Sequence record: NC_061450.1
DNA: 64,000 nucleotides
Reading direction: 5' to 3' (one strand)
Shown here: positions 1 to 64,000 of the stretch, piece after piece
Position numbering within the stretch: the first letter of the stretch is position 1
How the letters are laid out: each line of letters opens with the position of its first letter
Notes under the pieces: model-generated
Seen by the model: the letters and a program-made list of their open reading frames with translations, nothing else
What the model was told of the DNA's origin: nothing
Database searches by the model: none
Made by a program: the position numbers and the translations under genes

Positions 1-2
1 AA

Positions 3-224
3 GAAACAAGTCTGTTGAAGTCACCTATGGAGAAGCAGATTCTGGCTTCGTATTATTTTGGTGATGAGTTTATGCAGCTAAACACCAAGCAGTTCTATAA
101 TGACCTATGCACTCTCCATCAGCGTATGCCTTCTCCTAATAGTTTGGTACTTAGTCCTAAGTTGATGTATCATGTGTACTGTCAGCGTATTTCATATCTG
201 CGTCCTATGATTGCAACACTGTAA
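3..224 (+). CDS. 3' end of a hypothetical protein (frame open from window start)
   Basis: Frame has no stop from position 3 to TAA at 222-224; followed by a hairpin. Confidence 0.6.
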   Translation, partial: ETSLLKSPMEKQILASYYFGDEFMQLNTKQFYNDLCTLHQRMPSPNSLVLSPKLMYHVYCQRISYLRPMIATL

Positions 225-230
225 ACAATG

Positions 231-259
231 AGAGCGGCTTCGGTCGCTCTTTTACTTTT
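231..259 (+). terminator. UUCG hairpin plus U-tract
   Basis: AGAGCGGC-TTCG-GTCGCTCT then TTTACTTTT. Confidence 0.7.
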
Positions 260-270
260 AAGGACTAAAC

Positions 271-1323
271 ATGGCTGAAACCAAGTTCTACCAAGAAATC
301 CATCAAGCTACGATAGAGACCAATTTCTCCATCGGCGTCACTCGCAAGCATCTTACGTCTCAGCTTGAAAAACTGATTGAGACTAAGAACGGTAAGCTGC
401 CTCATTATGGTTTTTCTTTTGAGGAATTCGGCAGCTTTGTAGGAGACAAGTATACACCTAATCCTGATATGGACTTACGCCAACAGGCAATGGCAGGCTG
501 CACTCAAGTCATGTGTCACTTCATGTGGTCTTTCTCCAAGGGATCGTTTGAGCCAGAGCAGGAACTCAAAGAACACATCATCAAAAGCGATCCACCAAAA
601 GTTCTGCCTTGTGCCATGTTGCGACAATTGCCTAGCTGGTCTCAATGGATTGACTGCGACGTTGCTGTTGATATAACTGAAAACGGCGTAATAGAACAGA
701 CGCTTAGCCTTACTGGCTTTTGGGCAACTTACTGCAATGTAGGTGGCCGACTAAACTTATGCCTGACTGCTTTAGGTCTGTACTATCCGAAAGGTGATCA
801 CAACAGCGAAGATGATGACGCCCATTCTCAGGTTGCTCGTGTTTCCTGCATGTTTGAAATAGAAGAAGACAGACCTCTGGAAGATACGTGCTTGGTTGAT
901 GCATTCTTCATGAGCGCCAAAGGTAATCATGGCCTTTATGACGATCATCCAGAGTTCGAACCCATCAGCAACATGATCAAGCGCTGGGCCAAGCAGTCCG
1001 TAAACATACTTGTGTTTGTGGCTTCTGAGATTGATAGCTTGCCTGCCGAAAATCGTACAGGCATTGTTCCACGACGTAAGGGCAAACACTATCGTCTTGC
1101 CACTGTTACCAAAGAGCGACGCTGGACAGTTGGACAAGAGTTCCTTACACCTATTCGGGAATACGAAGAAGCCTTGCGCACAATGACTGTAGCACAAAAG
1201 CGTGCTGCCCACATTCGTCGCGGTCACTATCACAGCTTCTGGCGCGGCCCTCGTGATGGACAGCGTGAATTGTTTAGCAAATGGTTGCCTCCGTGTGTTG
1301 TCAGAGGAACTTTGGCAGACTAA
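271..1323 (+). CDS. AcrVA2/FinQ-family protein
   Basis: SD AAGGA. Motifs LPSWSQWID, TGFWATY, WTVGQEF..IREYE and C-terminal AAHIRRGHYHSFWRG..KWLPPCVV match recalled AcrVA2 motifs (LPDWCVYVD, KGFWAIY, YQIGERL..VRRYQ, RPHIRRGHWHGYWQG..RWQPAVFV) in the same order. Confidence 0.7.
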   Translation: MAETKFYQEIHQATIETNFSIGVTRKHLTSQLEKLIETKNGKLPHYGFSFEEFGSFVGDKYTPNPDMDLRQQAMAGCTQVMCHFMWSFSKGSFEPEQELKEHIIKSDPPKVLPCAMLRQLPSWSQWIDCDVAVDITENGVIEQTLSLTGFWATYCNVGGRLNLCLTALGLYYPKGDHNSEDDDAHSQVARVSCMFEIEEDRPLEDTCLVDAFFMSAKGNHGLYDDHPEFEPISNMIKRWAKQSVNILVFVASEIDSLPAENRTGIVPRRKGKHYRLATVTKERRWTVGQEFLTPIREYEEALRTMTVAQKRAAHIRRGHYHSFWRGPRDGQRELFSKWLPPCVVRGTLAD

Positions 1324-1345
1324 GAATATTCTTAGACCTTTTCTC

Positions 1346-1365
1346 TAATTTGTAGTGCAGGCAAG
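1346..1365 (+). promoter_or_regulatory. TGTA-core motif (candidate phage late promoter)
   Basis: TAATTTGTAGTGCAGGCAAG, 18/20 identical to 3503-3522; about 45 nt before ATG 1400. Confidence 0.5.
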
Positions 1366-1399
1366 AAGTGCCGCATACTATCAATTGGGGATCACCTTT

Positions 1400-1669
1400 A
1401 TGTGTCAAAGAACTCTGGTACGTCTGCGTTACCATTCGCGTAACGCAAGTTGGATAAACCGAACGGCCGAACCGCTGTCACTCAAACGAACAGCGGCTCA
1501 GGTAGACTGTGGTGTGTTTACTACAGCAGTCAAAGGATGTCGAACGGTTCAACTCTCACCGAATTTAGTCAACTTTTATCAGGGCCAAGATCTTGTCGGA
1601 CAGAGTGTCTGGCATCAAAGCCCTGAGGGCGATACTGAACTCCAGTTCCGTCTTCTCGCACCACACTAA
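1400..1669 (+). CDS. hypothetical protein
   Basis: GGGGA SD before ATG 1400; terminator-like hairpin follows. Confidence 0.65.
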   Translation: MCQRTLVRLRYHSRNASWINRTAEPLSLKRTAAQVDCGVFTTAVKGCRTVQLSPNLVNFYQGQDLVGQSVWHQSPEGDTELQFRLLAPH

Positions 1670-1695
1670 TAAAAACAATCACACAGCAACCTCCT

Positions 1696-1740
1696 AAGGG
1701 CTGCCAGAGACTTTGTGCTTTGGTAGCCTTTTCTCGTTTT
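1696..1740 (+). terminator. intrinsic terminator
   Basis: AAGGGCTGCCA...TGGTAGCCTTT followed by TCTCGTTTT. Confidence 0.6.
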
Positions 1741-1786
1741 GACGATAATTTTTGCCTACGATAAGACACGATTGTATGGAGCCCCG

Positions 1787-2443
1787 ATGGAAATCATGAT
1801 TTCGCTGTCGTTCAAACAAATAGAGCCGCCCATCGTATCATACGATCCGCAAAAGGCGCCACACGTTAACGACAACAGCAAGCCCGGCCAAGTATTTGAC
1901 CTGCACACTTTGCAGCAAATGAGTTACCTGGACATGAAGAAAGTCAAAGGTGATGCAGGCGCAAAGTATGCCAAGGTCATCGCACAGTGGCTCAACGGAC
2001 AACGTAATATCGAGGTCAAGTTTCGCGTGTCCAAGCGCAGCAAGATCTCGATCGAGGTTAAGAACACCAAGCAGCTTGCAGCACGTTACACTGAAATCTA
2101 TCTCCTGAGTCCTGAGAAGACTAAATCAAAGGATTGGGAACTGATTGGCACAGGCCCTCACGGCAATGAGAACGTTGTGCAGCTTGGTGGACGTATGCAA
2201 CCTGATGTGTTGTATGCAACCGCTCGCAGCATGTTGGGCGCTCACCTGCCTACAGACGAATGGCCTGGTGACAGCACCCGCGAGCAGGTAATCTTCAAAT
2301 TTGATAAGATGCGCAGTGAGCACCGCAAGGTACCTGACCGTGCATACAAATATGTAAACAACAACGAAACCCAATTGATCACCATGATGCAAGATGGCAT
2401 GAGCATCGATGAGATTGTGGCTTGGGTACTAAACCAATACTGA
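1787..2443 (+). CDS. hypothetical protein (possibly virion-associated)
   Basis: GGAG SD; 218 aa ORF starting MEIMISLS. Confidence 0.8.
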   Translation: MEIMISLSFKQIEPPIVSYDPQKAPHVNDNSKPGQVFDLHTLQQMSYLDMKKVKGDAGAKYAKVIAQWLNGQRNIEVKFRVSKRSKISIEVKNTKQLAARYTEIYLLSPEKTKSKDWELIGTGPHGNENVVQLGGRMQPDVLYATARSMLGAHLPTDEWPGDSTREQVIFKFDKMRSEHRKVPDRAYKYVNNNETQLITMMQDGMSIDEIVAWVLNQY

Positions 2444-2451
2444 GGAATCCT

Positions 2452-3285
2452 ATGAGTATCATTTCTATCTCGGCCACAAAAGCCCAAAAAGACGGTGCCA
2501 AGTATTTGTTCGGCACCAAAGGTGAAAGCATTCTGTCCGTGCTTGAGTCTCTGTCGAAAGCCAAAGAACTGCGTAGCTCGCACCTCAACGGTCTGATCCT
2601 TATGCTGAAAGATGCAGAAGACGACGAGTTGATCAAGTTCAAAAACAGTGCTGGTGGCAAGCGTACCGTTGAAGCAGCCAAGCTGTTAGCGACTGCCAAG
2701 ACTCTGGGCACCAGCCTGAAAGGTCTGCGTGGCATTAAAGTGCCTAGCAAATGGATTCAAGATCACGATGACGCTAAAGCTGCTGGTGCTGTCGAAACTA
2801 AAACACATCGCGCTACAGGCAAAGGCACCAAGCCTCAGAAAGCCGAGAAGGTTGCTAACCCTCAGGCTCCTGAATCTGAGACCGTTGGTGCTGTAGTTGA
2901 TCGTCGCTCGAAAAAAGCAAAAGTCGGGCCAGGCAAGACCAACGGTAAGTCTCAAGCCACGCTGGTGGACGAGCTTTCTGAAATGCAGCCTCGCAAGTTC
3001 TCTAAGCTGGGGATTGAGCGAGCTTCCAATTACCTACATGCGGCACAAAGAGTTTTGCTTGACGCTTTACCGTGGAATGCGATCGGCACTTCCCAGGGAG
3101 GCAATGCCGAAGAGCTGAATGTCCTAGGAAATAAAGGGAAACAGTTGCTTAATTTCTATGTTGAAGATGATGCGTGGTACGTTCGTGACCGCATCAAGAA
3201 AACAACGACCAAGTTAGGTGCTTTCGATATTTCCCAAGTTATAGATCTTGCCAAAGCTGCTGCAAAAATCAAAGGACCTGCGTAA
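2452..3285 (+). CDS. hypothetical Lys/Ala-rich protein (possibly virion-associated)
   Basis: GAGGA SD; starts MSIISISA. Confidence 0.8.
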   Translation: MSIISISATKAQKDGAKYLFGTKGESILSVLESLSKAKELRSSHLNGLILMLKDAEDDELIKFKNSAGGKRTVEAAKLLATAKTLGTSLKGLRGIKVPSKWIQDHDDAKAAGAVETKTHRATGKGTKPQKAEKVANPQAPESETVGAVVDRRSKKAKVGPGKTNGKSQATLVDELSEMQPRKFSKLGIERASNYLHAAQRVLLDALPWNAIGTSQGGNAEELNVLGNKGKQLLNFYVEDDAWYVRDRIKKTTTKLGAFDISQVIDLAKAAAKIKGPA

Positions 3286-3300
3286 CCAAGTTACGTCAAG

Positions 3301-3330
3301 AAAGGGTGGCTTTGGCTGCCCTTTTCTCGT
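3301..3330 (+). terminator. intrinsic terminator, possibly bidirectional
   Basis: AAAGGGTGGC-TTTG-GCTGCCCTTT TCT. Confidence 0.7.
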
Positions 3331-3502
3331 TCTGTCATAAAAATTTACACACCAATCATAAATAACCTCATCCTGCCTATCACTACATCCCATCGATTGA
3401 TCACCTGCTGCATGCCTGCTGTTCCGGCCTGGACTAAGACCATTCTTATTAAGCTCTGGTACTGCCTACGATAATTGAATACACGTCTGTTTGATTTCTC
3501 GT

Positions 3503-3530
3503 TAATATGTAGTGCGGGCAAGCTACCCGC
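3503..3530 (+). promoter_or_regulatory. TGTA-core motif plus 5' hairpin
   Basis: TAATATGTAGTG followed by GCGGG-CAAGCTA-CCCGC. Confidence 0.5.
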
Positions 3531-3555
3531 CTTGACTATTAATGAGGAATATTCC

Positions 3556-5400
3556 ATGATCGAAGTAAATAGCTTTGCTGAACTACGCACCACTCCGCCT
3601 ACCAAAGCGGGTGACACTGCGTATCTGAAACGTTACTACGACAAGGACAGCAAGTTCCGTGGCGGTGGTTGGTTTGTTGGGTTCCCACAAAAGAACACAC
3701 CAGCCGATGACGGCGGTATCAATGCTGTAGGTAAAGACGGTAAGGGCAATCCGTTCTTCTGGCAACGTGTTGTTGATGACCCTGCTGCAATCAACATCCT
3801 GCACTTCGGTGCGCGTCTGGACGGCAAGACCGATGACTCAGATGCCTATCGCCGTAACTTCATGTGGGTGTACAACATGAAAGACGGCAGCGACACTCTG
3901 GGCGTAAGCATTCCATCAGGTCCTATTCTGTTAAGCCCGATGGACTTCACCGACCTTGGTGAGATTCCGGTGTTCGCCATGTATGGTGATACGCGCTGTG
4001 AGAAAGGCTGGCGTCCACGCGTTCGCATCGTCAGTGACAAATCCAACAAGCAGGTGATCAAAGTCAATGCCCGCCGTGTTGTGATTCACGGCTTCAACTG
4101 GAACGGTCAGTGTACAGCACAGGTCAATGGCAAGAAGGTTGATCCAGAGACCATCAAAGGCGCTATCATGCCTGAGCAGCGTTCAAACAATCAGATCTTC
4201 TTTGAGAACGTCTGTCCTGCTGGTCAGTTTGTTGGCATTCGCTGCTTCCGTGGTGAGAACGTTGGTGGTTCAGCGTTGAAGTTCCAGGATACCTTGGACA
4301 CCTCAATCACTGAAATCTACGGCAGCAAGATCTTTGGTGCTATGATTGAAGCCAAGTGGTCAAACACCGTTGCTGGTGGCTGGAACCATTCTACGGCTGT
4401 ACGTCTCGAAGACGGTAACTTCCAGTTCGGTTACGGCCCTGCTGTGTTGGACATGCCTCGTATGACTCAGGCTATCATGAAGAACATCTGGATTGAGCAC
4501 ACACGCTTCCCGGGTAACCTGAATGATGGTCAGTGGGTGTTTGAAGCTAACTCAATCGAAAGCTCTGACAACCCTCTGAACCTCGCCAACACTCGCTGCG
4601 TGGTCAATGGCTTCTACTTCCAGGGCCAGGGCACCATGAGCCTTGAACGTAAAGCAAGCACGGACAACTGGCTGAGTGGCTATGAGCGCGGCAACATCCG
4701 CATCGAGACCTACGGTATCTTGATGACTGACGCCTGCTTCCGTCCTGGCTACTACACTGGTTACAAGATCACGAACAATACCGATCAGGACAAGTGGTTC
4801 TACATCGGTAGCTACTCGTTCCCTAAAGTCAACCAGACGTGGCAGATTGAACTGCTGGGCACTGCACCAGGTGTTGTTCCTAACACCAAGCTGCAACAGC
4901 CTACGCAGATGGATGGCATGGGTCGTCGTGTGATCACCATGACACGCTGCATCAAACCGCAGAAGAAAGTATATGCGGACATGCACATGGAAGGTACCGA
5001 CGCCATTGCGGATGTTGTGTATCAGCGTCTGTGGGAAGACTACGGCAAAGTGTGGGTCAAGCTGAAAGCCAACAGTGGTGACACTATCTTCAACATCACC
5101 ACAACTGGTCCAACTCGCTTCGAAGCAGGTCAGTGTACCCTCTTCTCTGATGGTCCGTGTGAATGTACTGATCCAACTCTGGCTGAAATGACTGTCAGCG
5201 TTGAGAAGAATCAGAAAGACTATGCCCGTCCTCAGCAACGTTTCAGCCTGCACAACGGTCTGGCTGGCATCGGTGCAAACGAGCAGGGTATGGTTACCAT
5301 GCAAACGGCAGAAGGAAAGGCGCCTAAAGATCTTTCCAAACCGGCGGGCTTCACCTCGATTAATATCAACGGTGTTGACCGAGTTGTTCCCTACTACTAA
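3556..5400 (+). CDS. amsF: AmsF/WceF-like tailspike-fold glycan-binding/modifying protein (candidate EPS depolymerase)
   Basis: GAGGA SD. N-terminal tailspike-like GGGWFVG..WQRVVDD..NILHFGARLDGKTDDSDA. Motifs FFENVCPAGQ, WNHSTAVRL, MPRMTQA..NIWIEHT, TTGPTRFEAG, RFSLHNGLAGIGANE and ININGVDR..YY recalled from the Erwinia AmsF / Pantoea WceF family. Confidence 0.7.
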   Translation: MIEVNSFAELRTTPPTKAGDTAYLKRYYDKDSKFRGGGWFVGFPQKNTPADDGGINAVGKDGKGNPFFWQRVVDDPAAINILHFGARLDGKTDDSDAYRRNFMWVYNMKDGSDTLGVSIPSGPILLSPMDFTDLGEIPVFAMYGDTRCEKGWRPRVRIVSDKSNKQVIKVNARRVVIHGFNWNGQCTAQVNGKKVDPETIKGAIMPEQRSNNQIFFENVCPAGQFVGIRCFRGENVGGSALKFQDTLDTSITEIYGSKIFGAMIEAKWSNTVAGGWNHSTAVRLEDGNFQFGYGPAVLDMPRMTQAIMKNIWIEHTRFPGNLNDGQWVFEANSIESSDNPLNLANTRCVVNGFYFQGQGTMSLERKASTDNWLSGYERGNIRIETYGILMTDACFRPGYYTGYKITNNTDQDKWFYIGSYSFPKVNQTWQIELLGTAPGVVPNTKLQQPTQMDGMGRRVITMTRCIKPQKKVYADMHMEGTDAIADVVYQRLWEDYGKVWVKLKANSGDTIFNITTTGPTRFEAGQCTLFSDGPCECTDPTLAEMTVSVEKNQKDYARPQQRFSLHNGLAGIGANEQGMVTMQTAEGKAPKDLSKPAGFTSININGVDRVVPYY

Positions 5401-5414
5401 AAGTGAGATCAATC

Positions 5415-5861
5415 ATGTCTTATAAAGTAGAACTCTCTGTTGTAACTTCTGGCGGTAATGAACTTCCTGCTGATCTGAAAGAGTTTGCTGATGCTCATGG
5501 CATCACCTACGAAGTCACTGATGCAGGTTCAGATCGCAGTGTTGTGACCTTTGAGTCACAGGGTCGCGATCAGCTGGAAGATATGATTCGTCAGTCGTAT
5601 GCGCCTTCAAAAGAAACAGAATGGTCGCAGTTCATTTCTCAGATTCACGCAGAAGGCGTTGATGCAGGCCAAGAGTCTTTCCTGACTCAAGGCACTCGCG
5701 AAGTTCCTCCTCACGTCTACAACGAAGACGAAGCTGTTGAACCTGCGGCTGACTCGGATGATGAAGACGAAATCGCCGAGCACGACGGTGAAGAAGATGG
5801 CGAAGAACGTATTAGTTCCCAGACCATCGCTTCTGACGCCGAGAAAGACGATCACAAGTAA
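5415..5861 (+). CDS. hypothetical acidic protein
   Basis: ORF with D/E-rich C-terminus. Confidence 0.8.
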   Translation: MSYKVELSVVTSGGNELPADLKEFADAHGITYEVTDAGSDRSVVTFESQGRDQLEDMIRQSYAPSKETEWSQFISQIHAEGVDAGQESFLTQGTREVPPHVYNEDEAVEPAADSDDEDEIAEHDGEEDGEERISSQTIASDAEKDDHK

Positions 5862-5898
5862 TCTGTAAATAAAATTCGAGGTACAATGACGTGCCTTG
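5860..5898 (+). promoter_or_regulatory. TGTA-core motif plus 5' hairpin
   Basis: AATCTGTAAATA then AGGTAC-AATGAC-GTGCCT. Confidence 0.45.
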
Positions 5899-5916
5899 TT
5901 TAACATGGAGATTAGT

Positions 5917-6183
5917 ATGTCTGTTCAGCTTGAACTATCGAAACAGAATTTGGCGGATATCGAACTGCACACCTATAGTCGCATGACTATGACCGAGCTG
6001 GTAGATAAACTCCGCGCTGATGGTATCGTGGTTCGTTCCATTACTCCGTTCCGCCCTACTGGCACACCGATTCGCATCGATGTTGTCCGCAGTGATTTCG
6101 AGCGGTACATGGAACTCTATCGTGCGCCTGAGCCTATCAATGGTGAGTGGCAACCGTTAGAAGATGCATACGTGCAATACTAA
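5917..6183 (+). CDS. hypothetical protein
   Basis: GGAG SD; terminator follows. Confidence 0.8.
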   Translation: MSVQLELSKQNLADIELHTYSRMTMTELVDKLRADGIVVRSITPFRPTGTPIRIDVVRSDFERYMELYRAPEPINGEWQPLEDAYVQY

Positions 6184-6190
6184 GAAGTTT

Positions 6191-6220
6191 AAAGGGCTGC
6201 CTTCGGGTGGCCCTTTTTCG
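6191..6220 (+). terminator. intrinsic terminator
   Basis: AAAGGGCTGCC-TTCG-GGTGGCCCTTTTT. Confidence 0.8.
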
Positions 6221-6246
6221 TTTCATAATCAGAATAAGCTCAGACC

Positions 6247-6287
6247 AGACTTATCTCAAATCGCTGTAAATAGACTTATCTCAAATC
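6247..6287 (+). repeat. 16-bp direct repeat x2, 25-bp period
   Basis: AGACTTATCTCAAATC at 6247-6262 and 6272-6287. Confidence 0.9.
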
Positions 6288-6289
6288 AG

Positions 6290-6341
6290 CAAAAAGCTGG
6301 TCAAAATACACGTTGAAAATGTGGCGAAAGTTAAGCACTAT
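6290..6341 (+). promoter_or_regulatory. sigma70-type early promoter with upstream CAAAW-N3-TGGTCAAAA element
   Basis: CAAAA-AGC-TGGTCAAAAT; -35 TTGAAA 6313; 17 nt; -10 CACTAT 6336. Confidence 0.7.
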
Positions 6342-6402
6342 ATAGACTCACGACGCAGCTTGTGGGCTGTGTCACTAATCAACATACACGAGGCAGCACA
6401 CA

Positions 6403-6735
6403 ATGACAGAAGAACGCTATGCAGGTCAGATCGACGCAGAACAGGTTGAATCAGTAACCGCCCTGATTGAGCGCATTAACCCCCAACTGCCGAAAGGCGT
6501 TCAGCTTGTTTTGTTCAGCGCCGACGAAACTGGCTTAGGCTTCGGCATGTTGATGGTTGTAAAGTTTGACGACAATGGCGAAGAGACTGGCGACTGGGGC
6601 TGGCACATCGATCTGCCCACCGAGTCTGGACAGTACGCATTCACCTACGCAGGCAACTTCTGCCACGAGAATGAAGGCAAGGTCCCAGCGACCGACGAGG
6701 CCCTTGTTCAGAAAATCCGTTCACTTGAATTTTAA
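6403..6735 (+). CDS. hypothetical acidic early protein
   Basis: GAGG SD; first gene after promoter; leader hairpin GACGCAGC/GCTGTGTC. Confidence 0.8.
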   Translation: MTEERYAGQIDAEQVESVTALIERINPQLPKGVQLVLFSADETGLGFGMLMVVKFDDNGEETGDWGWHIDLPTESGQYAFTYAGNFCHENEGKVPATDEALVQKIRSLEF

Positions 6736-6782
6736 TACGTGTGGCCTTGCGGGGCCACATCATCAACTATCGGAGTTTGACC

Positions 6783-7010
6783 ATGACAAAGAAACTGACC
6801 AAGCAGGACGTGCGTCCTATCATCGTTGCGTATCTCGACAAGATCGAACAGGCGCCTGTGGAGATCAGCGACCGCCAACGTAAGAGCACGCTGTACCATC
6901 ACGTTGTCGATCTGCGTAACAGTATGCTGGCTGATTGGTATTCGCCTGGCCAAGCACTTCGTTATCTCAAGCAAATGCAACGCAAGAATCAAGATCTGGT
7001 TAAAATCTGA
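6783..7010 (+). CDS. hypothetical protein
   Basis: GGAG SD. Confidence 0.75.
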   Translation: MTKKLTKQDVRPIIVAYLDKIEQAPVEISDRQRKSTLYHHVVDLRNSMLADWYSPGQALRYLKQMQRKNQDLVKI

Positions 7011-7019
7011 GGAAACATC

Positions 7020-7739
7020 ATGCCATCTATCAATCAAAGTAAAGTCGCACGTCCCGCTGTCTCCGACGAGCGTGTGTTCGCCATAGAGAGTGTCAGTGAC
7101 CTGTGTCGCGAACTCAAATCAAATCGTGCACCTCGAGGCAAAGCGAAACTACGCAACGAACGCTGGGACGAGGCGAAACAGCTCCAGTCTGTTGTGAGTC
7201 ACTTGATCATTTTGAGCCTCGGTAATCCTGACTCGACATACAACGGTGATTACCCAGACACTGTAGGTAAAGCCCTGCAGGATGCTGAACGCAAGTCTTA
7301 TGAACTGATCGACGACTGTATTGAGGAGGGCCTGTTGCCATTCCCGTACAAGAACGCGATGAAAGACCCGGACGCTGTTGTCGTCAAACCAAACACAGGC
7401 GGATATATAGCTCCACCTCGTAAGTCTTCTGTGGCTCCCATCACACACAAGAAGGGCGATCCCGTTCCTGAGAAGCTCAAGCTAAACAGTGAAACGCGTG
7501 CTGACCTGAAAGCATTCTGCGACGGCCAGATATCAATGCATGAACTCACAGAGAACCTGCAGGAAGAGCATGACTGTGATATTGTGCGTGTGCGCATTGC
7601 TACGCTGGAAGACAAGAAGACAGGCATCAAGATCAAGCCTGACGGTGTTATCGCTTTTGATATTGAACGTACCGTGCGTCATCGCCGCGGTATCAACGGC
7701 AACATGATTGCCACTCACGCTGTTACCGTTATCGTTTAA
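7020..7739 (+). CDS. hypothetical protein
   Basis: GAGGA SD; 239 aa. Confidence 0.85.
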   Translation: MPSINQSKVARPAVSDERVFAIESVSDLCRELKSNRAPRGKAKLRNERWDEAKQLQSVVSHLIILSLGNPDSTYNGDYPDTVGKALQDAERKSYELIDDCIEEGLLPFPYKNAMKDPDAVVVKPNTGGYIAPPRKSSVAPITHKKGDPVPEKLKLNSETRADLKAFCDGQISMHELTENLQEEHDCDIVRVRIATLEDKKTGIKIKPDGVIAFDIERTVRHRRGINGNMIATHAVTVIV

Positions 7740-7748
7740 GGAACTACT

Positions 7749-8351
7749 ATGAAAAAGTTCGGACTGTTTATCGCTGTTATGAATACCGACGTAGCCAACC
7801 CTGTTCGTTTGCGTTTGCATCAAATGGCCATAGAAAGTGTCACCAAAGTGCATTTGCTTGTGGTCTCTGACAATCAGGAACCACGCCTGTGTTTCGTGGA
7901 CCGCACCCATGTTTTGATTGAGTACCTGCCTGACGATATGGCTGATATCACTCTTTCAAACATCGTGTGCCGTGAAGTCGCTCAGCGTCCCAGCGATCAT
8001 CTGATTCGTGAGACTATCGGCCATCGGGGCAACACCTCGATCGAACCCGGCGCATGTTTCTTGCAAAAAGCCCCACCAGCACCACGTTCTATCGATCCTG
8101 ATACGGACTACACCAAGTTCACTATGGAGTGCATTTCTTGGGAAGAGACAACCAACCCAGAAGTGTTGCGCTATATCTTCGGCAGTTTCCCTACCGCACT
8201 GATGGAAGCCGAGCTTGAGCGTCGCCGTGTTGAGAACGAACAGGAAGAGCAGCAGGACCAGCATGATGCAGACACTTGGACGCAAGAGCAGGATGAGTAT
8301 GACGAGCACCAACGTCAGGAACTGGACCGTATACGAGGACGTCATAAATGA
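7749..8351 (+). CDS. hypothetical protein
   Basis: AAGGA SD; acidic coiled C-terminus. Confidence 0.85.
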   Translation: MKKFGLFIAVMNTDVANPVRLRLHQMAIESVTKVHLLVVSDNQEPRLCFVDRTHVLIEYLPDDMADITLSNIVCREVAQRPSDHLIRETIGHRGNTSIEPGACFLQKAPPAPRSIDPDTDYTKFTMECISWEETTNPEVLRYIFGSFPTALMEAELERRRVENEQEEQQDQHDADTWTQEQDEYDEHQRQELDRIRGRHK

Positions 8352-8899
8352 AAGACAACCTCCTTACGGTGCTGGTACATCAAAGCGCGTGTGACAAGCC
8401 CATCACTATTCGTGCATTCTCGCGTGAAATGTTGAACATTCAATTCATGCGAGTGATCCTTGAATCTGATACCAGACCTCCGCGTGCATTCACTGTCAAA
8501 GAGTGCCGCGTAGTTGTTGAGAACTTGCACCCTATTCTTCCAGACACTGCGGAGTACACATTCCATATCACTAAGATGGAGCCCCGCAAGGAACCAGCCA
8601 AATCGACCTTGGCGTTTATGAAGAACAACGGGCGATACCACACAAGGCATATCGCCAACCCGATTATGATGCATGATAAAGTTGAGTTCACCTATGAGTA
8701 TGTATCTGTGAAAGAGAATCCCAACAACTGGGTGCAGCATGAACGCTTTCGAGATTTCACCTGCAAGCAACTCTTGGATGAGATTGAACGCCGTCGATTG
8801 GAGTGTTTGTCGCATCGACCCCTGTACGATAGCAAGTCCACACCCATTACTGACTTGGAATGGGCAGAGTATGACAGGCGCCACACAGAAGAGGAATAA
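8348..8899 (+). CDS. hypothetical protein
   Basis: ATGA overlap with the upstream gene. Confidence 0.8.
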   Translation: MKDNLLTVLVHQSACDKPITIRAFSREMLNIQFMRVILESDTRPPRAFTVKECRVVVENLHPILPDTAEYTFHITKMEPRKEPAKSTLAFMKNNGRYHTRHIANPIMMHDKVEFTYEYVSVKENPNNWVQHERFRDFTCKQLLDEIERRRLECLSHRPLYDSKSTPITDLEWAEYDRRHTEEE

Positions 8900-8902
8900 G
8901 CC

Positions 8903-9238
8903 ATGTCCATCTTATACATTCGCTGTACTGAGAATCAATTGCTCCGCCGCCGTGTTGAGCTAAGTTCCATGTACCACAAAAACATGCACCGTGTTTCCAA
9001 CATTGTGCTGTTGGTAATCGACAACGCAGACAGTGGCGAACTCAAATACGCGGCAGAGGTCAACGCGGCCTCCATCCATGTTGCAGTGCGCAGCAACTCA
9101 ACCAGCCAGCTAACCATTGATGTTAAGCGCTATACCAAGCGTCCGCTGACTGAACACCACAGAGCTTACGCCCGTTCGACGCATAAGCATATTCTTACTC
9201 AATCAGCCCATCGCGCAGAACTGAGCTGGTCAAAGTAG
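8903..9238 (+). CDS. hypothetical protein
   Basis: GAGGA SD. Confidence 0.7.
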   Translation: MSILYIRCTENQLLRRRVELSSMYHKNMHRVSNIVLLVIDNADSGELKYAAEVNAASIHVAVRSNSTSQLTIDVKRYTKRPLTEHHRAYARSTHKHILTQSAHRAELSWSK

Positions 9239-9242
9239 TCTG

Positions 9243-9294
9243 CAAATTGCTGGTCAAAATGTGAGTAGCATCGATCAGAACATTCTGATACACT
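9243..9294 (+). promoter_or_regulatory. sigma70-type early promoter with upstream element and spacer palindrome
   Basis: CAAAT-TGC-TGGTCAAAAT; -35 TAGCAT 9266; TGa-TACACT 9289; TCAGA-ACAT-TCTGA in the spacer. Confidence 0.7.
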
Positions 9295-9353
9295 ATAGAG
9301 GCAGCACAATAACAACTACTCTCATTAACTTTTAAGCACCGGGGAAAATAATC

Positions 9354-9575
9354 ATGGCCGTCTTCGCAACAATCGTTATTGCGTTTGTCGTGTTGATTAC
9401 GTTAATCACAGTTGTCATTTCCATAGGCAACCGGACGATTGTAGCCGAGATGGAATATGATTTACAGGAAGCACTGGCAGCCATTGATGCGGCTCGCCGC
9501 TTTTACGCACGCCAATCTATGTACCACTTATCAGGAAAGGACTATGCAAATCAAAAAATGGGTGTCACAAAATAA
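9354..9575 (+). CDS. small membrane protein
   Basis: N-terminal hydrophobic helix; GGGG SD. Confidence 0.75.
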   Translation: MAVFATIVIAFVVLITLITVVISIGNRTIVAEMEYDLQEALAAIDAARRFYARQSMYHLSGKDYANQKMGVTK

Positions 9576-10080
9576 TCGTATCTCTCAGGCAAGCCGCACA
9601 CGTCTTGAGGAAACGGTCAACACTGAAATCCAACGCGTGATCGATCAGTGTTGTCTGCTGGTGGCCCGAGCTGAGACAGGCGGTGGCTTTGGACACGCTG
9701 CTGAGCACCTGACGCATCTGACCTGTATGCACATCTATGCTCGTGGTCTGGGCGGCATTCAGCGTAACTGGCAAATGCCTACGTTAGTCATTTCATCGAT
9801 TGACGTTATGCCCAGCTTCCAGCGCAAAGGCGTGTTCGCTGCTTTGTGTGATTCGTTAATCGATCACTGTATCCACAACAACTGGGTACTCAAAGTTGAA
9901 AACGTCTTGGTGCCGCATCTACGCAAGCATCTTGAACATCGTGGCTTCCTGCCATGTCCTAATGCTCATGGTACTGAGCTTGAGCACGGCAGTTTATACT
10001 GGCTGCCAAAACCCGAAGTGCGTGATCAACTGCCGCGCCTCGATATGTCGCGCATGAGTCAACTGAGGAATACAGCGTGA
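9544..10080 (+). CDS. GNAT-family acetyltransferase
   Basis: LVISSIDVMPSFQRKGVFAALC (motif A, Q/RxxGxG/A-like) and HLEHRGF. Confidence 0.65.
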   Translation: MQIKKWVSQNNRISQASRTRLEETVNTEIQRVIDQCCLLVARAETGGGFGHAAEHLTHLTCMHIYARGLGGIQRNWQMPTLVISSIDVMPSFQRKGVFAALCDSLIDHCIHNNWVLKVENVLVPHLRKHLEHRGFLPCPNAHGTELEHGSLYWLPKPEVRDQLPRLDMSRMSQLRNTA

Positions 10081-10292
10081 AGGCATTCTATCTCGCAATT
10101 CTCGCAGGCTGGACAAAGCTGCGGGGTTATGAACAGGTAGCAATCACCCTTGTGTTGGTGAACCTGTTAGGCGCCGTGTTAGTCAATATGATTAACCAAA
10201 ACTTATCGCTGTTTCTACCCAGCGTGTTTCTGTTTGCTCTTAGCGGTATGGTCAGTGTTGGCCTCTGCATCAAAGAGCACAAGGTAGACTAA
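10077..10292 (+). CDS. small membrane protein
   Basis: Two hydrophobic segments; GTGA overlap. Confidence 0.7.
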   Translation: MKAFYLAILAGWTKLRGYEQVAITLVLVNLLGAVLVNMINQNLSLFLPSVFLFALSGMVSVGLCIKEHKVD

Positions 10293-10328
10293 TCGCATTA
10301 CCCATTTACTTTAGCTGAGGAGCTAACG

Positions 10329-10646
10329 ATGGCAACTTCATCAACTCAAATCACTTTCATCTTCCCTTTCCTGTCCACCTATGAAGTAACGCTGGGCAGC
10401 GGCAGTCTGGCTAACAAGCTGGGCTGCAATGAAATGCAGGAAAAGACCTACAATGGTCCTCAGGCACTCAACATCATGCTGGGCCTGCATGTGCAGGACG
10501 CGCTGCCTCTGTTTGATCGCAGCATTGTTAACTTGATGGTCGATCATCAGGTGCGTTACGAAGAGGATATCGTCAGCGGCATGTATGATGCCTCAGGCCA
10601 CGAGCCTCATGCTGGACTCATGGTTGTAGTCCACCACTTCCGTTAG
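10329..10646 (+). CDS. hypothetical protein
   Basis: GAGGAG SD inside a short hairpin. Confidence 0.8.
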   Translation: MATSSTQITFIFPFLSTYEVTLGSGSLANKLGCNEMQEKTYNGPQALNIMLGLHVQDALPLFDRSIVNLMVDHQVRYEEDIVSGMYDASGHEPHAGLMVVVHHFR

Positions 10647-10709
10647 TGGGATTGCTGGAACGTCTTTGCGAAGGCGTTCTGTCAATAATCACTGTGCTGA
10701 GGAGCATGT

Positions 10710-11120
10710 ATGAATCGCCCGCAACGCGGCATCGTCTATAGTCTGTCAGAAATTCTGTGTGACCTTGAACTTCTGAAAAGCGCCGTTCTGTGTTTCTATG
10801 TGCAGGACGTGTGCTACCCAGACAACCGTAGCAGCACCGAGCAGATAGTCGATCACGAACACCTGACCGATGATAAATTTCTCAGCCTGCGGGGTTGGTC
10901 TGAGACTCAGTGGACGTTTGCTTACGAGACAAACGAATGGACTCCTGTGTTCCGCGCTGTTGATGATCGCAGTGTCGAGCAACTCTGTCACATTGAGCCG
11001 TATGTTGATCGTGATATGCAAGACATAAACCACATGTGGGTAACACCTCGTGGTGGTGAACTTCCGCAACAGCCTGTTGCATACAATCCTGAAATCCATG
11101 GCACGTTGGAGGCACGATGA
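10710..11120 (+). CDS. hypothetical protein
   Basis: GAGGAG SD; upstream hairpin GAACGTCTT/AAGGCGTTC. Confidence 0.8.
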   Translation: MNRPQRGIVYSLSEILCDLELLKSAVLCFYVQDVCYPDNRSSTEQIVDHEHLTDDKFLSLRGWSETQWTFAYETNEWTPVFRAVDDRSVEQLCHIEPYVDRDMQDINHMWVTPRGGELPQQPVAYNPEIHGTLEAR

Positions 11121-11446
11121 ACAAAGAACAACGCACTCGCATCATTACAGCAATGATGACCAATCTTATCGAGATTCGCAAAGTCACTGACATTGTGGTT
11201 CACGAACAAACCGTTGAGTTCAAGCTCAGGGGTAGTGCTTACATCGCGGAGATCTCTGAAAACCATCCCGATAAAATCAGTGTGCGCTTCCGCGACGACT
11301 ATCAGTGGGCGCCCGACATTGAAAAGCAACTCAACCATCAGCCTCCAGTTAAGCATGTTGCCAATCGCGATCTGTTGCACCGTCCTCCGCAAAAGCCCAA
11401 GACGTTGCATGACGTGATTCAGTCCAAGTCTGTGCGTCGCAGTTAA
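11117..11446 (+). CDS. hypothetical protein
   Basis: GGAGG SD; ATGA overlap. Confidence 0.75.
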   Translation: MNKEQRTRIITAMMTNLIEIRKVTDIVVHEQTVEFKLRGSAYIAEISENHPDKISVRFRDDYQWAPDIEKQLNHQPPVKHVANRDLLHRPPQKPKTLHDVIQSKSVRRS

Positions 11447-11542
11447 TTGTTTGTAGAGGCTATTCCACCAGAGTGGCCTCGTTAAACAACAACCGCGGGG
11501 GATGGACTGTAAATGATAGATAGCACATAGCACCAACACCAG

Positions 11543-11553
11543 AATTTGTAGTG
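11543..11553 (+). promoter_or_regulatory. TGTA-core motif
   Basis: AATTTGTAGTG upstream of the YadA-like gene. Confidence 0.45.
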
Positions 11554-11626
11554 GCAGTAAAGGCAATACAACAATCCACCGGCATAGACCGGTATACAGA
11601 AAATACCTAATCTCTAGGACATAAAA

Positions 11627-14134
11627 ATGAAAACTGCAATCAAAACTTCTATCGTAGCTTCTCTGGTAACTCTGGCTCTGGCACACGTATCAGCGGCCAA
11701 TGCAACAACGCAGTATGACGGCGGCCTGATTAATGTGGGTGGCGGTGATGGTGGTCTGATTAACATCGGCGGTAACGGTGGCTTTATCAATATCGGAGGC
11801 AACACTGGAACTCAGACAGCCCTGAATGGTCTGAACACCAATCTGAATATTCTCGACGGCAAAGTAACCGTGATCGACGGTAAAGTTGTTGACCTGTCGA
11901 ATAACGTTGCTGGTCTCAATACCACAGTATCTGGACTCAGCGGCACTGTGTCGCAGAACACCAAAGACATTGGTACGCTGACCAACAGCCTGAACTCGCA
12001 GAACACCAGCCTGACTAACGCTATCAATGCGGGCGACAAGCTGTTAAACGACAAACTGACCTCAGCTACTACCACGCTGGGCAGCCAGATCAAATCTACC
12101 AACGATCTCGCGGTGCAGGGTAACGCAACTGCAAACAACGCACTGACCACTGTGTACGGTCTGATCCCTCAGGTACTCAACAACGGCAAAGCAATCGCCG
12201 ATGTGAAAACTGACCTGACCAAAGCTGTTGATCAGGGCAAGCAAGTTGCAGGTCAACTCAATACCAAAATCGATGGTGTTGATTCAAAGGTTGATTCGCT
12301 GGCACAACAGGGGCAGGCTGCCTACACCGAACTGAAAGGCGATGTGTCTCAGGTTGATGGACGTGTGACTGACCTCGCTAATCAGGGCAAGCAAGTTGCA
12401 GGCCAGCTCAACGATAAGATTGATGGCGTTTCAACTCAGACCAACGGCCGTATCGATGACCTGACTGCGAAAGCAAATCAGTTTGCATCCGATACAACTG
12501 CCGCTATCAGCAACGTTAACGATAAAGCCGACGCAGGTATTGCGCTGGGTGCTGCCGCTAACGTAAAAGCTGATCTGGTTGGTGCTGGCCTCATCGCTAA
12601 CTCTGTGTGGGATGCGCATCAGCAAAAAGAGATTGATGCCAACACTAAAGGTCTGGCAGCAAACAACGCGCTGGATGCGAAACAGCAAACGCAGATTGAC
12701 GCGAATACTAAGACGGGTACTCAGAACTCCAAAGACATTGGCGGTCTGCAATCCGGTCTCGCGGCAAACACAGCGGTTGATGCGAAACAACAGCATCAGA
12801 TTGACTGGCTGAAAAGTGACTCGGCTGCCAACAAAGCAACTGACGCTAAACAGCAAACGCAGATCGATGCCAATACCAAAACTGGCACGCAGAACGGTAA
12901 AGCAATCGGCGAACTGCAAACTGGTCTGGCTGTTACCGATGCACGTTCAATCGACAACAGCGGCCGCATCACTGATCTGGTTAACGTCACCGATAAAGAT
13001 CGTACTGACATTAACACCCGTGTTGACGGTGTGTCCAATCAAGTCAACAAGAACGGTGAGCGCATTACCGACCTGGTCAATGTGACTGATAAAGACCGCA
13101 CCGACATTAACGTGCGTGTTGATGGCGTGTCTAATCAAGTCAATCAAAACACCAACGACATTAAGAACGTGGGCAACGTTGCAAATGATGCGTACAACAA
13201 CGCATACAACGCGCAGCAAACTGCCAACGCCGGTGTAGCAATCGGGCAGGACGCCAAGAACACTGCAATCAATGCGCAGAACACCGCGGACGTTGCAGTT
13301 GGTATCGGCCAGAAGAACAGCAACGATATCATCAACACCAACAATGTTCTGAACCAGAACGTTAAGCAAACCCAGACCAACACCACCAACATTGTTAATC
13401 TGGATAATCGCACTACGCAGAACACCTCTGATATTCAGACCACGCGCAACGATCTGACCAACACCAACAATGTGCTGACTCAGAACGTCAAGCAAACGCA
13501 GTCGAATACCAATCGTATCACGGTGAATGAAGGCAACATTGCCAACAACACCAAGCAGATCAATGTTAACACCACCAACATTGCTAACCACGAAACGCGC
13601 ATCACCAACAGCGAAACCAACATTGCGAACAACACCACTGAGATCAAAAAGACTCAGACTGTTGTCAACAACCAGGGTAAAGTGTTGCAGAACCATGAGA
13701 CGCGTATCACCAACAACGAAACCAACATCAACAACCTGGCTGGTGATTACTACCAGTTCCAAGATACCTACAACTACAACAATCAGGTCATCAATCAGAA
13801 CATCCAGAGCTACTCTAATCAGGCTGTTCAGAAATCGAAAGCGTACACTGATCAGCAGGTCGGTAACCTGCGCAACGATTGGCAGCGTGGACGCAGCGAA
13901 GACCAGAGCGAATATCGTAGCGGTATCGCGGGTGTTGCTGCAATGTCTAACATCCCTAACGTTCCAGGCACCAAGTGGAACATGGGTGCAGGCGTGGGCC
14001 AGTTCCACGACAAGACAGCGCTGGCCGTTGGTGGTCACCTGAACATCAGCAACAACGTTTCTGTAAAAGCAAGTCTGGGCTTTGCTAATGACAGTGACGC
14101 CGTCGCTGGTATCGGTATGAGCATCGGTAACTAA
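11627..14134 (+). CDS. YadA-type trimeric autotransporter adhesin-like protein
   Basis: Sec signal peptide ending AANA; Asn/Thr-rich coiled-coil stalk (NIANHETRITN); C-terminal anchor SGIAGVAAMSNIP..GAGVGQF..ALAVGG..VKASLGF..AGIGMSIG. Confidence 0.85.
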   Translation: MKTAIKTSIVASLVTLALAHVSAANATTQYDGGLINVGGGDGGLINIGGNGGFINIGGNTGTQTALNGLNTNLNILDGKVTVIDGKVVDLSNNVAGLNTTVSGLSGTVSQNTKDIGTLTNSLNSQNTSLTNAINAGDKLLNDKLTSATTTLGSQIKSTNDLAVQGNATANNALTTVYGLIPQVLNNGKAIADVKTDLTKAVDQGKQVAGQLNTKIDGVDSKVDSLAQQGQAAYTELKGDVSQVDGRVTDLANQGKQVAGQLNDKIDGVSTQTNGRIDDLTAKANQFASDTTAAISNVNDKADAGIALGAAANVKADLVGAGLIANSVWDAHQQKEIDANTKGLAANNALDAKQQTQIDANTKTGTQNSKDIGGLQSGLAANTAVDAKQQHQIDWLKSDSAANKATDAKQQTQIDANTKTGTQNGKAIGELQTGLAVTDARSIDNSGRITDLVNVTDKDRTDINTRVDGVSNQVNKNGERITDLVNVTDKDRTDINVRVDGVSNQVNQNTNDIKNVGNVANDAYNNAYNAQQTANAGVAIGQDAKNTAINAQNTADVAVGIGQKNSNDIINTNNVLNQNVKQTQTNTTNIVNLDNRTTQNTSDIQTTRNDLTNTNNVLTQNVKQTQSNTNRITVNEGNIANNTKQINVNTTNIANHETRITNSETNIANNTTEIKKTQTVVNNQGKVLQNHETRITNNETNINNLAGDYYQFQDTYNYNNQVINQNIQSYSNQAVQKSKAYTDQQVGNLRNDWQRGRSEDQSEYRSGIAGVAAMSNIPNVPGTKWNMGAGVGQFHDKTALAVGGHLNISNNVSVKASLGFANDSDAVAGIGMSIGN
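11720..13740 (+). repeat. internal tandem peptide repeats of the autotransporter (approximate span)
   Basis: GG(L/F)IN(V/I)GG x3; QGKQVAGQLN.KIDGV x2; KQQTQIDANTKTGTQN x2; RITDLVNVTDKDRTDIN.RVDGVSNQVN x2; NTNNVL.QNVKQTQ x2; NHETRITN.ETNI x2. Confidence 0.85.
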
Positions 14135-14145
14135 GTAAAACCTCT

Positions 14146-14167
14146 GGGTGCCTTCGGGCACCCTTTG
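14146..14167 (+). terminator. intrinsic terminator
   Basis: GGGTGCC-TTCG-GGCACCC-TTT. Confidence 0.75.
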
Positions 14168-14189
14168 TTACTTGTCAGGAGATTTCAAT

Positions 14190-14363
14190 ATGGGTTATCC
14201 AACTTGCGCTGATTGCGGTTGTCGAATCCGCAGCGGCTATTGCACCAACTGTCAGGAAGAAGCCTATATCATGGACGTTCAGGCGGCAGAAATGGATATA
14301 GAGTTCAGTCCTGAATTTTCAGAAGTAGCCGCAGAGCAACGTAGACCAATTAAAGGTGAGTAA
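14190..14363 (+). CDS. small zinc-finger protein
   Basis: CADC..CTNC; AGGAG SD. Confidence 0.7.
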   Translation: MGYPTCADCGCRIRSGYCTNCQEEAYIMDVQAAEMDIEFSPEFSEVAAEQRRPIKGE

Positions 14364-14880
14364 AATGAATTTTGCTATCATCAAAGCACTCAAAGCAGTT
14401 GGCGAGGAGATTGATAGTCTGTTCAATGCCAGCCCATTCCATGAAACGTCTATTCGACTGACTTGGTCACAACAAGCAACAAACGACGATTTCCTCGATG
14501 AGTTTACTCGCATTGATTTCCGCGTGTTCACCAAGCAAACTCATCCCAACGAACGTCAGCACAAGAAGATTGAAGACTACACGCTGGGCTTTGAGTTTCG
14601 TTGGGATGCCAGTGTCCCACAACCTGATGCCTATCTCCGTTTCGGATTGTACTCTGCTTCAGGCATGGAAGCAACTGTTCTACCATGGGTGCCTTATATG
14701 GACTTTATTGACCAGTCTGCTTTTGGGGTATGCAACAGACTGCTGGGACAAGTTGCTCATGCGCCTGAGTTTCAGGCTCATTTAAAAACATATACCGATG
14801 CGGCCATTGATTCACGTTGGATTGCAGATGTTTTGAGTGCATTTGCAGATCAGCGCACCATGATCGAGTCATGCCTGTAG
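14356..14880 (+). CDS. hypothetical protein
   Basis: 174 aa ORF in the operon. Confidence 0.8.
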   Translation: MSKMNFAIIKALKAVGEEIDSLFNASPFHETSIRLTWSQQATNDDFLDEFTRIDFRVFTKQTHPNERQHKKIEDYTLGFEFRWDASVPQPDAYLRFGLYSASGMEATVLPWVPYMDFIDQSAFGVCNRLLGQVAHAPEFQAHLKTYTDAAIDSRWIADVLSAFADQRTMIESCL

Positions 14881-15164
14881 CCTATGAGGCTGTTGTCGAA
14901 CTTGTGGAAGAAGACGGCAGCTACGATCTCCCCGAGCTTCCACACATCTACTCCGCGTATGTTCGTGACGTTTGGACCAACAAACGCATCGACGTAAAGA
15001 CACGCGGTAAAACTAAATTGCCTGAGGGCAGAATACGTTGGTCAAAGTCCGAAGAACTCGTTGAGTGGTTTGACGTTGACCCTTCTCGCTATACACTTTT
15101 CATTGTCAGTCCGTGGTCAGAACCCCATGACGACAAACAGGAACAAGGAACTCAAGATGAATAA
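14871..15164 (+). CDS. hypothetical protein
   Basis: Overlaps both neighbours. Confidence 0.7.
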   Translation: MPVAYEAVVELVEEDGSYDLPELPHIYSAYVRDVWTNKRIDVKTRGKTKLPEGRIRWSKSEELVEWFDVDPSRYTLFIVSPWSEPHDDKQEQGTQDE

Positions 15165-16041
15165 CTACAGTGGCAACGTTGACGCAATCAAACCTACAGT
15201 AGGTACCCTTCCAGTTGTCTTAATTGATGGTCTGAGAAGTCCTTCTCTCGGCCGTGTTATGGAAAGTGTGTTGATGTGGCAGAACGGCGAGATTGAACTG
15301 CAACTCGTCTCAGGACAAGATGCACCCCATCGCACAGGTGTGTACCTGTGTACTGACAGTCGCGGTAATGTACGTTACGGTAGCTTAACTGCAACTGCCG
15401 CAGACTGTTTTCGATTCAAAGAAAGCTACGCTAATGGCGGCAGCACTATTTGGTACGACATGGACGCAATGCCGAGTGAGTTCGTTGAGCCAGACGATCT
15501 TGACTTGGCTGATCTCAGCAACTGGATGCTGATCATGCCTCTGGTCAGTGGCAACTACAGCGACCACAGTATGTTCCCCGAAGGCTACAGTCCTCGCGTA
15601 GAAGAAGTTTCAAGTTCAATCTCTCCGACTCCTTGTGACAACCGCACGCCAGACCAGTTGAACTCCATCGAGAAGTCTGGCATGAATGACCCTGAGCACG
15701 TAGAGCATTCTGAGGGTTACTATCAGTTTTATCGCTGGGCACAAAACTTGCGTGGTGAAAACTTGAGAGCATTTCTGCTTTCTCTGTCTGCGTTCTTCAA
15801 ACGTGACGTAGGTACAACTGAGTTGTTGCAGATGCCTTTGTCAGAGTGGCGTCAGTACGCAACTTATCTGGCCACCAGTAACGTTGGTCCTGAATTGCTG
15901 AGTCTCTTCACTATTTCTCACTGCCGAAACATCTATGTGCTGGCACGTAGCAGCTACTATCGCAGAATGGATAAACAGCCTCTGCCTCAGCGTGATTACG
16001 ATGCCATGCGTCTGGAGGTAACAAATGGTAGAACTTGCTAA
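15157..16041 (+). CDS. hypothetical protein
   Basis: AAGGA SD; 294 aa. Confidence 0.85.
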   Translation: MNNYSGNVDAIKPTVGTLPVVLIDGLRSPSLGRVMESVLMWQNGEIELQLVSGQDAPHRTGVYLCTDSRGNVRYGSLTATAADCFRFKESYANGGSTIWYDMDAMPSEFVEPDDLDLADLSNWMLIMPLVSGNYSDHSMFPEGYSPRVEEVSSSISPTPCDNRTPDQLNSIEKSGMNDPEHVEHSEGYYQFYRWAQNLRGENLRAFLLSLSAFFKRDVGTTELLQMPLSEWRQYATYLATSNVGPELLSLFTISHCRNIYVLARSSYYRRMDKQPLPQRDYDAMRLEVTNGRTC

Positions 16042-16234
16042 GGGACCACTCGGACAGTTAGTTTTCGTCTGGCTCTCAGTAATGGGATACTTTGCAGCAC
16101 GCATCTACGGTCTGATTCAGGATGAACCTCTTGGTCTGGCGTTCATGTTTGCTGCTGCTATTGTTATTATGCGCCTCACGCCAATGGCCTGTGAATCGTT
16201 TCGCACCTACTGGTATCAAAGAAGGAAGAACTAA
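16025..16234 (+). CDS. small membrane protein
   Basis: Two TM-like helices; GGAGG SD. Confidence 0.75.
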   Translation: MVELAKGPLGQLVFVWLSVMGYFAARIYGLIQDEPLGLAFMFAAAIVIMRLTPMACESFRTYWYQRRKN

Positions 16235-16563
16235 TGTTTACACGTCTCAAGGAATTTTTAGAGATCTGGCCAACAACGTCAGAGGCTCTGGAGAAGCGTG
16301 CTGCCTGTGTCAAGACCGGACACCACTGTTACGTTGTGAAAAACAAAACAGGGCAGGCAGAAGCGCAGCAACGTGAAACCGCCGTGCTGTGTTCTCGCAT
16401 CAACTCTGAACAACAGCGCGAAGACATTCGCCGTACAGTTGCCCGAGAGCTGGAGCGTGACACAACGCTGTACCCCAAGCTGTTGACCTTTGGCTCTACT
16501 GGTACTCTCATTGTGGCTCCATTGAGCTACGACGTTAACATTGCAGACATGATGGACCTCTAA
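16234..16563 (+). CDS. hypothetical protein
   Basis: TAATG coupling. Confidence 0.75.
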   Translation: MFTRLKEFLEIWPTTSEALEKRAACVKTGHHCYVVKNKTGQAEAQQRETAVLCSRINSEQQREDIRRTVARELERDTTLYPKLLTFGSTGTLIVAPLSYDVNIADMMDL

Positions 16564-16564
16564 C

Positions 16565-17407
16565 ATGCTAAACAAAATCTCATTCGGCGCGGCTCTTCCT
16601 TACATGGAAATACGCCACGACAAAAATCCCAAGCGCAGCCTCGTGCTTACCAACAAGTCGTTTGAGTTCGAGCCTGGTCTGAACATGCTGGTGGGCGCTA
16701 ACGGCAGCGGTAAGTCAACTCTGCTTGAAGCCATCGCAAAGCGCTTCCTGTGCTTTAACTTCGGTACGCCAAACCTCGATAAAGAAACGTTTGGCTATAT
16801 GTCTGAACTGTGGGAAAAAGATGAGGAGTGGTCGTGGCGGGATGAGAAGTTCCTGCCTTATGTCGATGTTGTGGCTGAACCTATCCCGTACACAATGTAC
16901 GCCAGCCCTGAGTTCACCCCGATGGGGCAGCCCAATCGTGCCTATGCTATGTGCTATGGCTTGGGCAAGATCGCCACTGAATACTACGACAAGGTAGATA
17001 GCCATTCGAGCGGTCAGGGCATGAGCAACGTACTTGCCTCCATGTTTGAAATTCTACGTGGTGCTGAACGTCCCATTGGCCGCAGACAGGTAGAAAAGCA
17101 TGAATGGCGTGATGAACGTGACAGTGGTAAAAAGCAAGTCAACTGGCTGGACCAAAACATCTTACCCAAGTCTGATGCGCCAGTCACGTTGTTGCTGGAC
17201 GAGCCTGAACGTGCTCTTGACCTGAATGCGCAACTCAAGTTCTGGGCAGACCTGACAGAGTTTAGCAAACAGCCCAACGTCCAGATCATTATCGCAACCC
17301 ACAGCATCATTCCAATGTTTATGCCTGATATCAAAGTCAACTATGTTGAAATGACCGATGGCTATGCAGACAGCTTGACACAAGGCGTCAGAAAACTCAG
17401 CAAATAG
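16565..17407 (+). CDS. stand-alone ABC-fold ATPase (COG3910-like)
   Basis: Walker A GANGSGKST; signature-like SSGQG; Walker B LLLDEPE; H-loop IIIATHS. Confidence 0.85.
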   Translation: MLNKISFGAALPYMEIRHDKNPKRSLVLTNKSFEFEPGLNMLVGANGSGKSTLLEAIAKRFLCFNFGTPNLDKETFGYMSELWEKDEEWSWRDEKFLPYVDVVAEPIPYTMYASPEFTPMGQPNRAYAMCYGLGKIATEYYDKVDSHSSGQGMSNVLASMFEILRGAERPIGRRQVEKHEWRDERDSGKKQVNWLDQNILPKSDAPVTLLLDEPERALDLNAQLKFWADLTEFSKQPNVQIIIATHSIIPMFMPDIKVNYVEMTDGYADSLTQGVRKLSK

Positions 17408-17452
17408 CTGGTCAAAACAACTGCTGCAAAAAGGAGTCTCGTGTGATATACT
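17401..17452 (+). promoter_or_regulatory. sigma70-type early promoter with upstream element
   Basis: CAAAT-AGC-TGGTCAAAAC; TGa-TATACT at 17447. Confidence 0.7.
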
Positions 17453-17493
17453 TATTCAAGGGCAGTCAATCACAAATCTACAGGGACTTCACA

Positions 17494-17772
17494 ATGAACA
17501 AACATCAAAAGCGCTGCATCTTACGGGCGTTCTGCTTTGCACTAGGTCTATCGTTTTTATCGGGCCTGTGTGTAGGCTATTTCTTCTGGTTCGCCGAGCT
17601 TGATTTTACGATGGTTGCTATCGCCATCGGTTTTGGTGTTGTGGGTGTTGTTGGATTATTGGAGATAGGCACGTCCATCTCCAACTGCCTTGCACATGGA
17701 CGTGTTAACGCTCGTCGGTATATCAACCGTACTGTACGCAAAGCACGTTGTGATTTTGTAAACTATAGATAA
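17494..17772 (+). CDS. membrane protein
   Basis: Two hydrophobic helices. Confidence 0.75.
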   Translation: MNKHQKRCILRAFCFALGLSFLSGLCVGYFFWFAELDFTMVAIAIGFGVVGVVGLLEIGTSISNCLAHGRVNARRYINRTVRKARCDFVNYR

Positions 17773-17784
17773 TGCGAGGGCATT

Positions 17785-18138
17785 ATGATTCCTTATTACC
17801 ACAGTCCGTTTTATTCGTCGTTGTTGATTTGGCGAAAACGTCTGCGTAACTGCGTTGCGTTGCTGATCGCCATCCTGTTGTTTCATGGGCGTGTGCCTCC
17901 TCCAGAATCTGTGCCAGACATGTGGTTCTGGACAGGCTGTGTGTTTGGCGTGGTGTGCTTTGTTTGTTATTGCTACATGGCAATGTATGAGCGCTACATT
18001 CTTGAGGCATGTGACCACCTCAATAAAAACACAATCATCGGCGTGCCTAACTTTGAAGCGTTAGAACATCGTCACGCAAAATGGTTCCGCCGTAAATTCA
18101 AATCGGAACCCCGTGAAACTAATACATGGAAAATTTAA
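17785..18138 (+). CDS. membrane protein
   Basis: Two hydrophobic helices; GAGG SD. Confidence 0.75.
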   Translation: MIPYYHSPFYSSLLIWRKRLRNCVALLIAILLFHGRVPPPESVPDMWFWTGCVFGVVCFVCYCYMAMYERYILEACDHLNKNTIIGVPNFEALEHRHAKWFRRKFKSEPRETNTWKI

Positions 18139-18139
18139 C

Positions 18140-19300
18140 ATGACTATGCTACGCAACTTTACCGCTGTATTGCCTGTTACCTGCAACGCTGATTGTGGCT
18201 TTTGTCCTGAGAAAGAAATGGAAGAGAAAGCCAAGCCAAAAGAATGGCAGGCAGCTCTTATCGATGCAATCACTGACAACGAAGATCGTGTTGACCACGT
18301 ATCAATCTCAGGCGGCGAGCCTACGCTGCGCATGAACTTCCTGTTCGATACCATTGACGAGATCTTGTCGCGTACTGGCATCGGCAATGTCGGTCTGACA
18401 ACAAATGGTCGCTTCCTTGAGTCTGCAAACAGCACGCTCAAATTTCTCGATCTGAATACAGACCGAATGCTCCGCAGCAAGCTGAGCCACCTTAATATCT
18501 CCATGCATTCGTTTGACCGTGCTATGGCAAACAAGATTATGGGCGTTGAGTATTCGTGGACGCTGGACGATCTTGTACGCTTTCGCCGCCAGCTCGGCCG
18601 TGATGTTAGCTTTCACATTAACTTTGTTGTTAACCAGCACAACATTGGTAACATCGAACAGGAATTCATCCTGGCACAACGTTTCATGCACGCCAACCCT
18701 ATGATAGACGTGGTGTTCCGTATTGACTACAACAACGATAAACTCAATCGAGAACTGCGGACCTATGGTCAAAGTGTTGAAGCATGGCGCGAAGCAACTC
18801 GTGGTAGTATCAAGGAAGAGAAAGAGGCACGCAAGCGTATTCGCAAACAGCCAAAGCTGTTGCAAACGTTTGATGAGATCTTTAGCGGCAGTCTGACGGA
18901 CATGCTAAATGACGACTGGCTGCCAAGTTCTGACCGTCCTAATACGTCAGCGTGCCCAAGCTGCTTCACGCATCAAAGTCCTGGGATCAATAACAGTTTC
19001 GCCTGGCTTAAGGCAAGCGCGTATGAACCCAACGAAGATGAACCAGAGTTCACAGAGTTGGTATTCCACATGGACGGCAAGCTGTACTATGACTGGTCAC
19101 GCAACACGCCTGTGCATAAAGACAAGCCACTTTCAGCTAAAGCGGTAAAACGTTATCGTGGCCGCCGTGAGTTTGATCTTGAACCGAAAGATGAGCAGCC
19201 CAAGAAGGCAGCTAAAAAGAAAAAGAAAGACGTAGAAGTTAAAGGCGGGAGTTGTACCTTTCGCCAAACTTCTGGCTCATGTACTTTCCGCGGGAATTAA
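18140..19300 (+). CDS. radical SAM protein
   Basis: CNADCGFC (CxxxCxxC); SISGGEPT; LTTNG; C-terminal duplicated GSCTFR. Confidence 0.9.
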   Translation: MTMLRNFTAVLPVTCNADCGFCPEKEMEEKAKPKEWQAALIDAITDNEDRVDHVSISGGEPTLRMNFLFDTIDEILSRTGIGNVGLTTNGRFLESANSTLKFLDLNTDRMLRSKLSHLNISMHSFDRAMANKIMGVEYSWTLDDLVRFRRQLGRDVSFHINFVVNQHNIGNIEQEFILAQRFMHANPMIDVVFRIDYNNDKLNRELRTYGQSVEAWREATRGSIKEEKEARKRIRKQPKLLQTFDEIFSGSLTDMLNDDWLPSSDRPNTSACPSCFTHQSPGINNSFAWLKASAYEPNEDEPEFTELVFHMDGKLYYDWSRNTPVHKDKPLSAKAVKRYRGRREFDLEPKDEQPKKAAKKKKKDVEVKGGSCTFRQTSGSCTFRGN

Positions 19301-19302
19301 TC

Positions 19303-19560
19303 ATGGCAGTAGGCTTTGCAAAAGATGATGGCGTTAACGATACCATCGAAAGCAATATCAATAACGAGATTGATTTTGCTCGTGCCCAACTCATGGGCGT
19401 AGGCTCCGAGTATTGCTTGAATTGTGATTGTGAGATTCCTCTCCGCCGTCGTCAAGCAATGCCCAACGCCAAGTATTGTGTCGAGTGCCAGTCAGATCAT
19501 GATGGCACAAGCCACAGTTATTATAACCGTCGTGGCTCCAAAGACAGCCAGCTGAGGTAA
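19303..19560 (+). CDS. traR: TraR/DksA C4 zinc-finger protein (YbiI-like)
   Basis: MAVGFAKDD..; CLNCDCEIPLRRRQAMPNAKYCVECQ. Confidence 0.85.
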   Translation: MAVGFAKDDGVNDTIESNINNEIDFARAQLMGVGSEYCLNCDCEIPLRRRQAMPNAKYCVECQSDHDGTSHSYYNRRGSKDSQLR

Positions 19561-19562
19561 CA

Positions 19563-19883
19563 ATGAAACTACTTCATCGAATCAAGACACGCCTGCTAGG
19601 TCAGGCTCTTGATGCTAATCCTCACGCCAAGAAAGTTATGGCGTGTTTGATTAAGGTCGGCCCTGATGTTGAAGCAGCGGTGCAGCAACACTTGAACGTG
19701 AAGCGCCCTTTGTATTTAGTTAGTCGCAGTAAACTGCACCGCTTGATAGAATGTGCAGGCATCAAACTAAATGGCGGGGAACAGTACGCCATAGCTTTTC
19801 TTATGCTGGGTAAAAAGATTGGTGAACCAAGTTGCATCAATTTAACCACAGCCGATCTTTTTGCTCCTAAATGGCTTGTATGA
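19563..19883 (+). CDS. hypothetical protein
   Basis: GAGG SD. Confidence 0.75.
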   Translation: MKLLHRIKTRLLGQALDANPHAKKVMACLIKVGPDVEAAVQQHLNVKRPLYLVSRSKLHRLIECAGIKLNGGEQYAIAFLMLGKKIGEPSCINLTTADLFAPKWLV

Positions 19884-19942
19884 GGGCCCTTACCGTGAAT
19901 ACCAAAACCCCAAAACGCAACAAAACAGTATCGAGGTTTTTC

Positions 19943-20419
19943 ATGCCAGCTAAAACTCCATTCAGTCCTCAGCAATACGCTGATCATCAGGCGGAGCAAC
20001 GAGAGTTACGTGAGGAATGGCTGGCTCGCAAGGTCCAAGACGTAAACGAAATCTTGTATAACATGGCAGGTGGTAAGTCTCAAAAAACCATGCTCAACCA
20101 GCGCAATGAAATGGACCCTGACTACATTGACTATATTGTCAATCGCAGTGACGATCCAGACTATAAGCACATCAACAAAGATACCATTCTGATCTTTATC
20201 GATCTCGGTACGTCCTTGGTGTGTGACGATAACCTGCTGACCGACTTTGCTCAGTTGTTTATCGATGTTGGCTGGGGCCCGAATACCTCAGCACATATCC
20301 GCGCTGGATACGAGTTCGATGTATGGCTGGCATTGGAGCCTGTAGTCGAAGCCGATGACATGGATGATTTTCCTGACCCTGATAATCAGGAAGATGATGA
20401 CGAGGAAGAGGACGAATGA
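19943..20419 (+). CDS. hypothetical protein, acidic tail
   Basis: GAGG SD. Confidence 0.8.
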   Translation: MPAKTPFSPQQYADHQAEQRELREEWLARKVQDVNEILYNMAGGKSQKTMLNQRNEMDPDYIDYIVNRSDDPDYKHINKDTILIFIDLGTSLVCDDNLLTDFAQLFIDVGWGPNTSAHIRAGYEFDVWLALEPVVEADDMDDFPDPDNQEDDDEEEDE

Positions 20420-21024
20420 GAAATATCCCACTTTCAGATTTAACTGTAGCCAAGTCCGGTGACCACACAGTTATTTCCATTGACGACAATTATCGTCACA
20501 TCGGTCCTGAGGTCGGCATCTTCTACGAGAAGGCACTTGACCTCAGTGCTCAGGGTTTTAATCGCAATCAAGTGGCGTGCATCATGAATATTCCGCTTGA
20601 AGAAGTAGCACGTCTTGCCACAGGCAATCGTCCTTATCCTGAGATTCATGCGATGAACTCAACGGACGCTCAAGAACTCCCTGTCGTTGAGCAGAACGTT
20701 ATGGAGTTTGAACGTGAGTTGCGTGAGGTTGATCATCTGATTGGTATCGACACGCCTCGCCCTCGCCGTCGTATGGAAAGTCCAGCAATGCGTCAAGCCG
20801 CCCGAATGTCACAGATCAAACGTCGTGAAGCGGACTCGCCTCGCAACGTTGTATATCAGGCGCAAGATGACACTGCCCTGTTTGTTGCTACAGCCGCCAC
20901 AGTGTACGCAGCATCATCCAGCAGTGACAGTGATACCTGTAGTCGTCCAAGCGACAGCTACTCCTCACCTTCGTATGATTCGCCGAGCAGTAGCGGCAGC
21001 GATAGCAGTAGTAGTTGCGACTAA
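20416..21024 (+). CDS. hypothetical protein with Ser-rich C-terminal tail
   Basis: Ends ..SSSGSDSSSSCD. Confidence 0.8.
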   Translation: MRNIPLSDLTVAKSGDHTVISIDDNYRHIGPEVGIFYEKALDLSAQGFNRNQVACIMNIPLEEVARLATGNRPYPEIHAMNSTDAQELPVVEQNVMEFERELREVDHLIGIDTPRPRRRMESPAMRQAARMSQIKRREADSPRNVVYQAQDDTALFVATAATVYAASSSSDSDTCSRPSDSYSSPSYDSPSSSGSDSSSSCD

Positions 21025-21036
21025 GGAGGTCGTATA

Positions 21037-21183
21037 GTGAAACGCTTAATTGCCTTATTCCGTCGCTGGTGGTACAGCGATGAGATTGAACAACGTGAAC
21101 GTCGTCTGCGCCGTATCGATGAGGAACTGAAACTCAAGGCCGAGAACTTCAAGCAACAACCAGCAAAGCGCGTGAGTTGGTAA
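21037..21183 (+). CDS. 48-aa hypothetical protein (not in the ORF track)
   Basis: AAGGAGG SD; GTG start; MKRLIALFRRWW..KRVSW. Confidence 0.7.
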   Translation: MKRLIALFRRWWYSDEIEQRERRLRRIDEELKLKAENFKQQPAKRVSW

Positions 21184-21302
21184 CTAGCCTAGACCAACAA
21201 TACAAACACGAGGCTACCAAAGACAAGCAGCGGTATGGCAGGATGGTGCGCACACAACCTGTCAGGCTTAATCTCATCCTTGCAAGAAGTGTCGAGGCTG
21301 CC

Positions 21303-21632
21303 ATGAGCATACCCGTAGAAATTGTAAAAGACTTTGTATTCGTTAAACGCTTTTGCTACTGGTTAGCTGCGGAGTTGACTCAGGGCACAATGCTGTTAAC
21401 GAACGAAGCAGATCGTGAAACAGTGATCAGCGCCTGTCGAAGTGTGCTGGAATCTTACAAGCCGCACTATGTGGCGTATGTTGTTAATGAAAAAATCTGG
21501 CCTGCTCTTAATGCGGCCATCGAACTTCGCGCTGTTGAAGTCGTTACCCGTGCGGCAAGCGCTGCCGATTGGTTTACTAACGAAAACGCCGAACTGTTCA
21601 TTACTAGAGGACAATTAGATGCGCCCGAATGA
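21303..21632 (+). CDS. hypothetical protein (start uncertain, 21243 or 21303)
   Basis: GAGG SD before 21303. Confidence 0.65.
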   Translation: MSIPVEIVKDFVFVKRFCYWLAAELTQGTMLLTNEADRETVISACRSVLESYKPHYVAYVVNEKIWPALNAAIELRAVEVVTRAASAADWFTNENAELFITRGQLDAPE

Positions 21633-22491
21633 TAAAGCCCAGTTTGATAATCACGAAGTAAATGCCGATGGCGTAATGTTAGAAATCTTGCGTGTCTTTG
21701 GCGATTGCGCTGAAATGCTGATCGTGTGTGATGAAGAACAGCTCCGCGATCTTCTGGTTCAGTTCGGCACCTCCTACAACAACATCGAAGATTCTAATCG
21801 TCTGGAGCTGTTGTATCTGTTGAGCAAAAAAGTTAACGATCAAGACGATGCTCTGCGCGTTGGTGCCTTCTACACAAAAGAGTTTGGTGCTTGTGAGGAC
21901 GATGAAGTCCTGCTTCACCTGTGTGAAGGCCTGATCGATTACGTCGCGCTCAATGACGACGAAGAGGAATCCGACGAGGAAGAAGATGACCTCGACGAAG
22001 ACGAAGAAGATCAAACAACCTGCGATAGCTGCGGCAACGAGTTCGATTCTGTCGGACGTTGTAGTTGCGCCACCAGCTATGACTTTGAACAAGACCACGA
22101 AGAGGATAGTGCCATGATCAAGCCTAAAGAAACAAGCGAAGTGCTGGCAGTTAATTATACCAACGCGGTAAACGCATTGCGTGATGATGTTGTGCTGCCT
22201 ATGATTCCATACATCATTTCTACCGAAGGCGCTGACATTCACGTTCACACCGCCGAGCAGGTTCGTCTGTGGCTGCAACAGGCAACTCAGCGCGATCTGG
22301 AGCACATGCTGCATCATATTGTGGCGCCCGATGAAGATCTGCGTGAACATGAGGTAATTCCTCAGAACCCAAATATGTTCAGCACCAAGCACATGGTACT
22401 GCTGGAAATTCTTAACGAACTCCATCCACAAGATCCACCAGAGCAACATGATGATGACGCAGACGACGAAGACTTCGCATTCAAGAACTAA
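21619..22491 (+). CDS. acidic protein with Cys cluster
   Basis: D/E tract; CDSC..CSC. Confidence 0.8.
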   Translation: MRPNDKAQFDNHEVNADGVMLEILRVFGDCAEMLIVCDEEQLRDLLVQFGTSYNNIEDSNRLELLYLLSKKVNDQDDALRVGAFYTKEFGACEDDEVLLHLCEGLIDYVALNDDEEESDEEEDDLDEDEEDQTTCDSCGNEFDSVGRCSCATSYDFEQDHEEDSAMIKPKETSEVLAVNYTNAVNALRDDVVLPMIPYIISTEGADIHVHTAEQVRLWLQQATQRDLEHMLHHIVAPDEDLREHEVIPQNPNMFSTKHMVLLEILNELHPQDPPEQHDDDADDEDFAFKN

Positions 22492-22507
22492 CACTGAATT
22501 TCCAGGT

Positions 22508-22831
22508 ATGACCGACACGGAAGTCGAGTCTTTCTTACTTAGCCCAGCTTGTGGCTTTATCAAAGTACGCAAGCTGGAGGAAGGTGAGTGGATTGGACTC
22601 CTACGCCTTGCCTTCACTCTCAGTGTTTGTTGCGGCGTTGGGTCTATCACTTGCTTTAAGTATCGCTGGTGCTTTGAAGACCCAGCAGAAGCCGAGCACA
22701 TGTTTGCAACGCTTGAATCCTACGACGATCCTCCGCAAGAAGATCACAGGCACAGTCTACGTGGTCATCGATATTGGGGACGTAAACCTCTTCTCAAAAT
22801 GAAAGATGAAAACGGAATAGACAGATGGTAG
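22508..22831 (+). CDS. hypothetical protein
   Basis: AGG SD; YRWCFED motif. Confidence 0.75.
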   Translation: MTDTEVESFLLSPACGFIKVRKLEEGEWIGLLRLAFTLSVCCGVGSITCFKYRWCFEDPAEAEHMFATLESYDDPPQEDHRHSLRGHRYWGRKPLLKMKDENGIDRW

Positions 22832-23184
22832 AACAGCATATTCTCGCTCGTATCTATGAGCACTGCGCCTCAGGCAAGTCTGATGAGGCTTTTCTTGTCG
22901 AGCTGGTAACTGAGTTTGACGGTGACGCGAACAGCATTAACGAAAACCCTGAGCCGTTCCTCAAGTACCTGCACGCCAAGTGTGATTTTCTTGATTGGTT
23001 CAGCATCATGCTGGTAATTCAGGAACTATGTGGTCGTCAACTGCCTCGTGCATTTGATGAACGCCTTGAAGCCGCTACAACACTTGAAAAGTTTGACCAG
23101 GTGGTAGGTCCTTATTTGGAGCCGGAGCATGAATACCAAGAACGTGAAGATCACGAACACGGAGACACAGATGATTGTGCCTAA
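22825..23184 (+). CDS. hypothetical protein
   Basis: Overlapping operon gene. Confidence 0.75.
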   Translation: MVEQHILARIYEHCASGKSDEAFLVELVTEFDGDANSINENPEPFLKYLHAKCDFLDWFSIMLVIQELCGRQLPRAFDERLEAATTLEKFDQVVGPYLEPEHEYQEREDHEHGDTDDCA

Positions 23185-23638
23185 TGCCCGAGAGCATACG
23201 GGTATGGAAAACGCTGTGATTCTGGTTCAGTCTGAAATCGATGCGGGCATTAAACGCATCGAACAAACTCTGTCAAACTTTGGCCTGTCCGCTAGTGATA
23301 TCTTTTATGACCCTTGCTTCTTTGATGAACTTGAATCTCAAGGCGGCTGGGGCTGTACACTAAGTGAGGCGTCCAGAGAAAAGCTGCGGAATTGTGCTGC
23401 GGTTGAACTTCGAGCCATCGGTATGATGGGCGGCGATGATATCGAACAAATGCTGGATACCATTCGCGATACAGGTAACCAGATGCGTCGCCGTGCTGTG
23501 GCAGTAAGTGCCAGTCGTAGTGCTAAGCCTGACAAGCGTACTGTCCGTCTGGAGCTTACGCTTGCAGAATATGACAGCTTGAAATCAAAAGCTGGTGGCC
23601 AGTCAATCCAAGATTACATCAAAAGGAAACTCTTGTGA
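23171..23638 (+). CDS. hypothetical protein with C-terminal ribbon-helix-helix-like domain
   Basis: RTVRLELTLAEYDSLKSKAGGQSIQDYIKRKL. Confidence 0.55.
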   Translation: MIVPNAREHTGMENAVILVQSEIDAGIKRIEQTLSNFGLSASDIFYDPCFFDELESQGGWGCTLSEASREKLRNCAAVELRAIGMMGGDDIEQMLDTIRDTGNQMRRRAVAVSASRSAKPDKRTVRLELTLAEYDSLKSKAGGQSIQDYIKRKLL

Positions 23639-23916
23639 AAGAACTAAATCCGATTGCCCTGCGTCCTTTGATTAAAAAGTTTCAGAAAGGCAGTGACCCA
23701 CTGACCAACGACGAAGTTCGCAAGCTGCGTGAGTATTATCGTGTAGCCAGCGATGTGGCAAAAGCAGACCCTGCTTTGGAAGGCGTCAGCGCTTACGTCA
23801 ACCTCAGCTATCAGCAACTGGACCGTTACTTTGAAGCGCGTAAGATGAGCGACGACGTTCCTGGTATTCACGGCGATGCTTGTGAAACAGTAAGTAGCCC
23901 ACCACGCAAACCATAA
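23635..23916 (+). CDS. hypothetical protein
   Basis: AAGGA SD; GTGA overlap. Confidence 0.75.
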   Translation: MKELNPIALRPLIKKFQKGSDPLTNDEVRKLREYYRVASDVAKADPALEGVSAYVNLSYQQLDRYFEARKMSDDVPGIHGDACETVSSPPRKP

Positions 23917-23955
23917 TCTGTAAATAACTCATAGGGAGATCTGAAAAGATTTCCC
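23915..23955 (+). promoter_or_regulatory. TGTA-core motif plus 5' hairpin
   Basis: AATCTGTAAATA then GGGAGATCT-GAAA-AGATTTCCC. Confidence 0.5.
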
Positions 23956-23981
23956 ATTGTGCATTCTGCTGGAGAAAAAGT

Positions 23982-24407
23982 ATGCCACGACCTATGTCTA
24001 GTCCCTACCGTTGTATGGAGATTACGCTGCACAACATTCAGGCTTTCTTAGAAGACCTGCAACAGGACAGCGATGCAAAAGAATGTGTTGAACTCATGCA
24101 GCCTCATGTATGCAATCCTGAGATCACTATTCACGCTGCCTATTTTGAAAGCAGGCCAGTAGCTGTCATCGGTATTTATCGCGGTATGTATTTGGCTTTT
24201 GTAATTGTACGCCAGCCGCATCGTAGAAAAGGCGTTGGTCGTTGTTTGATGGACAAGTATGCAACTCAGGTTCAGTCTATCCTGATACCACATGCTGACC
24301 GTAGTGACAGCCTTGCTCACAAGTTTCTCCGCAACGTTGGATGGCGAGACTATAAGCAGATGGACCTTCAGACTGATTCTATGATACGTGAAGACTTTAA
24401 AGCATAG
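23982..24407 (+). CDS. GNAT-family acetyltransferase
   Basis: AFVIVRQPHRRKGVGRCLM; AHKFLRNVGW. Confidence 0.75.
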   Translation: MPRPMSSPYRCMEITLHNIQAFLEDLQQDSDAKECVELMQPHVCNPEITIHAAYFESRPVAVIGIYRGMYLAFVIVRQPHRRKGVGRCLMDKYATQVQSILIPHADRSDSLAHKFLRNVGWRDYKQMDLQTDSMIREDFKA

Positions 24408-24414
24408 GTAATTT

Positions 24415-25392
24415 ATGAAACTCGGTTTCGCCTGCAAGTATATCGACTACCGTGGCAAGCAGCCATTTGCAAGCCGCTCAGTTAATTTCAGCCAACTGTC
24501 AAAGCTCAGCCCTGAACAGCAAATCGACAAGCTGGTTGAGATTGCAGGCCATAATGTAGCTGCCTTGTTCAGCATGATTGAACACGTAGGCAAGCAGCGT
24601 CCTGACTTGCGCATGTTCCGTATCACAAGCGATTTGTTTCCGTTGTTTACGCATCCCAAGGTGCATCACCTGTATGAGCGACACGTCAACCATCTAGTCA
24701 GCCTAGTACTGGCCATGTGTGGTAAAGTTGCTCGTCGGCATGGTGTGCGTCTTAGCTTTCATCCTGGTCAATTCACGGTGCTGGCCAGCGACAAGCCTCA
24801 TGTTGTAGACAACGCAATCGAGGAGCTTGAGTACCACACATGGTGTGCCGTACAGATGGGTTATGGTCAGAAGTTCCAAGATTTCAAGATCAACATTCAT
24901 CTGTCAGGTGCTGGTGGCGCAACTGAGTTTCGTCGTAATTTTAAACGTCTCAGCCCAGAGTGTCGTCGTATGCTCACGGTTGAGAATGATGAAGTCTCCT
25001 CCAGTGTTGAACAGTGTTTGACGCTGGCGGATATCTGTCCTGTTGTTCTCGACATTCATCATCATTGGGTTATGACCAACGAATACATCATGCCCAGTGA
25101 TGCCCGAGTTCAGCAGGTTATTGACTCATGGCGTGGCGTGCGTCCTACCATGCACTACTCTGTGTCGCGTCCTGAGTTCGTTCCTAGTGACCGTCTTCCT
25201 GATCAGAATAAGCTGTCCGTTGCCCGTGGTAAATTGCGTGCTCACTCTGACTACTATCACAACGATGCAGTCAACGAGTGGGCGTTAACGTTTGACCAGT
25301 TCGATATTATGTGTGAGTCAAAGGCAAAGAATCTAGCCCGTACGCTGCTATTGCTAGACAAGCCTTATTCGACAAATCACTGGTCAAAATAG
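24415..25392 (+). CDS. uvsE: UV damage endonuclease UvsE/UVDE
   Basis: MKLGFACK; RMFRITSDLFP; RLSFHPGQFTVL; INIH; LTVENDE; VLDIHHHW; MHYS; AHSD; DIMCESKAKNLA. Confidence 0.93.
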   Translation: MKLGFACKYIDYRGKQPFASRSVNFSQLSKLSPEQQIDKLVEIAGHNVAALFSMIEHVGKQRPDLRMFRITSDLFPLFTHPKVHHLYERHVNHLVSLVLAMCGKVARRHGVRLSFHPGQFTVLASDKPHVVDNAIEELEYHTWCAVQMGYGQKFQDFKINIHLSGAGGATEFRRNFKRLSPECRRMLTVENDEVSSSVEQCLTLADICPVVLDIHHHWVMTNEYIMPSDARVQQVIDSWRGVRPTMHYSVSRPEFVPSDRLPDQNKLSVARGKLRAHSDYYHNDAVNEWALTFDQFDIMCESKAKNLARTLLLLDKPYSTNHWSK

Positions 25393-25424
25393 CGCTAGAT
25401 GCTGTGGGCGGGACATGCTATAAT
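25373..25424 (+). promoter_or_regulatory. sigma70-type early promoter with upstream element
   Basis: CAAAT-CAC-TGGTCAAAAT embedded in the uvsE 3' end; TGc-TATAAT at 25419. Confidence 0.75.
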
Positions 25425-25472
25425 CTGACTAGGCAGATAGTGTCACATTAAACGCTTTATGAGGTATGTTTA

Positions 25473-25772
25473 ATGTATACTGCACCGTCAGAAAAACCCA
25501 AGTCCCGCATCAACGAACTTGACCTGAGCCAGATTAGACTCAAGGTTGTTCCGCCGAGCCGCCGCATGTATCGTCTGGCACTTAACGTGCTGGAGATTGC
25601 ACCTGAGATTAAGCGTGCTGCTCGTCGTGCTGGGATTGTTATGGGTATCGACAATTTCCGTGAAACGTTTACTGGTGAACGTAACGAGATTGTGAATCTT
25701 ATTCAAAAACACCTAGCGCCCAACAACCCTGCCAAACAAAAGGAGTTGGTGCGCCAAATGACTGAGGCGTAA
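25473..25772 (+). CDS. hypothetical protein
   Basis: GAGG SD. Confidence 0.8.
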   Translation: MYTAPSEKPKSRINELDLSQIRLKVVPPSRRMYRLALNVLEIAPEIKRAARRAGIVMGIDNFRETFTGERNEIVNLIQKHLAPNNPAKQKELVRQMTEA

Positions 25773-25773
25773 A

Positions 25774-25968
25774 ATGAAAGTAAGCCCTATACAGGCGCTG
25801 TTTCGATTTCTTGACCTCCCCAGGAAAACTGAGCAACGCCATAAACAACACCAGCAGCAGGGAAAGCCTGCACAAACTGAGTTTGAACAAAAACTATGTG
25901 CATCGATTGCTAGTCGCGAGGCATCCAATCAGGTGTACACTGCCGAAGGTAAGTTAAAGATTCTTTAA
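25774..25968 (+). CDS. hypothetical protein
   Basis: GAGG SD. Confidence 0.65.
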   Translation: MKVSPIQALFRFLDLPRKTEQRHKQHQQQGKPAQTEFEQKLCASIASREASNQVYTAEGKLKIL

Positions 25969-26036
25969 CCTATGCCATCGAACAATGGAACTGTAGCACC
26001 ACTTAACAAAAATAACACTGTGGTTTATCGGGAGAT

Positions 26037-26423
26037 ATGAAAATGATTGTTATCTGCAATAGCAGCATTGACTTTAGCCGTTCTCGTCTGCATCAAGGTG
26101 ATGCGTTTGTGTTTGGCAAGAACAACATGCTAGTACGGGCAGATTTTATTATCCTGACCGACATGACAGGCATGTTCTATGTGATTAGACATTCTGACAT
26201 TGTTTGGCCAGACCGGTTAGAGGGCGCAACTCATGTTGTCAAGATTCGAGCTTTTGCAACAATCCGAAAAATGGAAGTTGTTGCCGCTTGCCCTCGCTTT
26301 GAGCATCGACGCACTGGTACGCTGGCGTTTCGTAATCTTAGTTTTGAACTACGACTCCAGACGTTACCGTTTACTGTAACGGACTTCGGAGAATCTGAAA
26401 ATGCCCCGCTACTTAGTGCATAA
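26037..26423 (+). CDS. hypothetical protein
   Basis: GGGAG SD. Confidence 0.7.
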   Translation: MKMIVICNSSIDFSRSRLHQGDAFVFGKNNMLVRADFIILTDMTGMFYVIRHSDIVWPDRLEGATHVVKIRAFATIRKMEVVAACPRFEHRRTGTLAFRNLSFELRLQTLPFTVTDFGESENAPLLSA

Positions 26424-26637
26424 CTGTTTAACACCTTTTCAGGGCCTTGCGTATGCTGGGCCCGCCATGCAAGAGGCAGGCTATGAAGAAGATGCCGTTG
26501 CTGATTTTGAAAAGCTAGACCAAGCCATTGAATGCGCGGACAAGTTACATGCCGTTGTTGATAGTGGCTGGTTAGTTGTCCATTCATTTAACGAACGGGT
26601 GCTGTATGATTCTCGCGCCGCCCAGCGCATAGGATAG
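26401..26637 (+). CDS. hypothetical protein
   Basis: GGAG SD. Confidence 0.7.
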   Translation: MPRYLVHNCLTPFQGLAYAGPAMQEAGYEEDAVADFEKLDQAIECADKLHAVVDSGWLVVHSFNERVLYDSRAAQRIG

Positions 26638-26674
26638 TGTAAATATCAATTACTGCATGGCTTGCGGGCCATGC
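26638..26674 (+). promoter_or_regulatory. TGTAAATA motif plus 5' hairpin
   Basis: TGTAAATA then GCATGGC..GCCATGC. Confidence 0.45.
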
Positions 26675-26697
26675 TTCCCTCTTCTCAAGGACTAAAC

Positions 26698-27210
26698 ATG
26701 TTTTCTAAAATCGCTGTTGTATCTGCCTACCTCGCTATTGCTACCGCTGCCTCTCAAATGGCTCTCGCCACCGGCGTTTCAAATCTCACCGACCTTAGTC
26801 GCGAGATTGCGCTGTCTCAGCCCACGTACACAATCACTTCCGAAATGGACAGTGACTGCAAGGCGCACTTCAAGGGCAATGAACAACTCCGTAAAGCTAA
26901 TCTCGTTTTCGCCACCAGCAAGTCAACCATCGACAGTTATCCTGCATGGCCTCTGGTTTGCAGCTACGCAGTTATGTCCGACAAAGTCGCTGTAACTGAT
27001 CTGGGCCGTGGTGATCGTCAAATTGATTTCCAGCGCGTCACAGACAGCAAGCCGTATCTGAGTATCATCCTCCAGCAAGTTACTGATGGTGAGGACGATA
27101 CTGACTATCAAATGGTAATGATGAACAATCAGAGCCTGATGGAATACTCACGCCAGAAGCGTGTTATGACTCTGATGCTGGACCAGTACAAACACGTAGT
27201 TGGCGAATAA
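26698..27210 (+). CDS. secreted/periplasmic hypothetical protein
   Basis: Signal-peptide-like MFSKIAVVSAYLAIATAASQMALA. Confidence 0.75.
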   Translation: MFSKIAVVSAYLAIATAASQMALATGVSNLTDLSREIALSQPTYTITSEMDSDCKAHFKGNEQLRKANLVFATSKSTIDSYPAWPLVCSYAVMSDKVAVTDLGRGDRQIDFQRVTDSKPYLSIILQQVTDGEDDTDYQMVMMNNQSLMEYSRQKRVMTLMLDQYKHVVGE

Positions 27211-27220
27211 GGAGAATATC

Positions 27221-28171
27221 ATGTTCCATAACGTTAACACCAAAACCGTAACTGATTTCCCTGATCGCGTACTGCTTGAGCAACGCATTCGTCCTGTTGT
27301 TGAAGGACTGAATACCGGCCTTGACGTTCACATCAAGATATTCTCATGCGAGTGGCTGGTACCAGTCGATCACAATACAGGTGAGTTTCTTCGCGTAGAA
27401 GACGTGCTGCGTTTACTGCGCCGTAGCGTGGGCAACAAAGAACAAGGTGTTGGCACTGATCAGCACGCACGAAACTTCCTGCATCAGGTTAAAGATAGTC
27501 TCAGCATTGGACGCGCAACGCTGTATTCTCGTTATGCTCGCAGCCTGATGGCCAATTGCCTGCGTCGTCTGAACCCAAGCTATGACCATGTGTCACTGAT
27601 TCAGATGGGTGACTACAACGTTCTGTACTTTGCCAACTCAGACAGTGAAGGCCGGCATGACGCCTCGTATAATGTGATTGGTTTGCTGTGTCCTCATGTA
27701 GAGCCTGACTGGCGTATGGATGACTTCTGCCGTCGCGAAGTTCAGCTTTATCAACATGACCTGTATGGGGATCGGGGTCGTCCTTCACAGGAAGAATATG
27801 TCCGAGAGAAAGGCTTTGATGAAATGTCGGACAGTGAACTGCGTGAACATGCCTATCGTCTAAGCACGTTCGCCTGCCTCAACTCGTATCATCGTCTGAC
27901 ACGACAAGGCACGTATGCATTGCTGTATTCGTATGCGTTTGGTATACGCCCTCGACCAAACTTGTCGATTGAAGATCGCCTGACGATCTTGCCTCAGCGA
28001 ATCCAAGATAAGAAAGTGACGGTTCAAGAGGCATTCTATTGGTTCCGCGTGCTGGGATGTAATCACGCGGTTGCATTACAGGATAGCTGGCGTGATGCCT
28101 ATCGCAGCCTGTTGTTGACCCAAGTTCTTGAGTACGTGGAATATGCAGGCAAAGCTAAAACAACAGATTAA
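27221..28171 (+). CDS. hypothetical protein
   Basis: AAGGAG SD; 316 aa. Confidence 0.85.
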   Translation: MFHNVNTKTVTDFPDRVLLEQRIRPVVEGLNTGLDVHIKIFSCEWLVPVDHNTGEFLRVEDVLRLLRRSVGNKEQGVGTDQHARNFLHQVKDSLSIGRATLYSRYARSLMANCLRRLNPSYDHVSLIQMGDYNVLYFANSDSEGRHDASYNVIGLLCPHVEPDWRMDDFCRREVQLYQHDLYGDRGRPSQEEYVREKGFDEMSDSELREHAYRLSTFACLNSYHRLTRQGTYALLYSYAFGIRPRPNLSIEDRLTILPQRIQDKKVTVQEAFYWFRVLGCNHAVALQDSWRDAYRSLLLTQVLEYVEYAGKAKTTD

Positions 28172-28475
28172 GCACAAGGCTCACGCCGCGTCTGGAACGC
28201 ATGTGGTGTATCAAGATGAGATACACCAGTTCGATAGCTTGATCACAACTCTGCGATTGGCTGTTGAGACCAATCCCAACATCAACAATAAAAAGTTTGC
28301 GCGTGTTGTGCGAGACCTTATTAACAACAATCAGTATGGCACTTCGGAAGAGGTGCTTGCTGTGTTGGTAGTGCTGTATAAAAGCTCCAACCCCCTTCGA
28401 GACTTTGCAAAGCTCAGTGAAGATGCCTTGCTGTCTCGCGACGATGACAAACAGATAATGGTGGACATAGACTGA
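28143..28475 (+). CDS. hypothetical protein
   Basis: Operon position. Confidence 0.7.
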   Translation: MQAKLKQQIKHKAHAASGTHVVYQDEIHQFDSLITTLRLAVETNPNINNKKFARVVRDLINNNQYGTSEEVLAVLVVLYKSSNPLRDFAKLSEDALLSRDDDKQIMVDID

Positions 28476-29815
28476 TGGCTAAAAAACCGAATAACCTGAA
28501 TGAAAAAACAATGCGCGAACGTGAGAATGCCGCGTACAAGACGCTGGTTGACCAAGCGGTTGATTGGGATACCTTGCGTGCCCGTGCTCGTAATCGTCTG
28601 AGTGGCCTGATGCTTAGCCGTGAGGATATCGGTCATGGTCGTGCTGACCACAGCCTGATGCTGCTGGCAGCTTTGTGGCATATCACTCCACGTTCAATGC
28701 GTACATCCAGTTTTCCTGAGACTCGCATTCGTCAGTTTGGCGGCGAAGTCAAAGAGACTGTACCTGTGCATCAACTGTTTCCACCGATTGCAGTGCGTCG
28801 TGCCTGTGTAGTTGCTGCGTCACTGGAGCAGAGCCTGCTGGTTATCAAAGACCACTTGGGAGAACTGCTGACTGGCAACTACTACGACAAAGCCGTGTGG
28901 CGCTACACCAGTCTGCCTATCAGCCAAGCAATTCCCAACTTCTGGCCTCACATCTATGGCATCTTGGGTAACATTGCTATCACACGCCACGCAACACTCA
29001 ACGGCCAGGAGCTGGACTTGAACTGCACTGTTGACCTGTTAGCCAATTCTGTACGTCACTATTTTGCTACACATGGTCTGGCCGACTCGCTCAAGATCGA
29101 CGACATGAATGTTGTGGACGACGTAACTATCTCACTGTTCCTGACAGATGACCTTCGTGGTCTACGTGTTCGCAGCGTGCCTCTGTTCCGCAACATTTAC
29201 GATACTGACAACGATAGCGGTTATGCATCTGCGGCGTTTGATGCGATTGAGTCTCCGTATCGCAATGTAACTCGTCCAGACCAAGTTGATCCAGATGTGG
29301 ACGATGAAGAGGACGATTTTGACGACGTTACCTTCCTCAGTGCTTACCTTACTTCCAAATCTGAAAACGCTCCAGATGTGAATGAGATTCGCGGTGTGTT
29401 TCTTCCACAAGTAGATGGTACACCTGTTGTGCAGACGATTCAGTTCCGTAACACCAGCAAGTCTTCCCTGTTTCAAGACGTTGAAGACTTGGCGAGTATT
29501 GGATTTAGTATTGTGTGGCGTACACAGGAACACTGTGTCCGTAACCTGCTGCCTCGCGAACTGCTGGAACTCAGTGCAGCCCTGTATGAAGTGGCGGAAA
29601 TCGATATCCCATCTGATACGGGATCTATGGGACCTCAGCCTGTTCGTGCTACGCGTGCTCGCAAGACTAAGGCCAGAAAATTGCTTAGCCGTACAGACAT
29701 GGCAAACCAGCTCATTTACGCCGGTGTTAAACATCGCTCAGCATTAAGTCACATGACTGACGATGAGGTGCGTGAACTCTACAATTCGTATAAGAGCCGC
29801 GACTCGGACATCTAA
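28475..29815 (+). CDS. hypothetical protein with C-terminal HeH-like module
   Basis: 446 aa; ends ..AGVKHRSALSHMTDDEVRELY. Confidence 0.85.
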   Translation: MAKKPNNLNEKTMRERENAAYKTLVDQAVDWDTLRARARNRLSGLMLSREDIGHGRADHSLMLLAALWHITPRSMRTSSFPETRIRQFGGEVKETVPVHQLFPPIAVRRACVVAASLEQSLLVIKDHLGELLTGNYYDKAVWRYTSLPISQAIPNFWPHIYGILGNIAITRHATLNGQELDLNCTVDLLANSVRHYFATHGLADSLKIDDMNVVDDVTISLFLTDDLRGLRVRSVPLFRNIYDTDNDSGYASAAFDAIESPYRNVTRPDQVDPDVDDEEDDFDDVTFLSAYLTSKSENAPDVNEIRGVFLPQVDGTPVVQTIQFRNTSKSSLFQDVEDLASIGFSIVWRTQEHCVRNLLPRELLELSAALYEVAEIDIPSDTGSMGPQPVRATRARKTKARKLLSRTDMANQLIYAGVKHRSALSHMTDDEVRELYNSYKSRDSDI

Positions 29816-29819
29816 TCTG

Positions 29820-29871
29820 CAAATCTGTGGACGAAACACAGCTAGTAGCAAACGCCAGTCTGTGATATACT
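29820..29871 (+). promoter_or_regulatory. sigma70-type early promoter with upstream element
   Basis: CAAAT-CTG-TGGACGAAAC; TGa-TATACT at 29866. Confidence 0.7.
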
Positions 29872-29953
29872 AGCTGTGCAGCATCGTCGCTGCATACTAC
29901 ACTATAGCTCTCGAAGCTATCAACGCGAAAGCGTTTTATGAAGGACTATTCAG

Positions 29954-30250
29954 ATGGCAATTTCTCGCAAAAAAGCAGTTGATTCGATGACCAAGGTTTA
30001 CAGCGCAAATCACGGCCGTTACCAAGTAATGTTGATGAAAGAAGACATGGGACCTGAGTCCTTGTTTCCTTTTCGTGAGCATGTAATTGCCGACATTCAG
30101 CGCGGACGTAATCCTCAGGATGTTGTAGACAACATGGTTGAAGCGGCTATTCGTACAACACTGTTGGAACGACGCATGTCCAATGCGTACAACCCTCAGT
30201 TGCGTGACGTTATATCCGACGAAGTCCGTGATCTGTTAAATCAACTGTAA
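29954..30250 (+). CDS. hypothetical protein
   Basis: AAGGA SD. Confidence 0.8.
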   Translation: MAISRKKAVDSMTKVYSANHGRYQVMLMKEDMGPESLFPFREHVIADIQRGRNPQDVVDNMVEAAIRTTLLERRMSNAYNPQLRDVISDEVRDLLNQL

Positions 30251-30262
30251 GGAAATGCTGTA

Positions 30263-30826
30263 ATGAAAAAAGAAACAAAGAAGGCACTGTTAGCTGTGGG
30301 TGCAGGTGCTGCGACTGCCTGCGCTGTTGTGGGTGCAGTTGTGTTTTTAGGTCGCAGTGATTCAACGCATAATGCGTCTGTTATCACACACGGCTTGAAA
30401 GAGCTGGGCAAATTAGTTGGTGGTGATAGCATGTTGGCAGGTGTTGGTGTTGTAGCAACCGTACCTGTCGTTGCTGCCACTGCTGGTTATGGTGCAGGTC
30501 ACTTTGTATTTGATGAAGATACAATCAACAAAGCTGCCGGTACTCCTCCACCCGCTGCAACTAACCCTGATCCAGAACCACGTTTCTCTGAATACAACGA
30601 CATGACAGCCTTTGTCGATGCATTGCGTAAGTGGGAAGCACGCCAGCCTGATGCTGAGGAAGATATTGTTGCTCAGTATGATCGCTGGGAAGAGGCGCAA
30701 CGTGCGCGTCGTGCTTCACAGCCTGTGCATCCGATGTATAAAGGCAAGGTAGTTTCGCTGGACGAAGCCCGTCGCATAAATGTTCTCGATTTTATCGACG
30801 AAGATGATCTGGACGAAGCAATCTAA
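30263..30826 (+). CDS. Gly/Ala-rich membrane-associated protein
   Basis: Two Gly/Ala-rich hydrophobic segments. Confidence 0.75.
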   Translation: MKKETKKALLAVGAGAATACAVVGAVVFLGRSDSTHNASVITHGLKELGKLVGGDSMLAGVGVVATVPVVAATAGYGAGHFVFDEDTINKAAGTPPPAATNPDPEPRFSEYNDMTAFVDALRKWEARQPDAEEDIVAQYDRWEEAQRARRASQPVHPMYKGKVVSLDEARRINVLDFIDEDDLDEAI

Positions 30827-30834
30827 ACATTCTT

Positions 30835-30860
30835 GGGCAGCCTTGCGGGTCTGCCCTTTT
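30835..30860 (+). terminator. intrinsic terminator
   Basis: GGGCAG..CTGCCC-TTTT. Confidence 0.7.
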
Positions 30861-30882
30861 CAACACTAGGGAAAAACAAACT

Positions 30883-31485
30883 GTGAACAATTCAAAGGAA
30901 CTTGTTATGGACTGGATGGCGCTGTACTTATTTACTAATGTGCGTGCGGCACTTAATGTAGGCAAAAAAGCCGGTGCACCGCCAGAAGAGATCTGGAAGG
31001 CTTGCTACTCCTCTCAGATGCGTGCGCGTGATTCCATCGACAATCCAAACAACACGCAGCCTGTATCAGAAGGCACCCGTGCGCTTGTTAGCGGTCTGCA
31101 TCAGGCACTGTTCCCAATGGGAGACTCAATGACTTTCTCCCAGCGCCTGATGATGCTTGAATTGTTCATCGAAGAAGAGATCTCAAAGTGTCTCGGCGGT
31201 AAGTACCTGTGGCCTCACATGTACACGGCTGAACACTTGCAGGCTCTGGGATTTCAAGAAACGGAACTCCCAGGATTCTATCGGGTACCTTATTACTTGA
31301 TCGATAACCTGTCGCGTAATGTTATGTTGTTTGATGCTGGTGGTCAGGTTACAACAACTATTGAAGCTGCTGAACCCAAGTCTGGTTATGTACCGGATGA
31401 TAGCGGTATGCTGCCTTTCGGTATGTGGGCGCTTGGTCAGATGCCTGATCAGCATAAAGAAAATTTCTTTTTGGAGAATCTTTGA
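30883..31485 (+). CDS. hypothetical protein
   Basis: AGGGA SD; GTG start. Confidence 0.8.
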   Translation: MNNSKELVMDWMALYLFTNVRAALNVGKKAGAPPEEIWKACYSSQMRARDSIDNPNNTQPVSEGTRALVSGLHQALFPMGDSMTFSQRLMMLELFIEEEISKCLGGKYLWPHMYTAEHLQALGFQETELPGFYRVPYYLIDNLSRNVMLFDAGGQVTTTIEAAEPKSGYVPDDSGMLPFGMWALGQMPDQHKENFFLENL

Positions 31486-31919
31486 TGGGCGTAGTTAAAG
31501 GTATTGATGCAAACAGCTTTCCTGCTCAGTCGCGTGACGTTGGTGTTAAGTCACTGCTTGAGACGCGGCGTGGTAATTTTCCTGCTGTTGCTGTTCGTCG
31601 TGACCGTGATGACCCAAACGATGTTATCTGGCGTATTGACGGTGAGACTTTGCCTCTGAGTATGAACTTTGGCCCAGACCAGCACGCTTTCATTTCACAG
31701 CGTGTCATGGATGAATATCCAGATGAGCAGTTCATTCGTGAGCGCCCTGAATACTGCAGGGAAGGCAAAACAACTCAAATCGGATTTCACTACGGTGACT
31801 ATGCCTGTGAAGGTGTTTTCGTTTATGATCGAGGTCCGTTCACTGTCTTCCGTATCACGTCGGGTGCGCATGAAGGTCGCTATATCGGCGCACACGAATG
31901 CCAGTATAAACACGTTTGA
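31485..31919 (+). CDS. hypothetical protein
   Basis: GGAG SD; TGATG coupling. Confidence 0.8.
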   Translation: MGVVKGIDANSFPAQSRDVGVKSLLETRRGNFPAVAVRRDRDDPNDVIWRIDGETLPLSMNFGPDQHAFISQRVMDEYPDEQFIRERPEYCREGKTTQIGFHYGDYACEGVFVYDRGPFTVFRITSGAHEGRYIGAHECQYKHV

Positions 31920-31929
31920 GGGCAGTCTA

Positions 31930-32190
31930 ATGGTTATAACCAACCGCGATAAATTCAGAAAGCTGTTTGCCGATGACAACACGCATTACGTTAGTCTTAT
32001 GACAGCCGACGGTCAGGGCCAAGATGTTGGCTACATGAACTCACCACTCGAAGTACAGGCTGCCGTGCTTAACTTTGCCTACTCTCGTGGTGTGAATCGA
32101 GTCACAGCGACTTTTGGTCGCAACGTTATGGCGGACCCAGATGTGATCCTGGTGTTCCATGTTAGCTACGACGTTAAGATTGAGGATTGA
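31930..32190 (+). CDS. hypothetical protein
   Basis: GAGG SD. Confidence 0.7.
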   Translation: MVITNRDKFRKLFADDNTHYVSLMTADGQGQDVGYMNSPLEVQAAVLNFAYSRGVNRVTATFGRNVMADPDVILVFHVSYDVKIED

Positions 32191-32192
32191 TC

Positions 32193-32381
32193 ATGAGTAT
32201 CTATAAAATCCTTATCATTACCAGCCGAGAGAACAACAACGTTGGTGGTGTTGGTGTTAGTCAAATTGTTGTTGACTACCCGAACAAGTCCGCTGCTGAT
32301 GAAGCGGCACGAAACCTTAAATTCGCTCAGGATGAAAACAAAACTGGGCCTCATACTGTCACAATGATCAAACTGTATTAA
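32193..32381 (+). CDS. hypothetical protein
   Basis: GAGGA SD. Confidence 0.7.
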   Translation: MSIYKILIITSRENNNVGGVGVSQIVVDYPNKSAADEAARNLKFAQDENKTGPHTVTMIKLY

Positions 32382-32390
32382 GGAACAAAG

Positions 32391-32894
32391 ATGCAGATTC
32401 AAATCCAACCAACTGGCAACATCGAAAACTTCATCGCACCGAAGCGCGGCTCAGCCCATGCTGCTGGTCTGGATATCTTTGCTCAGGAAGATATGCTTAT
32501 CAGCGAAGAGACCCATCTGTTTGACCTGGGTTTCAAAGCAGCACTGATCTGTCCTGAAGGTACCAACTATGTTGCTGTGCTGGTACCACGCTCAGGCTCA
32601 GGCGCCAAGTACAACGTGCAACTGTCTAACACTCTGGGTGTTATCGACAGCGACTATCGCGGTGAGTGGAAAGCAGCTATCCACCTCGGTGGTAAAGGTA
32701 CAGAGAAAAAATCTCTGGAGCACTGGAACGGCGAACGCTATGTCAACACTCTTGAGTTCAAACGTGGTGAAGCTATCTGCCAGATGATCTTTATCGAAGT
32801 ACCTCTGGTCGATGTGCTGGTCAGCGCAGACGAACTGCCTGAGACTGGCCGTGGTGATGGTGGCTTTGGTTCTACCGACAAGCCACGCGTTTAA
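32391..32894 (+). CDS. dut: trimeric dUTPase
   Basis: AAGLDI; PRSGSG; GVIDSDYRGEW; AICQMIF; TGRGDGGFGST. Confidence 0.95.
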   Translation: MQIQIQPTGNIENFIAPKRGSAHAAGLDIFAQEDMLISEETHLFDLGFKAALICPEGTNYVAVLVPRSGSGAKYNVQLSNTLGVIDSDYRGEWKAAIHLGGKGTEKKSLEHWNGERYVNTLEFKRGEAICQMIFIEVPLVDVLVSADELPETGRGDGGFGSTDKPRV

Positions 32895-32984
32895 GCATTA
32901 TCTGATACCGTGCGTCTTGCGGGGCGCACGTACTCCGTTACTAATTTCACCAATCGGTGTAAATATGAGTATTGAGACGAGACT

Positions 32985-33296
32985 ATGCCAAAAAAGTATT
33001 TACTGCCGAGAGAACGTCCAAGCCCACTTGTGAATCTCAGGGCCTATTTGCTGCATTGTGCCAAGAAGCCCAATGACCACCGTGAGGTGTTTAAGCATTA
33101 CTACCAAAAGAGTCAGCGCCTGCTACACAAACAGCGCTTCTTCCTAGGTAACTTGTTTGGTCACAAGTTAAAGACCAAGAAAGGCGCAGTTCGTTATACA
33201 GTGATTTGGATTGATCCATATAACTTCGACTGCTTAGTATTAGACCACGTGGAGAAGCTGCCCAAATTCAAAAACCTTTACGGCCTGATTCTTTAG
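32985..33296 (+). CDS. hypothetical basic protein
   Basis: 103 aa ORF. Confidence 0.65.
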   Translation: MPKKYLLPRERPSPLVNLRAYLLHCAKKPNDHREVFKHYYQKSQRLLHKQRFFLGNLFGHKLKTKKGAVRYTVIWIDPYNFDCLVLDHVEKLPKFKNLYGLIL

Positions 33297-33336
33297 ACAG
33301 GTCCTAGCGCCGATTTCACTAGGAGACACTTCTTCA

Positions 33337-34008
33337 ATGGTAACTATCATCAACAATCGCACCGACGAGGTAATAAGACGCCTGAACGTCACCATCTGGA
33401 CACTAGCTGCTATGCTGTTCTGTTTCTACAGCGTTGTGGTCAGCTATCAGGCAAACGCAAGTCTTTCGACTGAACCCAACAACAATATCTCCCTACAAGA
33501 CTCGGTATCATTGGACCCTGCCAACCGAGTTGCATTACAGGTGTTAGAAAGACAGGAGCGACAGCGAGAAGCTAAACGCGCCTTAGCCGCATCACCAAGT
33601 CACAAGCGGCTCAATGCTATTTATTCACATTTACCGCGGCCCAAAGACCTTGGCCTTGAATTTGATCGCGCTGCCAAGAAGTACAACGTAAGCGCAAGAT
33701 TGCTGCTGTCAATGTGTGTCGCAGAGTCTCATCTAGGCGTTAGGAAACGCAACAGTAGTGGGGCAACAGGCATTTGTCAGATCATTCCGTCTCAACACGG
33801 AACAACGGCCCGAGCCATGTACGATTATCGCAAGAACATCGACTTGGCAGCCAAAATACTCAGTGACTACTCAAAGCAGTGTGGGGGTCAGTGGTGTGCA
33901 GTGCAAGCCTACAATGTGGGAATCACAGCATACAAGAAAGGCGTAAGAGCAAGAGGCTACTTAGCTACGGTTAAGCAGGAATACAACAAACAAATCAGGT
34001 CCATCTGA
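33337..34008 (+). CDS. soluble lytic transglycosylase (SLT/GH23) with N-terminal membrane segment
   Basis: CVAES (catalytic Glu); GATGICQI; NIDLAAKIL; AVQAYNVG. Confidence 0.85.
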   Translation: MVTIINNRTDEVIRRLNVTIWTLAAMLFCFYSVVVSYQANASLSTEPNNNISLQDSVSLDPANRVALQVLERQERQREAKRALAASPSHKRLNAIYSHLPRPKDLGLEFDRAAKKYNVSARLLLSMCVAESHLGVRKRNSSGATGICQIIPSQHGTTARAMYDYRKNIDLAAKILSDYSKQCGGQWCAVQAYNVGITAYKKGVRARGYLATVKQEYNKQIRSI

Positions 34009-34018
34009 GGAGCAACGA

Positions 34019-34654
34019 ATGAAAATCAATTTAGAACAACTCTATTTGTTACAGTGTGAAGTCCTGCGTCCATTTTCACCAACTCAGGAATTTGCGTTAC
34101 TCAATCTCGTGGTCGATAACGTTAGCGAAGCCGAGCTGGAAGAGTTTGGTGCTGATGTTGTTCAGGCTTTCCCGCACATGCAACGTCTGTACTCAGGCTT
34201 TATCAATGCCAGCCAGAACATCCCTAACATCATGCCTTTCGCCGTGCCTGTCATGGACAGTGAAAGCGCATTGCAAGATGTTCTTGCCGACACCGAGACT
34301 GGACTTAACTTGAGTCCTGCATTGATTGGCATTCTTACTCGGGCCTGTAGTCGTGTTCCTGTTGCCGAGCCTCACGTTGATGAACTCAACTTTCCTGTTG
34401 AGCACGCGCCTGCACTGACACCTGAGATCATTGCTCAGTTGGCATTGTCTGCTATTCGTTATGGCTTGGCACCCATCGTTGTTCGTCCCACCAGAGAGCA
34501 ACGCAACAACCGTGCTAACTGGTCGCTGAATTGCTCTAAGCTGTTTGGCACAAAGTTCGTTGAAGAAAATCCACTATCGCCTACTCAGCGTCTTGAGTAT
34601 CGCGTTTGTGGTCGCAGCACTCTTGAGATTGCGCGTCTGCAATCTGTAAACTAA
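34019..34654 (+). CDS. hypothetical protein
   Basis: GAGGAG SD. Confidence 0.8.
   Translation: MKINLEQLYLLQCEVLRPFSPTQEFALLNLVVDNVSEAELEEFGADVVQAFPHMQRLYSGFINASQNIPNIMPFAVPVMDSESALQDVLADTETGLNLSPALIGILTRACSRVPVAEPHVDELNFPVEHAPALTPEIIAQLALSAIRYGLAPIVVRPTREQRNNRANWSLNCSKLFGTKFVEENPLSPTQRLEYRVCGRSTLEIARLQSVN
34641..34651 (+). promoter_or_regulatory. TGTA-core motif
   Basis: AATCTGTAAAC. Confidence 0.4.
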
Positions 34655-34665
34655 GCATGTCCATT

Positions 34666-34698
34666 GGGAGACTCTTCGGGGTCTCCCTTTTTACTTTT
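34666..34698 (+). terminator. UUCG hairpin plus U-tract
   Basis: GGGAGACTC-TTCG-GGGTCTCCC-TTTTTACTTTT. Confidence 0.7.
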
Positions 34699-34713
34699 CA
34701 CAGGAAAAACGAT

Positions 34714-35481
34714 ATGAATATTCAAGGCATGAACTTCTTCCAGCTCCAGCAAAAGATCGATGAAGTATTCGACCACGCTATCATGCATCTTGGCTTGGAG
34801 GAGATGTGGGAGTACGTTGTCAAGAACAACAAAAGTGGTAGCCACTATAACTATCACTCAACTCGCCACATGAAAGAAATGGCAACCATCGCCTACTGGT
34901 TGTTAAATCGCAGCTACTATCAACAGGCATTCCAAAGTCCCGACGCTATCTGGGCTTACGATCAATGCAAGGCAATGATGGCTGCCTGTCTGATTCACGA
35001 CATGAACCACAGTCTGGGCCGCAAAGACGACGATTACAATATCACTCAGGCAATTGATGCACTGATCGCCATGATGCAACAGCACCCTTACGCCTTGACC
35101 TTCCTCAGCGTGGACAGTGTGCAGATTGCAGAAGTGGAACGCAACATCCGTATCACGCGCTTCCCGTACTCAGACGACATGCAACCAAACACTATCTACC
35201 AGAAGTGCATTCGTGATGCGGACATCCTGTATTCAATGCAGGACTCTGCGGCTAAGGCTGTGGTAGATAACCTGCGCCTTGAAATGGGCATTCGCTTTGA
35301 CAAGTATCGTACCTGCACTCGTCAGGAGTTTATTGCAGACCGTATGCCGTTTATCAAGACCTGCAAGATGTTCACTCAAGCGGCGCAGGACGTTATGCGC
35401 CAGCAGCTTGAGTTCGGTGCGCATGAAGTTCACTTACTCTCGTATGCGGCTGATGCCGACGCTACTGATAACAGCAAATAA
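34714..35481 (+). CDS. HD-domain phosphohydrolase
   Basis: YHSTRH..., ACLIHDMNH, IRDADIL (H..HD..D pattern). Confidence 0.8.
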   Translation: MNIQGMNFFQLQQKIDEVFDHAIMHLGLEEMWEYVVKNNKSGSHYNYHSTRHMKEMATIAYWLLNRSYYQQAFQSPDAIWAYDQCKAMMAACLIHDMNHSLGRKDDDYNITQAIDALIAMMQQHPYALTFLSVDSVQIAEVERNIRITRFPYSDDMQPNTIYQKCIRDADILYSMQDSAAKAVVDNLRLEMGIRFDKYRTCTRQEFIADRMPFIKTCKMFTQAAQDVMRQQLEFGAHEVHLLSYAADADATDNSK

Positions 35482-35526
35482 CTGGCTATAATAGGCGTAG
35501 AATACGAGGTCTGCGCCTGATATAAT
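35475..35526 (+). promoter_or_regulatory. sigma70-type early promoter, variant upstream element
   Basis: CAAAT-AAC-TGGCTATAAT; TGa-TATAAT at 35521. Confidence 0.65.
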
Positions 35527-35555
35527 AAAAGCTCAACACAAAGAGGGCTTGCATA

Positions 35556-35756
35556 GTGGACATTCTTCTCACGTTGAGCAAGATGGGATTCTATGTGCTG
35601 GGCATGATAACGCTTGGTGCTCATCTTCTCACAATCGTTTATCGCACGATCAAGATTCATGATTGGCGTGCTAAACGAAAGGCTAAAAAGCCAAAGTCAC
35701 AACTTGATATTCTTCGCAAGCGTCTGGCTCGCCAGCGCAAATCAATTCTCCGTTAG
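35556..35756 (+). CDS. small membrane protein with basic tail
   Basis: N-terminal TM helix; K/R-rich C-terminus. Confidence 0.7.
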   Translation: MDILLTLSKMGFYVLGMITLGAHLLTIVYRTIKIHDWRAKRKAKKPKSQLDILRKRLARQRKSILR

Positions 35757-35764
35757 AGGTAAGT

Positions 35765-36331
35765 ATGAAAAAAGAACTCCGTGAAAATATGCGTAACGTG
35801 GCAGCCAACTATGAAGGCCGTGAAGAAACGCGCCGTCAAACAACGCTGATCGCCGAGACTATGTTTGGTGCCAGCCTGTTTCATTCTGGTCCAACCAGCC
35901 CCTTGTCCATGCGCAAGGATATCGTTAGCGTCCACGAAATCATCTTGATTCGTACCGAGCCGACCTATGCACGCCTGAATAAAGAACTGAACAAGTTGGG
36001 CTTCCGTACTGATTACTTGTCCGCCGATGTTAAAGGCTATGCGCAGTATGCCACCATGTACCTTCAGGAGATGGAACGTCACGTTCAGTGGGCAGATACA
36101 ATCTCAGCCCTGAACGAGGCAGATGTTCTCGAATGCGCATTCATTCCTGTGTATCTCGATCCACTCGGTGCGCGTGTGCTGGTATACACTCAAACCAGCT
36201 CCGTACACAATGCGGATGAAGTTGCGGAACTGCGTGACCTGTTCTTGGCAAAGAAAATGCCAGCGTATTTCAAATCCCACAATATGATCGTTGAAGCTGT
36301 TAACCCAATCTATGAGCGCAAGGAGAAGTAA
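35765..36331 (+). CDS. hypothetical protein
   Basis: GAGG SD. Confidence 0.8.
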   Translation: MKKELRENMRNVAANYEGREETRRQTTLIAETMFGASLFHSGPTSPLSMRKDIVSVHEIILIRTEPTYARLNKELNKLGFRTDYLSADVKGYAQYATMYLQEMERHVQWADTISALNEADVLECAFIPVYLDPLGARVLVYTQTSSVHNADEVAELRDLFLAKKMPAYFKSHNMIVEAVNPIYERKEK

Positions 36332-36332
36332 C

Positions 36333-36776
36333 ATGAGCAAGCAATTAAAGTTTGATGAACGGCGTAAGGCAGTTGTTCAACTCAGTGCATGGTTCACGAT
36401 GACTGAGGAAAATCTCAAGGCGTTTGGTGATTGCGCTCACGAACACAGATACAGTAATGCCCGTGAGCATCAGGCACATCTGGGCATGTTGCAAATGAAT
36501 GTCCACCGTACAATGCACAGTGAAGGCATGACGGACGAAAGTGGCCTGTGCGCTTGTCTAACTTTTACCGAAATCACCAGCACAGGCACCCGTGCAGAAA
36601 TCCTGCTGTTCTCTGATATGACGGATATGGGTGGCTTCCGCGCTGACTACTGCCACATGCAGGACTTGCTGCGCCGTGTTGCTGATGAGAACGGATTTAA
36701 ATACTCCTCACTCTGGACATTCGTCGCTCCTGAGTACCGTAAAGACACAGAGTTCATGGAGTTGCTAGATGCCTAA
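36333..36776 (+). CDS. hypothetical protein
   Basis: AAGGAG SD. Confidence 0.8.
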   Translation: MSKQLKFDERRKAVVQLSAWFTMTEENLKAFGDCAHEHRYSNAREHQAHLGMLQMNVHRTMHSEGMTDESGLCACLTFTEITSTGTRAEILLFSDMTDMGGFRADYCHMQDLLRRVADENGFKYSSLWTFVAPEYRKDTEFMELLDA

Positions 36777-37107
36777 AGTATTGCACATTGGTCAGTTCGG
36801 TATTCATCTAACGCAGCCTGAGCCAACCGCTGATCGCGTTAACGATATGCGCCTGAACAGCAAGCGTGTTGGTGAGCTGGTGGGATTTCTCAATGAGCGT
36901 ATTGTGGAGAAGACGTTTGGAGGAACATCCTCTCCAACTGTCACATGGCGGGAAGTCATTGGCGTACAGAGTTTTATCTACGGTGAACTCTATGTTTACG
37001 CCGAAGGCTTGCCTGAAAATGCCTGTGCTGCTGCTATCTCCGCAGTCCAAAGCGTGTGCAATCAATTCCAGTGCACCATGAAGTTCGAGCAGTTACACAA
37101 GTTTTAA
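36769..37107 (+). CDS. hypothetical protein
   Basis: GGAG SD. Confidence 0.75.
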   Translation: MPKVLHIGQFGIHLTQPEPTADRVNDMRLNSKRVGELVGFLNERIVEKTFGGTSSPTVTWREVIGVQSFIYGELYVYAEGLPENACAAAISAVQSVCNQFQCTMKFEQLHKF

Positions 37108-37133
37108 TCTTTTCTTCTCAGACAGGAGGTTGT

Positions 37134-37577
37134 ATGAATGACCAGATGGCTAGTGCTGTTGTGGAGATACGTGCGGTTACCCGCGAACCGGAATCAATCG
37201 ACAGTGTGACGGACATGCACCACGTTGTTATCTCTATGCATGAACGCATCGTTGAAAGCTCTTACGTGGTTCGCTGTACTTTGTCTGGCGTGTCCAGCAA
37301 GGGTCACCAGATAGCTTGCATCGTTAACGTCCGACCAATCGGCATCAAGCCTGAGGCTGAATTGCAGTATATGTTGCGTCGTGTTTGTCGTCATTTGAAA
37401 CGCATGGCCAATGAAAGAAATCTCGGCTTCACCGTCAGTCATTCAACTTATGATCTCTTTGTCGCACAGGAACACAAAAATGTCAAAGAAAGAAAATCGC
37501 CAAAAGCTCCACGCGCTAATCGTCGCGAACATTCCACTCACACAACATTTGCTGCGGGAGTCCTTGCAGGAATCTGA
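37134..37577 (+). CDS. hypothetical protein
   Basis: AGGAGG SD. Confidence 0.75.
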   Translation: MNDQMASAVVEIRAVTREPESIDSVTDMHHVVISMHERIVESSYVVRCTLSGVSSKGHQIACIVNVRPIGIKPEAELQYMLRRVCRHLKRMANERNLGFTVSHSTYDLFVAQEHKNVKERKSPKAPRANRREHSTHTTFAAGVLAGI

Positions 37578-37929
37578 GCAGGATGATGTAGCCGACATTG
37601 CACTCACCTTAGATCAGGGCCGTGCAGTGTTTCGCTTGACTGGTGAGCCAGGCATGATCGCTAACTCGTTTGAAGTCAAACTCTCCTGGAGCGAGAAGCA
37701 GGCCTATCGAATGAAGGTCAAGCCTCACAAGTACCTGCGTGAGAAAGTCAAAGAGACCGTCAAGCTGGCCAGTGACCGCACGTGGGGTGAGCATGATGAC
37801 TCGTATGGCTTTAAGCAGGACAAGAAGCTGTATAGTCGCGTCAGGGAAGAGCTGGTGGACAGTATGCTGCGTGCTTTTGTTAGTGACCGTGTCCGTACAT
37901 TGTTTAAGGAGTTTAATGATGGAATTTAA
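37480..37929 (+). CDS. hypothetical protein
   Basis: AGGA SD; 98-nt overlap with the upstream ORF. Confidence 0.7.
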   Translation: MSKKENRQKLHALIVANIPLTQHLLRESLQESEQDDVADIALTLDQGRAVFRLTGEPGMIANSFEVKLSWSEKQAYRMKVKPHKYLREKVKETVKLASDRTWGEHDDSYGFKQDKKLYSRVREELVDSMLRAFVSDRVRTLFKEFNDGI

Positions 37930-38197
37930 AGACCTGCCGTTGAAAGTTCAAGTCATTGTCATGATGATGCACAGCATCGGTGTTTTGGAATCACTGTGTG
38001 AGTCGCAGAATCTGACTCAAAAGGATTTTGAAAACGTGGTTGCCGAAACTTACGCCGCCATAGGTGTTGAGGCCGACTATATGAAGCAACTCATTGATGG
38101 CCTGACTGCGGAAGAAGAACGGCTGATGAATGACTACCTCGATGATCACAACATGGAAGTTGAAGAAGACAACAGCAACGAACCAAAGGTACATTAA
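37919..38197 (+). CDS. hypothetical acidic protein
   Basis: AAGGAG SD. Confidence 0.75.
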   Translation: MEFKDLPLKVQVIVMMMHSIGVLESLCESQNLTQKDFENVVAETYAAIGVEADYMKQLIDGLTAEEERLMNDYLDDHNMEVEEDNSNEPKVH

Positions 38198-39180
38198 TGA
38201 AACATGTTTCTCTTCCCAAGCACGACGATACCACACGCGCTCTGTTGATTGATGGCCCAGTTTACGAAGGCTGGCTGATCTACGTTCCTTGCCGTTTGTC
38301 CAATGACAGAGAGCTGCAAATTCCCGTTGCATCCCGTGAGGGGTATGGTATTCACACTCGCAAGCAACCTATTCTCTTAATACCCGCACACGCCAAACCA
38401 GAACTAGCCATTGCTACTTTGCAGATACGTCGCATAGTGCATACCAAGAACTTGATGGAAGATACACCTCACTGCCATATCGATGATGCCGTTGCGATTG
38501 ACCTGACAAGCTACCGCGCAGGCTTGGGAGAAGCAAGCACGCGCACAGGACGATTCGCATATGTCTGGCCTCATGGGCGTGAGAAAAGTTTAGCGACAGG
38601 ACGCGCTATTCATGAACTGCGAATCGGAGCAGAATCCATTCACCATCCTGAGCTTGATGCAATTGAGCAGGCAGATATGGACGCTGCCCAGGCGGAACTT
38701 GATTTGCACAAGAGCTGGAAGAAGTTGTATTGTGACCACATCACAGGGCGCCTGACTATCGTGCTGCCTGGGATCGACACTGTTACAACCTATGCAGGCC
38801 AAGACTTGGATGAAATGCCCTTGGTATACTGCAAGTATATGCACACCGGTGCGGGTCGTGGACTAAACTCCGATGCCTTTAGTACCGACTATGCCGCCAA
38901 GCTGGCTCCAGTACGCCACGAGCTTATTCAGTTTATTGAAATGCTGAGTGGCATGTCCGCGATGGTAAGCAATGATATCGAGTTTACCTATGACGGCGCC
39001 ACTCCTTCGATCACGTTCAAGCACAAGGACAAACGTCTTGACCTGCGCGTTAACGATCTGCCTATGATTGGCCGCTTCCTTGTAGTTGACCCAAGCAAGG
39101 AAGATTTCGATAGCATGTTGACGACGTATGAAACCCTGACTCTGGCTATTAACTCAATCACCACGAGGTTGACACAATGA
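38197..39180 (+). CDS. hypothetical protein
   Basis: 327 aa; TAATG coupling. Confidence 0.85.
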   Translation: MKHVSLPKHDDTTRALLIDGPVYEGWLIYVPCRLSNDRELQIPVASREGYGIHTRKQPILLIPAHAKPELAIATLQIRRIVHTKNLMEDTPHCHIDDAVAIDLTSYRAGLGEASTRTGRFAYVWPHGREKSLATGRAIHELRIGAESIHHPELDAIEQADMDAAQAELDLHKSWKKLYCDHITGRLTIVLPGIDTVTTYAGQDLDEMPLVYCKYMHTGAGRGLNSDAFSTDYAAKLAPVRHELIQFIEMLSGMSAMVSNDIEFTYDGATPSITFKHKDKRLDLRVNDLPMIGRFLVVDPSKEDFDSMLTTYETLTLAINSITTRLTQ

Positions 39181-39563
39181 AAACTTATGACCCACGTTCA
39201 AAGCTGATTCGTACCAATAAGTCTGGACAAGCGCTGGTGGACGTTGCAGTGGGTGAAGACACCCAGACGGTTGCTTTTACCGTACCCAACGTTGTTATCG
39301 TTGCTGCTGTTGGTGAGTCGAGTAGTTGGTCCGGTCAGAAGTTCGATGGCTATGCTTACCTGCCAAATGCCGAAGCACTTAACGCATTTCGTGCGCATCT
39401 TGAAAAGACCAAGACGTATGAGGAGTATTCGTTTATCGTTGACGTAAGCCTCAAAGCTATCACGTCAGAGGGGATTGAGGTCATGCGTAGCAAGCTCACA
39501 GAATGCCCAGATCGTCCATGGCTGTGGGTAAACACTGATTTCTCATGCAAGCTGTGGGACTAA
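39177..39563 (+). CDS. hypothetical protein
   Basis: GAGG SD. Confidence 0.8.
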   Translation: MKTYDPRSKLIRTNKSGQALVDVAVGEDTQTVAFTVPNVVIVAAVGESSSWSGQKFDGYAYLPNAEALNAFRAHLEKTKTYEEYSFIVDVSLKAITSEGIEVMRSKLTECPDRPWLWVNTDFSCKLWD

Positions 39564-39569
39564 AAGCTG

Positions 39570-39621
39570 CAAATTGCTGGTCAAAATAGCTGTTGAACAA
39601 AAAGCTGTGTTTTGATAGAAT
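39570..39621 (+). promoter_or_regulatory. sigma70-type early promoter with upstream element
   Basis: CAAAT-TGC-TGGTCAAAAT; -35 TTGAAC 39593; 17 nt; TGa-TAGAAT 39616. Confidence 0.8.
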
Positions 39622-39652
39622 AGTAGTGGGAGGGCATTCAGCCTTCTCACTA

Positions 39653-40161
39653 TACAACGTCTGAGGAGACGCACAGTGACTCGAATGAATGAACGCCAGA
39701 AACACGAAGCACGTAATTCAGACCCATACGATTGGCACAACCTGGAAATTGATATCACCAAGCTGTTGTTGCTTGCCGAAGATAAAAGAAAGTCTGTGGT
39801 ATTTGCACCGATGAACTTATTTCCCAAGTTCACCGAGTACAACAATCTAGGCTACGTGTTGCACCAGCTCAATGATTTTCGTCTGAGTTCTTTAATGACT
39901 GAAAATGAGCGAATCAAAGGTCACTGGATTGCGACTGACGGTGATCATCTGGACTACGTTATTTTTCTGCGTCTGCCAGATGCAAACACCGAAGTAGATG
40001 TGTTTGACCCGCGTGACAGAGAGTTGGTCAAGGGGCGTATGCTTTCTCCTACCTTCCTGTGTATGCCTGAGAACTTCGATCTGTTTAAAACAGAAAGCCG
40101 CTAAACATCCGATGCCTGCTTATGCGGGCATTATCAAGTACAACGTCTGAGGAGACGCACA
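39653..40161 (+). repeat. 23-bp identical translation-initiation leader x2
   Basis: TACAACGTCTGAGGAGACGCACA at 39653-39675 and 40139-40161. Confidence 0.9.
39676..40104 (+). CDS. hypothetical early protein
   Basis: GAGGAG SD; GTG start. Confidence 0.8.
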   Translation: MTRMNERQKHEARNSDPYDWHNLEIDITKLLLLAEDKRKSVVFAPMNLFPKFTEYNNLGYVLHQLNDFRLSSLMTENERIKGHWIATDGDHLDYVIFLRLPDANTEVDVFDPRDRELVKGRMLSPTFLCMPENFDLFKTESR

Positions 40162-40671
40162 ATGAGTGAGACTATGAACCACCAGTTTGATGACGAGTCG
40201 CAAGTTGCAATCAACACCGCTGTTCAGGAGGTGCGCAACATTCTTGCCGAGACACCTGTGGCTCCAATTGATATCGCAATTGCAGGTGCTCGTGTTTATC
40301 TGACAGTTGCCGAGCATCTTGGTGGTCACCCGCTTGATGTGCGTTTCGTACATGACAACAAAATTGTTAGCATGGCAATGCGTGTTACTACCGTGCCTAG
40401 TGACCAAGAGTTCGAAGCCAACGGCATTAACATCGAACATCAAAAGATGTTGACGATGGCTATCATGGATGGATTCGACAAGGCTGTTGAACTGGAAGTC
40501 ATCAGCGGTTATGAGCAGGGCGCGATGTTTGTTGCTGCCTTGCGTGTGTTGTATATGGGATTGGTTGAAGACCCAAGTGTTAAGGAACTTAGATTCCGAC
40601 ACAGCCAGAAAAACAACGTGATCAACATTTTAAATCCTGCCAGAGGAAACTCCGAAAATGAGAACGGTTAA
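40162..40671 (+). CDS. hypothetical early protein
   Basis: GAGGAG SD. Confidence 0.8.
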   Translation: MSETMNHQFDDESQVAINTAVQEVRNILAETPVAPIDIAIAGARVYLTVAEHLGGHPLDVRFVHDNKIVSMAMRVTTVPSDQEFEANGINIEHQKMLTMAIMDGFDKAVELEVISGYEQGAMFVAALRVLYMGLVEDPSVKELRFRHSQKNNVINILNPARGNSENENG

Positions 40672-40846
40672 CGATATTATCAAGGTGCTGAAAGAGCAGC
40701 GAGTAGTTACCATCCCACAGAGTCAGAGCAGCATTGTTCCTGACCTGTGCTTCACACTTGACGTGTGGTGCATTCCTCACCGTCGTCGTGATGTAGACAG
40801 CTTACAACATGGCCGTCAGGTGCGTATTGAACTGCGGAATAGTTAA
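40658..40846 (+). CDS. hypothetical protein
   Basis: GAGGA SD. Confidence 0.65.
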   Translation: MRTVNDIIKVLKEQRVVTIPQSQSSIVPDLCFTLDVWCIPHRRRDVDSLQHGRQVRIELRNS

Positions 40847-40854
40847 GCAGCGTT

Positions 40855-40881
40855 TGGCCCAGCAATTTGGGCCATTCTTTT
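40855..40881 (+). terminator. intrinsic terminator
   Basis: TGGCCCA-GCAATT-TGGGCCA-TTCTTTT. Confidence 0.65.
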
Positions 40882-40934
40882 AAGTGTTGTTCAAGACAGC
40901 ATTTAGACGAATATTAACCTGCTATCAGAATCTA

Positions 40935-40986
40935 CAAATACGTGGACAAAAGACGCGTTGTATCACGTTACTGATTGTGAGATAAT
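40935..40986 (+). promoter_or_regulatory. sigma70-type early promoter with upstream element, not followed by an ORF
   Basis: CAAAT-ACG-TGGACAAAAG; -35 TTGTAT 40958; 17 nt; TGa-GATAAT 40981. Confidence 0.75.
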
Positions 40987-40991
40987 AGACG

Positions 40992-41089
40992 TGCAGTATG
41001 AGACGTGAGGAATCGTACTGTAATTGACTGACAACTCTTTGGGCGTACAATCGGCCATCAACATTCCTGTGATTGTACGCTCCTTTTTC
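40992..41089 (+). ncRNA. candidate ~97-nt small RNA
   Basis: Own promoter; 10-bp stem TGCAGTATGA/TCGTACTGTA with 2 G.U pairs; 12-bp terminator stem GGGCGTACAATC/GATTGTACGCTC plus CTTTTT. Confidence 0.55.
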
Positions 41090-41200
41090 AAGTGGCTTTG
41101 AAGTTTAAGGCTACTTGCGAAAGGGTTCGATACCCTTTGAGCGCTGCCGGATTTACGCGGTTTTCACCGACAGTGCTCTCATGCTAAACCGCAAAGGAAA
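41089..41200 (+). ncRNA. structured leader or ncRNA with T-loop hairpin
   Basis: CAAGTGGCTTT/AAGGCTACTTG (2 G.U); AAAGGG-TTCGATA-CCCTTT; GAGCGCTG/CAGTGCTC; alternative GCGGTTT/AAACCGC next to the SD. Confidence 0.5.
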
Positions 41201-41205
41201 TAACC

Positions 41206-41778
41206 ATGCCAGAATTACGCAAGCCTCGTCCAGCAGATAAATTCTCTCAGGCACGCGCTGCAAAGAACTCTCCTGAAAGGCAAGAAGCCGCTGCGCAAAA
41301 GAAAATCTCACGCGGGCCTAAAGCATCTGGTCCTCGTCGCAATGCTATGCAGTTAGAATCGCCGACTAAGATTCGCGATGAAGAACGTGTGTTGAATCTT
41401 GTGCTGTTTATTCTACGCGGCTGGAAACAAGCAAAGGCTGATAGTGAAGCCAGCGCCTCACAGGGCATTATCAAAGTGAGTCGCAAGGAAATTGAAATCG
41501 CATTGCGTGATCTTAAAAACACGCGCTTCACTAAAATCCCGACGTTGATTAATGACGTGCTGGTCTATAACGAAATCGTTGCCGAGTTCGGACAGTGGGT
41601 GTATGTCGAGCACGACCATCCAGACTGGATGTTCATCTTAACGCCTCCGAGTGAGACGTTGGTAACGCGCTGCCGCATTCGTCGCAACAAAGAGACAGGC
41701 GACCTGACGCAACTTATTGCAAGTGAAGCGTTGCTGCCTGTAGAGGACGAATATGAAGAAGACGAGGAGAAAGAATAA
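41206..41778 (+). CDS. hypothetical protein with Arg/Lys-rich N-terminal arm and acidic tail
   Basis: AAAGGA SD; MPELRKPRPADK..KKISRGPKASGPRRN. Confidence 0.85.
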   Translation: MPELRKPRPADKFSQARAAKNSPERQEAAAQKKISRGPKASGPRRNAMQLESPTKIRDEERVLNLVLFILRGWKQAKADSEASASQGIIKVSRKEIEIALRDLKNTRFTKIPTLINDVLVYNEIVAEFGQWVYVEHDHPDWMFILTPPSETLVTRCRIRRNKETGDLTQLIASEALLPVEDEYEEDEEKE

Positions 41779-42068
41779 TGACTATTCAAACTCCTGCTGT
41801 TGTTGCTGAGTCGCTGGTGCATAACGCCCAAAATTATTTTGGGATCAAAGGTAAGTCCTGTACGCGATTTTCAACGACAGAGAAAAACATTCTGTTGCTG
41901 AGTGGTCATAATCGCTATCTTCCTGACGACTATGTTGACCAGCTCAAGCGTTCTTTTCACGATATTGATTGGCTGATGTTTAAAGTTGGCACTGACGACT
42001 ATGCTTTTTTAAGTCTCAGTCAAACCAAAAACTGGTCGCGTCTGTCAATGAAATATCTCGATAAATAA
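41778..42068 (+). CDS. hypothetical protein
   Basis: GAGGAG SD; TAATG coupling. Confidence 0.8.
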   Translation: MTIQTPAVVAESLVHNAQNYFGIKGKSCTRFSTTEKNILLLSGHNRYLPDDYVDQLKRSFHDIDWLMFKVGTDDYAFLSLSQTKNWSRLSMKYLDK

Positions 42069-42080
42069 TTCCTGACAAAT

Positions 42081-42305
42081 AAGAGGGCATCGCATCAGGT
42101 GCCACGATTATAAACTGCAAGCGATTTGCTGGCCCCTGTGCTTACCCACATCCCCCAAGATACAGAGTTGCATTGGGTGCCGGCTCTTTTTTGAAGTGTT
42201 CTGCGAGAGAGCGCTTCACAAAGGTATAGTCCATGATTGTTTCACTTAGACTGCTTATCGTCTCTATGTCCGATGATACGCGTGGCGATAAGCAGTCACT
42301 TTTTT
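42081..42305 (+). ncRNA. candidate structured ncRNA with C-rich loop
   Basis: Nested AAGAG/CTCTT, GGCATC/GGTGCC, TGCAA/TTGCA, CTGTG/TACAG around loop CTTACCCACATCCCCCAAGA; then an 11-bp GCGA-capped hairpin (2 G.U) and a 12-bp perfect terminator stem plus T-run. Confidence 0.5.
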
Positions 42306-42334
42306 ACAGAGCATCAACCAGTCTGTGTTCTGTG

Positions 42335-42386
42335 CAAAAGCGTGGTCAAAATAGCTGTTGTGTTTGACCAGTCTTTATCGTACCAT
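42335..42386 (+). promoter_or_regulatory. sigma70-type early promoter with upstream element
   Basis: CAAAA-GCG-TGGTCAAAAT; -35 TTGTGT 42358; 17 nt; TACCAT 42381. Confidence 0.7.
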
Positions 42387-42446
42387 ATAAACAGTTGAGC
42401 AATAGTGCTCAACACATTGCATATACTAATACTGAGGAGTATTAAC

Positions 42447-43955
42447 ATGGCTCGTATCGAAACTTCTACTAACCTGATTGGCAAAACTATCACTCTGCTG
42501 GACGGCACCAAAGCTAAAATCACTGGCGCCATCGCTAGTGGTTATCAGCACGACAAAGGCACCAAGCGCATCCCAACCCGTTGCGTCGTTAAGAAAGGCA
42601 GTGGTTTTGCTGAAATCGAAAAGCTGCCTATGTCGCAACTGACTGACACTGGCGAAGGTTATGTTGAGCGTAAAGCAACCGCTGCCAAGCCTGCTGCTAA
42701 AACTTCGAAAGCAGCCAAGACCACTAAGGTGGCCGCTAAAACTCCGCGTGCTGCTAAAACTGAAAAAGCCGTCAAGCCTTCTCGCAAGGCAAAAGCTGCC
42801 GAAGAGCCTGCCGAGCCACGCACTCGCGTTCGTCGTAAAAAATCAGCCGCTGCTGAGCCTGTAATGATTCAGGCAGTCGATGAAGATTTTGCTACCTCTC
42901 TGGCGCAGCGCCTGTTTGAGCACCTGAAAGATAACGAACTGTTGCGCCTCAACACTGACAACGCAACGCCTGTAGCTAACGACTACGATCTGAAATACGG
43001 CGTAGAGTTCGCTGAGCCGAACATGATTCACGTCACGCTGGGCATCGAATACGCCATGCCGCAGCCTGAGCCAGAAGCTGGCACTGACGTAGAGCTGGAC
43101 GATGCAGTTGTTGCGCGTGCTGCTAAGAAAGTCGGCAAGACTGTTGGCAAGAAACTTGCCGCAGCGATCAAGAAAGCGTATGGCATCCCTGCTGCTGAGT
43201 TCCTGCCGGGCACCGTGCTGTCACTCAACGAAGCCCAGTTCATCTACTGCGGCCCGTCGAAAGATGATGCAGACACTGCGTATCTGTACAGCGCCGAAAC
43301 TGATAAGTTCCGTCCTGTGACTTCTGTCAATCTGTCCAAGTATGAGCTGGTCATGGACGATGAAGAGGCAGAAGAGGAAGAGGAAGAGGAAGAAGAGGAC
43401 GAAGAAGAAGAGGACGTCGCTGATGATTCTTCCGATGAATATACCTACGTCTCTGTGACTAAGCAGCATCTGGCAGACGTTAGCAAAAGCGTGACCGCCA
43501 AGTATCACCAGAAGATGGCTGATATGTGGGGCATCGATGCAGACGTGCTGGTCCCTGGTCTGGTACTGTCAGATGGCGAAACAACATTCGCATACGTCGG
43601 CTTCAACAGCAAAGGCGCGTTAATCGTTATCGACCCAGAAGATGGCGAACTGATGATCTACAAGAAAGCCGACGTTGACACGCTGACCGACTTCGCTGCT
43701 GTTATCGGCGATGAGGGCGAAGAAGAAGCAGAAGACGACGCCGAAGAAGAAGAAGATGGCGACGACGAAGAAGAGGAAGAGGAAGAAGAGGAAGGCGAAG
43801 ACGACGACTTTGATTTCTCTGATGACGACAACGAAGACTTCTCTGACCTGAACCACGACGAGCTGGTGGACAAAGTGACTGAGCTGGGTCTGGCCAAGCC
43901 ACGCGCTGCTGCTAAAATGTCAGAAGAAGACCTGCGCGAACTTCTGTCTAACTAA
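42447..43955 (+). CDS. multidomain protein with K/A-rich linker, two poly-acidic tracts and HeH-like C-terminus
   Basis: GAGGAG SD; composition; paralogous to 44018. Confidence 0.85.
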   Translation: MARIETSTNLIGKTITLLDGTKAKITGAIASGYQHDKGTKRIPTRCVVKKGSGFAEIEKLPMSQLTDTGEGYVERKATAAKPAAKTSKAAKTTKVAAKTPRAAKTEKAVKPSRKAKAAEEPAEPRTRVRRKKSAAAEPVMIQAVDEDFATSLAQRLFEHLKDNELLRLNTDNATPVANDYDLKYGVEFAEPNMIHVTLGIEYAMPQPEPEAGTDVELDDAVVARAAKKVGKTVGKKLAAAIKKAYGIPAAEFLPGTVLSLNEAQFIYCGPSKDDADTAYLYSAETDKFRPVTSVNLSKYELVMDDEEAEEEEEEEEEDEEEEDVADDSSDEYTYVSVTKQHLADVSKSVTAKYHQKMADMWGIDADVLVPGLVLSDGETTFAYVGFNSKGALIVIDPEDGELMIYKKADVDTLTDFAAVIGDEGEEEAEDDAEEEEDGDDEEEEEEEEEGEDDDFDFSDDDNEDFSDLNHDELVDKVTELGLAKPRAAAKMSEEDLRELLSN

Positions 43956-44017
43956 TCGAACAACCGGGCGCCCGCCGCAGGGCGCTTAACTCATTTCATA
44001 TTCTGGAGACTTACGAT

Positions 44018-45151
44018 ATGGCGAAGGCTAAATCAATCCAAACGACCAACACCAATCTGCTGTATGCTCGTGTTGTTCGTGCTGACGGTACTAAAACGTT
44101 CATCAACAAAATCAACGCCAACGGTTACGGCACTGACGCGAAAGGTGGTCAGATTCACAAAACGCGTATCGTCCAGGCAGGCAAAACTTTGCGTGAACTG
44201 CCAGAAGCTATGGCGAAAGGTGAGTTTGTTCTTGTCGGTGGTATCGCGCACAAGCTCAACAAAAAACAACAGCGTGGCCTTGCGTCTGGTGACGATGCGT
44301 TTCTCGATGATATCAATGTTGACCTCGATCGTCTGCAATTCGTTGAGCCTGAGACTGCGACAACCGGCCGTCGTGCTACTCTGCATACGCCAGAGACTAT
44401 CGCAAAGCGTGTGTCCAAGCGTGCTCTGAAATCAGCAACAGAAAAAGCTGAGAAACAGCCCAGCGCCAAGCGTTCACGCAAAGCAGCAAAAGCTGAGGGC
44501 ATTGAGGTTGATATGCTCGACAAGAAATCACAGACAGCCACACGCAAGCGTGATCGTAAAGCCGCATCCGATACATCTGTGATTAAGCAGATGCCACGCG
44601 AGTTAAAGCGGCTTATCAGTGACGGCCAGATCAAGCTCAACAGCAAGCAAGCTGAACAGGTGCTGACAAGTCTGGGGCTTGACGCTGAGTTTTACGCTAT
44701 GTCCATTGAGAAACATTTCGGTGGTCTGAGTCTTGTACTGCCTCAACGTGAAGCGCCTGTAGAGAAGAAAGGCAAACGTGCTTCTACCAAAGAGCCGACG
44801 TATGTTGCTGCCAAGCAGGTCAAGCAGTTGGTCAAGAATCTCAAAACCCGTCTGGTACCGCCTACAGCAAAGTTCGCCGCTCAGCACAAAAAGAAACTTA
44901 AGGAAGTGCGTGAGTTCTGGAGCAAGGCTCTGGGCATGAGTTCTCACAAGGACGTCAAGCCCGGCCTGACAGTTATCGACGACTACGGTAACAAGTTAGT
45001 GCTGGTAGCGATTGACGCTGTATCAACAGTGTTCGCTCCAGCCAAGAAAGACGGCGATGAGCGTTTGTTTGCTCATGCCCTTCTCAATCAGAACGGCAGC
45101 CCACGTCACTTTAAGCTGGCACCTGCTGATGAACTGGATGCGTCCGTATGA
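44018..45151 (+). CDS. basic K/A-rich protein, paralog of 42447
   Basis: GGAG SD; shared TNL..DGTK..I...GY..D N-domain. Confidence 0.85.
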   Translation: MAKAKSIQTTNTNLLYARVVRADGTKTFINKINANGYGTDAKGGQIHKTRIVQAGKTLRELPEAMAKGEFVLVGGIAHKLNKKQQRGLASGDDAFLDDINVDLDRLQFVEPETATTGRRATLHTPETIAKRVSKRALKSATEKAEKQPSAKRSRKAAKAEGIEVDMLDKKSQTATRKRDRKAASDTSVIKQMPRELKRLISDGQIKLNSKQAEQVLTSLGLDAEFYAMSIEKHFGGLSLVLPQREAPVEKKGKRASTKEPTYVAAKQVKQLVKNLKTRLVPPTAKFAAQHKKKLKEVREFWSKALGMSSHKDVKPGLTVIDDYGNKLVLVAIDAVSTVFAPAKKDGDERLFAHALLNQNGSPRHFKLAPADELDASV

Positions 45152-45546
45152 AGATAAAACACAACGACGTTCTGGTAAATGGCATTTTTGCTCAACTGTA
45201 TAGCCGCATGACACTCGCGGCTTGTCAGGGTCTGTATGTTTATTGGGGCGACCTTAGCCCAGTATTGTTTGGTATGCAGTTTGATAAAGTAGACGACGAT
45301 CAAGCAGAAGCCCTGTGGGCCATTCTTGATGAGTCAATCAAGATGGACGCCAAAGCTGGACGTCTGCCACTTGCAGCATTGTTTGTATCTCGCAAAGGCG
45401 GAGCGCGTACACCACGCGACCAGTTCTATGTGTCCTATAAACACCACTACGGTAAAAGCATCACCGAGCAGGACTGGTCAGATATTGTAAAAAGTATCTG
45501 GCAGACCTACCAACTGCGCGGTAAATCGCTGGAGCATTCAAAATGA
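45148..45546 (+). CDS. putative winged-helix protein
   Basis: YWGDLS..ALWAILDESI..AGRLPLAALFVSRKGG..PRDQFY resembles small wH domains often fused to HNH nucleases. Confidence 0.45.
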   Translation: MKIKHNDVLVNGIFAQLYSRMTLAACQGLYVYWGDLSPVLFGMQFDKVDDDQAEALWAILDESIKMDAKAGRLPLAALFVSRKGGARTPRDQFYVSYKHHYGKSITEQDWSDIVKSIWQTYQLRGKSLEHSK

Positions 45547-46013
45547 AGCCGAGCAAAGTTAAGATCAGCCGTAGCCCGATGCGTCCCGAAGAAGTCAACC
45601 ACAAGCTGGCAAACATTGCCAACATGATTCTCGGCACCATCGGAACGCAAGTGACGTTGATGAGTCAGACCATGACTCTCAACATGGCAAACTATCACTG
45701 GCTTACCAACGTAACAGACACAGAGCAAGATACTCCTGCCAACAAGCAGCTCTTGCATAAAACTGTAAAAGACGTAAACGAGTATTGTAGAACCAACAAG
45801 ATTCGTCTGGGATTACTAATTATCCCGCACACGTCTGCTTCTGATTACGCCTCAGATGAAGTGTGTGCCATTCCGTGGGCGCATGTCTGTACGGACGCAA
45901 GACTACGCCAGACGGTTAAGAGCCTGTTTGAAAGGGTTGAAGCTGACAACGAAGACGGACACAAGTTTGTGCGTGACGCCAAAACCGATGCAGAGGGTGG
46001 CAATGTTTTATAA
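45543..46013 (+). CDS. hypothetical protein
   Basis: GGAG SD. Confidence 0.75.
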   Translation: MKPSKVKISRSPMRPEEVNHKLANIANMILGTIGTQVTLMSQTMTLNMANYHWLTNVTDTEQDTPANKQLLHKTVKDVNEYCRTNKIRLGLLIIPHTSASDYASDEVCAIPWAHVCTDARLRQTVKSLFERVEADNEDGHKFVRDAKTDAEGGNVL

Positions 46014-47253
46014 AGAACTGTTTTCGCCAGAGGAACATCAAACGTTTTTGAATTTGGTGGGCTGGCGATTAATTGATAGCGCGGTACCCAAGTATCTTGA
46101 AAGCTCCCAGCACGCGCTTAAGGTGCGACACAGTGTGATCAAGTACAACCGCCCGTCACAGATTACTACGCCTATCTTGCCGCGTATTCGTACCACAACT
46201 GTTATGCGTTTGTTTCGTGCCATTCGTGATGGCAACTTGGGATTGCCTTGTGCGCAGCTTGCTGCATTGTTTGACCTGGGTATGGGCGTTCCCAAGCAAC
46301 GTGACATTGCGCAGTACATCAGGGACTACAATCCTGAACATGACCCAAACGGCGAAGCACTTAAAAGCATTCGCACTATGGTGGTACAGTATCAGCGCAA
46401 GGTTCGTCGCAGTCTGAACAACTGGCAGTATCTGCCACCAGCAGAGTATGTGGCTCAGTTGTTGAAGATGCAGCGGTTCATCGGTCTCAAAGAAAACGGT
46501 TACAAAAAGCGTCTTGCAGTACCGGACGGGATACCTGTTGTGTTGATCTACGCGAACAGCAACGTGGCTGAAAAAGAGTTCACGCTGGTAGATGCGTTTA
46601 TGATCAGCGCTCTTGGGTATCCCGTTCCATTTGCTCAGACGGCATTGCGTAAAGAGTTCAAAGCGCCAAAGACATTCAAGTCTAAAGCGTTGGCAGGACG
46701 CAGTATGTACGCGATGGTTATGGGTATTGTCTACTGGCCTGGAGAAAAGGCTTTCAAGATGATGCGCATGTGCCGTAGTCTGGACATTGATGACTACACT
46801 GTGTTGCTTGACCAGTTCGAAGACCTGCAAAGTAAAGAGCTACGTCAGGCGTCAAAGCATCGCATGATAGATCGTGAGCACCACGAAGTTATGCGGACCA
46901 CTGTTACCAAGTATGAGCATCGTGATGACCTCACAGCCAAGCAAGCTAAACGTTTGGCAGAAGCTCAAGAGTATTTCCAGCAACGGCGTGATGCATTGAG
47001 CCAGCTGGATAAACTCGAAAAGCAGGCAGCGCGTGAACTTGAACGCACAGGCCCTGTAGCCTCCGCGCACTTCTGTGCGGTAGATGCAGGTACCATTGTA
47101 AACCGCGACCAGTATCTTGGAGTCAAGAATACTCTGGAGCGTACTGAAACCATTCTCGGCGGTTGGGGATTCGAAACGTTATCGAATGCAGCCGTGCGTG
47201 ATTCTGAAATGACTTACATCGATGGTCCGAAAGGACGTTGCTGGTCACTTTAA
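46003..47253 (+). CDS. hypothetical protein
   Basis: GAGGG SD; 416 aa; C-terminal coiled coil. Confidence 0.85.
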   Translation: MFYKELFSPEEHQTFLNLVGWRLIDSAVPKYLESSQHALKVRHSVIKYNRPSQITTPILPRIRTTTVMRLFRAIRDGNLGLPCAQLAALFDLGMGVPKQRDIAQYIRDYNPEHDPNGEALKSIRTMVVQYQRKVRRSLNNWQYLPPAEYVAQLLKMQRFIGLKENGYKKRLAVPDGIPVVLIYANSNVAEKEFTLVDAFMISALGYPVPFAQTALRKEFKAPKTFKSKALAGRSMYAMVMGIVYWPGEKAFKMMRMCRSLDIDDYTVLLDQFEDLQSKELRQASKHRMIDREHHEVMRTTVTKYEHRDDLTAKQAKRLAEAQEYFQQRRDALSQLDKLEKQAARELERTGPVASAHFCAVDAGTIVNRDQYLGVKNTLERTETILGGWGFETLSNAAVRDSEMTYIDGPKGRCWSL

Positions 47254-47275
47254 CTGTTTATCTGAGGAGATACAA

Positions 47276-50200
47276 ATGACCGATACTAACAACAGCGGAG
47301 CACAGCGCTTTGGTGCTGAGGAACAACAGCGCAGCGCAGACGCTCAACGCTTGGCAAATGCTGGTGGCGAGAAGTGCGATATCATCGTAGTTCTTTCACC
47401 GACCAGCAACACTGATGATGTTCAGTCGCTGGACCGTGACGGTAACCTGCAGGCATATAACTTTACTGGCGTCAAATCTCATGACCGCCTGGTGCAGTTG
47501 TTAGAGCACGTGGGTCCTGAAAACAAAAAGCCACATTCTGCCTGGCACATCTTTCAGCCATCAAGTGGCGTGCCTGCTGAAATCAGTGTGGTGGAATCGT
47601 TTGATAATAAGTATACCGCGCGGGTTGTTCGCTATTCTGTAAATCTAACTGTCAACGAAATGCGCAGCTTGCTGAGCCGTGCATTGTTCGACGTTACCGG
47701 CGAAGGCGATCTCAACGATACCGTGTCTAAAGCAGGTATTTTCGCAATCTTCCTCATCGAAAACAAACAAGCTGTAAATGTAGTTCGTGAGATTGAGAAC
47801 CAGTTCGAAATTCTGCGTAGTCAACATGCAACTGTAAGTGTTGCCGATATCAGCGACGAAGAACTGGAGCAGCCTGTAATCAACTGGCGTAATCTGCCTG
47901 GCGCAAATAACTTTGTGCTGGTCGAAGGCGTGAAGCGTGCCTTCGTTATTCAGAACATGCAGGGACAGTTAGTAACCTTTTCAAATTCCGTTATTGGAGA
48001 ACAAACCGTGGCACCACAAAATAAAGCACCAGTAGTTGATGCAGTTGATCTTGATGATGACCAGTTCGACGCGCCAGAAATTAAAGGCCGTGACTTCCTG
48101 GGCTATCAAGCTGATCAGCTGACCATCGAAAACAAAACCGAAGCGCTGCTGGCGCTGAACTACGATCTGACCGACTGGGAAGATGAAGCCATCGAAGAGA
48201 CGTTCCTGGCTGAGCAAGAGAAGTTTCTCGAAAGCAGCGAAGACGAAGACAGCGAAGAAGCTGCCGACGATGCTGATTCAGAAGATGAAGAAGACGGCGA
48301 AGAAGAAGCTGCCGACGAAGATGAAGATGGCGAAGAAGCTGAGTTCAGCGCCGTTGACACCTTTGCCGATCTGCTTGACGAAGCGCAGTATGACCGTGCC
48401 AACCTGAAACGCATTATCTTTATTCTGGGCGGCACCTGCCTTCGCGCTGATACCGAAGAAACGCTGACTGCCAAAATTCTGGCTAACATCGCCGAGCGTG
48501 AACTCGACGAAGCTGAGTTTGTCGAAATGCTGTCCGACGTTATCGTTAGCGGCATGGCTCAACGCGGTGCTGATGCGCAGGTATTCTCTGACTGGCTGGA
48601 CGCGTCCGATGAAGACGCAGAAGAAGACAGCGAAGAAGCTGACGATGCGGACGATGCGGACGATGCTGATACCGACGAAGATGAAGACGAAGATGAGGAA
48701 GAAGACGAAGCCCTTTCGTTTGAAGATCCTCTCGATGCCTTTGACTACGACGGTGCACAGCTTGACGCGCAACAGCGTATCGATGCTCTGACCGCGCTGG
48801 GCGTTTCTACCGAAGGTCTGAACACCATTCAGATCATGAAGCTGTTCCGTGCCAAGCAGGAAGAGAACGGCCTGAATACTCATGAGCCAGAAGACATTGC
48901 TGATGAAGAAGAATCAGAAATCGCTGTCCTGCTGGCAACTGCCGAAGAAGAAGATCTGTGCACCATCCTTGATCTGATTGGCGTACCGTACGATGCAGGC
49001 TCAGATCGTAGTGACCTGATCGAACTGATTGAAACCTCTGGTGGCGAACCTGAGCACGGTACCAACCTCTACAACGCAGCGCTGAGCTACGGCCTGAACG
49101 CAAGCGAAGTAAACGACGTTACCTATAGTGATGTGCTGGCGGCATTCCTGCTGGCGTACTTCTCTGTAGACAGCGGCGAAGACCTGGACGGCGATGATGC
49201 TGATTTTGCCGAAGACGATGATGCAGAAGACTCAACTGATTTTGAACGTTCAGTTGGTGAGCAAATCGTGCAGGCTGCGGGCGAAGCAAATCACGGCGCA
49301 AACCCTCTGGGCATTACGCTGGACGACGGCGCTAAGTTCCTGACTCCAGGTGAAAACACTCCTGCTGGTCGTCTTATGTCAATCGACATGCCTCAGTCGC
49401 TGATCATCAACTTCACGCTGACTGACCGCAACACGTTTGAAGACAGCGATGAGCTGGCAGATGTTGACGGTCTGAACTATCGCTTCCCGTTCAACAATCC
49501 GAAGCTGGAAGAGAAAGCACGCGGCAGCATGTATCAGCCGGCGGCAACTCTGATTGAAATCATGGAGCGCGGTGCAACTCCACGTTTCCTGGTAGACCAG
49601 AGCCAGTTCGACGTTGAAGCGTACAGTTCAAAACTCAATGACCTGTTCGGCGCTGAAATCGAAGGCAGCCTGTATCAAGGCCTGCTTGAAGACGGTGAAG
49701 ACCCTCGCGAAGTTGGTCTGAAAGTCGGTGACTTCATCGATGATGAAATGCTTGAAGATGACGACATTGATCCGAGCTACTGGAAAGACTTTGTCGGCCA
49801 CGACATGGCGATTCACTCTCTGATCAACGGCCACATCGGTGTGCGCCCTGTAACCATCGAAGAGCGTAACTCAGTCCTGTGTCTGGGCGTGCTCAACGTT
49901 GCTCTGCCTGGCGTTTGGTCAATCAGCGATAAGCAACTGCCTAAGATGCTGGACACAGCTATCAACGCAGTCAAATCGCTGCTGGCTGAAAACACCAAGA
50001 TCAACACCTACGTTGCGTTCACCATGAGCAGCGGCAGCCTGGTTGCTGATCGTACTCTGTTCAACGTTGTTGACCATCTGCGTGACAACTACGAAGAAGT
50101 GTTTAGCTATTCTTCTGCTGATTGCGCCGTGTTCGAAGACAACGAAGACATTCTGGAAATCGCATCCAGCCTCGACAACAACGAGCGCCTGCCGCTTGAA

Positions 50201-50323
50201 GTTCTGTCCTCGGGCTATGCAGCCAAAACGTTTGAGAACGGCGGTGACCTGACCCTTCTGATTCCGTGCTTTGAGTCTGACGATGCAGACGACGAAGACG
50301 AAGACGAAGGCGACGACGAATAA
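47276..50323 (+). CDS. very large acidic multidomain protein
   Basis: GAGGAG SD; about 1015 aa; several D/E tracts separating short helical modules. Confidence 0.9.
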   Translation: MTDTNNSGAQRFGAEEQQRSADAQRLANAGGEKCDIIVVLSPTSNTDDVQSLDRDGNLQAYNFTGVKSHDRLVQLLEHVGPENKKPHSAWHIFQPSSGVPAEISVVESFDNKYTARVVRYSVNLTVNEMRSLLSRALFDVTGEGDLNDTVSKAGIFAIFLIENKQAVNVVREIENQFEILRSQHATVSVADISDEELEQPVINWRNLPGANNFVLVEGVKRAFVIQNMQGQLVTFSNSVIGEQTVAPQNKAPVVDAVDLDDDQFDAPEIKGRDFLGYQADQLTIENKTEALLALNYDLTDWEDEAIEETFLAEQEKFLESSEDEDSEEAADDADSEDEEDGEEEAADEDEDGEEAEFSAVDTFADLLDEAQYDRANLKRIIFILGGTCLRADTEETLTAKILANIAERELDEAEFVEMLSDVIVSGMAQRGADAQVFSDWLDASDEDAEEDSEEADDADDADDADTDEDEDEDEEEDEALSFEDPLDAFDYDGAQLDAQQRIDALTALGVSTEGLNTIQIMKLFRAKQEENGLNTHEPEDIADEEESEIAVLLATAEEEDLCTILDLIGVPYDAGSDRSDLIELIETSGGEPEHGTNLYNAALSYGLNASEVNDVTYSDVLAAFLLAYFSVDSGEDLDGDDADFAEDDDAEDSTDFERSVGEQIVQAAGEANHGANPLGITLDDGAKFLTPGENTPAGRLMSIDMPQSLIINFTLTDRNTFEDSDELADVDGLNYRFPFNNPKLEEKARGSMYQPAATLIEIMERGATPRFLVDQSQFDVEAYSSKLNDLFGAEIEGSLYQGLLEDGEDPREVGLKVGDFIDDEMLEDDDIDPSYWKDFVGHDMAIHSLINGHIGVRPVTIEERNSVLCLGVLNVALPGVWSISDKQLPKMLDTAINAVKSLLAENTKINTYVAFTMSSGSLVADRTLFNVVDHLRDNYEEVFSYSSADCAVFEDNEDILEIASSLDNNERLPLEVLSSGYAAKTFENGGDLTLLIPCFESDDADDEDEDEGDDE

Positions 50324-50377
50324 ATCTGTTAATGTAGGGCGTAGCGCATGTTGCGCCCTCATCTTTCGGAGAACACC

Positions 50378-51253
50378 ATGTCAGACAAGATTGATGCGAG
50401 TGAGGCTATAGCCAATCATATTGCAGGCTTGGAGTCTCAACTTCGCGGCGAAAAGATTGTTAGCTCCAGTCTTCAGGAAGAGCTTAACGACCGTGTTGTG
50501 GAGCTGGCTGCTGTTGGTGCACAACATCGTGCCAAGCAGAAACTAAATGACCAGCTGGTTGAGACGGTCAATGCCGTTCGTGCTGAGCTTGAATCTCAGC
50601 GAACCATGTTCAGAGAAACAACGTTGGAGCTGCAACGCCAGCACAACGAAACGCGCACCAGTCTGGAGCGCAGTGAGCGTGAACTTGAAGCTGAACGCAA
50701 CCGCCCTCTGGGCAGCACAGACTTCATCATGCACATGATGGTCACGCAAGCTGCATCGTGGTTAAATCAGCGTGTTCTTCTGACCTTTACGCACAAGGCA
50801 TTCACGCACAAGGGCTTGACTCGTTTGCAGGGTCTTGTGCTCAACGCTCAAACCACCAGCGCAGATCTGATTGACTTGCCTCAAGGCTTGCAGGAAATTG
50901 TAAAGACGTATTGCACAACATCGCGTACAGCATTTGATTCCGATCAGTTGCTGGCAGATATTAGTAATTATGTTGATAGCAATGCATCAACAATCCTGGA
51001 ACTGCCCGCCGTTCAGGACCTGTTTGAGTTTCGTCAGTCTCTGCGTGAGAATGCGAAGACCGAGAAACTTGCCCGAGCGCACCTAAAACACATCGCATGT
51101 CCAGACGTGTTGGTGGGCTTCTTTGTAATGACGACTGATAACCCAGTTGTTTATCGTGAGCAGCACGAACACGCGCTGCTTGAATCTGTAAAAGAAATTG
51201 CAGTGAGTTTCATTGAAGATATTTCTTTTGAAATTCCTATCAGTCTCGAATAA
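50378..51253 (+). CDS. coiled-coil protein
   Basis: GGAG SD; heptad-rich N-terminal half. Confidence 0.85.
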   Translation: MSDKIDASEAIANHIAGLESQLRGEKIVSSSLQEELNDRVVELAAVGAQHRAKQKLNDQLVETVNAVRAELESQRTMFRETTLELQRQHNETRTSLERSERELEAERNRPLGSTDFIMHMMVTQAASWLNQRVLLTFTHKAFTHKGLTRLQGLVLNAQTTSADLIDLPQGLQEIVKTYCTTSRTAFDSDQLLADISNYVDSNASTILELPAVQDLFEFRQSLRENAKTEKLARAHLKHIACPDVLVGFFVMTTDNPVVYREQHEHALLESVKEIAVSFIEDISFEIPISLE

Positions 51254-51261
51254 CACACAGT

Positions 51262-51273
51262 AATTCTGTAAAC
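51262..51273 (+). promoter_or_regulatory. TGTA-core motif
   Basis: AATTCTGTAAAC about 50 nt before ATG 51324. Confidence 0.45.
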
Positions 51274-51323
51274 GTTATTAGAACAAACCGGCACACGCCA
51301 TCGATTATTAATCTGGAGTTTTC

Positions 51324-51878
51324 ATGTCAAAGTCCACCGCTGTTTCTGCACCAACTCGTACCGACCGTCTGAGCAAAAAGCTGGGCAGCATTGCTACCTC
51401 ACTGGCAAAATCAAGCGCGATGCCGCACGACATTATCATCACCGCAACGCAGGTTCATGAAGTGCCTGGCTTTATCACCGAGCTGACTTCTGATAGCGTT
51501 ACCATTCGTCACAAAAAAGGCCACGGCAGTTCCTCGCAGGTGCTGTCTACTTTCCCACTATCTCAGGTTATCGAGCGTGTCGGTGAAGCTGGTGGTCACG
51601 GTTCACTGACTGTTATCGGCAACGTGCCTGTTCGCATTCTGAAAGGTCAAGCCGTTCAAGTCAAAGGCGGTCAGATTCTGGCTACTGACTTCGAAAGCAA
51701 AGAAGTTACCGTGATCAACACTGCGATTCCTGGCGTGTCTGTTTCAATGTCTGTTAACGAAAGCGCGGCTGCCAAGAAATACAACATCGCGGCACCGACC
51801 AAAGCGAAGAAATCAGACAAGCCGGCCAAAGCAGTTAAAGGCGCTAAGCCTGCCAAGGCAGCAAAATCAAAAAAGTAG
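51324..51878 (+). CDS. beta-rich protein with AKP-rich basic tail
   Basis: GGAG SD; ends KPAKAVKGAKPAKAAKSKK. Confidence 0.85.
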   Translation: MSKSTAVSAPTRTDRLSKKLGSIATSLAKSSAMPHDIIITATQVHEVPGFITELTSDSVTIRHKKGHGSSSQVLSTFPLSQVIERVGEAGGHGSLTVIGNVPVRILKGQAVQVKGGQILATDFESKEVTVINTAIPGVSVSMSVNESAAAKKYNIAAPTKAKKSDKPAKAVKGAKPAKAAKSKK

Positions 51879-51914
51879 TTTCTGACGAAGATTTTTAATC
51901 TCAGTCAGTAAATA

Positions 51915-51987
51915 CTGTAAACTGTATTCGTCAAGAGCGCTGAATTGTTTGGCGCTCTAGTTAAACCTAATCTGTAAACTTTATTCG
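51915..51987 (+). promoter_or_regulatory. tandem TGTA-core motifs
   Basis: CTGTAAACTGTATTCG (51915-51930) and CTGTAAACTTTATTCG (51972-51987), 15/16 identical, each followed by a hairpin. Confidence 0.55.
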
Positions 51988-52023
51988 AATCACGTCGATT
52001 CTAATCCATAGGAAAAAGTAATC

Positions 52024-52791
52024 ATGGCAAAAGCTAAAGCAAATACCGCAACTATCGTTCTGGCTAAAATCCTGGGTGTGTTTGTTGAGAACGCAAGCGA
52101 TAAAGAAATCGCTGCTGCCCTGGCCGAAGCCGGTCTGACAGTATCTGGTGGCAAAGTCGTTAAGGCTGATAAAGCTGCCAAAGGCGGTAAAGGCAAGAAA
52201 GCTAAAGTCGCAACTGTTGAGCAGATCGTTGCTGCGGTCAAGGCCGAAGAAGAAATCGACCTGGCCGGCGTAAGCGAAGATGACCTGCGTGCCGCTGTAG
52301 TCAAAGCCAAGCTGTCTACCGCCAAGAAAGCTAAGGCGCTGGACGCAGAGGAGTTGACTGAACTCCTGAACGATGCAATGGGCGTTGAGTCTGACGAAGA
52401 AGAAGACGAGGACGAGGACGAAGACGACTCGGACGAAGAAGACGAAGACGAAGATGAAGACGACGCCGATGAAGATGAAGACGGCGACGACGAAGACGAA
52501 GACGAAGATGAAGATGAGGACGAAGACGAGGATGAAGATGAGGACGAAGATGAAGTCGACCTCGACAACCTCGACGAAGATGAGCTGTTAGCTCTGGTCC
52601 TCGAACACAAGCTGGCGCCAGCCAAGAAAGCTAAAAAGATGGACGAAGACGAACTTCGCGAACTGTGTGAAGCCCACTTCGGCGGCGATGACGAAGAAGA
52701 AGAGGACGAAGACGAAGACGAAGACGAAGATGAGGACGAAGATGAAGACGAAGACTTCGACGACGAAGATGAAGACGAAGACGACGAATAA
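52024..52791 (+). CDS. polyampholyte protein with two HeH-like repeats and long D/E tracts
   Basis: AGGA SD; repeats 300 nt apart; about 55-residue D/E tract. Confidence 0.85.
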   Translation: MAKAKANTATIVLAKILGVFVENASDKEIAAALAEAGLTVSGGKVVKADKAAKGGKGKKAKVATVEQIVAAVKAEEEIDLAGVSEDDLRAAVVKAKLSTAKKAKALDAEELTELLNDAMGVESDEEEDEDEDEDDSDEEDEDEDEDDADEDEDGDDEDEDEDEDEDEDEDEDEDEDEVDLDNLDEDELLALVLEHKLAPAKKAKKMDEDELRELCEAHFGGDDEEEEDEDEDEDEDEDEDEDEDFDDEDEDEDDE

Positions 52792-52844
52792 GTCCTGATC
52801 TGCCGCGCCGCTAGTATGTCACGATGTGAGTAACTAGCACAGCG

Positions 52845-52900
52845 AAAAAACTTCGAAAAAAGTTGGAAAAATCTTGTAGGCGTGCATTGCAGATGATAAT
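52845..52900 (+). promoter_or_regulatory. phased A-tracts upstream of a -10-like GATAAT
   Basis: A-tracts start at 52845, 52856 and 52867 (11-bp period); GATAAT 52895-52900. Confidence 0.5.
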
Positions 52901-52981
52901 GTACGTCTACAGGAAATGAAAACCTGAACACTTTTGTTTTTAACTCGCGCAAGAGCGCACACCAAAATTCTGGAGAAGAAT

Positions 52982-53488
52982 ATGTCTAAGAAAGTTATTG
53001 CCAGCCTGAACAAAAACCTGAAAGCTATCGCTAAGTCTGAAAACGCTCTGACCAAAACCGTCTCTGCAACTACCAAAGAGATCGAAAACCTGGCTTCACA
53101 GCGCGCTGGTATCGAAGCGCAGATCGCTGAACTGTCTGGTGCTGCTGCTCCGGCCAAAGCTGCTAAAGCAGAGAAAGCGCCTAAGAAAGAAAAGGCTGCT
53201 AAAGCTGAAAAGCCTGCTAAAGCCGGTAAGAAAGAAAAAGCTGCCAAGCCTGCTAAAGCAGAGAAAGCCGCTAAGCCTGCCAAAGCTGAAAAAGCTGGCA
53301 AGAAAGCCAAAGCTGAAAAAGCTGAAAAGCCTGCTAAAGCCGGTAAGAAAGACAAAGCAGCTAAAGCTGAAAAATCTGCCAAGCCTGCTAAAGCTGAAAA
53401 AGCTGGCAAAAAAGTGAAAGCTGAAAAGCCTGCCAAAGCTGGTAAAAAAGCAAAAGCTAAAGAAGACGATTTCGACTTCGAAGTTTAA
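52982..53488 (+). CDS. histone H1/AlgP-like AKP-repeat protein
   Basis: GGAG SD; N-terminal coiled coil; KAEKPAKAGKK repeats; acidic tip EDDFDFEV. Confidence 0.8.
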   Translation: MSKKVIASLNKNLKAIAKSENALTKTVSATTKEIENLASQRAGIEAQIAELSGAAAPAKAAKAEKAPKKEKAAKAEKPAKAGKKEKAAKPAKAEKAAKPAKAEKAGKKAKAEKAEKPAKAGKKDKAAKAEKSAKPAKAEKAGKKVKAEKPAKAGKKAKAKEDDFDFEV

Positions 53489-53541
53489 GTCCTGATCGGC
53501 TGATGCATCGCGGTGCATAAGCAAACACAGAATGGGTTGAC

Positions 53542-53583
53542 GCCAAACGCGTTGACCCATTTTGCATTCTGTCAGAATTTTTT
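53542..53583 (+). terminator. hairpin/terminator
   Basis: AATGGGTTGACG/CGTTGACCCATT (2 G.U) followed by a T-rich tract. Confidence 0.55.
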
Positions 53584-53602
53584 ACCGAATAGGATTCATC
53601 GT

Positions 53603-54070
53603 ATGTCTGACAATTTTCGTAGTGTTGTTTCTCTGCAATTCTCCCACGCTGCCTCTCTGGCACGCGCTCTCAAAACGTTGAAGAATCATTGTGTGTTTGG
53701 TGGCCTTGAGGTTACTGAATCAAACGCTCGTGATATCGGCACGTCCTTCCTCAGTGAAATACTTGAAGGCAAATGTCCTATAGTGGACGCATCAATAACA
53801 TCCATCGACGGCCTTGCCCATCGTCGCGATAAAGTAACCTTTGATGAAGGCGAAAGCGCCTGTATCGAAGCCTTCAATACTATCATTATGGAGCACAGTG
53901 CCCGCGTTACGCTGCGTCGTGAACTCTCCAAGTTCCGTCTTGAGACAAACAAAGACGTTAACGACCTTCTGTGGAAGGACGATGCAGGTACCAAACAGGC
54001 AATCGAACTCTCTCCACATCATGGACTAAGTTGTGACTGTGAGACCTGCGAGGATATGAAAGATGACTAA
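53603..54070 (+). CDS. hypothetical protein
   Basis: AGGA SD; C-terminal CDCETC. Confidence 0.75.
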   Translation: MSDNFRSVVSLQFSHAASLARALKTLKNHCVFGGLEVTESNARDIGTSFLSEILEGKCPIVDASITSIDGLAHRRDKVTFDEGESACIEAFNTIIMEHSARVTLRRELSKFRLETNKDVNDLLWKDDAGTKQAIELSPHHGLSCDCETCEDMKDD

Positions 54071-54752
54071 GCGCACAGCAATCGAACATGATGCCACTCG
54101 CCTGAGTCGCAACGGCTGTCCTCACTGTAAGAATCAGCCTGTGATGTTCCGCATTGATTACGAAGATGGCGTTACTCGTTATCTGACTCATCACCACAGC
54201 CTGACTACATCGGCTCGTCAATGTCCAAACATATCTCGCTTTGGTCTTGGCATTGACCCAGATGCAGCTTTGGAGAACTGGCTGTCTACCTGTCGCGATA
54301 AACTGGCTCAACGTGTTAGTCGCTCTCACAGTGATCGCCTGTTCGATAAGGCTCAAGAGGAAATTGAGCTGGCAATTATTCCTCAGACAGAGCAGACTAT
54401 AGGTCAGATGTTTTCTGCGTATGGTAATTTGCAGAACAGTCTCCAACAGGCGATGCATAGGACTGTAAATATCAGTGATACTCTTTATTGCATTGTTTAC
54501 TTTGATGTGGCTCAGGACGGTGTTGAGACCAAGTTGCTCAACAAACAATCCAACATTGAAGTCAACATGCTGGCAACGCTTGAGCCTGATGCGCTTATCG
54601 CTTACGGTAAGTTGCAGCAACGCATCCAGCAGTGGGTAGCTGACGGCATGTCCAGTCCGTTCCCTATCTCAAATGACGAAGACGCCCACCAGATTTATTT
54701 GAAGTCTGCGAATCAGCAAATCTCTGGTCAAAACCGAGATAGCTCTGAATAG
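54063..54752 (+). CDS. hypothetical protein with N-terminal zinc-finger (Lar-like)
   Basis: CPHC...QCPN..AALENW. Confidence 0.6.
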   Translation: MTKRTAIEHDATRLSRNGCPHCKNQPVMFRIDYEDGVTRYLTHHHSLTTSARQCPNISRFGLGIDPDAALENWLSTCRDKLAQRVSRSHSDRLFDKAQEEIELAIIPQTEQTIGQMFSAYGNLQNSLQQAMHRTVNISDTLYCIVYFDVAQDGVETKLLNKQSNIEVNMLATLEPDALIAYGKLQQRIQQWVADGMSSPFPISNDEDAHQIYLKSANQQISGQNRDSSE

Positions 54753-54784
54753 CTGTTTATGTTAGAATGATCAGATAAATCTGA
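54717..54784 (+). promoter_or_regulatory. sigma70-type early promoter with upstream element and operator-like palindrome over the TSS
   Basis: CAAAT-CTC-TGGTCAAAAC; TGt-TAGAAT 54763; TCAGA-TAAA-TCTGA 54771-54784. Confidence 0.7.
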
Positions 54785-54821
54785 GTAAGCAGTTCTTCAC
54801 TAATAACTGAGGGTTACTATC

Positions 54822-55181
54822 ATGTCTAGCGCATCAACGCAGATTCAGCACGTCACGCCAGAAGAAGTCGAACGCCGACGCCGTCTTGTGTACTACGCAG
54901 TTCCAGTCAGCGACAGGCCCGACTTGATCGAGGGTGCAAAACGTTTTATGTCCCAGCGCCTTGAAATTCCCGTGGCTGATGTGCGTGAAGGCTTGGTGTG
55001 CCATCGCAAGAACGGCCAGAACTATGTCTTGTGTGTTTTCACTCGCACGGGTCCATTGTTCCTGACCGAAGACGGCGAGCCTTATGTATCGACATACGCT
55101 AACTTCCCTTACACCTTCGACTTAACAGTTGGAGAATATCGCTTCTCAGGCAGATCTAATTCGGAGCATCAACATGGCTAA
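54822..55181 (+). CDS. hypothetical protein
   Basis: GAGGG SD. Confidence 0.75.
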   Translation: MSSASTQIQHVTPEEVERRRRLVYYAVPVSDRPDLIEGAKRFMSQRLEIPVADVREGLVCHRKNGQNYVLCVFTRTGPLFLTEDGEPYVSTYANFPYTFDLTVGEYRFSGRSNSEHQHG

Positions 55182-57210
55182 AGCAGCAAAGCCAACTAAA
55201 AAGAAAGACAACGGTGGCAGCCAAGAAGGCTTTGTCATCGCAGAAGGGCTTGATGGTATTCGTCTTAACCCAGGCATGTACATGGGTGAGCAGGGTGCTG
55301 ACATGGCGTATCGCGCCGTGAAAGAGCCTGTGGACAACGTGTACGATGAATTGATGGCGGGCCGCTGTCGAGTGATGGAAGTTGTTATCGACTATGACAA
55401 CGACATTAACATCGTGGCAGACCAAGCTGGTGGTATTCCTACCGACTTCAAAGTGTTGAAAGACGGCACCAAAGAAACGGTAATGACCGCAGCGTTTAGT
55501 CGTGTTCACGCAGGCGGCAAGTTCAACGATAAAGCCTACAAAACATCTGCCGGTACTCATGGCGTTGGTGTTGCAGCGCTTAACGCAATCTCAAGTCAGT
55601 TGCGTGTGTGGTCGATGTATAAAGGCGGTTGTGCCTATCAGATGTGGCAGAAGGGTGAAGCCAAAAGTGGCAAAGACCCAAAGAAAGTCAAGTCCATCGA
55701 TAAAGATGTGATGAGCCTGCTGCGTGAAAAGAAACACAGCAAGTACGGTACTGTGGTGGCTTGGTCACTTGATCAAGATATCGTGAGTGCTGATGCCAAG
55801 CGTGGTAAAAAGCTGGCTAAAGGTTATCGTCATGCTGCGCCAGACCCAGCTCGTATCGGTCAGTGGCTGCGCAACATGTCCATGCTCAACCCAGGGTTTG
55901 AGATTCACCTGACGCTGATCAAGAAAGGCAAGCGCAAAGAGTTCACGTTCCATAACAAGAAAGACCTGACGTATGTGGTCAAGACCATGTGTGCAGAACG
56001 TGAAATCGGTATGGTCGGTAAGCCGCTTGTGTTCAAAAACGATTACGTCACAGTTGCCTTAGCGTGGACCGACCACGTTGATGCAGATAACTTCCTCAGC
56101 TTTGTTAACGCCAGCCCAACAGTTGATGGTGGGTGGCACGTTGTTGGCTTCCGTGATGCTTTGTTTGAAGCAATCAAGCCGCACATGAAAGAAGCGAAAG
56201 GCAAGAGCAAGAAAAAGCAGGGCTTCAAGCAGGAAGACTTGCTGATTGGCCTGACCGGTATGTTTGACTGGCGTATGCATGGAGCAAGCTACACGTCACA
56301 GGTCAAAGACAAGCTGGCAACTCGCGTAGAGAAAGAAGTCTACGAAATGCTGAAAGACCAGTTGATGCAATACTTCAAGGACAACAAAAAGGTCGCATCA
56401 ACAATCATCAAACGCGCCGAGGCCATGAACAAAGGCCGCGAAGAATTATCTGCCGTTGTTAAGTCTATGGCAGACACCAAGAAGAAGCTGAAAGGCAACG
56501 CCTTGCCTGCTGACCTGATTGCTGCTAACAACTGCAAACCTCATGAGCGTGAACTTATCGTGGTGGAAGGGGATTCTGCTGGTGGTACAGCAACTGATGC
56601 CCGCAACCCTGATTATCAGGAAGTAATGCTGGCAGGTGGTAAGCCACTCAACGGTCTGAAAGCAAGTCTGGCAGATGTGCTCAAACACAAAGAAGTGCAG
56701 GGCATGTTGATCAGCATCGGTGCTGACCTCAAGACGCTGGACCCGAAAGCTGAGAACCCAGTGTTGAGCGTTGACAAGCTGCGCATCGGCAACTTGTTGT
56801 TCTTGATGGATGCCGACCCTGATGGCTTCCACATCGCAACGTTGTTCCTCGGTGTTGTGTATCGCCTGCTGCCGGATATGTTCCGTGAAGGCCGCGTGTG
56901 GATTATCGATAGTCCACTGTACAACGTGGTACACAAAGGCATTCACTATGGCGGCATGACTTTCGAAGAGTGTCGAGCTAAAGCGCCAAGTGCTGTAAAA
57001 GATCGTGACATTGTTCGCGCTAAAGGTTGGGGTGAAGTCGAGCCTGACGTACTTGAAGCCATCGCGTTCAATCCCAAGACTCGTCGCCTGATTCGAGTCA
57101 ACCCATTCGAAAACAAAGAGCAAGAACGTTTCTTCCGTGGCATTCTCGCAGAGGACGCCGTGCATCGCCGTCGCCTGCTGGGCTTAGAAGAAGCTGTGGC
57201 TCTGGTATAA
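55174..57210 (+). CDS. gyrB: type IIA topoisomerase, GyrB/ParE-like subunit
   Basis: GIRLNPGMYMG; EPVDNVYDE; DQAGGIP; HAGGKF; SAGTHGVGV; TOPRIM VEGDSAGG; MDADPDGFHI; KGWGE. Confidence 0.93.
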   Translation: MAKAAKPTKKKDNGGSQEGFVIAEGLDGIRLNPGMYMGEQGADMAYRAVKEPVDNVYDELMAGRCRVMEVVIDYDNDINIVADQAGGIPTDFKVLKDGTKETVMTAAFSRVHAGGKFNDKAYKTSAGTHGVGVAALNAISSQLRVWSMYKGGCAYQMWQKGEAKSGKDPKKVKSIDKDVMSLLREKKHSKYGTVVAWSLDQDIVSADAKRGKKLAKGYRHAAPDPARIGQWLRNMSMLNPGFEIHLTLIKKGKRKEFTFHNKKDLTYVVKTMCAEREIGMVGKPLVFKNDYVTVALAWTDHVDADNFLSFVNASPTVDGGWHVVGFRDALFEAIKPHMKEAKGKSKKKQGFKQEDLLIGLTGMFDWRMHGASYTSQVKDKLATRVEKEVYEMLKDQLMQYFKDNKKVASTIIKRAEAMNKGREELSAVVKSMADTKKKLKGNALPADLIAANNCKPHERELIVVEGDSAGGTATDARNPDYQEVMLAGGKPLNGLKASLADVLKHKEVQGMLISIGADLKTLDPKAENPVLSVDKLRIGNLLFLMDADPDGFHIATLFLGVVYRLLPDMFREGRVWIIDSPLYNVVHKGIHYGGMTFEECRAKAPSAVKDRDIVRAKGWGEVEPDVLEAIAFNPKTRRLIRVNPFENKEQERFFRGILAEDAVHRRRLLGLEEAVALV

Positions 57211-57221
57211 GGAATTCTATA

Positions 57222-57506
57222 GTGAAAGCACAACAACGCAAAATCAACTTAGGCTTAACAGGCAAGCGCGTTAATCAACCTCTTGACGCGCTGCGTGGTA
57301 CTATGAGCCACATCTTTCCTGTGGTTCGTGGTACAGAGGGATTGCCAATCCCATTACTGGACATGCCTCAGATCATGTTGTTCCGGACAGACAAAAGCAA
57401 GTCTGACCTTGATGTGGTATATGCCAAGATGCGCCAGCGTCAAAAGCATGTAGCTTACGCTTTTAACTACAATCCTGATAACCTTAACCATAAGGAGATC
57501 AAGTAA
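57222..57506 (+). CDS. hypothetical protein
   Basis: AAGGA SD; GTG start. Confidence 0.7.
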   Translation: MKAQQRKINLGLTGKRVNQPLDALRGTMSHIFPVVRGTEGLPIPLLDMPQIMLFRTDKSKSDLDVVYAKMRQRQKHVAYAFNYNPDNLNHKEIK

Positions 57507-57700
57507 TGAGTCTTGATACTGAAACAACGTTCACTGCCGAGCAGGTTAAGCAGATGCGTGAAGGTCTGCGCAAGCACGGCATCACCAAAGAAGAAGGCCA
57601 GCGCATGGTTGCTAATCTGCGTCGTGCCATGATGCGTCGTGGTGTGCTTGAGACTCAGGTAGTTACAATCGATAGCTTGGGGGCATTTGCTCATGAATAA
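57506..57700 (+). CDS. hypothetical protein
   Basis: AAGGAG SD. Confidence 0.75.
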   Translation: MSLDTETTFTAEQVKQMREGLRKHGITKEEGQRMVANLRRAMMRRGVLETQVVTIDSLGAFAHE

Positions 57701-57929
57701 ATTCCAACGGCACTTCAAGTCACTGCCTGAGACTGAGGCAAGTTTCAGTCGTGTCCCGCCTCTGGGTGTCACTGTGATCACTCAGGGTGATGGCTGGGTA
57801 CGTGGTGTGACACGTATGCCTAATCCCGGCGTCTCGCAGATTCCAAAGGGCGTCTCCCTTGATACACTCAAAGGGTTGAACATCCGACACATGGATATCA
57901 ATCTTGATCCTATTGAACCTAATTCGTAA
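57693..57929 (+). CDS. hypothetical protein
   Basis: GGGGG SD. Confidence 0.65.
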
Positions 57930-57940
57930 GAGACTATCTA

Positions 57941-59572
57941 ATGGCCAAAGCAGCAAAGCCAATCAAAATCAAAAAGTCCAAGTCGAAGGAAGTTACGACT
58001 GGAAAAGCTGTTGAACTCTCTTCCCTCAAAAAGAAAAAGAAGTCAAAAGCTGTTGCGGTATCTGACGGAGAATATGGCTCCAAGTATCCGCTGATGGGTC
58101 AGAACCTTGACAACGTTGTTGATGAAACGCTGGCGTCTTATGGCGGGCGTGCTCTGCGTCAGTACGGGTCATACGTTGTTGAAGACCGTGCGATTGCTGA
58201 CTATCGTGATGGACTCAAGCCTGTGCACCGAGCCATCCTGTGGTCACTCAGTGATCTTAACCTGCGTCCTGGTGGTGGCTTTAAAAAGTCTGCACGTACC
58301 GTAGGTGATGCGCTTGGTAAGTATCACCCTCATGGTGACAGTGCTTGTTACGGTGCGATGGTAACGATTGCAAACACAGTACCACCAGCAGTAGCCGGTC
58401 AGGGTAACTGGGGCAAGCCTGACAAGCCAGCAGCAGCCATGCGTTATACAGAAGCCAAGATGAGCAAGTTCACAGGACTGTTCCTGCTGGACAATGACTA
58501 TCTTGAAGTCACGCCGATGGTGGATAACTTCTCTAACGATATGAAGCTGCCTCTGTACTTGCCTGCGTTGCTGCCGTACATGCTGTTCAATGGTTCAGTT
58601 CCACCACCAGCATACGGCGTTAAGTGCGGTAACCCAAGTTTCAGCTTTACCTCCGTTAGCAAGATCGTTATTGATATGCTGAACGGTGTTGACTACGACG
58701 CCAAGAAGATGGCCAAGGTTCTTGAAGTACGCCACGAGTTTGGTTGTACTGACGTTAGCCCTGACTCGGACTTCTTGCAGCTTGTGACTACAGGTCGTGG
58801 TAAGGTAACTTATCAACCCCTGATGCACATCGAAGAAAAGACCAGAACTATCACAGTTCAGACGTATGTGCCTGGTGGATTCTCAAACACTAAAGGCATT
58901 ACAGCCAAGCTGGAGAAGCTGGCAAACATTACTGGCGTGACCTCAGCGTCAAACAACAGCGGCAAGAAGAACAAGCTGGCTGGACCTCACGGTGCTGCGT
59001 TCATTATCAAGTGTCGTTGCAGCGAAGACGCCTTGTACGACATTGCCAAGCAGGTTGAGCGCGAAGTCACAAGCGGCGTGAACTACATGCTGGGTGTGAC
59101 CATTCGTAATGCTGACAAGGCCAACACGTTCAAGTACCTGAACTATGTCCAGTACTTCAAAGCGTGGGTAGCGTACCGCATCAAACTTGAAGTGCGTATG
59201 CTGAAAAACAAAATTGAGAAGGCAGAGAAGTTGCTGCACCTCAATGAGCTTTACCTGTGGGCTGTTGACAACATGAAACAGTTGTTGGCTGCCTTGCCTA
59301 AGATTCTGTCTGCCGAAGACCCGGACAAGCAGATGGCCAAGATGTTCAAGATTCCTGTTGAAGACGCCAAGACCATCCTTGATCGTCAGGTGCGTAAACT
59401 GGCTAAACTTGAACGTGCTGGTCTCTTGGCCAAGATTAAAGAAATCAAAGCCGAGATTGCTGACTACCGTCGTGGCTTGAAAGAGCCTGGCCAGTATGCT
59501 GCCGTTGATACAGAGCGCCGTGTTAAGCAGTACCTGAAAAGCCCTGACGACAAGATGGAAGTGAGTTTGTGA
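57941..59572 (+). CDS. gyrA: type IIA topoisomerase, GyrA/ParC-like subunit (no CTD pinwheel)
   Basis: DGLKPVHR; KSARTVGD; [10 protein letters not shown]; GQGNWG; AAMRYTEAK (catalytic Tyr); only 543 aa. Confidence 0.93.
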
Positions 59573-59610
59573 TGCGCGTCACACTGTCTTGTTATCGGTG
59601 GTGCTAAGTC

Positions 59611-59687
59611 TCAGATAAATCTGTAAATATAGAAAACAAATCTGTGGTCGAAACGCGGTTGAAAAATACCGCTGTTTCTGCTATACT
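59611..59687 (+). promoter_or_regulatory. palindrome, TGTA motif and sigma70-type early promoter
   Basis: TCAGATAAATCTGT; AATCTGTAAATA; CAAAT-CTG-TGGTCGAAAC; TTGAAA 59659, 17 nt, TGc-TATACT 59682. Confidence 0.7.
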
Positions 59688-59851
59688 GAGATTTCTCTTA
59701 TAGAAAAAGGAGTACATTATCAGTCAGTCATAATCAGGAAATAACAGAGCCCTTGTTGTATTTGCACTATATTCGATCTGCGTATGGTAATTTATATCTG
59801 CGTAGTCGCTAGGGTTAATAGCCCTCACTTTAAAGAGTATTAGGACCAAGA

Positions 59852-61033
59852 ATGAAACAACCAATTTCTGATTTAAAGGAAATGCTCGACGTTGTTCTTA
59901 GTGATGTAGCGAAATTGCGTGCTGGTAAAGAAACCAAGCGCAATCGGTTTATCGAAGCCCTCACGGCTCCACGTGATAAACTCAATCCTGTGTTGGTCAA
60001 TATAAAAAGTAATGTATACAAGTCCTATCCCCACATACTGGAGCTACGCGATTCGGTCAAGAAAAGCGTGACAGTATGCCTTTCCCTTTCTGAACTTATT
60101 GCCAGTGGAAAAATCAAAGTACGTCCGGCACTGGAACGTATCGCAGAAGTTGAAGCAAGTCTGCGTGCTGACCTGAGCCTTTGTGGCGACATGCTTGGCT
60201 ATCTCCAGGAGAACCCTGAAGAGGTAAGTGAAGCTGACATGCGTAGTGTTCGTCGGGACCAACGTGAGACGGCAGCTACTGCCAAGACTGCGAAAGTCCT
60301 GGACCGCATGAAGTCGCGCTACAAAGACAAGGTGCCTAAAGTCTTTGATGCCCAACTCAAGTTCATTCAACTCCCTGTAATGGCCCGTTTCGGCACAATG
60401 TCTATGAACCCAGAATCGCTGTCGCGTATGGGTTTCCAGATTGAGACTGCCGGTTTGCATTCTACTCCTTCAAGCGACTTAGGTATCATCTTTGAAAATC
60501 AAACCCTGTTATTCTTCCGTTTGTCTGATGCCCGTCAGATTGCCGAAGAGCAGGTAGAGATTCAAAAGAGTACCGACGGTGCGTTGATTCGTCGCACGGC
60601 ACTGATGAAACGCCGCAGTGCTGAAAAGCGTGCGATCAAAAAGCTGGAGCAACAGGCACAAGGACTTAGTCCACGTCGCCGCCTGCCGTTTGAAAAGCAG
60701 ATTGCAAAACACAACACCAACATCGACGAAGTAAACACAGCTCTGGACAAGATGATTGATAGCGTCAAGCAATCTAAATCTGTTGGCCGTGTACTGCGTC
60801 AGATGAAAGTGTCAAACGACCATTCTATCCTGAATTATCTCAACCCGATTATCGATGCCGTTAATCAAAAATCAAGCACTGAGTATGCCTTGTTCACCAC
60901 CATGCCTGCACGTGGCGTGATGGCGGACAGTGACGTTGTAGCAGCATGGTTAATGCCTAAGAGTGCCGTGAATCTTATCTTGCGTCACACTGGTGGTGAA
61001 ATCAAGTTGCAGAACTGGATGTTGCCGTGGTAA
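59852..61033 (+). CDS. hypothetical protein (helical/coiled-coil)
   Basis: AGGA SD; 393 aa. Confidence 0.85.
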   Translation: MKQPISDLKEMLDVVLSDVAKLRAGKETKRNRFIEALTAPRDKLNPVLVNIKSNVYKSYPHILELRDSVKKSVTVCLSLSELIASGKIKVRPALERIAEVEASLRADLSLCGDMLGYLQENPEEVSEADMRSVRRDQRETAATAKTAKVLDRMKSRYKDKVPKVFDAQLKFIQLPVMARFGTMSMNPESLSRMGFQIETAGLHSTPSSDLGIIFENQTLLFFRLSDARQIAEEQVEIQKSTDGALIRRTALMKRRSAEKRAIKKLEQQAQGLSPRRRLPFEKQIAKHNTNIDEVNTALDKMIDSVKQSKSVGRVLRQMKVSNDHSILNYLNPIIDAVNQKSSTEYALFTTMPARGVMADSDVVAAWLMPKSAVNLILRHTGGEIKLQNWMLPW

Positions 61034-61569
61034 TGTCTGTTGATAACAGACTTCCTGCTGAGAAGCGTGGTGATCTTGTGCGTTGTGTTATCTGTGGCCA
61101 ATTCAGCCGTGCGATACACTACCATCACACCGTTCCTCGGAGTCTGGGTGGTGAGCATTCGCTCCAAATCCCAATAGACGGCAATTGCCATACAACGTTG
61201 CACGCCAAAGCAGAAGCTACAGTGAGCCGTTTGAATGGCAAGCGCCGTGAGCCTGTAGGTCAGTTCTGGGACGACCCGCAGGCAGAGCAAAACGCTGAAA
61301 CATGGCTGCGCATTCTCGTTGATGCAATGCTGAACCCTCCTGTCGCAGCAGGTCAGAAAGAAATTCTGTTGCCCATGATAAAGGTTCCTGCAGAAACAAG
61401 ATTCGCGCTTGATCTTTTGAAAAGGGATCTACCTGGCATTACTAATATGACTCAGGTGCTCCTCTACTGTATCGAATTTACTTTAAAATCTAAAGGGTTG
61501 AGAAATGAAAAAGACAATGAGCACGGACGAAATAAAGGCACTGGTAAAAAGCGAACTCGCTTGTGGTGA
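61033..61569 (+). CDS. HNH endonuclease-domain protein
   Basis: CVIC..HYHHTVPRSLGG..IPIDGNCHTTLH. Confidence 0.75.
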   Translation: MSVDNRLPAEKRGDLVRCVICGQFSRAIHYHHTVPRSLGGEHSLQIPIDGNCHTTLHAKAEATVSRLNGKRREPVGQFWDDPQAEQNAETWLRILVDAMLNPPVAAGQKEILLPMIKVPAETRFALDLLKRDLPGITNMTQVLLYCIEFTLKSKGLRNEKDNEHGRNKGTGKKRTRLW

Positions 61570-62362
61570 TTGTCGTGGTCTGACGCGTGATGCATTAATT
61601 CCCGCAGCAGACAAGCCATGTGCGACGCAAGGAATCCAAGAAGGCTCAAAAATCTGCAAACATTTCCGTACTGATATTCATGGCCTTCGTGGCATGATGG
61701 AAAAGAACGGTGACATTCTGGTTGGGCTGTTTGAACTGTTTGCCAAACTTGAAGACCGTGACCTGCGTTTAATAGCAGGCCAGCTTCTCGGTGAAGCACG
61801 TACCCGTCGTCATGGACTCAAGATGGGTCAGCCTGTATTTGTTCGTTATCGTGGACGTGAGAAGCGCAACTACCTCAACAACTTTATGGCGGCGCGTGTG
61901 CTTGACGTTGATGATACCAACGTGCGACTGATCAGTGAAGACGGTCAGATGGTACTCACGTATCCCAACACGGGCTTTGATGGTCCGTCGATGTACAGCA
62001 AGCAGACCTTTAAACGTCTGCGTAAAGAAATGATTCAACAGGGTCGTCTGATTGACCCAGAGAAAGAAATCAAAACCAGCAAGCGTTACCTGCCAGAGGA
62101 GGCTGATGTTAAATTCTCTGCACCATCTGATCTTGACGGCATGACAATCCCACGTATGGGAGACGTAGTTAAGGGCAAGAAGGCCAAGAAGAAAGGCAAG
62201 ACCAATACTTTGGTTGATATGGTAAATATGGTTGAGAACGGCTTTGATATGGGGGCCGAAGTAGATGAGAGTGGTCAGATGGAATTAGGCGACAACAGCT
62301 ACCGTGAAAAACGTCGTGGTAAGCTCGGCAAGCGCGGTGCAGTAGACCTGGCAGATCTGTAA
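61505..62362 (+). CDS. hypothetical Cys-containing protein
   Basis: CGDC..C..C N-terminal cluster. Confidence 0.8.
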   Translation: MKKTMSTDEIKALVKSELACGDCRGLTRDALIPAADKPCATQGIQEGSKICKHFRTDIHGLRGMMEKNGDILVGLFELFAKLEDRDLRLIAGQLLGEARTRRHGLKMGQPVFVRYRGREKRNYLNNFMAARVLDVDDTNVRLISEDGQMVLTYPNTGFDGPSMYSKQTFKRLRKEMIQQGRLIDPEKEIKTSKRYLPEEADVKFSAPSDLDGMTIPRMGDVVKGKKAKKKGKTNTLVDMVNMVENGFDMGAEVDESGQMELGDNSYREKRRGKLGKRGAVDLADL

Positions 62363-62407
62363 GCAACAACCTACTATTAATCATAACTACTAATTGGGCG
62401 GATAATA

Positions 62408-63547
62408 ATGTTTGAACAAAACCCTGAGCAAACCCTCGAATCTTACATCGTGGATAACTTGTCTCTTGAGCCCGCTAGCGATAGTTTTCGCAGCGTGTAC
62501 GCGTCCACAATCCGATACCTAGCATCGGGTTATTCTTCAATCTCTGACTACCATCGGGCATTACAGGAGCATGTTGACTTCCGTGAACTGGAGTTTACTG
62601 CCGCCGATTTCCGTATTCAGATTAGCAGCGTGTGTAACTTTATTCTCAAGCTGCGTTTTTATTCGTTATCGTTGTGCTTGGCTCGTGAGCCTCGTGATAT
62701 AATCCACAGCTATGCAAAGTTTGGTGTTGCTAAACGCGATGCCATCTGGGCATGGAATACCTGCCTCAAAGATAGAATTGTGCGCAAGCAGATTGCAGCA
62801 ACAGCAAAGCTCAAGCACAAAGAACTGTGCGCCGACCTAGTAAGTCCTGGTGAACTGCGCCACAGACTAGGCCAGACAAGTGTGTTGTTTGATGAGGTGC
62901 ATCGCAATGCAACTCGTCTATGCCGTAAAAAGCTGCGCTGGGTAGCAACGGCACACAACATCCAGATGGAAGATCTGACCTGTGATATCATGTGTCAGGT
63001 GCTGACCTCTTACTATCAGTGCTTGCCGAACAACTTTACTCTCAGCCACCAGCTCAACTATTTAAGAGCTACGCTGACCAACCGTATCAACAACATGAAC
63101 AACTACTACGGTGCGGAAAAGCGCCGTCGTATGGAAAAGGTAGGCGAAGACAAGTATGAGATTGTTGTGATGAGCAACAACCAACTCCAGAAAGCGTTTG
63201 GCTCGGATGAAGATACCGTTGATTATGAAACGATGCTGGGCGAAGATGCCCGTCTTCATACTGAGCAAATGGAGAATGGCCTGACCATCAATCGCCTGTT
63301 AGAAGACAGCCAAGGCACCAAGCGCGGTAAGTTGTACATGACCGTCTTGGGTCGAGATTGTGCTGACTTCACCGATTACCTGCGTAACAACGGAATGCTC
63401 AAAGACACCATGACCTGCGCATCTGAATGGCTCATGGCTAAACCTACAACCTTCATCAGAAAGACTTTGGCCAAGTGGCTGGACGTTAACGTATGTTCTG
63501 TAAATACAGGACTAGATACTTTACGCAACGCTTTGCAGAATGCCTGA
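62408..63547 (+). CDS. probable sigma70-family RNA polymerase sigma factor
   Basis: Region-2-like EDLTCDIMCQVL..NYLRATLTNRINNMNNYY..KRR; region-4-like HTH FIRKTLAKWLDVNVCSVNTGLDTLRNAL. Confidence 0.55.
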   Translation: MFEQNPEQTLESYIVDNLSLEPASDSFRSVYASTIRYLASGYSSISDYHRALQEHVDFRELEFTAADFRIQISSVCNFILKLRFYSLSLCLAREPRDIIHSYAKFGVAKRDAIWAWNTCLKDRIVRKQIAATAKLKHKELCADLVSPGELRHRLGQTSVLFDEVHRNATRLCRKKLRWVATAHNIQMEDLTCDIMCQVLTSYYQCLPNNFTLSHQLNYLRATLTNRINNMNNYYGAEKRRRMEKVGEDKYEIVVMSNNQLQKAFGSDEDTVDYETMLGEDARLHTEQMENGLTINRLLEDSQGTKRGKLYMTVLGRDCADFTDYLRNNGMLKDTMTCASEWLMAKPTTFIRKTLAKWLDVNVCSVNTGLDTLRNALQNA

Positions 63548-63555
63548 GGTAACCC

Positions 63556-63909
63556 TTGAGTATTAAAGAACTTGAAAGAGGTGCGTTTGCTCTGTTCAGC
63601 CGTGAGGGTCTGTCAGAGGAATACAAGCGCCTGCTGTGTTACATAGTGTATAAGACCCTGAGCAGTAGTGGGCGTGCAATGCAGATGAACCGACTGATTC
63701 ATGAGATCAGCCAGCAACATGCCGTATCGCGAGAAGACGTTAAGGGTGCCTTGAGTGCCCTGCGTAGTTCAATGGCATTCAGTGCCGTGTGCATCTTTAC
63801 GGCGAGTGACCAGAACAAGCTGTGTCGTGTGTGTCCGTCAGAAAAAATAAATGCGTGGCTTCAACATGTAGAGAAGGAGCATCCGCATTTGAGTCGCGCG
63901 ATTCAGTGA
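63556..63909 (+). CDS. hypothetical protein, winged-helix-like
   Basis: GAGG SD; TTG start; helix-turn-helix-like QMNRLIHEISQQHAVSREDVKGAL. Confidence 0.65.
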   Translation: MSIKELERGAFALFSREGLSEEYKRLLCYIVYKTLSSSGRAMQMNRLIHEISQQHAVSREDVKGALSALRSSMAFSAVCIFTASDQNKLCRVCPSEKINAWLQHVEKEHPHLSRAIQ

Positions 63910-63916
63910 GGTCGTA

Positions 63917-64000
63917 ATGGAACTTTCGTCAATTGGCCTGGAGCTTCGGGCCATCAAGACTGTCACAAGCAGGTCGTTCAAAGATGCGCATAGAACGTCC
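63917..64000 (+). CDS. 5' end of a gene truncated by the window edge
   Basis: GAGG SD; MELSSIGLELRAIK... Confidence 0.65.
   Translation, partial: MELSSIGLELRAIKTVTSRSFKDAHRTS

Follow-up and report, generated by a model that had tools for sequence, protein, structure and literature searches.

An AcrVA2/FinQ-family protein of the Erwinia jumbo phage pEa_SNUABM_5 that may silence a target other than Cas12a

The gene pEaSNUABM5_00253 of Erwinia phage pEa_SNUABM_5, referred to here as 00253, encodes a genuine AcrVA2/FinQ-family protein, as is confirmed by its sequence, profile, and fold matches and by its Pfam assignment. The best explanation of its role, to which we give a probability of about 0.55, is that it is a functional two-part AcrVA2/FinQ protein that would silence one target other than Cas12a co-translationally, most likely a component of host defence. 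No bacterial protein other than AcrVA2 is yet known to recognise a polypeptide while it is being made and to bring about the destruction of its mRNA. The assignment is well supported but not unprecedented; it is a solid annotation and not a surprise, and it gives a firm identity to a gene labelled 'hypothetical' in the genomes of about 50 Erwinia jumbo phages. Several Erwinia jumbo phages of this group are under development for biocontrol of fire blight.

The 00253 locus

The window, that is, the whole stretch of DNA that was analysed, is the last 64 kb of the pEa_SNUABM_5 genome (MW366843.1, 267,169 bp, Rivsvirus), and so the enterobacterial jumbo phage that a first-pass annotation had read from the letters alone is indeed the source. 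The open reading frame ending in the motif HIRRGHYHSFWRG, which that annotation had picked out, is intact (Table 1). GAGGA or AAGGA is kept upstream of the 00253 orthologues in relatives. The hairpin between 00252 and 00253 is kept in pEa5, L006, L007, L008, and Yoloswag, and the stem change in L008 is compensatory; judged from its sequence, it is probably a terminator-like or RNA-stabilising element.

Table 1. Features of the 00253 locus, with positions counted from the first nucleotide of the window
Feature	Position	Strand	Remarks
Upstream gene 00252, 3' end	1..224	+	246 aa, orphan; hypervariable neighbour of 00253 in the same slot
GC-rich hairpin	230..251	+	TTCG loop, then T-tract; 20 nt 5' of the 00253 ATG
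Shine-Dalgarno AAGGA of 00253	260..264	+	6 nt 5' of the ATG; read directly from the sequence
CDS of 00253	271..1323	+	350 aa, intact ATG to stop; pEaSNUABM5_00253, QQO90395.1; GenBank label 'hypothetical protein'
N-terminal helical domain	271..585	+	About residues 1-105; AF2 helices 6-16, 25-38, 50-60, 69-89, 97-105
Middle domain	586..1110	+	About residues 106-280; beta-sheet (strands 124-221) and long helix 229-252
C-terminal conserved module	1111..1320	+	Residues 281-350; basic (14 K+R in 70 residues); low model confidence from 315
Signature motif HIRRGHYHSFWRG	1210..1248	+	Residues 314-326; H314-x-R316-R-G-H319-x-H321-x-x-W324-x-G326
Downstream gene 00254	1400..1669	+	89 aa; conserved right flank of the slot
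Terminator-like hairpin after 00254	1696-1731		

The wider surroundings of 00253 consist, upstream, of a sigma-like factor, SSB, and UvsX and, downstream, of a tail-spike hydrolase. The five nearest neighbours gave zero Pfam or PHROG matches, and thus the search of the neighbours against Pfam and PHROG found no aca-type HTH regulator, no acrVA1-like partner, and no known anti-defence gene beside 00253. Scans of the 64-kb window for tRNA and Rfam families found no RNA genes. Both flanking genes were considered as partner genes and dropped, 00252 as it is an orphan found in just 8 phage records and 00254 as it is also present in phages without the AcrVA2-like gene and has no PDB relative. The 00252 protein is 42% identical to its counterpart in Yoloswag and 25% to that in Alexandra, with an omega of 0.16-0.34.

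Match to AcrVA2, FinQ, and the family models

A single-sequence phmmer search of the PDB with the 00253 protein gave AcrVA2 (7ci1/7ci2) as the sole match, at E 1.5e-6, and no other PDB sequence was found at E<=10; with a profile of the 7-sequence clade the E-value for AcrVA2 was 2.5e-12. In the HMMER alignment to 7ci1_A there are two collinear stretches, residues 86-155 of the query with 80-145 of the chain and 285-344 with 255-316, and the profile run likewise gave two (query 72-158 and 278-338); the numbering of the PDB chains 7ci1/7ci2 is that of the AcrVA2 paper plus 1. At least six blocks lie in the aligned stretches, namely, the W86 block, PP..LP..LP.WS.W.D, GFWA.Y, W.VG...IR.Y, HIRRGH.H..W.G, and KW.PP, and their order is that of AcrVA2, as had been proposed. 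Because there are two stretches and AcrVA2 is the only PDB match at E<=10, the sequence similarity is far greater than chance would give and extends past the C-terminal motif.

The fold gave the same answer. The model of 00253, made with AF2 on a 7-sequence alignment, has a pLDDT of 75, with values below 50 for residues 315-350, and Foldseek against the PDB matched it to 7ci2_A, 7ci1_B, and 7ci1_A at E 2e-8 to 1e-7 with a probability of 1.00. These were the only matches at E<=1e-3, the next best being at E 0.04. The alignment spans the full length (about 357-359 columns) with a TMq of 0.41-0.50, a TMt of 0.47-0.55, and an identity of about 16%. Since the overall TM is 0.50-0.55 and the rmsd is about 9 Å, the arrangement of the domains differs from that in AcrVA2. 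The two proteins, both of which are phage-carried, are otherwise alike in size (350 aa against the 323-residue PDB chain) and in having a helical N-terminal, a beta-rich middle, and a flexible C-terminal domain, but AcrVA2 comes from a Moraxella bovoculi prophage whereas 00253 is in a virulent jumbo phage.

The precomputed Pfam assignment of the 00253 protein is PF26125 'AcrVA2-like', the same as for all 7 close relatives, and PHROG 6160 matches it at E 4e-60. Local scans with Pfam-A (a copy without PF26125), NCBIfam, and PADLOC profiles gave nothing relevant, a PF22600 match at E 0.089 being noise. FinQ was aligned to 00253 by hhalign with a probability of 98.6% (E 6e-16, 239 columns), and FinQ itself matches AcrVA2 7ci1 at E 3.9e-17. 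A tblastn search with 00253 found finQ on hundreds of IncI-type plasmids at E 1e-5, over residues 74-344 of the query. A word-indexed protein search, even with a profile, retrieved only the close clade of 8 clusters, and the superfamily becomes visible by exhaustive HMMER. The first-pass annotation had made the AcrVA2/FinQ-like assignment and had named a profile or structural match outside the C-terminal motif as the test of it; such matches were found by phmmer, profile, hhalign to FinQ, and Foldseek, and the assignment stands. The novelty that it implied was overstated, as orthologues in Cas12a-free hosts, in megaphages, and in huge phages and a Pfam family had already been reported. About 1,800 orthologues have been described on mobile elements 'including plasmids and megaphages', as a rule in hosts without Cas12a, and other targets were proposed for them (Marino et al., bioRxiv 10.1101/2022.11.29.518452); huge-phage proteins cluster with AcrVA2 (Al-Shayeb et al., bioRxiv 10.1101/572362), and ORF43 of Shewanella phage vB_SbaS_Y11 is AcrVA2-like (PMC10846135). 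The 00253 protein belongs to the same sets as these proteins and the members of PF26125 and PHROG 6160, and the sets include phage copies in hosts that have type I-E and not type V-A. The Erwinia/Dickeya jumbo-phage clade with its fixed slot and its cassette behaviour is singled out by none of PF26125, PHROG 6160, PMC10846135, and bioRxiv 10.1101/572362. No Erwinia phage is among the rows listed in Supplementary Table 2 of Marino et al., which is at most suggestive.

A constant C-terminal module and a divergent N-terminal part

Mutants of AcrVA2 in W79, H286, R288, and H291 lose activity, and of these residues H286, R288, and H291 are needed for down-regulation of the mRNA but not for binding (bioRxiv 10.1101/2022.11.29.518452). 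All four have equivalents in 00253: H314, R316, and H319 align to H286, R288, and H291 in the phmmer and profile alignments, and W86 (nt 526-528) corresponds to W79. In addition, AcrVA2 D89 has an acidic counterpart, E96, in 00253. In six orthologues including FinQ, W86, H314, R316, and H319 are invariant except that W86 is replaced by Y in RisingSun. Among 147 distant representatives W86 is common to 95%, and the shares in the motif are 99% each for H314, R316, H319, and G326, 97% for H321, and 92% for W324. The conserved residues of the middle domain are P113, P121, W123, and G149-F150-W151.

The last 70 residues of the orthologues are 81% (Yoloswag), 41% (Alexandra), 40% (JA13), 33% (RisingSun), 34% (FBKp24), and 39% (FinQ) identical to those of 00253, and FinQ has the same HIRRGH.H..W.G and W.PP signatures. 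In contrast, residues 1-80 are among the most variable, with 10-22% identity to 00253 in every orthologue beyond Yoloswag; the acidic stretch 176-230, which has 16 D+E and 3 K+R, is 5-13% identical in distant orthologues, and outside the C-terminal module 00253 and FinQ are only 5-15% identical. This constancy of the C-terminal part and divergence of the N-terminal part in the 00253 clade agrees with the reported comparison of the AcrVA2 and FinQ models, which found the two to be alike in the C-terminal domain and divergent towards the N terminus (bioRxiv 10.1101/2022.11.29.518452). An architecture of a constant putative effector and a variable putative recogniser is seen here very clearly within one host species.

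We propose that the first 80 residues of the N-terminal domain are the specificity part, and that the C-terminal module may be the effector part, with ribosome association and a trigger of mRNA decay as in AcrVA2. AcrVA2 is described as binding the N-terminal LSKT polypeptide of Cas12a and as lowering the cas12a mRNA, of which the 5' reads are kept and the distal ones lost. In the part of PMC13728456 that summarises Marino et al., Nature 2026, AcrVA2 is described as associating with ribosomes and polysomes via its C-terminal part and as recruiting a cellular enzyme. By analogy, the fast-diverging N-terminal and middle part of 00253 would recognise one particular polypeptide, and during infection the protein would bind the nascent chain of this one target on translating ribosomes. 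The conserved basic C-terminal module (H-x-R-x-x-H-x-H...W...G...W-x-P-P) would associate with the ribosome and bring a host RNase, the target mRNA would be degraded, and as a result the target protein would never be made. Against this explanation stand the confidence of the 00253 model, which is lowest in the C-terminal module, and the domain arrangement, which differs from that of AcrVA2.

The protein could instead have kept the scaffold of the family for another activity, in which it would bind or inhibit a finished protein stoichiometrically or play some other biochemical role that does not include mRNA decay. AcrVA2 also binds mature Cas12a, at residues 620-636 in 7ci2 (bioRxiv 10.1101/2022.11.29.518452), the identity of 00253 to it is low, as given above, and the mRNA-decay mechanism is demonstrated for AcrVA2 only among the members of the family. 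However, protein-protein binding by AcrVA2 alone is not inhibitory (bioRxiv 10.1101/2022.11.29.518452), and the decay-specific H286, R288, and H291 are invariant here and kept in 97-99% of distant relatives. We therefore consider this alternative to have only a small chance of being correct.

Distribution, selection, and the likely target

Every one of the 48 Erwinia records in the sigma-bearing jumbo-phage group has the AcrVA2-like gene, always in a fixed slot, and in Rivsvirus, Yoloswagvirus, and Alexandravirus this slot is syntenic, lying beside the sigma-like factor, SSB, and UvsX. The gene is missing from the syntenic stretch (23 kb) in Yersinia phage fHe-Yen9-02 and Dickeya phage JA11. 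JA11 and JA13, which carries the gene, are Dickeya phages of one species, and at this locus they differ by this cassette only, which makes it a clean ORF-sized cassette polymorphism. The distribution of the gene is thus accessory and host-linked. The occupants of the slot in JA11 and the Yersinia phage gave no informative Pfam matches, so that there is no basis for describing it as an anti-defence island.

The omega of 00253 is 0.08-0.13, like that of SSB, which shows that the gene is maintained under purifying selection. No positive selection was detected, with omega at 0.03-0.45 in every region and pair, but dS is near or at saturation and so these comparisons have little power. The gene was also considered as a hotspot of allele replacement, L006 and L008 being near-identical in UvsX and saturated here. 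This was dropped because the mosaic boundary is at the UvsX end, identity is about 76% throughout the block downstream of it, and only 00252 is exceptional.

A universal syntenic gene with replication, recombination, and transcription genes as its neighbours and with ordinary purifying selection fits a housekeeping role equally, and this weighs against the preferred explanation, as do the absence of an aca-type regulator or known anti-defence gene among the neighbours, the PADLOC scan with its negative outcome, and the variable Cas12a-contact positions described below. Under such a role the protein would, in the normal course of phage development, shut off a conserved host housekeeping protein in the take-over of the cell or an early protein of the phage itself. 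The fixed slot in all Erwinia records and the SSB-like omega are in its favour, and so are the conserved hairpins, which bound the gene like an ordinary phage transcription unit. On the other hand, the Yersinia and Dickeya relatives that do without the gene and the JA13/JA11 cassette argue that the basic programme does not require it, and a recognition part at noise-level identity among E. amylovora phages would be odd if there were a single conserved target. In our judgement such a take-over or self-regulatory role is unlikely.

Another explanation, which we also consider unlikely, is that the protein is a FinQ-like weapon used in competition or superinfection exclusion against a plasmid or prophage in the same cell or against a co-infecting phage, and not against host defence. 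FinQ, the second member of the family that has been studied, is borne on conjugative plasmids of the IncI type and inhibits the transfer of F through a decrease in tra mRNA, and the family was proposed to serve 'conflict between mobile genetic elements' (bioRxiv 10.1101/2022.11.29.518452). The homology to FinQ is strong, and relatives of 00253 are carried by 84 phage and 570 plasmid records, 549 of the latter being conjugative. FinQ is thus like 00253 in being a mobile-element gene believed to lower specific target mRNAs, but 00253 is in a lytic phage genome, and the F tra genes that are the targets of FinQ are irrelevant to a lytic Erwinia phage. Moreover, a virulent jumbo phage has a short cycle and may gain little from blocking new synthesis by a competitor. 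The link to the host genus, Erwinia as against Yersinia and Dickeya JA11, fits a host target as well as a host-resident element and so does not discriminate between them.

It is very improbable that the protein acts on Cas12a (type V-A) as a true anti-CRISPR in the way that AcrVA2 does, even though it belongs to the family. In E. amylovora a type I-E cas cluster lies between CRR1 and CRR2, and CRR4 is a type I-F remnant array; neither 'Cas12' nor 'type V' occurs in the paper that describes them (PMC9004355). On the basis of this literature E. amylovora is without type V-A and Cas12a, as the first-pass annotation had supposed for the host. Furthermore, most family members occur without Cas12a, and there is no acrVA1-like or aca neighbour next to 00253. 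The equivalents of the AcrVA2 residues that contact the 620-636 peptide (D107, E137) vary among the phage orthologues. Since the Cas12a contact residues are not conserved in them, these positions give no pointer to the target.

Because E. amylovora is without Cas12a, the target should be another one. The likeliest is a defence component, encoded by the host or by a host-borne element, that would hinder the phage when it infects Erwinia, and silencing of such a target by the two-part protein is the reading that we prefer. From the conserved functional residues and the accessory behaviour of the gene, it is reasonable to infer that a different host defence or housekeeping mRNA may be destroyed co-translationally, and anti-defence is one of several possible target classes. 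The mechanism and the target class are inferred; the homology, the fold, the retention of the mutationally defined residues, the purifying selection, and the distribution are shown by the data. The question in the field is what the targets are of the roughly 1,800-2,000 AcrVA2 relatives in Cas12a-free hosts, and the 00253 locus gives no answer to it.

More tentatively, and at somewhat less than even odds, the Erwinia/Dickeya clade may be a re-targeted AcrVA2, in which a conserved, ribosome-coupled C-terminal decay module would be joined to a diverged part that reads a non-CRISPR nascent chain, either a defence factor or an Erwinia-specific one, and in which the mutually unalignable N-terminal variants in phages of the same host would mean different targets. 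If this is the case, then the family would be a natural modular form of polypeptide-addressed gene silencing that goes well beyond anti-CRISPR. JA13 and JA11 are a natural presence/absence pair in which the target could be read. One RisingSun orthologue is labelled 'putative mycothiosynthase'.

Homology of pEaSNUABM5_00253 to AcrVA2 and FinQ

The gene pEaSNUABM5_00253 (hereafter 00253; QQO90395.1, labelled 'hypothetical protein' in GenBank) lies in a window identical to the final 64 kb of Erwinia phage pEa_SNUABM_5 (pEa5; MW366843.1/NC_061450.1; 267,169 bp, genus Rivsvirus, host Erwinia amylovora). The first-pass annotation had proposed that its product resembles AcrVA2 and had quoted a C-terminal signature motif, which is present in the ORF; AcrVA2 comes from a Moraxella bovoculi prophage. 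When the single sequence was searched with phmmer against all PDB chains, AcrVA2 (7ci1/7ci2) was the sole match (E 1.5e-6), in two collinear stretches, residues 86-155 and 285-344, and with a profile of the seven closest relatives (alignment A1) the match rose to E 2.5e-12, again in two stretches (72-158 and 278-338). An AlphaFold2 model, built on seven sequences and weak in the C-terminal module (pLDDT 75.2, pTM 0.77), had three Foldseek matches in the PDB at E<=1e-3, every one an AcrVA2 chain (E 2e-8 to 1e-7, probability 1.00, about 359 columns aligned; TM 0.50/0.55 for the best chain), and the first match to anything else was at E 0.04. Pfam PF26125, in which the AcrVA2-like family is already defined, is precomputed for 00253 and all its relatives in a large protein collection. 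Agreement among phmmer, profile, Foldseek and Pfam establishes the family membership and the fold of 00253, and the likeness extends well beyond the C-terminal motif. PHROG 6160, of unknown function, also matches (E 4e-60).

The suggested relatedness to FinQ of IncI-type plasmids was borne out as well. With tblastn against a plasmid collection, 00253 found matches in 570 records, 549 of them conjugative, mostly from E. coli, Salmonella or Shigella with a finQ annotation (E 1e-5, query residues 74-344). The 363-aa ORF at the finQ locus of an E. coli IncI1 plasmid aligned with the profile of the 00253 clade (hhalign probability 98.6%, E 6e-16, 239 columns) and with AcrVA2 7ci1 (E 3.9e-17). Judged from these profile comparisons, 00253, FinQ and AcrVA2 are all homologous. 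The RefSeq finQ call in this plasmid is 259 aa with its start at 676; since homology to the phage profile starts at residue 80 of the ORF, 5' of that position, finQ probably begins further 5' than annotated.

An exhaustive profile search of 1.84 billion representatives gave 2,178 clusters at E<=1e-3; at E<=1e-10 there were 527, and at E<=1e-30 only 9. The 00253 clade is a small, distinct group within a large family. Phage relatives were found by tblastn in 84 records, always in single copy and nearly all in jumbo phages (58 Erwinia, 7 Klebsiella, 6 Serratia, 3 Dickeya, 3 Salmonella and a few others), and fold matches in BFVD were uncharacterised proteins throughout. One of these fold matches is gp126 of Erwinia phage RisingSun, which belongs to the family by clade HMM (E 1.6e-25) and by Foldseek (E 5e-14); its label 'putative mycothiosynthase' looks wrong.

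Coordinates of the features discussed (L-numbers denote compared loci)
Feature	Position	Strand	Remarks
pEaSNUABM5_00253 CDS	window 271..1323	+	intact 350-codon ORF, ATG start
Shine-Dalgarno AAGGA	window 260-264	+	precedes 00253 ATG
GC-rich hairpin, TTCG loop and T-tract	window 230-251	+	20 nt 5' of 00253 ATG, conserved
Signature motif	residues 314-326 of 00253	+	quoted in the first-pass annotation
pEaSNUABM5_00252	L001:7484-8224 (3' end window 1-224)		246 aa
UvsX/RecA-like recombinase	L001:4455-7016 (pEa5); L010:13398-16901 (fHe-Yen9-02); L009:13359-14864 (JA11)
RisingSun gp126	L004:4896-5897
finQ ORF, NZ_CP010142.1	L013:364-1455		363 aa from ATG at 364
JA13 AcrVA2-like copy	L011:3773-4816
JA11 replacement stretch	L014:3700-4180

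Conserved residues and the constant C-terminal module

The mutations W79A and D89A weaken AcrVA2, while H286A, R288A and H291A abolish mRNA down-regulation and leave Cas12a binding intact (Marino et al., bioRxiv 10.1101/2022.11.29.518452; PDB chain numbering is that of the paper +1). In HMMER alignments the counterparts of these five residues in 00253 are W86, E96, H314, R316 and H319, E96 keeping the acidic character of D89. When distant representatives taken from the exhaustive search (147 sequences) were aligned with 00253, the same residue was found in 100% of them at P121, in 99% at H314, R316, H319 and G326, in 97% at P113, G288, H321 and W338, and in 95%, 93%, 92% and 91% at W86, G149, W324 and P341, respectively. 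Conservation of the key residues is thereby established, and 00253 retains precisely those whose mutation in AcrVA2 stops mRNA loss but spares binding; it is against this that the alternative of a binding role without mRNA decay has to be weighed.

In the model of 00253 the N-terminal domain is helical and runs to about residue 105, the middle domain is rich in beta-strands and includes a long helix, and modelling of the C-terminal part is poor from residue 315 on. This last point agrees with accounts of AcrVA2, whose C-terminal domain is described as loosely packed and in part disordered (PMC10846135). A constant C-terminal module is joined to a variable remainder, a split that has also been noted for AcrVA2 versus FinQ (Marino et al., bioRxiv 10.1101/2022.11.29.518452). 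According to a 2026 editorial (PMC13728456) on Marino et al. (Nature 2026), the C-terminal part of AcrVA2 mediates its association with ribosomes and polysomes, and AcrVA2 does not cut the mRNA itself but recruits a cellular enzyme.

Identity (%) of orthologues to 00253 by region of 00253
Orthologue	281-350	1-80	176-230
Yoloswag	81	42	42
Alexandra	41	12	9
JA13	40	22	13
RisingSun	33	20	13
FBKp24	34	11	13
FinQ	39	10	5

Genomic slot and cassette exchange

Rivsvirus, Yoloswagvirus, Alexandravirus and three close metagenomic relatives share one gene order: a sigma-like factor, SSB, UvsX, one or more small orphans, an orphan of about 245 aa, the AcrVA2-like gene and, last, a conserved gene of 89 aa. 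The AcrVA2-like gene of pEa5 is 52% and 30% identical to those of Yoloswag and Alexandra, compared with 85/77% for the sigma-like factor, 73/65% for SSB and 71/58% for UvsX. Among the closest relatives its omega of 0.08-0.13 establishes purifying selection (SSB, 0.07-0.14; upstream orphan 00252, 0.16-0.34), dS being near saturation and the selection tests low in power. The hairpin 5' of the gene is kept in pEa5, the three metagenomic relatives and Yoloswag, with a compensatory change (A-T to G-C) in the stem of one metagenomic relative (L008). Because the interval from hairpin to ATG is too short for a sigma-70 promoter, either the gene is transcribed by read-through of the terminator or the hairpin serves RNA stability or processing.

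With a sigma-like gene of at least 70% identity as marker, the phage group comprises 48 Erwinia, 8 Dickeya and 1 Yersinia record, and tblastn placed the AcrVA2-like gene at the syntenic position in 48 of 48 Erwinia records of about 260 kb, a correspondence by count in which 3 of the 48 sigma rows are not among the matches listed. Searched with the clade HMM, which recovers all known copies, the syntenic 23 kb of Dickeya phage JA11 and of Yersinia phage fHe-Yen9-02 yielded nothing, even at E<=10. JA13, of the same species as JA11, carries a copy elsewhere in its genome, directly 5' of an HD-domain (HD_4) (p)ppGpp-hydrolase-like gene. Exactly where JA13 has this ORF, JA11 contains about 0.48 kb of unrelated sequence, which includes an 81-aa ORF and is also carried by JA33. 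No remnant of the AcrVA2-like gene was detectable there in JA11, and the flanks are 96.5% and 99.3% identical. This is an ORF-sized cassette swap within one phage species. The absences and the swap together indicate that the basic phage programme does not require the gene. It moves as a cassette the size of its ORF, and its occurrence tracks host genus, which establishes an accessory, host-linked distribution.

The truly hypervariable gene of the slot is 00252, with 42% identity to its counterpart in Yoloswag and 25% to that in Alexandra. It is present in only 8 phage records, gave no blastn alignment between relatives otherwise 76-91% identical and had no Pfam or PHROG match. The neighbouring UvsX/RecA-like recombinase is 501 aa in JA11, 853 aa in pEa5 and 1,167 aa in fHe-Yen9-02; the last has an intein splicing domain (PF14890, E 4.5e-14), and the roughly 350 extra residues in pEa5 had no Pfam match. 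Two of the metagenomic relatives (L006 and L008) share 91% nucleotide identity over SSB-UvsX and about 76% everywhere downstream, a mosaic boundary at the UvsX end that indicates recombination between related jumbo phages.

Host and probable target

E. amylovora has a type I-E cas cluster between CRR1 and CRR2, and its CRR4 is the remnant of a type I-F system (PMC9004355), which agrees with the earlier premise that such hosts typically carry type I-E/I-F rather than V-A CRISPR. Since Cas12 and type V are not mentioned in that paper, a role of 00253 as a type V-A anti-CRISPR, the activity of AcrVA2 itself, is very unlikely. Plasmids and megaphages carry about 1,800 orthologues, most of which are found where there is no Cas12a and may act on other targets (Marino et al., bioRxiv 10.1101/2022.11.29.518452). 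We propose that 00253 is a co-translational mRNA eliminator whose target would most likely be a host defence or restriction factor, a reading that we put at slightly better than even (roughly 0.55). By homology, the variable N-terminal and middle part would recognise one nascent polypeptide and the conserved basic C-terminal module would couple this recognition to the ribosome and a host RNase, so that one mRNA would be eliminated co-translationally. Alternatives are that the target is a competitor mobile element, as for FinQ, or that it is a host housekeeping protein or a phage protein.

In 2019, proteins of huge phages were seen to cluster with AcrVA2 (bioRxiv 10.1101/572362), and an AcrVA2-like gene is also on record in a Shewanella phage whose host has a type I-E system (PMC10846135). 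The Erwinia/Dickeya jumbo-phage clade does not appear in the portion of the supplementary table of Marino et al. that was examined. What is added here is a firm annotation of this clade, its fixed slot, a clear variable/constant architecture and the JA13/JA11 cassette polymorphism. The 64-kb window has no tRNA or tmRNA genes and no Rfam family at gathering score; it holds about 100 genes, most of which are labelled 'hypothetical'.

Follow-up and report, generated by a model that had tools for sequence, protein, structure and literature searches.

The stretch of DNA analysed here (64,000 nucleotides of record NC_061450.1, hereafter the window) comes from the Erwinia phage pEa_SNUABM_5, a jumbo phage of PaBG/Lu11-like type with a genome of 267 kb. 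It includes two genes on the plus strand (as are all features described below): gp328 (41206–41778; 190 aa, an annotated CDS) and gp329 (41778–42068; 96 aa, PHROG 26231). The gene pair proposed in a first-pass annotation is real: the start of gp329 overlaps the stop of gp328 by one base (TAATG), with GAGGAG 9 nt upstream. Flanking non-coding DNA, put at about 360 and 380 nt in that annotation, measures 359 nt (40847–41205) and 378 nt (42069–42446), and on a crude ORF map these are the two largest gaps in the window (the runners-up being 279 and 248 nt). Terminators had been placed on both sides, and hairpins with T-runs are indeed present at 40855–40881 (t0, found by a terminator scan after gp327: 8-bp stem, 4-nt loop, T-rich tail) and at 42249–42305 (t3); further terminator-like hairpins lie within the region at 41041–41088 (t1) and 42128–42192 (t2). 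The description of the gaps as mostly structured also holds, in that three segments fold better than their shuffles (z = −2.97 for 40992–41092, −2.89 for 41092–41225 and −5.04 for 42118–42308). Both stretches contain conserved structured RNAs that lack an Rfam family: a scan of the whole window gave zero matches at gathering score, and at E ≤ 10 across 40800–42500 no match overlapped the gp328 leader, 40847–41205 was free of matches, and 42069–42446 had sub-threshold matches alone (13–19 bits against gathering scores of 35–80). The locus is made up of four separable parts: an early promoter, a predicted hairpin-terminator RNA of ~96 nt, a leader of ~90 nt, and a structured 3′ UTR.

The early promoter, P_A (40934–40986), is of sigma-70 type and belongs to a repeated class, as judged from motif matches and conservation in relatives. 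It comprises an upstream motif, GGACAAAAG (40944–40952), a −35 element, TTGTAT (40958–40963), a 17-nt spacer and a −10 element, GATAAT (40981–40986). The motif of this class has nine matches in the window against 3.2 expected; eight are intergenic and on the plus strand, and a usable early-promoter consensus has thereby been obtained for the phage. The PaBG/Lu11-like group is reported to depend on host RNA polymerase together with sigma factors (PMC7412058). Terminators follow P_A (at 40944) and a degenerate copy at 42073, and follow no other promoter of the class in the window.

Downstream of P_A, folding predicts a hairpin at the 5′ end of the transcript (40992–41022), succeeded by the intrinsic terminator t1 (13-bp stem, 16-nt loop, T5 run; fold z = −2.97). 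Together these would define an RNA of ~96 nt. The hairpin loop carries a motif, CGTGAGGAAT (41004–41013), that is conserved on differing stems: nine relatives show five stem sequences and one loop core. The stem of t1 shows compensatory changes in L148, where the loop is retained. Sixteen relatives with the leader, as well as pEa_SNUABM_30, have a terminator at the position of t1; Salmondvirus-type phages have none. The loop of the 5′ hairpin resembles a Shine-Dalgarno sequence, and a leader peptide behind it was considered and rejected: the small ORFs vary or vanish in L148, pEa_SNUABM_7, L146 and L147. Rejected too was a second promoter between t1 and the leader hairpin P1, since no acceptable −10 is present. 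A sigma-70-like site within t1 (TTGACT-16-TACAAT, 41024–41051) could initiate transcripts inside t1 and make read-through needless in pEa_SNUABM_5; it has no conserved counterpart in L148, the closest relative.

This arrangement invites comparison with the PeSL (promoter-early stem-loop) cassettes of T4-type phages (PMC2839356, PMC4122927). Both have repeated early promoters of sigma-70-like type whose upstream element is A/T-rich, terminator-type stem-loops, and an intergenic position amid small orphan genes, neighbours being gained or lost between close relatives; under the definition in PMC2839356, the repeated promoter is found at eight plus-strand sites in the window. Three features differ. 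In pEa_SNUABM_5 a terminator lies downstream of the promoter, and therefore a discrete short RNA is predicted; hairpin loops are conserved here besides the promoter; and such a terminator accompanies just one or two of at least eight promoters in the window. Genes are gained and lost beside the promoter cassettes among relatives, and the analysis shows the apparent "modules" of such genomes to be mosaics, assembled from cassettes of promoters, terminators and leaders.

Between t1 and gp328 lies the third part of the locus, the leader. We conclude from comparative sequence evidence that the 5′ leader of gp328 is a conserved, previously undescribed RNA with a predicted pseudoknot and no Rfam match. 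It begins with hairpin P1 (41120–41138), which is T-arm-like (6-bp stem, 7-nt loop TTCGATA), and continues with hairpin P2 (41139–41178), whose 13 pairs, interrupted by a zone of mismatches, enclose a loop at 41152–41165. Part of that loop, GCGGTTT (41157–41163), is complementary to AAACCGC (41186–41192), and the resulting pseudoknot (41157–41192) ends 1 nt before the Shine-Dalgarno sequence of gp328 (AAGGA, 41194–41198; ATG at 41206). As in pseudoknotted 5′-UTR operators, the structure abuts the ribosome-binding site and the pseudoknot shows compensatory change.

Support for the structure comes from covariation. Over 23 leader sequences, 88.4% of cells are paired, against 33–51% when the partners are slid, and 12 pairs have changed on both sides; none of the shuffles attains the values observed. 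Within P2, both-side changes affect 8 of the 13 pairs (87% of cells paired), with additional variants in L151, L153 and L016. In the pseudoknot helix all cells (100%) are paired across 22 distinct sequences, among which CG has become GC in six, CG has become UA in one and GC has become GU in seven, changes that reflect few independent events. The 7-bp helix exists in four versions (GCGGTTT/AAACCGC, GGGGTTT/AAATCCC, CTGGTTT/AAACCAG and CAGACTT/AAGTCTG), L016 having a wholly different complementary pair. Unpaired loop nucleotides, by comparison, are near-invariant across genera. P1 is conserved as a hairpin rather than as a loop: a hairpin stands directly 5′ of P2 in 23 of 23 leaders, and a T-loop-like loop is found in 16, unrelated loops of 4–5 nt taking its place in the other seven. 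The description of the leader as a T-loop leader is thus accurate for the 7-nt, T-arm-like loop at 41120–41138 and is lineage-specific as a general statement.

P1 also competes with a second fold. The U-tract of t1, a small hairpin and the A-rich 5′ strand of P1 form hairpin P0ext (41082–41125), and the A-rich strand is common to both structures. P0ext folds in 16 of 16 sequences (−15 to −22.6 kcal/mol), with a swap between CAAG/CTTG and AAAG/CTTT. A switch in which the 3′ strand of P1 (CCTTTG), freed by P0ext, pairs with the Shine-Dalgarno region was rejected, as the complementarity is absent in the Salmondvirus, L021, L151, L153 and Yersinia leaders; it is at most a lineage-specific possibility.

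Relatives for the leader comparison were gathered via protein look-ups. A gp328 homologue is present in 51 phage records, and in 50 of them the leader lies right upstream of it. Covariation of P2 and the pseudoknot spans five named phage genera, together with relatives that are unclassified or metagenomic. The remaining record is that of Yersinia phage fHe-Yen9-02, in which the leader lies ~450 nt downstream of the gp328 homologue in the same early region: there it leads into an unrelated ORF of 158 aa, and the gp328 homologue is without a leader. Simple autoregulation in cis is therefore not universal. Conversely, pEa_SNUABM_30, the single relative without gp328, is also without P2 and the pseudoknot. 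Leader DNA is 82–93% identical in Erwinia phages and AD1, against 47–85% for gp328; in Salmondvirus the leader aligns over just 62% of the query, at 81% identity, and gp328 is at 33%. Conservation of the leader thus exceeds that of the protein. In the window, a covariance model of the leader identifies a single copy. In metagenome DNA, a 17-nt degenerate pattern proved too loose, giving at least 120 chance loci and no true new leader among the matches listed.

The protein encoded behind the leader consists of a basic disordered N-terminal arm (residues 1–56), a folded core (57–178; AlphaFold pLDDT ~90) and an acidic tail. Residues 1–49 include 13 Arg/Lys and are modelled with low confidence as largely disordered. 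The Arg/Lys-rich arm singled out in the first-pass annotation is therefore present; the link to RNA-binding peptides made there is not specific, DNA binding being equally compatible, and the arm varies, and is partly absent, among family members, several of which carry a C-terminal helix-extension-helix-like (DNA-binding-type) domain. The family, with 57 clusters from one search and 19 representatives from a second, is confined to the PaBG/Lu11-like group. gp328 has no match in Pfam, PHROG, PDB sequences (profile search) or PDB folds, and its core matched no known RNA-binding fold. Foldseek against PDB returned nothing at E ≤ 0.001 (best E 0.5, TM 0.2); its top entries, pertussis toxin S1, RsmC and others, were discarded as noise (E ≥ 0.5, TM ~0.2, rmsd up to 18 Å). 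gp329 has a single other cluster in a large protein database and a low-confidence single-sequence model (pLDDT 58). Its homologues, at 30–34% identity, occur in some relatives only, the gene being absent or replaced in many, and remote ones are found in unrelated 59-kb Klebsiella phages. For gp329 as a possible paralogue of the gp328 core, there were weak BFVD matches to related-phage proteins of ~110–150 aa, but the profile comparison was negative, and the gp329 model is too poor for a fold search. One ORF in Yoloswag is probably spurious.

Past the stop of gp329, four hairpins follow one another. H1 (42086–42103), immediately beyond the stop, has changed on both sides at four pairs in close relatives; t2, a weak terminator, has a large C-rich loop, a covarying stem and then a T-run; a second U-tract hairpin (42186–42224) repeats the design of P0ext, with 15 pairs of which three have changed on both sides; and t3 is a strong terminator with a perfect 12-bp stem, a 25-nt loop and a T6 run. 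The t3 loop carries a conserved TGA(A)TACGCGT, and relatives display the same loop core on three stem sequences. Both this loop and that of P2 contain ACGCG, and a kissing interaction between them was rejected because their presence does not co-vary across clades. The 3′ structured RNA is found in the Rivsvirus/Yoloswagvirus clade only. Beyond t3, promoter P_C and the gp330 leader (42334–42446), of the same promoter class (−10 TACCAT, 42381–42386), are the neighbour's own transcription unit. The gp330 Shine-Dalgarno sequence sits in a hairpin loop of that leader; Shine-Dalgarno sequences in or beside small hairpins are seen for other genes of the phage too.

If the locus were a self-contained module, as the first-pass annotation supposed, then both RNAs should be inherited with both ORFs. 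P2 and the pseudoknot do accompany the gp328 family in all genomes examined; this does not hold for gp329, for the short RNA or for the 3′ RNA, which come and go independently. The promoter-hairpin-terminator RNA is kept in pEa_SNUABM_30, which is without gp328; gp328 is found without the short RNA in Salmondvirus and metagenomic relatives; and the short RNA is missing from Salmondvirus and Yersinia relatives despite the leader there. Because the parts occur independently in related phages, the gp328–gp329 region is a conventional early operon in which a single regulatory RNA is new and of interest, and not a self-contained RNA–protein machine.

How might this operon work? We give an even chance to a model, built on sequence comparison, in which the pseudoknot serves as a translational operator behind a leaky terminator in an early gp328–gp329 operon. 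Host RNA polymerase would start at ~40993 from the sigma-70-type promoter of the repeated class; t1 would end most transcripts, yielding the ~96-nt RNA, and a minor fraction would read through. The read-through mRNA would have the P1/P2/pseudoknot leader abutting the gp328 Shine-Dalgarno sequence, and the pseudoknot, once formed and stabilised by a bound factor, would limit 30S access to the gp328 start. The likeliest factor would be gp328, or the conserved core of it, in an autogenous role, because a homologue is present in every genome with the pseudoknot. Downstream, the ~240-nt structured 3′ UTR with its two tandem terminators would insulate the operon from the separately promoted gp330. 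Counting against the operator are the lack of an RNA-binding fold match, the DNA-binding-type domain in some relatives, and fHe-Yen9-02.

The closest precedents are T4 gene 32 mRNA and E. coli rpsO/S15 (RF00114), in which, as here, a 5′-UTR pseudoknot is close to the ribosome-binding site. With T4 gp32, gp328 shares the combination of basic arm and acidic tail; the leader, with conservation exceeding that of the protein, is likened to these autogenous operators. It differs from them in having no sequence or model similarity (RF00114 gave a chance match inside a coding region only) and in a pseudoknot that abuts the Shine-Dalgarno sequence with an additional hairpin ahead; gp328, for its part, has neither an OB fold nor an S15 fold. 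Regulatory RNAs of jumbo phages are nearly unexplored, and in this group of ~260-kb phages, whose Erwinia and Dickeya hosts are plant pathogens, annotation is almost all "hypothetical protein". The leader provides a covariation-supported motif outside Rfam and a handle on control of one early gene, and RNA binding is a possible first function for the orphan gp328 family.

The same leader could instead be a constitutive, ligand-free element, whose 5′ hairpins and pseudoknot would shield the mRNA against decay, or one offering a ribosome standby site or enhancer to whichever gene follows. Such a role would account for the promoter-plus-leader cassette that drives an unrelated ORF in fHe-Yen9-02, for Salmondvirus-type transcripts, which would begin right at P1, and for the small hairpins at other Shine-Dalgarno sequences of the phage. 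Nevertheless we regard it as somewhat unlikely. The leader has one copy in the window against at least eight promoters of the class and is therefore not a general expression device, and near-invariant unpaired loops are typical of a surface for recognition, not of a simple stabiliser. A bolder form of the operator model, which we hold to be doubtful, makes gp328 the founder of a new RNA-binding fold that reads the invariant P2/pseudoknot loops and so controls how much of itself is made (or, in the Yersinia phage, how much of a neighbouring gene's product), with the hairpin-terminator RNAs as trans-acting early sRNAs; the candidate loops are those at 41004–41013, of t1 and of t3. If true, PaBG/Lu11-like jumbo phages would have an RNA-centred layer of early regulation of their own.

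Small pseudoknot riboswitches show covarying helices and invariant loops and junctions. P2 and the pseudoknot share these properties, and their size (~55–65 nt) and the position of an H-type pseudoknot right against the Shine-Dalgarno sequence would both suit a riboswitch in which a metabolite stabilises the pseudoknot and gates the ribosome-binding site. This we consider improbable: no Rfam riboswitch family was matched even at E ≤ 10, the downstream genes lack a metabolic signature (gp328 and gp329, in Pfam and PHROG), and the leader is confined to one phage group.

The first-pass annotation had favoured a single ribonucleoprotein system built from both RNAs and both proteins, be it an RNA-antitoxin/toxin pair, an antitermination complex or a counter-defence unit. 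Type III toxin–antitoxin loci begin with a promoter, followed by a short non-coding RNA, an intrinsic terminator and then the gene for the protein, and the pEa_SNUABM_5 locus has this ToxIN-type order; the basic arm of gp328, the abundant terminators, and an arrangement kept whole in the close relatives L148 and L154–L156 also agree with such a system. Against it, besides the independent inheritance of the parts (the short RNA without gp328, gp328 without the short RNA, gp329 often absent), stands the lack of tandem RNA repeats (Tandem Repeats Finder at a minimum score of 30 gave 0 rows, and short direct repeats are at chance level only) and of a ToxN/AbiQ-type or other known nuclease or toxin fold in gp328. 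Antitermination of the lambda N/nut kind is suggested by layout (an early gene, a product with an Arg/Lys-rich N-terminal arm, small leader hairpins, a terminator-rich region), and fails on order: t1 precedes the putative protein-binding hairpins (41120–41192), which therefore cannot help polymerase to pass it. The order would fit for t2 and t3, yet gp330 has its own promoter, and, unlike in lambda N, the arm is variable across the family. As for counter-defence, PADLOC returned no match for gp328 and an insignificant one for gp329 (E 0.027). A unified system is accordingly very improbable.

Equally slight is the chance that t1 to P1 make up a tRNA-like element of degenerate or unusual form, either the relic of a tRNA gene or a mimic that draws in enzymes of tRNA processing or modification: P1 fits the canonical T-arm pattern, with a G-C closing pair and a tRNA-type 7-nt loop, but ARAGORN finds 0 tRNAs in the window and in four other relatives, the Rfam tRNA model is unmatched even at E ≤ 10, unrelated loops replace the T-loop in pEa_SNUABM_7, Salmondvirus, L021, L151, L153 and the Yersinia phage, and what would have to serve as anticodon arm is the U-tract hairpin, present after other terminators too. 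In pEa_SNUABM_13, a 95-nt tRNA-Glu(ttc) is called by ARAGORN and annotated in GenBank over exactly the homologous stretch, a database annotation that the present analysis corrects.

Erwinia phage pEa_SNUABM_5 (MW366843.1), a member of the genus Rivsvirus with a 267,169-bp genome, matches this region at 100% identity, with position 40800 of the window corresponding to position 243969 of that record; the surrounding genes (21 of 21) lie on the + strand and are all annotated as hypothetical proteins. The group to which this phage belongs, the PaBG/Lu11-like "hairy" jumbo myoviruses (with Yoloswag, Alexandra, AD1 and the Dickeya JA phages), is described as carrying sigma-factor genes and no polymerase of its own (PMC7412058, PMC6143709). 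On the + strand, gp327 ends at 40846, gp328 and gp329 occupy 41206-41778 and 41778-42068, and gp330 starts at 42447. The first-pass annotation saw here a coupled gene pair flanked by long non-coding stretches holding structured RNAs, and this description stands: the flanks (359 and 378 nt) are the longest in the window on a crude ORF map, gp328 and gp329 share a single base and have a good Shine-Dalgarno sequence, and all three RNAs fold with energies better than those of shuffles. Its functional proposals – toxin-antitoxin, antitermination or counter-defence – fall, because the defining features of each fail, including by the order of the elements. The best-supported reading is an early operon with output set twice, at a terminator and then at a pseudoknot. 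A large-looped, probably leaky terminator would divide transcription between a short RNA and a read-through mRNA, and translation would then be controlled by a pseudoknot adjoining the ribosome-binding site.

The best-conserved DNA of the whole region, as judged by megablast, is non-coding: 41120-41201 shows 86-89% identity to relatives that otherwise lack megablast-detectable similarity across the 1.65-kb region. Leaders from five named genera and from metagenomic contigs (23 in all, giving 22 distinct rows) were aligned without structural guidance, and the alignment supports, on the + strand, a helix P1 at 41120-41138, a helix P2 at 41139-41178, and a pseudoknot between the P2 loop (41157-41163) and 41186-41192. 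In this structure 88.4% of cells pair, compared to 33-51% when partners are slid by 1-3 columns, and 12 pairs show change on both sides; none of 500 shuffles matched the observed pairing, double-change or covariation values. Since P1 is out of register in some clades it was folded separately, and a hairpin was found directly 5' of P2 in 23 of 23 leaders. Four versions of the pseudoknot exist (GCGGTTT/AAACCGC, GGGGTTT/AAATCCC, CTGGTTT/AAACCAG in the related locus L153, and CAGACTT/AAGTCTG in the Yersinia phage), while the unpaired P2-loop positions and the linker from P2 to the 3' strand of the pseudoknot are near-invariant. One base separates that strand from the Shine-Dalgarno sequence AAGGA (41194-41198), and the start codon follows at 41206. 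With a covariance model of P1 and P2, a single copy (107 bits) is detected in the window, and each related locus also gives one. As an RNA motif the P2/pseudoknot leader is new, though its kind is familiar; it would interest specialists in phage RNA without overturning expectations. Small ORFs annotated over the conserved leader (Yoloswag gp311, L011:2338-2535; L016:3688-3780 and 3755-4267) are probably spurious, and ORF 215 of the Yersinia phage most likely starts at 3791, right after the leader, rather than at 3755.

Homologues of gp328 are present in 51 phage records (tblastn), and in 50 of these the leader lies immediately 5' of the gene (blastn or direct reading). The sole exception is Yersinia phage fHe-Yen9-02, where the homologue (hhalign probability 97%) lacks a leader and overlaps the gene before it. 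About 450 nt beyond it stands a promoter-plus-leader cassette (29.6 bits; perfect 14-bp P2, 7-bp pseudoknot) that precedes an orphan 158-aa ORF, basic at its N-terminus and not homologous to gp328: the leader is therefore a portable cassette. No leader has so far been seen in a genome without a gene of the gp328 family, and the single relative without gp328, pEa_SNUABM_30, also lacks P2 and the pseudoknot. Pseudoknotted autogenous operators occur in T4 gene 32 and E. coli rpsO; by analogy with these, and given the co-occurrence data, we infer that gp328 is the leading candidate for a factor bound to the leader. Alternatively, the leader could be a ligand-free stabiliser or enhancer. It could also be a riboswitch; searches of Rfam returned no family at the gathering score, and at E <= 10 the leader had no match and matches elsewhere were at chance level. 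A tRNA-like element is a further alternative. ARAGORN finds no tRNA in the window; in pEa_SNUABM_13 the GenBank annotation and ARAGORN both give a 95-nt tRNA-Glu(ttc) (L157:1440-1534; MZ475891.1 241695-241789) that extends over P1 as well as the terminator and the U-tract hairpin. The corresponding stretch is uncalled in the window and four other relatives, and the annotation is most likely a false positive.

Turning to the terminator step of the proposed operon, the short RNA has a predicted start near 40993 and two predicted hairpins (both +): a 5'-terminal one of 10 bp (40992-41022) and the terminator t1 (41041-41088; 13 bp, 16-nt loop, T5 run). Across nine relatives, five distinct stem sequences occur in the 5' hairpin around a constant loop core, CGTGAGG, and the t1 stem differs from that of the related locus L148 by compensatory changes with the loop unchanged. 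A further hairpin, of 17-19 bp (41082-41125, +), is built from the t1 U-tract, a small hairpin and P1's A-rich 5' strand; it is present at -15 to -22.6 kcal/mol in 16 of 16 phages with t1 and shows a C-G/A-T swap. The same design of terminator and U-tract hairpin is repeated at 42186-42224. The short-RNA unit is independent of gp328. Indeed, pEa_SNUABM_30 retains promoter, 5' hairpin, terminator and a decayed P1, joined to the gp330 promoter, and has no gp328 homologue anywhere (it is not among the 51 tblastn-positive records). Conversely, in Salmondvirus (JA11, JA29, L018, L152), L151, L153 and the Yersinia phage the promoter directly adjoins P1 with no intervening terminator; Yoloswag has a tandem pair of terminators at the t1 position. 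As a natural variant without gp328, its partner gene and P2/pseudoknot (L158:2306-2665), pEa_SNUABM_30 shows that a viable isolate can do without gp328. A common motif, a T-run and then (A/C/G)AAGTG, stands behind each of the three terminators that precede spacer DNA (40878-40894, 41084-41100, 42187-42206).

The promoter of this unit belongs to a repeated class. The motif GGWCAAAA-N6-TTG (one mismatch allowed) has 9 matches in the window against 3.2 expected, eight of them in intergenic gaps on the + strand (6299, 9252, 17410, 25382, 39579, 40944, 42344 and 54726). Aligned sites read GCAAAT..CT-GGTCAAAAT, 5-6 bases, a -35-like TTG/TAG hexamer, about 17 bases and a TAnAnT -10, and relatives have an equivalent design 5' of their gp328 and gp330 homologues. 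A ribosome-binding site lies 40-60 nt or less downstream of six of these promoters; after promoter 40944 there are instead about 210 nt of structured RNA. These promoter-terminator cassettes resemble the PeSL elements of T4-type phages but differ in internal order (PMC2839356). The upstream GGTCAA is often an inverted repeat of the -35 TTGAC(C) (e.g. 42337-42350 with 42363-42376), an arrangement that might serve a dimeric regulator as its operator and not only act as an UP-like element. A near-consensus sigma-70 site (41024-41051, +; TTGACT, 16 nt, TACAAT; 10/12) has its -10 within the 5' strand of t1; RNAs initiated at this site would be without that strand and so escape t1. The site is not kept in the closest relative, L148. 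In several genes of this phage the Shine-Dalgarno core, TGAGG, is exposed in a short hairpin's loop a few bases 5' of the start codon (42427-42442, 39655-39672, 54800-54815; L016:3696-3795), and the 5'-hairpin loop of the short RNA (41004-41013) has the same Shine-Dalgarno-like core with no conserved ORF downstream.

Compared among close relatives, the 378-nt spacer 3' of gp329 contains four elements (all +). Immediately behind the stop codon stands a hairpin that covaries (42086-42103). Next come a long hairpin whose loop is C-rich and which has a T-run (42128-42192), the U-tract hairpin already mentioned (42186-42224) and a strong terminator with a 12-bp stem (42249-42305). This terminator has three stem sequences in relatives around an invariant loop core, TGA(A)TACGCGT. 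Because 42073-42115 only weakly resembles the promoter class and overlaps the covarying hairpin, the 3' RNA is read as the operon 3' UTR in pEa_SNUABM_5. Yoloswag, pEa_SNUABM_7 and the JA phages have a good promoter copy at the equivalent position; in Alexandra-type phages the whole 3' element is absent.

gp328 (190 aa) has no match in Pfam, PHROG, PADLOC or PDB sequences, and it belongs to a small family found only in these phages (one search gave 57 clusters, an exhaustive one 19 representatives). Its alignment shows a variable Lys/Arg/Pro-rich N-terminal arm, a conserved core of about 120 residues and an acidic tail; many members have an extra C-terminal domain of about 35 residues with weak Ish1 (helix-extension-helix) matches. 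In the AlphaFold model the core reaches a pLDDT of about 90 and the arms are disordered; Foldseek gave nothing meaningful against the PDB (best E 0.5, TM 0.2) and, against BFVD, only uncharacterised proteins from the same phage group. gp329 (PHROG 26231, function unknown) has one other cluster in a large database, relatives at 30-34% identity that make up the N-terminal portion of a second gene (150 aa) in some Alexandraviruses, and distant homologues in unrelated 59-kb Klebsiella phages. The overlapping pair is retained in close relatives (L148, L154-L156); in Alexandra, pEa_SNUABM_2, _3, _35 and 2910A no second gene is annotated 3' of the gp328 homologue. The downstream neighbour gp330 (42447-43955; 502 aa; PHROG 33433, function unknown) combines a histone-H1-like stretch rich in Ala, Lys and Pro with long runs of Asp/Glu. 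It also contains two internal repeats and, at its C-terminus, a helix-extension-helix-like motif resembling the C-terminal domain of some gp328 relatives, and may be a DNA- or nucleoid-binding early protein.

Follow-up and report, generated by a model that had tools for sequence, protein, structure and literature searches.

The stretch of DNA analyzed here, hereafter the window, comprises the last 64 kb (64,000 nucleotides) of the Erwinia amylovora jumbo phage pEa_SNUABM_5 (MW366843, genus Rivsvirus, 267,169 bp), with window position 40600 corresponding to record position 243769. Within it, a promoter, a hairpin, and an intrinsic terminator follow one another in the 359-nt gap between gp327 and gp328, in a region of small plus-strand genes that are all annotated as hypothetical only (Table 1). 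The downstream gene gp328 has no match in Pfam, NCBIfam, or PDB, and its neighbor gp329 matches a PHROG of unknown function. The locus is labeled ‘hypothetical’ or left blank in all GenBank records, one of which carries a tRNA-Glu that is probably false. An initial sequence-only reading had described a promoter, a 10-bp hairpin, a 12-bp terminator, and a 9-codon ATG reading frame in this gap, and each of these is present where that reading placed it. A further terminator, T0, follows gp327 and is present only in pEa_SNUABM_5 and a close metagenomic relative, contig L033; in the other relatives, T0 is absent and the promoter lies directly after the upstream stop codon.

Table 1. Features of the gp327–gp329 region in window coordinates, with nucleotide identity to contig L033 where available.
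Feature	Position	Strand	Description	Identity to L033
gp326				78%
gp327	40658–40846			84%
Terminator T0	40855–40881	+	After gp327; 8-bp stem, then TTCTTTT tail; found by terminator scan	
Promoter	40931–40986	+	Predicted sigma-70-type with UP-like A-tracts; from sequence, family recurrence, and conservation in relatives	90%
A-tract/UP-like block	40935–40951	+	CAAA-N4-TGGACAAAA	
−35 element	40958–40963	+	TTGTAT, then 17-bp spacer	
Extended −10 element	40978–40986	+	TG-a-GATAAT	
Hairpin 1	40992–41023	+	5′-terminal; 10 bp; loop GACGUGAGGAA	91%
Spacer	41024–41040	+	Single-stranded; poorly conserved except for YUU abutting T1	65%
Promoter-like site P2	41024–41051	+	Internal; TTGACT-16-TACAAT; 10/12 matches	
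Intrinsic terminator T1	41041–41088	+	Stem 41041–41053 with 41070–41082, 12–13 bp; loop 16–18 nt	92%
T1 tail	41084–41088	+	U5, preceded by C41083	
Read-through leader of gp328	41089–41205	+	Hairpins 3–5 and pseudoknot	
Hairpin 3	41089–41117	+	Covarying stem	
Hairpin 4 (T-loop hairpin)	41120–41138	+	Covarying stem; perfect tRNA T-arm sequence GGGTTCGATACCC	
Hairpin 5	41139–41178	+	Covarying stem	
Pseudoknot	41157–41163 with 41186–41192	+	Hairpin 5 loop can pair with downstream partner; seven bases	
Shine-Dalgarno sequence	41194–41198	+	AAGGA; adjoins pseudoknot partner	
gp328–gp329 span	41206–42068	+	Genes served by the promoter	
gp328	41206–41778	+	190 aa	54%
gp329	41778–42068	+	96 aa	55%

The sequence-only reading had assigned the promoter to a family of early promoters, and the family is borne out by recurrence. 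The window contains eight copies of its core motif, TGGWCRAAA-N6-TWG, where 0.10 would be expected; every copy lies on the plus strand, and none of 100 shuffled sequences reaches eight. The copies also share an upstream CAAA tract, a −35-like TTG, and often an extended −10, and the motif looks like phased UP-type A-tracts placed on a sigma-70 promoter; the family presumably acts early. Transcription from the copy before gp328 is inferred to start at about 40993. A PF00562 search of the phage for an RNA polymerase gave no match while its positive controls worked, and a PF00940 search likewise gave none, but its control genomes were blank too; divergent enzymes could escape either search. Because no phage RNA polymerase was found, the host enzyme is the expected one.

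The seven other family promoters all lie 92–135 nt upstream of the first predicted open reading frame (of at least 40 aa); for the present promoter, the distance to gp328 is 263 nt. T1 is also the sole plus-strand terminator in the window that stands between a family promoter and any real reading frame, the customary order being terminator first and promoter second. Downstream of T1, neither a promoter scan nor comparison with relatives reveals a conserved promoter before the gp328 ATG. The internal site P2 was considered as a promoter and rejected: in L033 its −35 is deleted and its −10 reads TACCAC, and the other relatives have no P2, so that this pEa_SNUABM_5-specific site is probably a chance match.

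Relatives of the unit were located by synteny, because a blastn search of phages with the unit alone recovers only pEa_SNUABM_5 itself. They comprise Alexandravirus phages (Alexandra, AD1, many pEa_SNUABM phages, phB78, and 2910A), Yoloswag (Yoloswagvirus), the SNUABM_13/34 group, one IMG/VR genome, and the metagenome contigs L033 and L029. About 20 distinct relatives retain the succession of promoter, hairpin, and terminator; the promoter core and the CCUUUUU at the end of T1 are both nearly invariant among 17 of them. Metagenome contigs from four studies carry near-identical copies, in which positions 40935–41089 are unchanged except for one spacer base in one contig. Taken at the level of sequence comparison, the stretch is a real, evolutionarily maintained unit, and its expected product should be an RNA of ~92–96 nt with its own promoter and intrinsic terminator.

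T1 is under strong selection. Its stem amounts to −17 kcal/mol in pEa_SNUABM_5, and T1 contributes 8–17 kcal/mol in 13 lineages. Across the alignment, 99.4% of cells pair and nine of the 12 pairs have changed on both sides, a count restricted by leaving out two divergent metagenome contigs; none of 500 shuffles matches this covariation, and sliding the pairing partner abolishes the signal. Structural conservation in relatives, which the sequence-only reading had named as a check on its proposal, is thus found. Two compensatory pairs (A-U to C-G and U-A to C-G) are the sole differences in T1 between pEa_SNUABM_5 and L033, and the 18-nt loop is identical. That reading had also observed that all stem imperfections are G·T on the plus strand, and this holds here (the same pairs would be A·C on the minus strand) and in the relatives, whose stems likewise contain many U·G pairs. 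The many U·G pairs fix the plus strand as the RNA strand, and the earlier claim that RNA structure is under selection on this strand holds for both hairpins, T1 through its compensatory pairs and hairpin 1 through repeated rebuilding.

Hairpin 1 by itself folds at −12.5 kcal/mol (z = −4.6; 0/200 shuffles are equally stable), and the whole 103-nt stretch at −30.4 kcal/mol (z = −2.55). Its position is occupied by at least five different stem solutions among relatives, with variants in pEa_SNUABM_5/L033, SNUABM_13, SNUABM_30/phB78, L029, Yoloswag, and the class-B majority, and an additional one in a single metagenome contig. The loop GUGAGG is retained on four to five of these unrelated stems (pEa_SNUABM_5, L033, SNUABM_13, SNUABM_30, and one metagenome contig), yet this apex is restricted to a subset of relatives, here termed class A, and most Alexandravirus members (class B) carry a different, small-loop hairpin. 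Of the eight family transcripts, five open with a strong hairpin directly at their predicted start, with energies of −11 to −21 kcal/mol where the background for 45-nt windows is −8.1 ± 3.4 kcal/mol. Hairpin 1 thus follows a habit of the family rather than being a peculiarity of the ~95-nt RNA, and it probably protects the 5′ end of the transcript. Between the two hairpins, the spacer is the least conserved part: it has a 5-nt deletion relative to L033 and cannot be aligned across classes, with the exception of the YUU immediately 5′ of T1, in which T2 and T3 are invariant in the relatives’ alignment (A5). A kissing interaction between the loops of hairpin 1 and T1 (AGGAAU/AUUCCU), visible by eye in pEa_SNUABM_5 and L033, was rejected since it is missing in SNUABM_13, SNUABM_30, and class B.

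Nowhere in the locus is the DNA better conserved than beyond T1: positions 41089–41205 are retained across about 45 phages. Together with the upstream unit, this read-through segment gives gp328 a total leader of 213 nt, with T1 inside it. A 31-codon GTG reading frame at 41092–41187, equivalent to Yoloswag gp311, was tried as a small protein gene and set aside, its start not being conserved and its substitutions following the stems. T1 and hairpin 3 are never separated: SNUABM_30, phB78, and a groundwater contig without hairpins 4 and 5 all carry both, and Yoloswag has three such terminator-plus-hairpin pairs in the same spacer.

The decisive outside comparison for this leader is the Dickeya phage JA29 (Salmondvirus). 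Ahead of its gp328 homologue lie matching upstream promoter elements and a 5′ hairpin, followed directly before the gene by a homologous hairpin 5, pseudoknot, and Shine-Dalgarno sequence; one pseudoknot pair is C-G in the pEa_SNUABM_5 clade and G-C in JA29. The JA29 leader lacks T1, hairpin 3, and hairpin 4. Because JA29 has these matching elements and a homologous leader before the gp328 homologue, the promoter is by descent the promoter of gp328, and T1 is, as judged from these comparisons, part of a block that the Rivsvirus, Alexandravirus, and Yoloswagvirus lineage carries within the leader. A second informative case is the pair pEa_SNUABM_30 and phB78, which have lost gp328–gp329 but retain the promoter core, hairpin 1, an extra hairpin, and T1, with the next gene driven by a second copy of the promoter. 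Between these two phages, the transcribed unit differs by one change in 113 nt (99.1% identity) and the neighboring genes are 94–98% identical, although these are small numbers; three further changes fall in the hairpin 4 T-loop.

Several features of T1 set it apart from a conventional operon-end terminator. The loop is 10–18 nt long, a C precedes only five U’s, and the tail continues with non-U sequence, whereas the operon-end terminators of pEa_SNUABM_5 have GC-rich stems and UUCG tetraloops; T1 thus looks built to leak. Its loop is also the reason why a consensus terminator scan misses it, the loop being longer than 8 nt, and a looser scan recovers it. When T1 pairing is forbidden in folding, no conserved structure engages its 5′ arm as an antiterminator would, and no riboswitch or attenuator-type match to the leader is found in Rfam. 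Leader-peptide attenuation was likewise rejected: reading frames in the unit differ in start, frame, length, and sequence among relatives and lack ribosome-binding sites, and the sole ATG frame, of 9 codons (MRREESYCN), is not conserved. With neither a competing fold nor a conserved leader reading frame, T1 is not an RNA-switch or leader-peptide attenuator, and since it has no RNA switch, regulation, if any, must come from a factor.

These observations suggest that the gp328–gp329 leader contains an attenuator that is fixed or, at most, under the control of a factor, with the ~92–96-nt RNA as its obligatory product, a reading that we hold with evenly balanced confidence. A transcription brake is the most likely role, rather than a stand-alone RNA gene, because the unit fronts a two-gene operon, and the brake would be fixed or controlled by a protein at most because no alternative fold could switch T1 off. 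Host RNA polymerase would initiate at ~40993 from a strong promoter of the eight-member, presumably early, family, and the first 32 nt would fold into the 5′-terminal hairpin. About 50 nt later, the polymerase would reach T1 within the 213-nt leader, where part of the polymerases would stop at 41084–41088 and release a two-hairpin RNA of ~92–96 nt. The remaining polymerases would read through into hairpins 3–5 and the pseudoknot beside the ribosome-binding site, and then into gp328–gp329, whose expression T1 would dampen or delay. As T0 stops upstream transcription and no conserved promoter follows T1, gp328–gp329 would be fed only through T1. In most relatives, T1 is the sole terminator after the upstream operon and would additionally end it. 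T1 is not kept merely for that purpose, because the compensatory pairs separate pEa_SNUABM_5 from L033, both of which have T0; since T1 is maintained by compensatory change even beside T0, its role is tied to transcripts of the 40931–40986 promoter.

The same evidence bears on whether the short RNA has a function of its own. The sequence-only reading had proposed an early regulatory small RNA with its own promoter and terminator, and the part of that proposal that stands is the bounded RNA. An independent sRNA gene is not supported, given the other seven family promoters, each of which lies close before a reading frame, the JA29 gp328 promoter, which has no terminator, and the lack of a conserved promoter after T1. 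The specific kinds it named all failed when tested. A CsrA sponge sits poorly with a single GGA in the RNA, which reads GGU in SNUABM_13 and is missing in the class-B majority. As a Racr-type decoy, the RNA reaches a local score of only 6–8 against the CRR1, CRR2, and CRR4 repeats of E. amylovora (PMC9004355), and the best genome-wide ungapped matches to CRISPR repeats (19/28–29) lie outside the locus; for a ToxI-type antitoxin mimic, positions 40700–41400 contain no tandem repeat. An Rfam search of both strands at permissive thresholds, another check it had suggested, returned only a chance snoRNA-like match. A role as a replication-origin primer RNA was also considered and rejected, the GC-skew extremes lying at ~44 kb and ~198 kb, away from the locus. 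It is nevertheless possible, although we regard it as tentative, that the ~95-nt terminated RNA is a functional trans-acting early sRNA, perhaps besides attenuating gp328, with the GUGAGG loop serving as a protein or RNA contact and the U-rich stretch, terminator, and U-tail as an Hfq-type module. The unit has T0 on one side and T1 on the other in pEa_SNUABM_5, persists in pEa_SNUABM_30 and phB78 after the loss of gp328–gp329 with its promoter core and stems undamaged, and keeps the GUGAGG loop on different stems, the invariant YUU before T1, and, between pEa_SNUABM_5 and L033, the same T1 loop despite two stem changes; 5′UTR-derived sRNAs are, moreover, reported from other jumbo phages (PMC11512511). 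Against this, hairpin 1 in most Alexandravirus relatives lacks the GUGAGG loop, strong 5′ hairpins are common to five of the eight family transcripts, the spacer in which a pairing seed would lie is not conserved, the U-tail is just 5 nt, and complementarity to the phage genome is at chance level (longest match 13 nt, with ~13 expected); the deletion in SNUABM_30/phB78 may also be too recent to inform. An RNAduplex comparison of the short RNA with its own leader was uninformative. Attenuation alone leaves some of these features unexplained: retention of the unit in pEa_SNUABM_30/phB78 fits a product with its own function, protection of the 5′ end does not by itself need a GUGAGG loop on unrelated stems, and the U-rich stretch before T1 and the U-tail resemble an Hfq-binding module. 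A strong promoter followed by an immediate brake would also be a strange arrangement if neither the short RNA nor regulated read-through were important. Double duty would accommodate both sides, the unit acting as a gp328–gp329 attenuator and as a trans-acting early riboregulator whose C-GUGA-G/GUGAGG apex binds a host or phage factor and whose 3′ module recruits an RNA chaperone; this is rather doubtful, but if true it would account for the retention of the unit in the two phages that have lost gp328–gp329.

Other readings place the weight on T1 and its neighbors. T1 might be mainly an RNA-processing or stability element and insulator, with the short RNA as a by-product: if the AU-rich CUUUUU(A/C)AAG that separates T1 from hairpin 3 were cut, for example by RNase E, upstream RNAs would end in a protective hairpin, and the gp328 mRNA would begin with hairpin 3 as a new 5′ hairpin. 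The inseparability of T1 and hairpin 3 among relatives, the three terminator-plus-hairpin pairs of Yoloswag, the position of T1 as sole terminator behind the upstream operon in most relatives, and the ability of the U-run to pair with the A-run behind hairpin 3 in many of them all speak for processing, but a stem followed by U5 is a textbook intrinsic terminator whose 3′ end needs no cleavage, and compensatory change maintains T1 in both phages equipped with an upstream T0, which makes this reading improbable. We consider it very unlikely that T1 is the target of processive antitermination, as at lambda pR′-tR′ with Q or at nut/put sites, with the RNA accumulating until a phage factor acts. 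The lambda 6S RNA unit has the same architecture, with a promoter, then a short terminated RNA, and then the genes, and regulation of a terminator that has no RNA switch would need a factor; yet PF06530, PF03589, and PF06323 have no match in the phage (the PF06323 controls were blank too, and divergent factors would escape), the first 20 transcribed nucleotides contain no conserved −10-like pause element, the hairpin 1 sequences varying by lineage, and the other family promoters have no such terminator. Least credible by far is a degenerate tRNA or tRNA-like gene, as in the GenBank annotation of a 95-nt tRNA-Glu(ttc) over T1–hairpin 4 in pEa_SNUABM_13. ARAGORN reproduces that tRNA-Glu in the pEa_SNUABM_13 locus (L002), where the call depends on the T-loop hairpin, and hairpin 4 does carry a perfect T-arm sequence, but the program detects no tRNA anywhere in the window or in Yoloswag, the Rfam tRNA model gives nothing at E-values up to 10, and the ‘acceptor’ pairing of SNUABM_13 is not conserved. 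In most relatives, hairpin 3 has a tetraloop rather than an anticodon loop, and the ‘D-arm’ would be the covarying terminator T1.

Hardly any non-coding control elements have been annotated in jumbo phages. The promoter–hairpin–T1 unit, itself unannotated and absent from Rfam, is a well-supported addition to the premature-termination leader RNAs already known elsewhere. Since the unit is 90–92% identical to L033 and the genes are 54–84% identical, these phages care about the amount or timing of gp328–gp329, or about the short RNA itself. The unit offers a compact test case for premature termination in phage leaders, either as a dosage device or as a source of regulatory RNA, and its combination of a strong host-type promoter with a leaky terminator could serve the engineering of Erwinia phages against fire blight.

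Among known systems, the preferred reading of the unit as a leader attenuator recalls the lambda pR′-6S RNA-tR′ arrangement, in which a constitutive promoter produces a short RNA that stops at a terminator, and the genes beyond it rely entirely on Q-dependent read-through for their expression. The logic of promoter, terminated RNA, and read-through genes is the same, whereas the pEa_SNUABM_5 phage has no Q match and its unit no conserved promoter-proximal pause element; it lies among small genes with host-type promoters rather than before a late operon, and its RNA is ~95 nt long, compared with 194 nt for lambda 6S RNA. Hfq-dependent sRNAs carry a 3′ module made of a U-rich stretch, a terminator hairpin, and a poly-U tail. 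The pEa_SNUABM_5 RNA has, at the level of sequence, an invariant YUU followed by a stable terminator hairpin with a U-tail, but this tail is just five U’s long, there is no conserved single-stranded seed, and the 5′ end is buried in a hairpin.

Another parallel is Listeria Rli51, reported as a 5′UTR attenuator that also acts in trans (PMC11394854). Under the combined reading, the two would share a leader RNA that attenuates its own gene and a possible second role in trans; organism and sequence are unrelated. Racr RNA anti-CRISPRs, which mimic CRISPR repeats, are likewise small, promoter-driven, structured phage RNAs (PMC10651486), but the pEa_SNUABM_5 RNA resembles the E. amylovora CRR1/CRR2/CRR4 repeats solely in its C-GUGA-G apex. 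The jumbo phages 201phi2-1 and phiKZ, in which long-read RNA sequencing revealed short 5′ UTR RNAs made by premature termination, some of them positionally conserved across jumbo phage genera (PMC11512511), differ from pEa_SNUABM_5 in lineage, host, and polymerase, the promoter described here being sigma-70-like, and their RNAs were seen by sequencing, whereas the pEa_SNUABM_5 RNA is predicted from DNA. The likeness lies in the arrangement itself: 201phi2-1 sRNA005 and the phiKZ sRNA upstream of gp182 also have a start followed by a terminator within ~100 nt in a 5′ UTR (PMC11512511), and, like the unit before gp328, they hold a conserved position with respect to a homologous gene in related jumbo phages.

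The gp328 leader, which follows the intrinsic terminator (T1) of the predicted ~95-nt RNA, is the most highly conserved DNA at the locus across ~45 phages, and it has no match in Rfam. At its distal end, two segments likely pair as a pseudoknot directly adjoining the gp328 Shine-Dalgarno sequence; one of the pairs is G-C in Dickeya phage JA29 and C-G in pEa_SNUABM_5. The genes that follow have diverged far more: gp328 and gp329 (41206-42068) share only 54-55% DNA identity with the closest relative, a metagenomic one (L033:1501-2453), as against 78-84% for the upstream genes and 90-92% for the non-coding unit. Judged from these comparisons, gp328 and gp329 are rapidly evolving proteins preceded by a strongly conserved control region. 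The next promoter of the family, at 42343, lies shortly downstream of the tandem terminators that end the operon. Eight copies of this promoter were found in the window, compared with a chance expectation of 0.1; five of the eight have a strong hairpin at the transcript start, and these five hairpins share no common sequence.

Features of the gp328-gp329 locus and its promoter family in pEa_SNUABM_5 (window coordinates)
Feature	Position	Strand	Description
Promoter family, eight members	6298, 9251, 25381, 29828, 39578, 40943, 42343, 54725	+	CAAA-N4-TGGWCRAAA-N6-TWG, then -10
gp328 leader	41089-41205		3' of T1; three hairpins, covariation in each
T-loop hairpin (hairpin 4)	41120-41138		one of the leader hairpins
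Pseudoknot (likely)	41157-41163 with 41186-41192		
Operon-end terminators, two in tandem	within 42081-42305; ends 42187 and 42300		strong hairpin + U6; 3' end of gp328-gp329 operon

Relatives retain different portions of this architecture. The Salmondvirus form of the locus in JA29 (L030:1026-1181) has the promoter, a 5' hairpin, hairpin 5 (the last in the leader) with its pseudoknot, and a gp328 homologue, and lacks the terminator, hairpin 3 (the first in the leader) and the T-loop hairpin; T1 and these two hairpins thus form a single block that was gained or lost as one. Both pEa_SNUABM_30 (L015:743-1112) and phB78 (L016:743-1111) lack gp328-gp329 and retain the promoter, 5'-terminal hairpin 1, T1 and hairpins 3 and 4, with an additional hairpin between hairpin 1 and T1, a T-loop in the course of degeneration, and, after the retained block, a second promoter copy predicted to drive the gp330 homologue. 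A divergent groundwater metagenome contig (run X6, compared with 41031-41124) keeps T1 and hairpin 3, followed directly by a Shine-Dalgarno sequence and ATGCCAGCT; hairpins 4 and 5 are absent, and 139 other letters replace the upstream 141 nt. Another hairpin 1 variant, with the loop UGUGAGGA, occurs in a contig from run X7. In Yoloswag, the corresponding intergenic space (L003:2053-2600) spans 540 nt and contains three pairs, each consisting of a terminator and then an AAAG...CUUU hairpin, with the family promoter between pairs 1 and 2. Yoloswag's annotated gp311 (198 nt), which lies on top of the structured leader, is probably not a real gene.

In pEa_SNUABM_13 (MZ475891), both GenBank and ARAGORN call a 95-nt tRNA-Glu(ttc) (L002:2470-2564) that extends from the terminator through hairpin 3 to the T-loop hairpin. 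No relative has an equivalent, and the call is probably a false positive. The T-loop hairpin of pEa_SNUABM_5 carries the exact tRNA T-arm sequence AAAGGGTTCGATACCCTTT.
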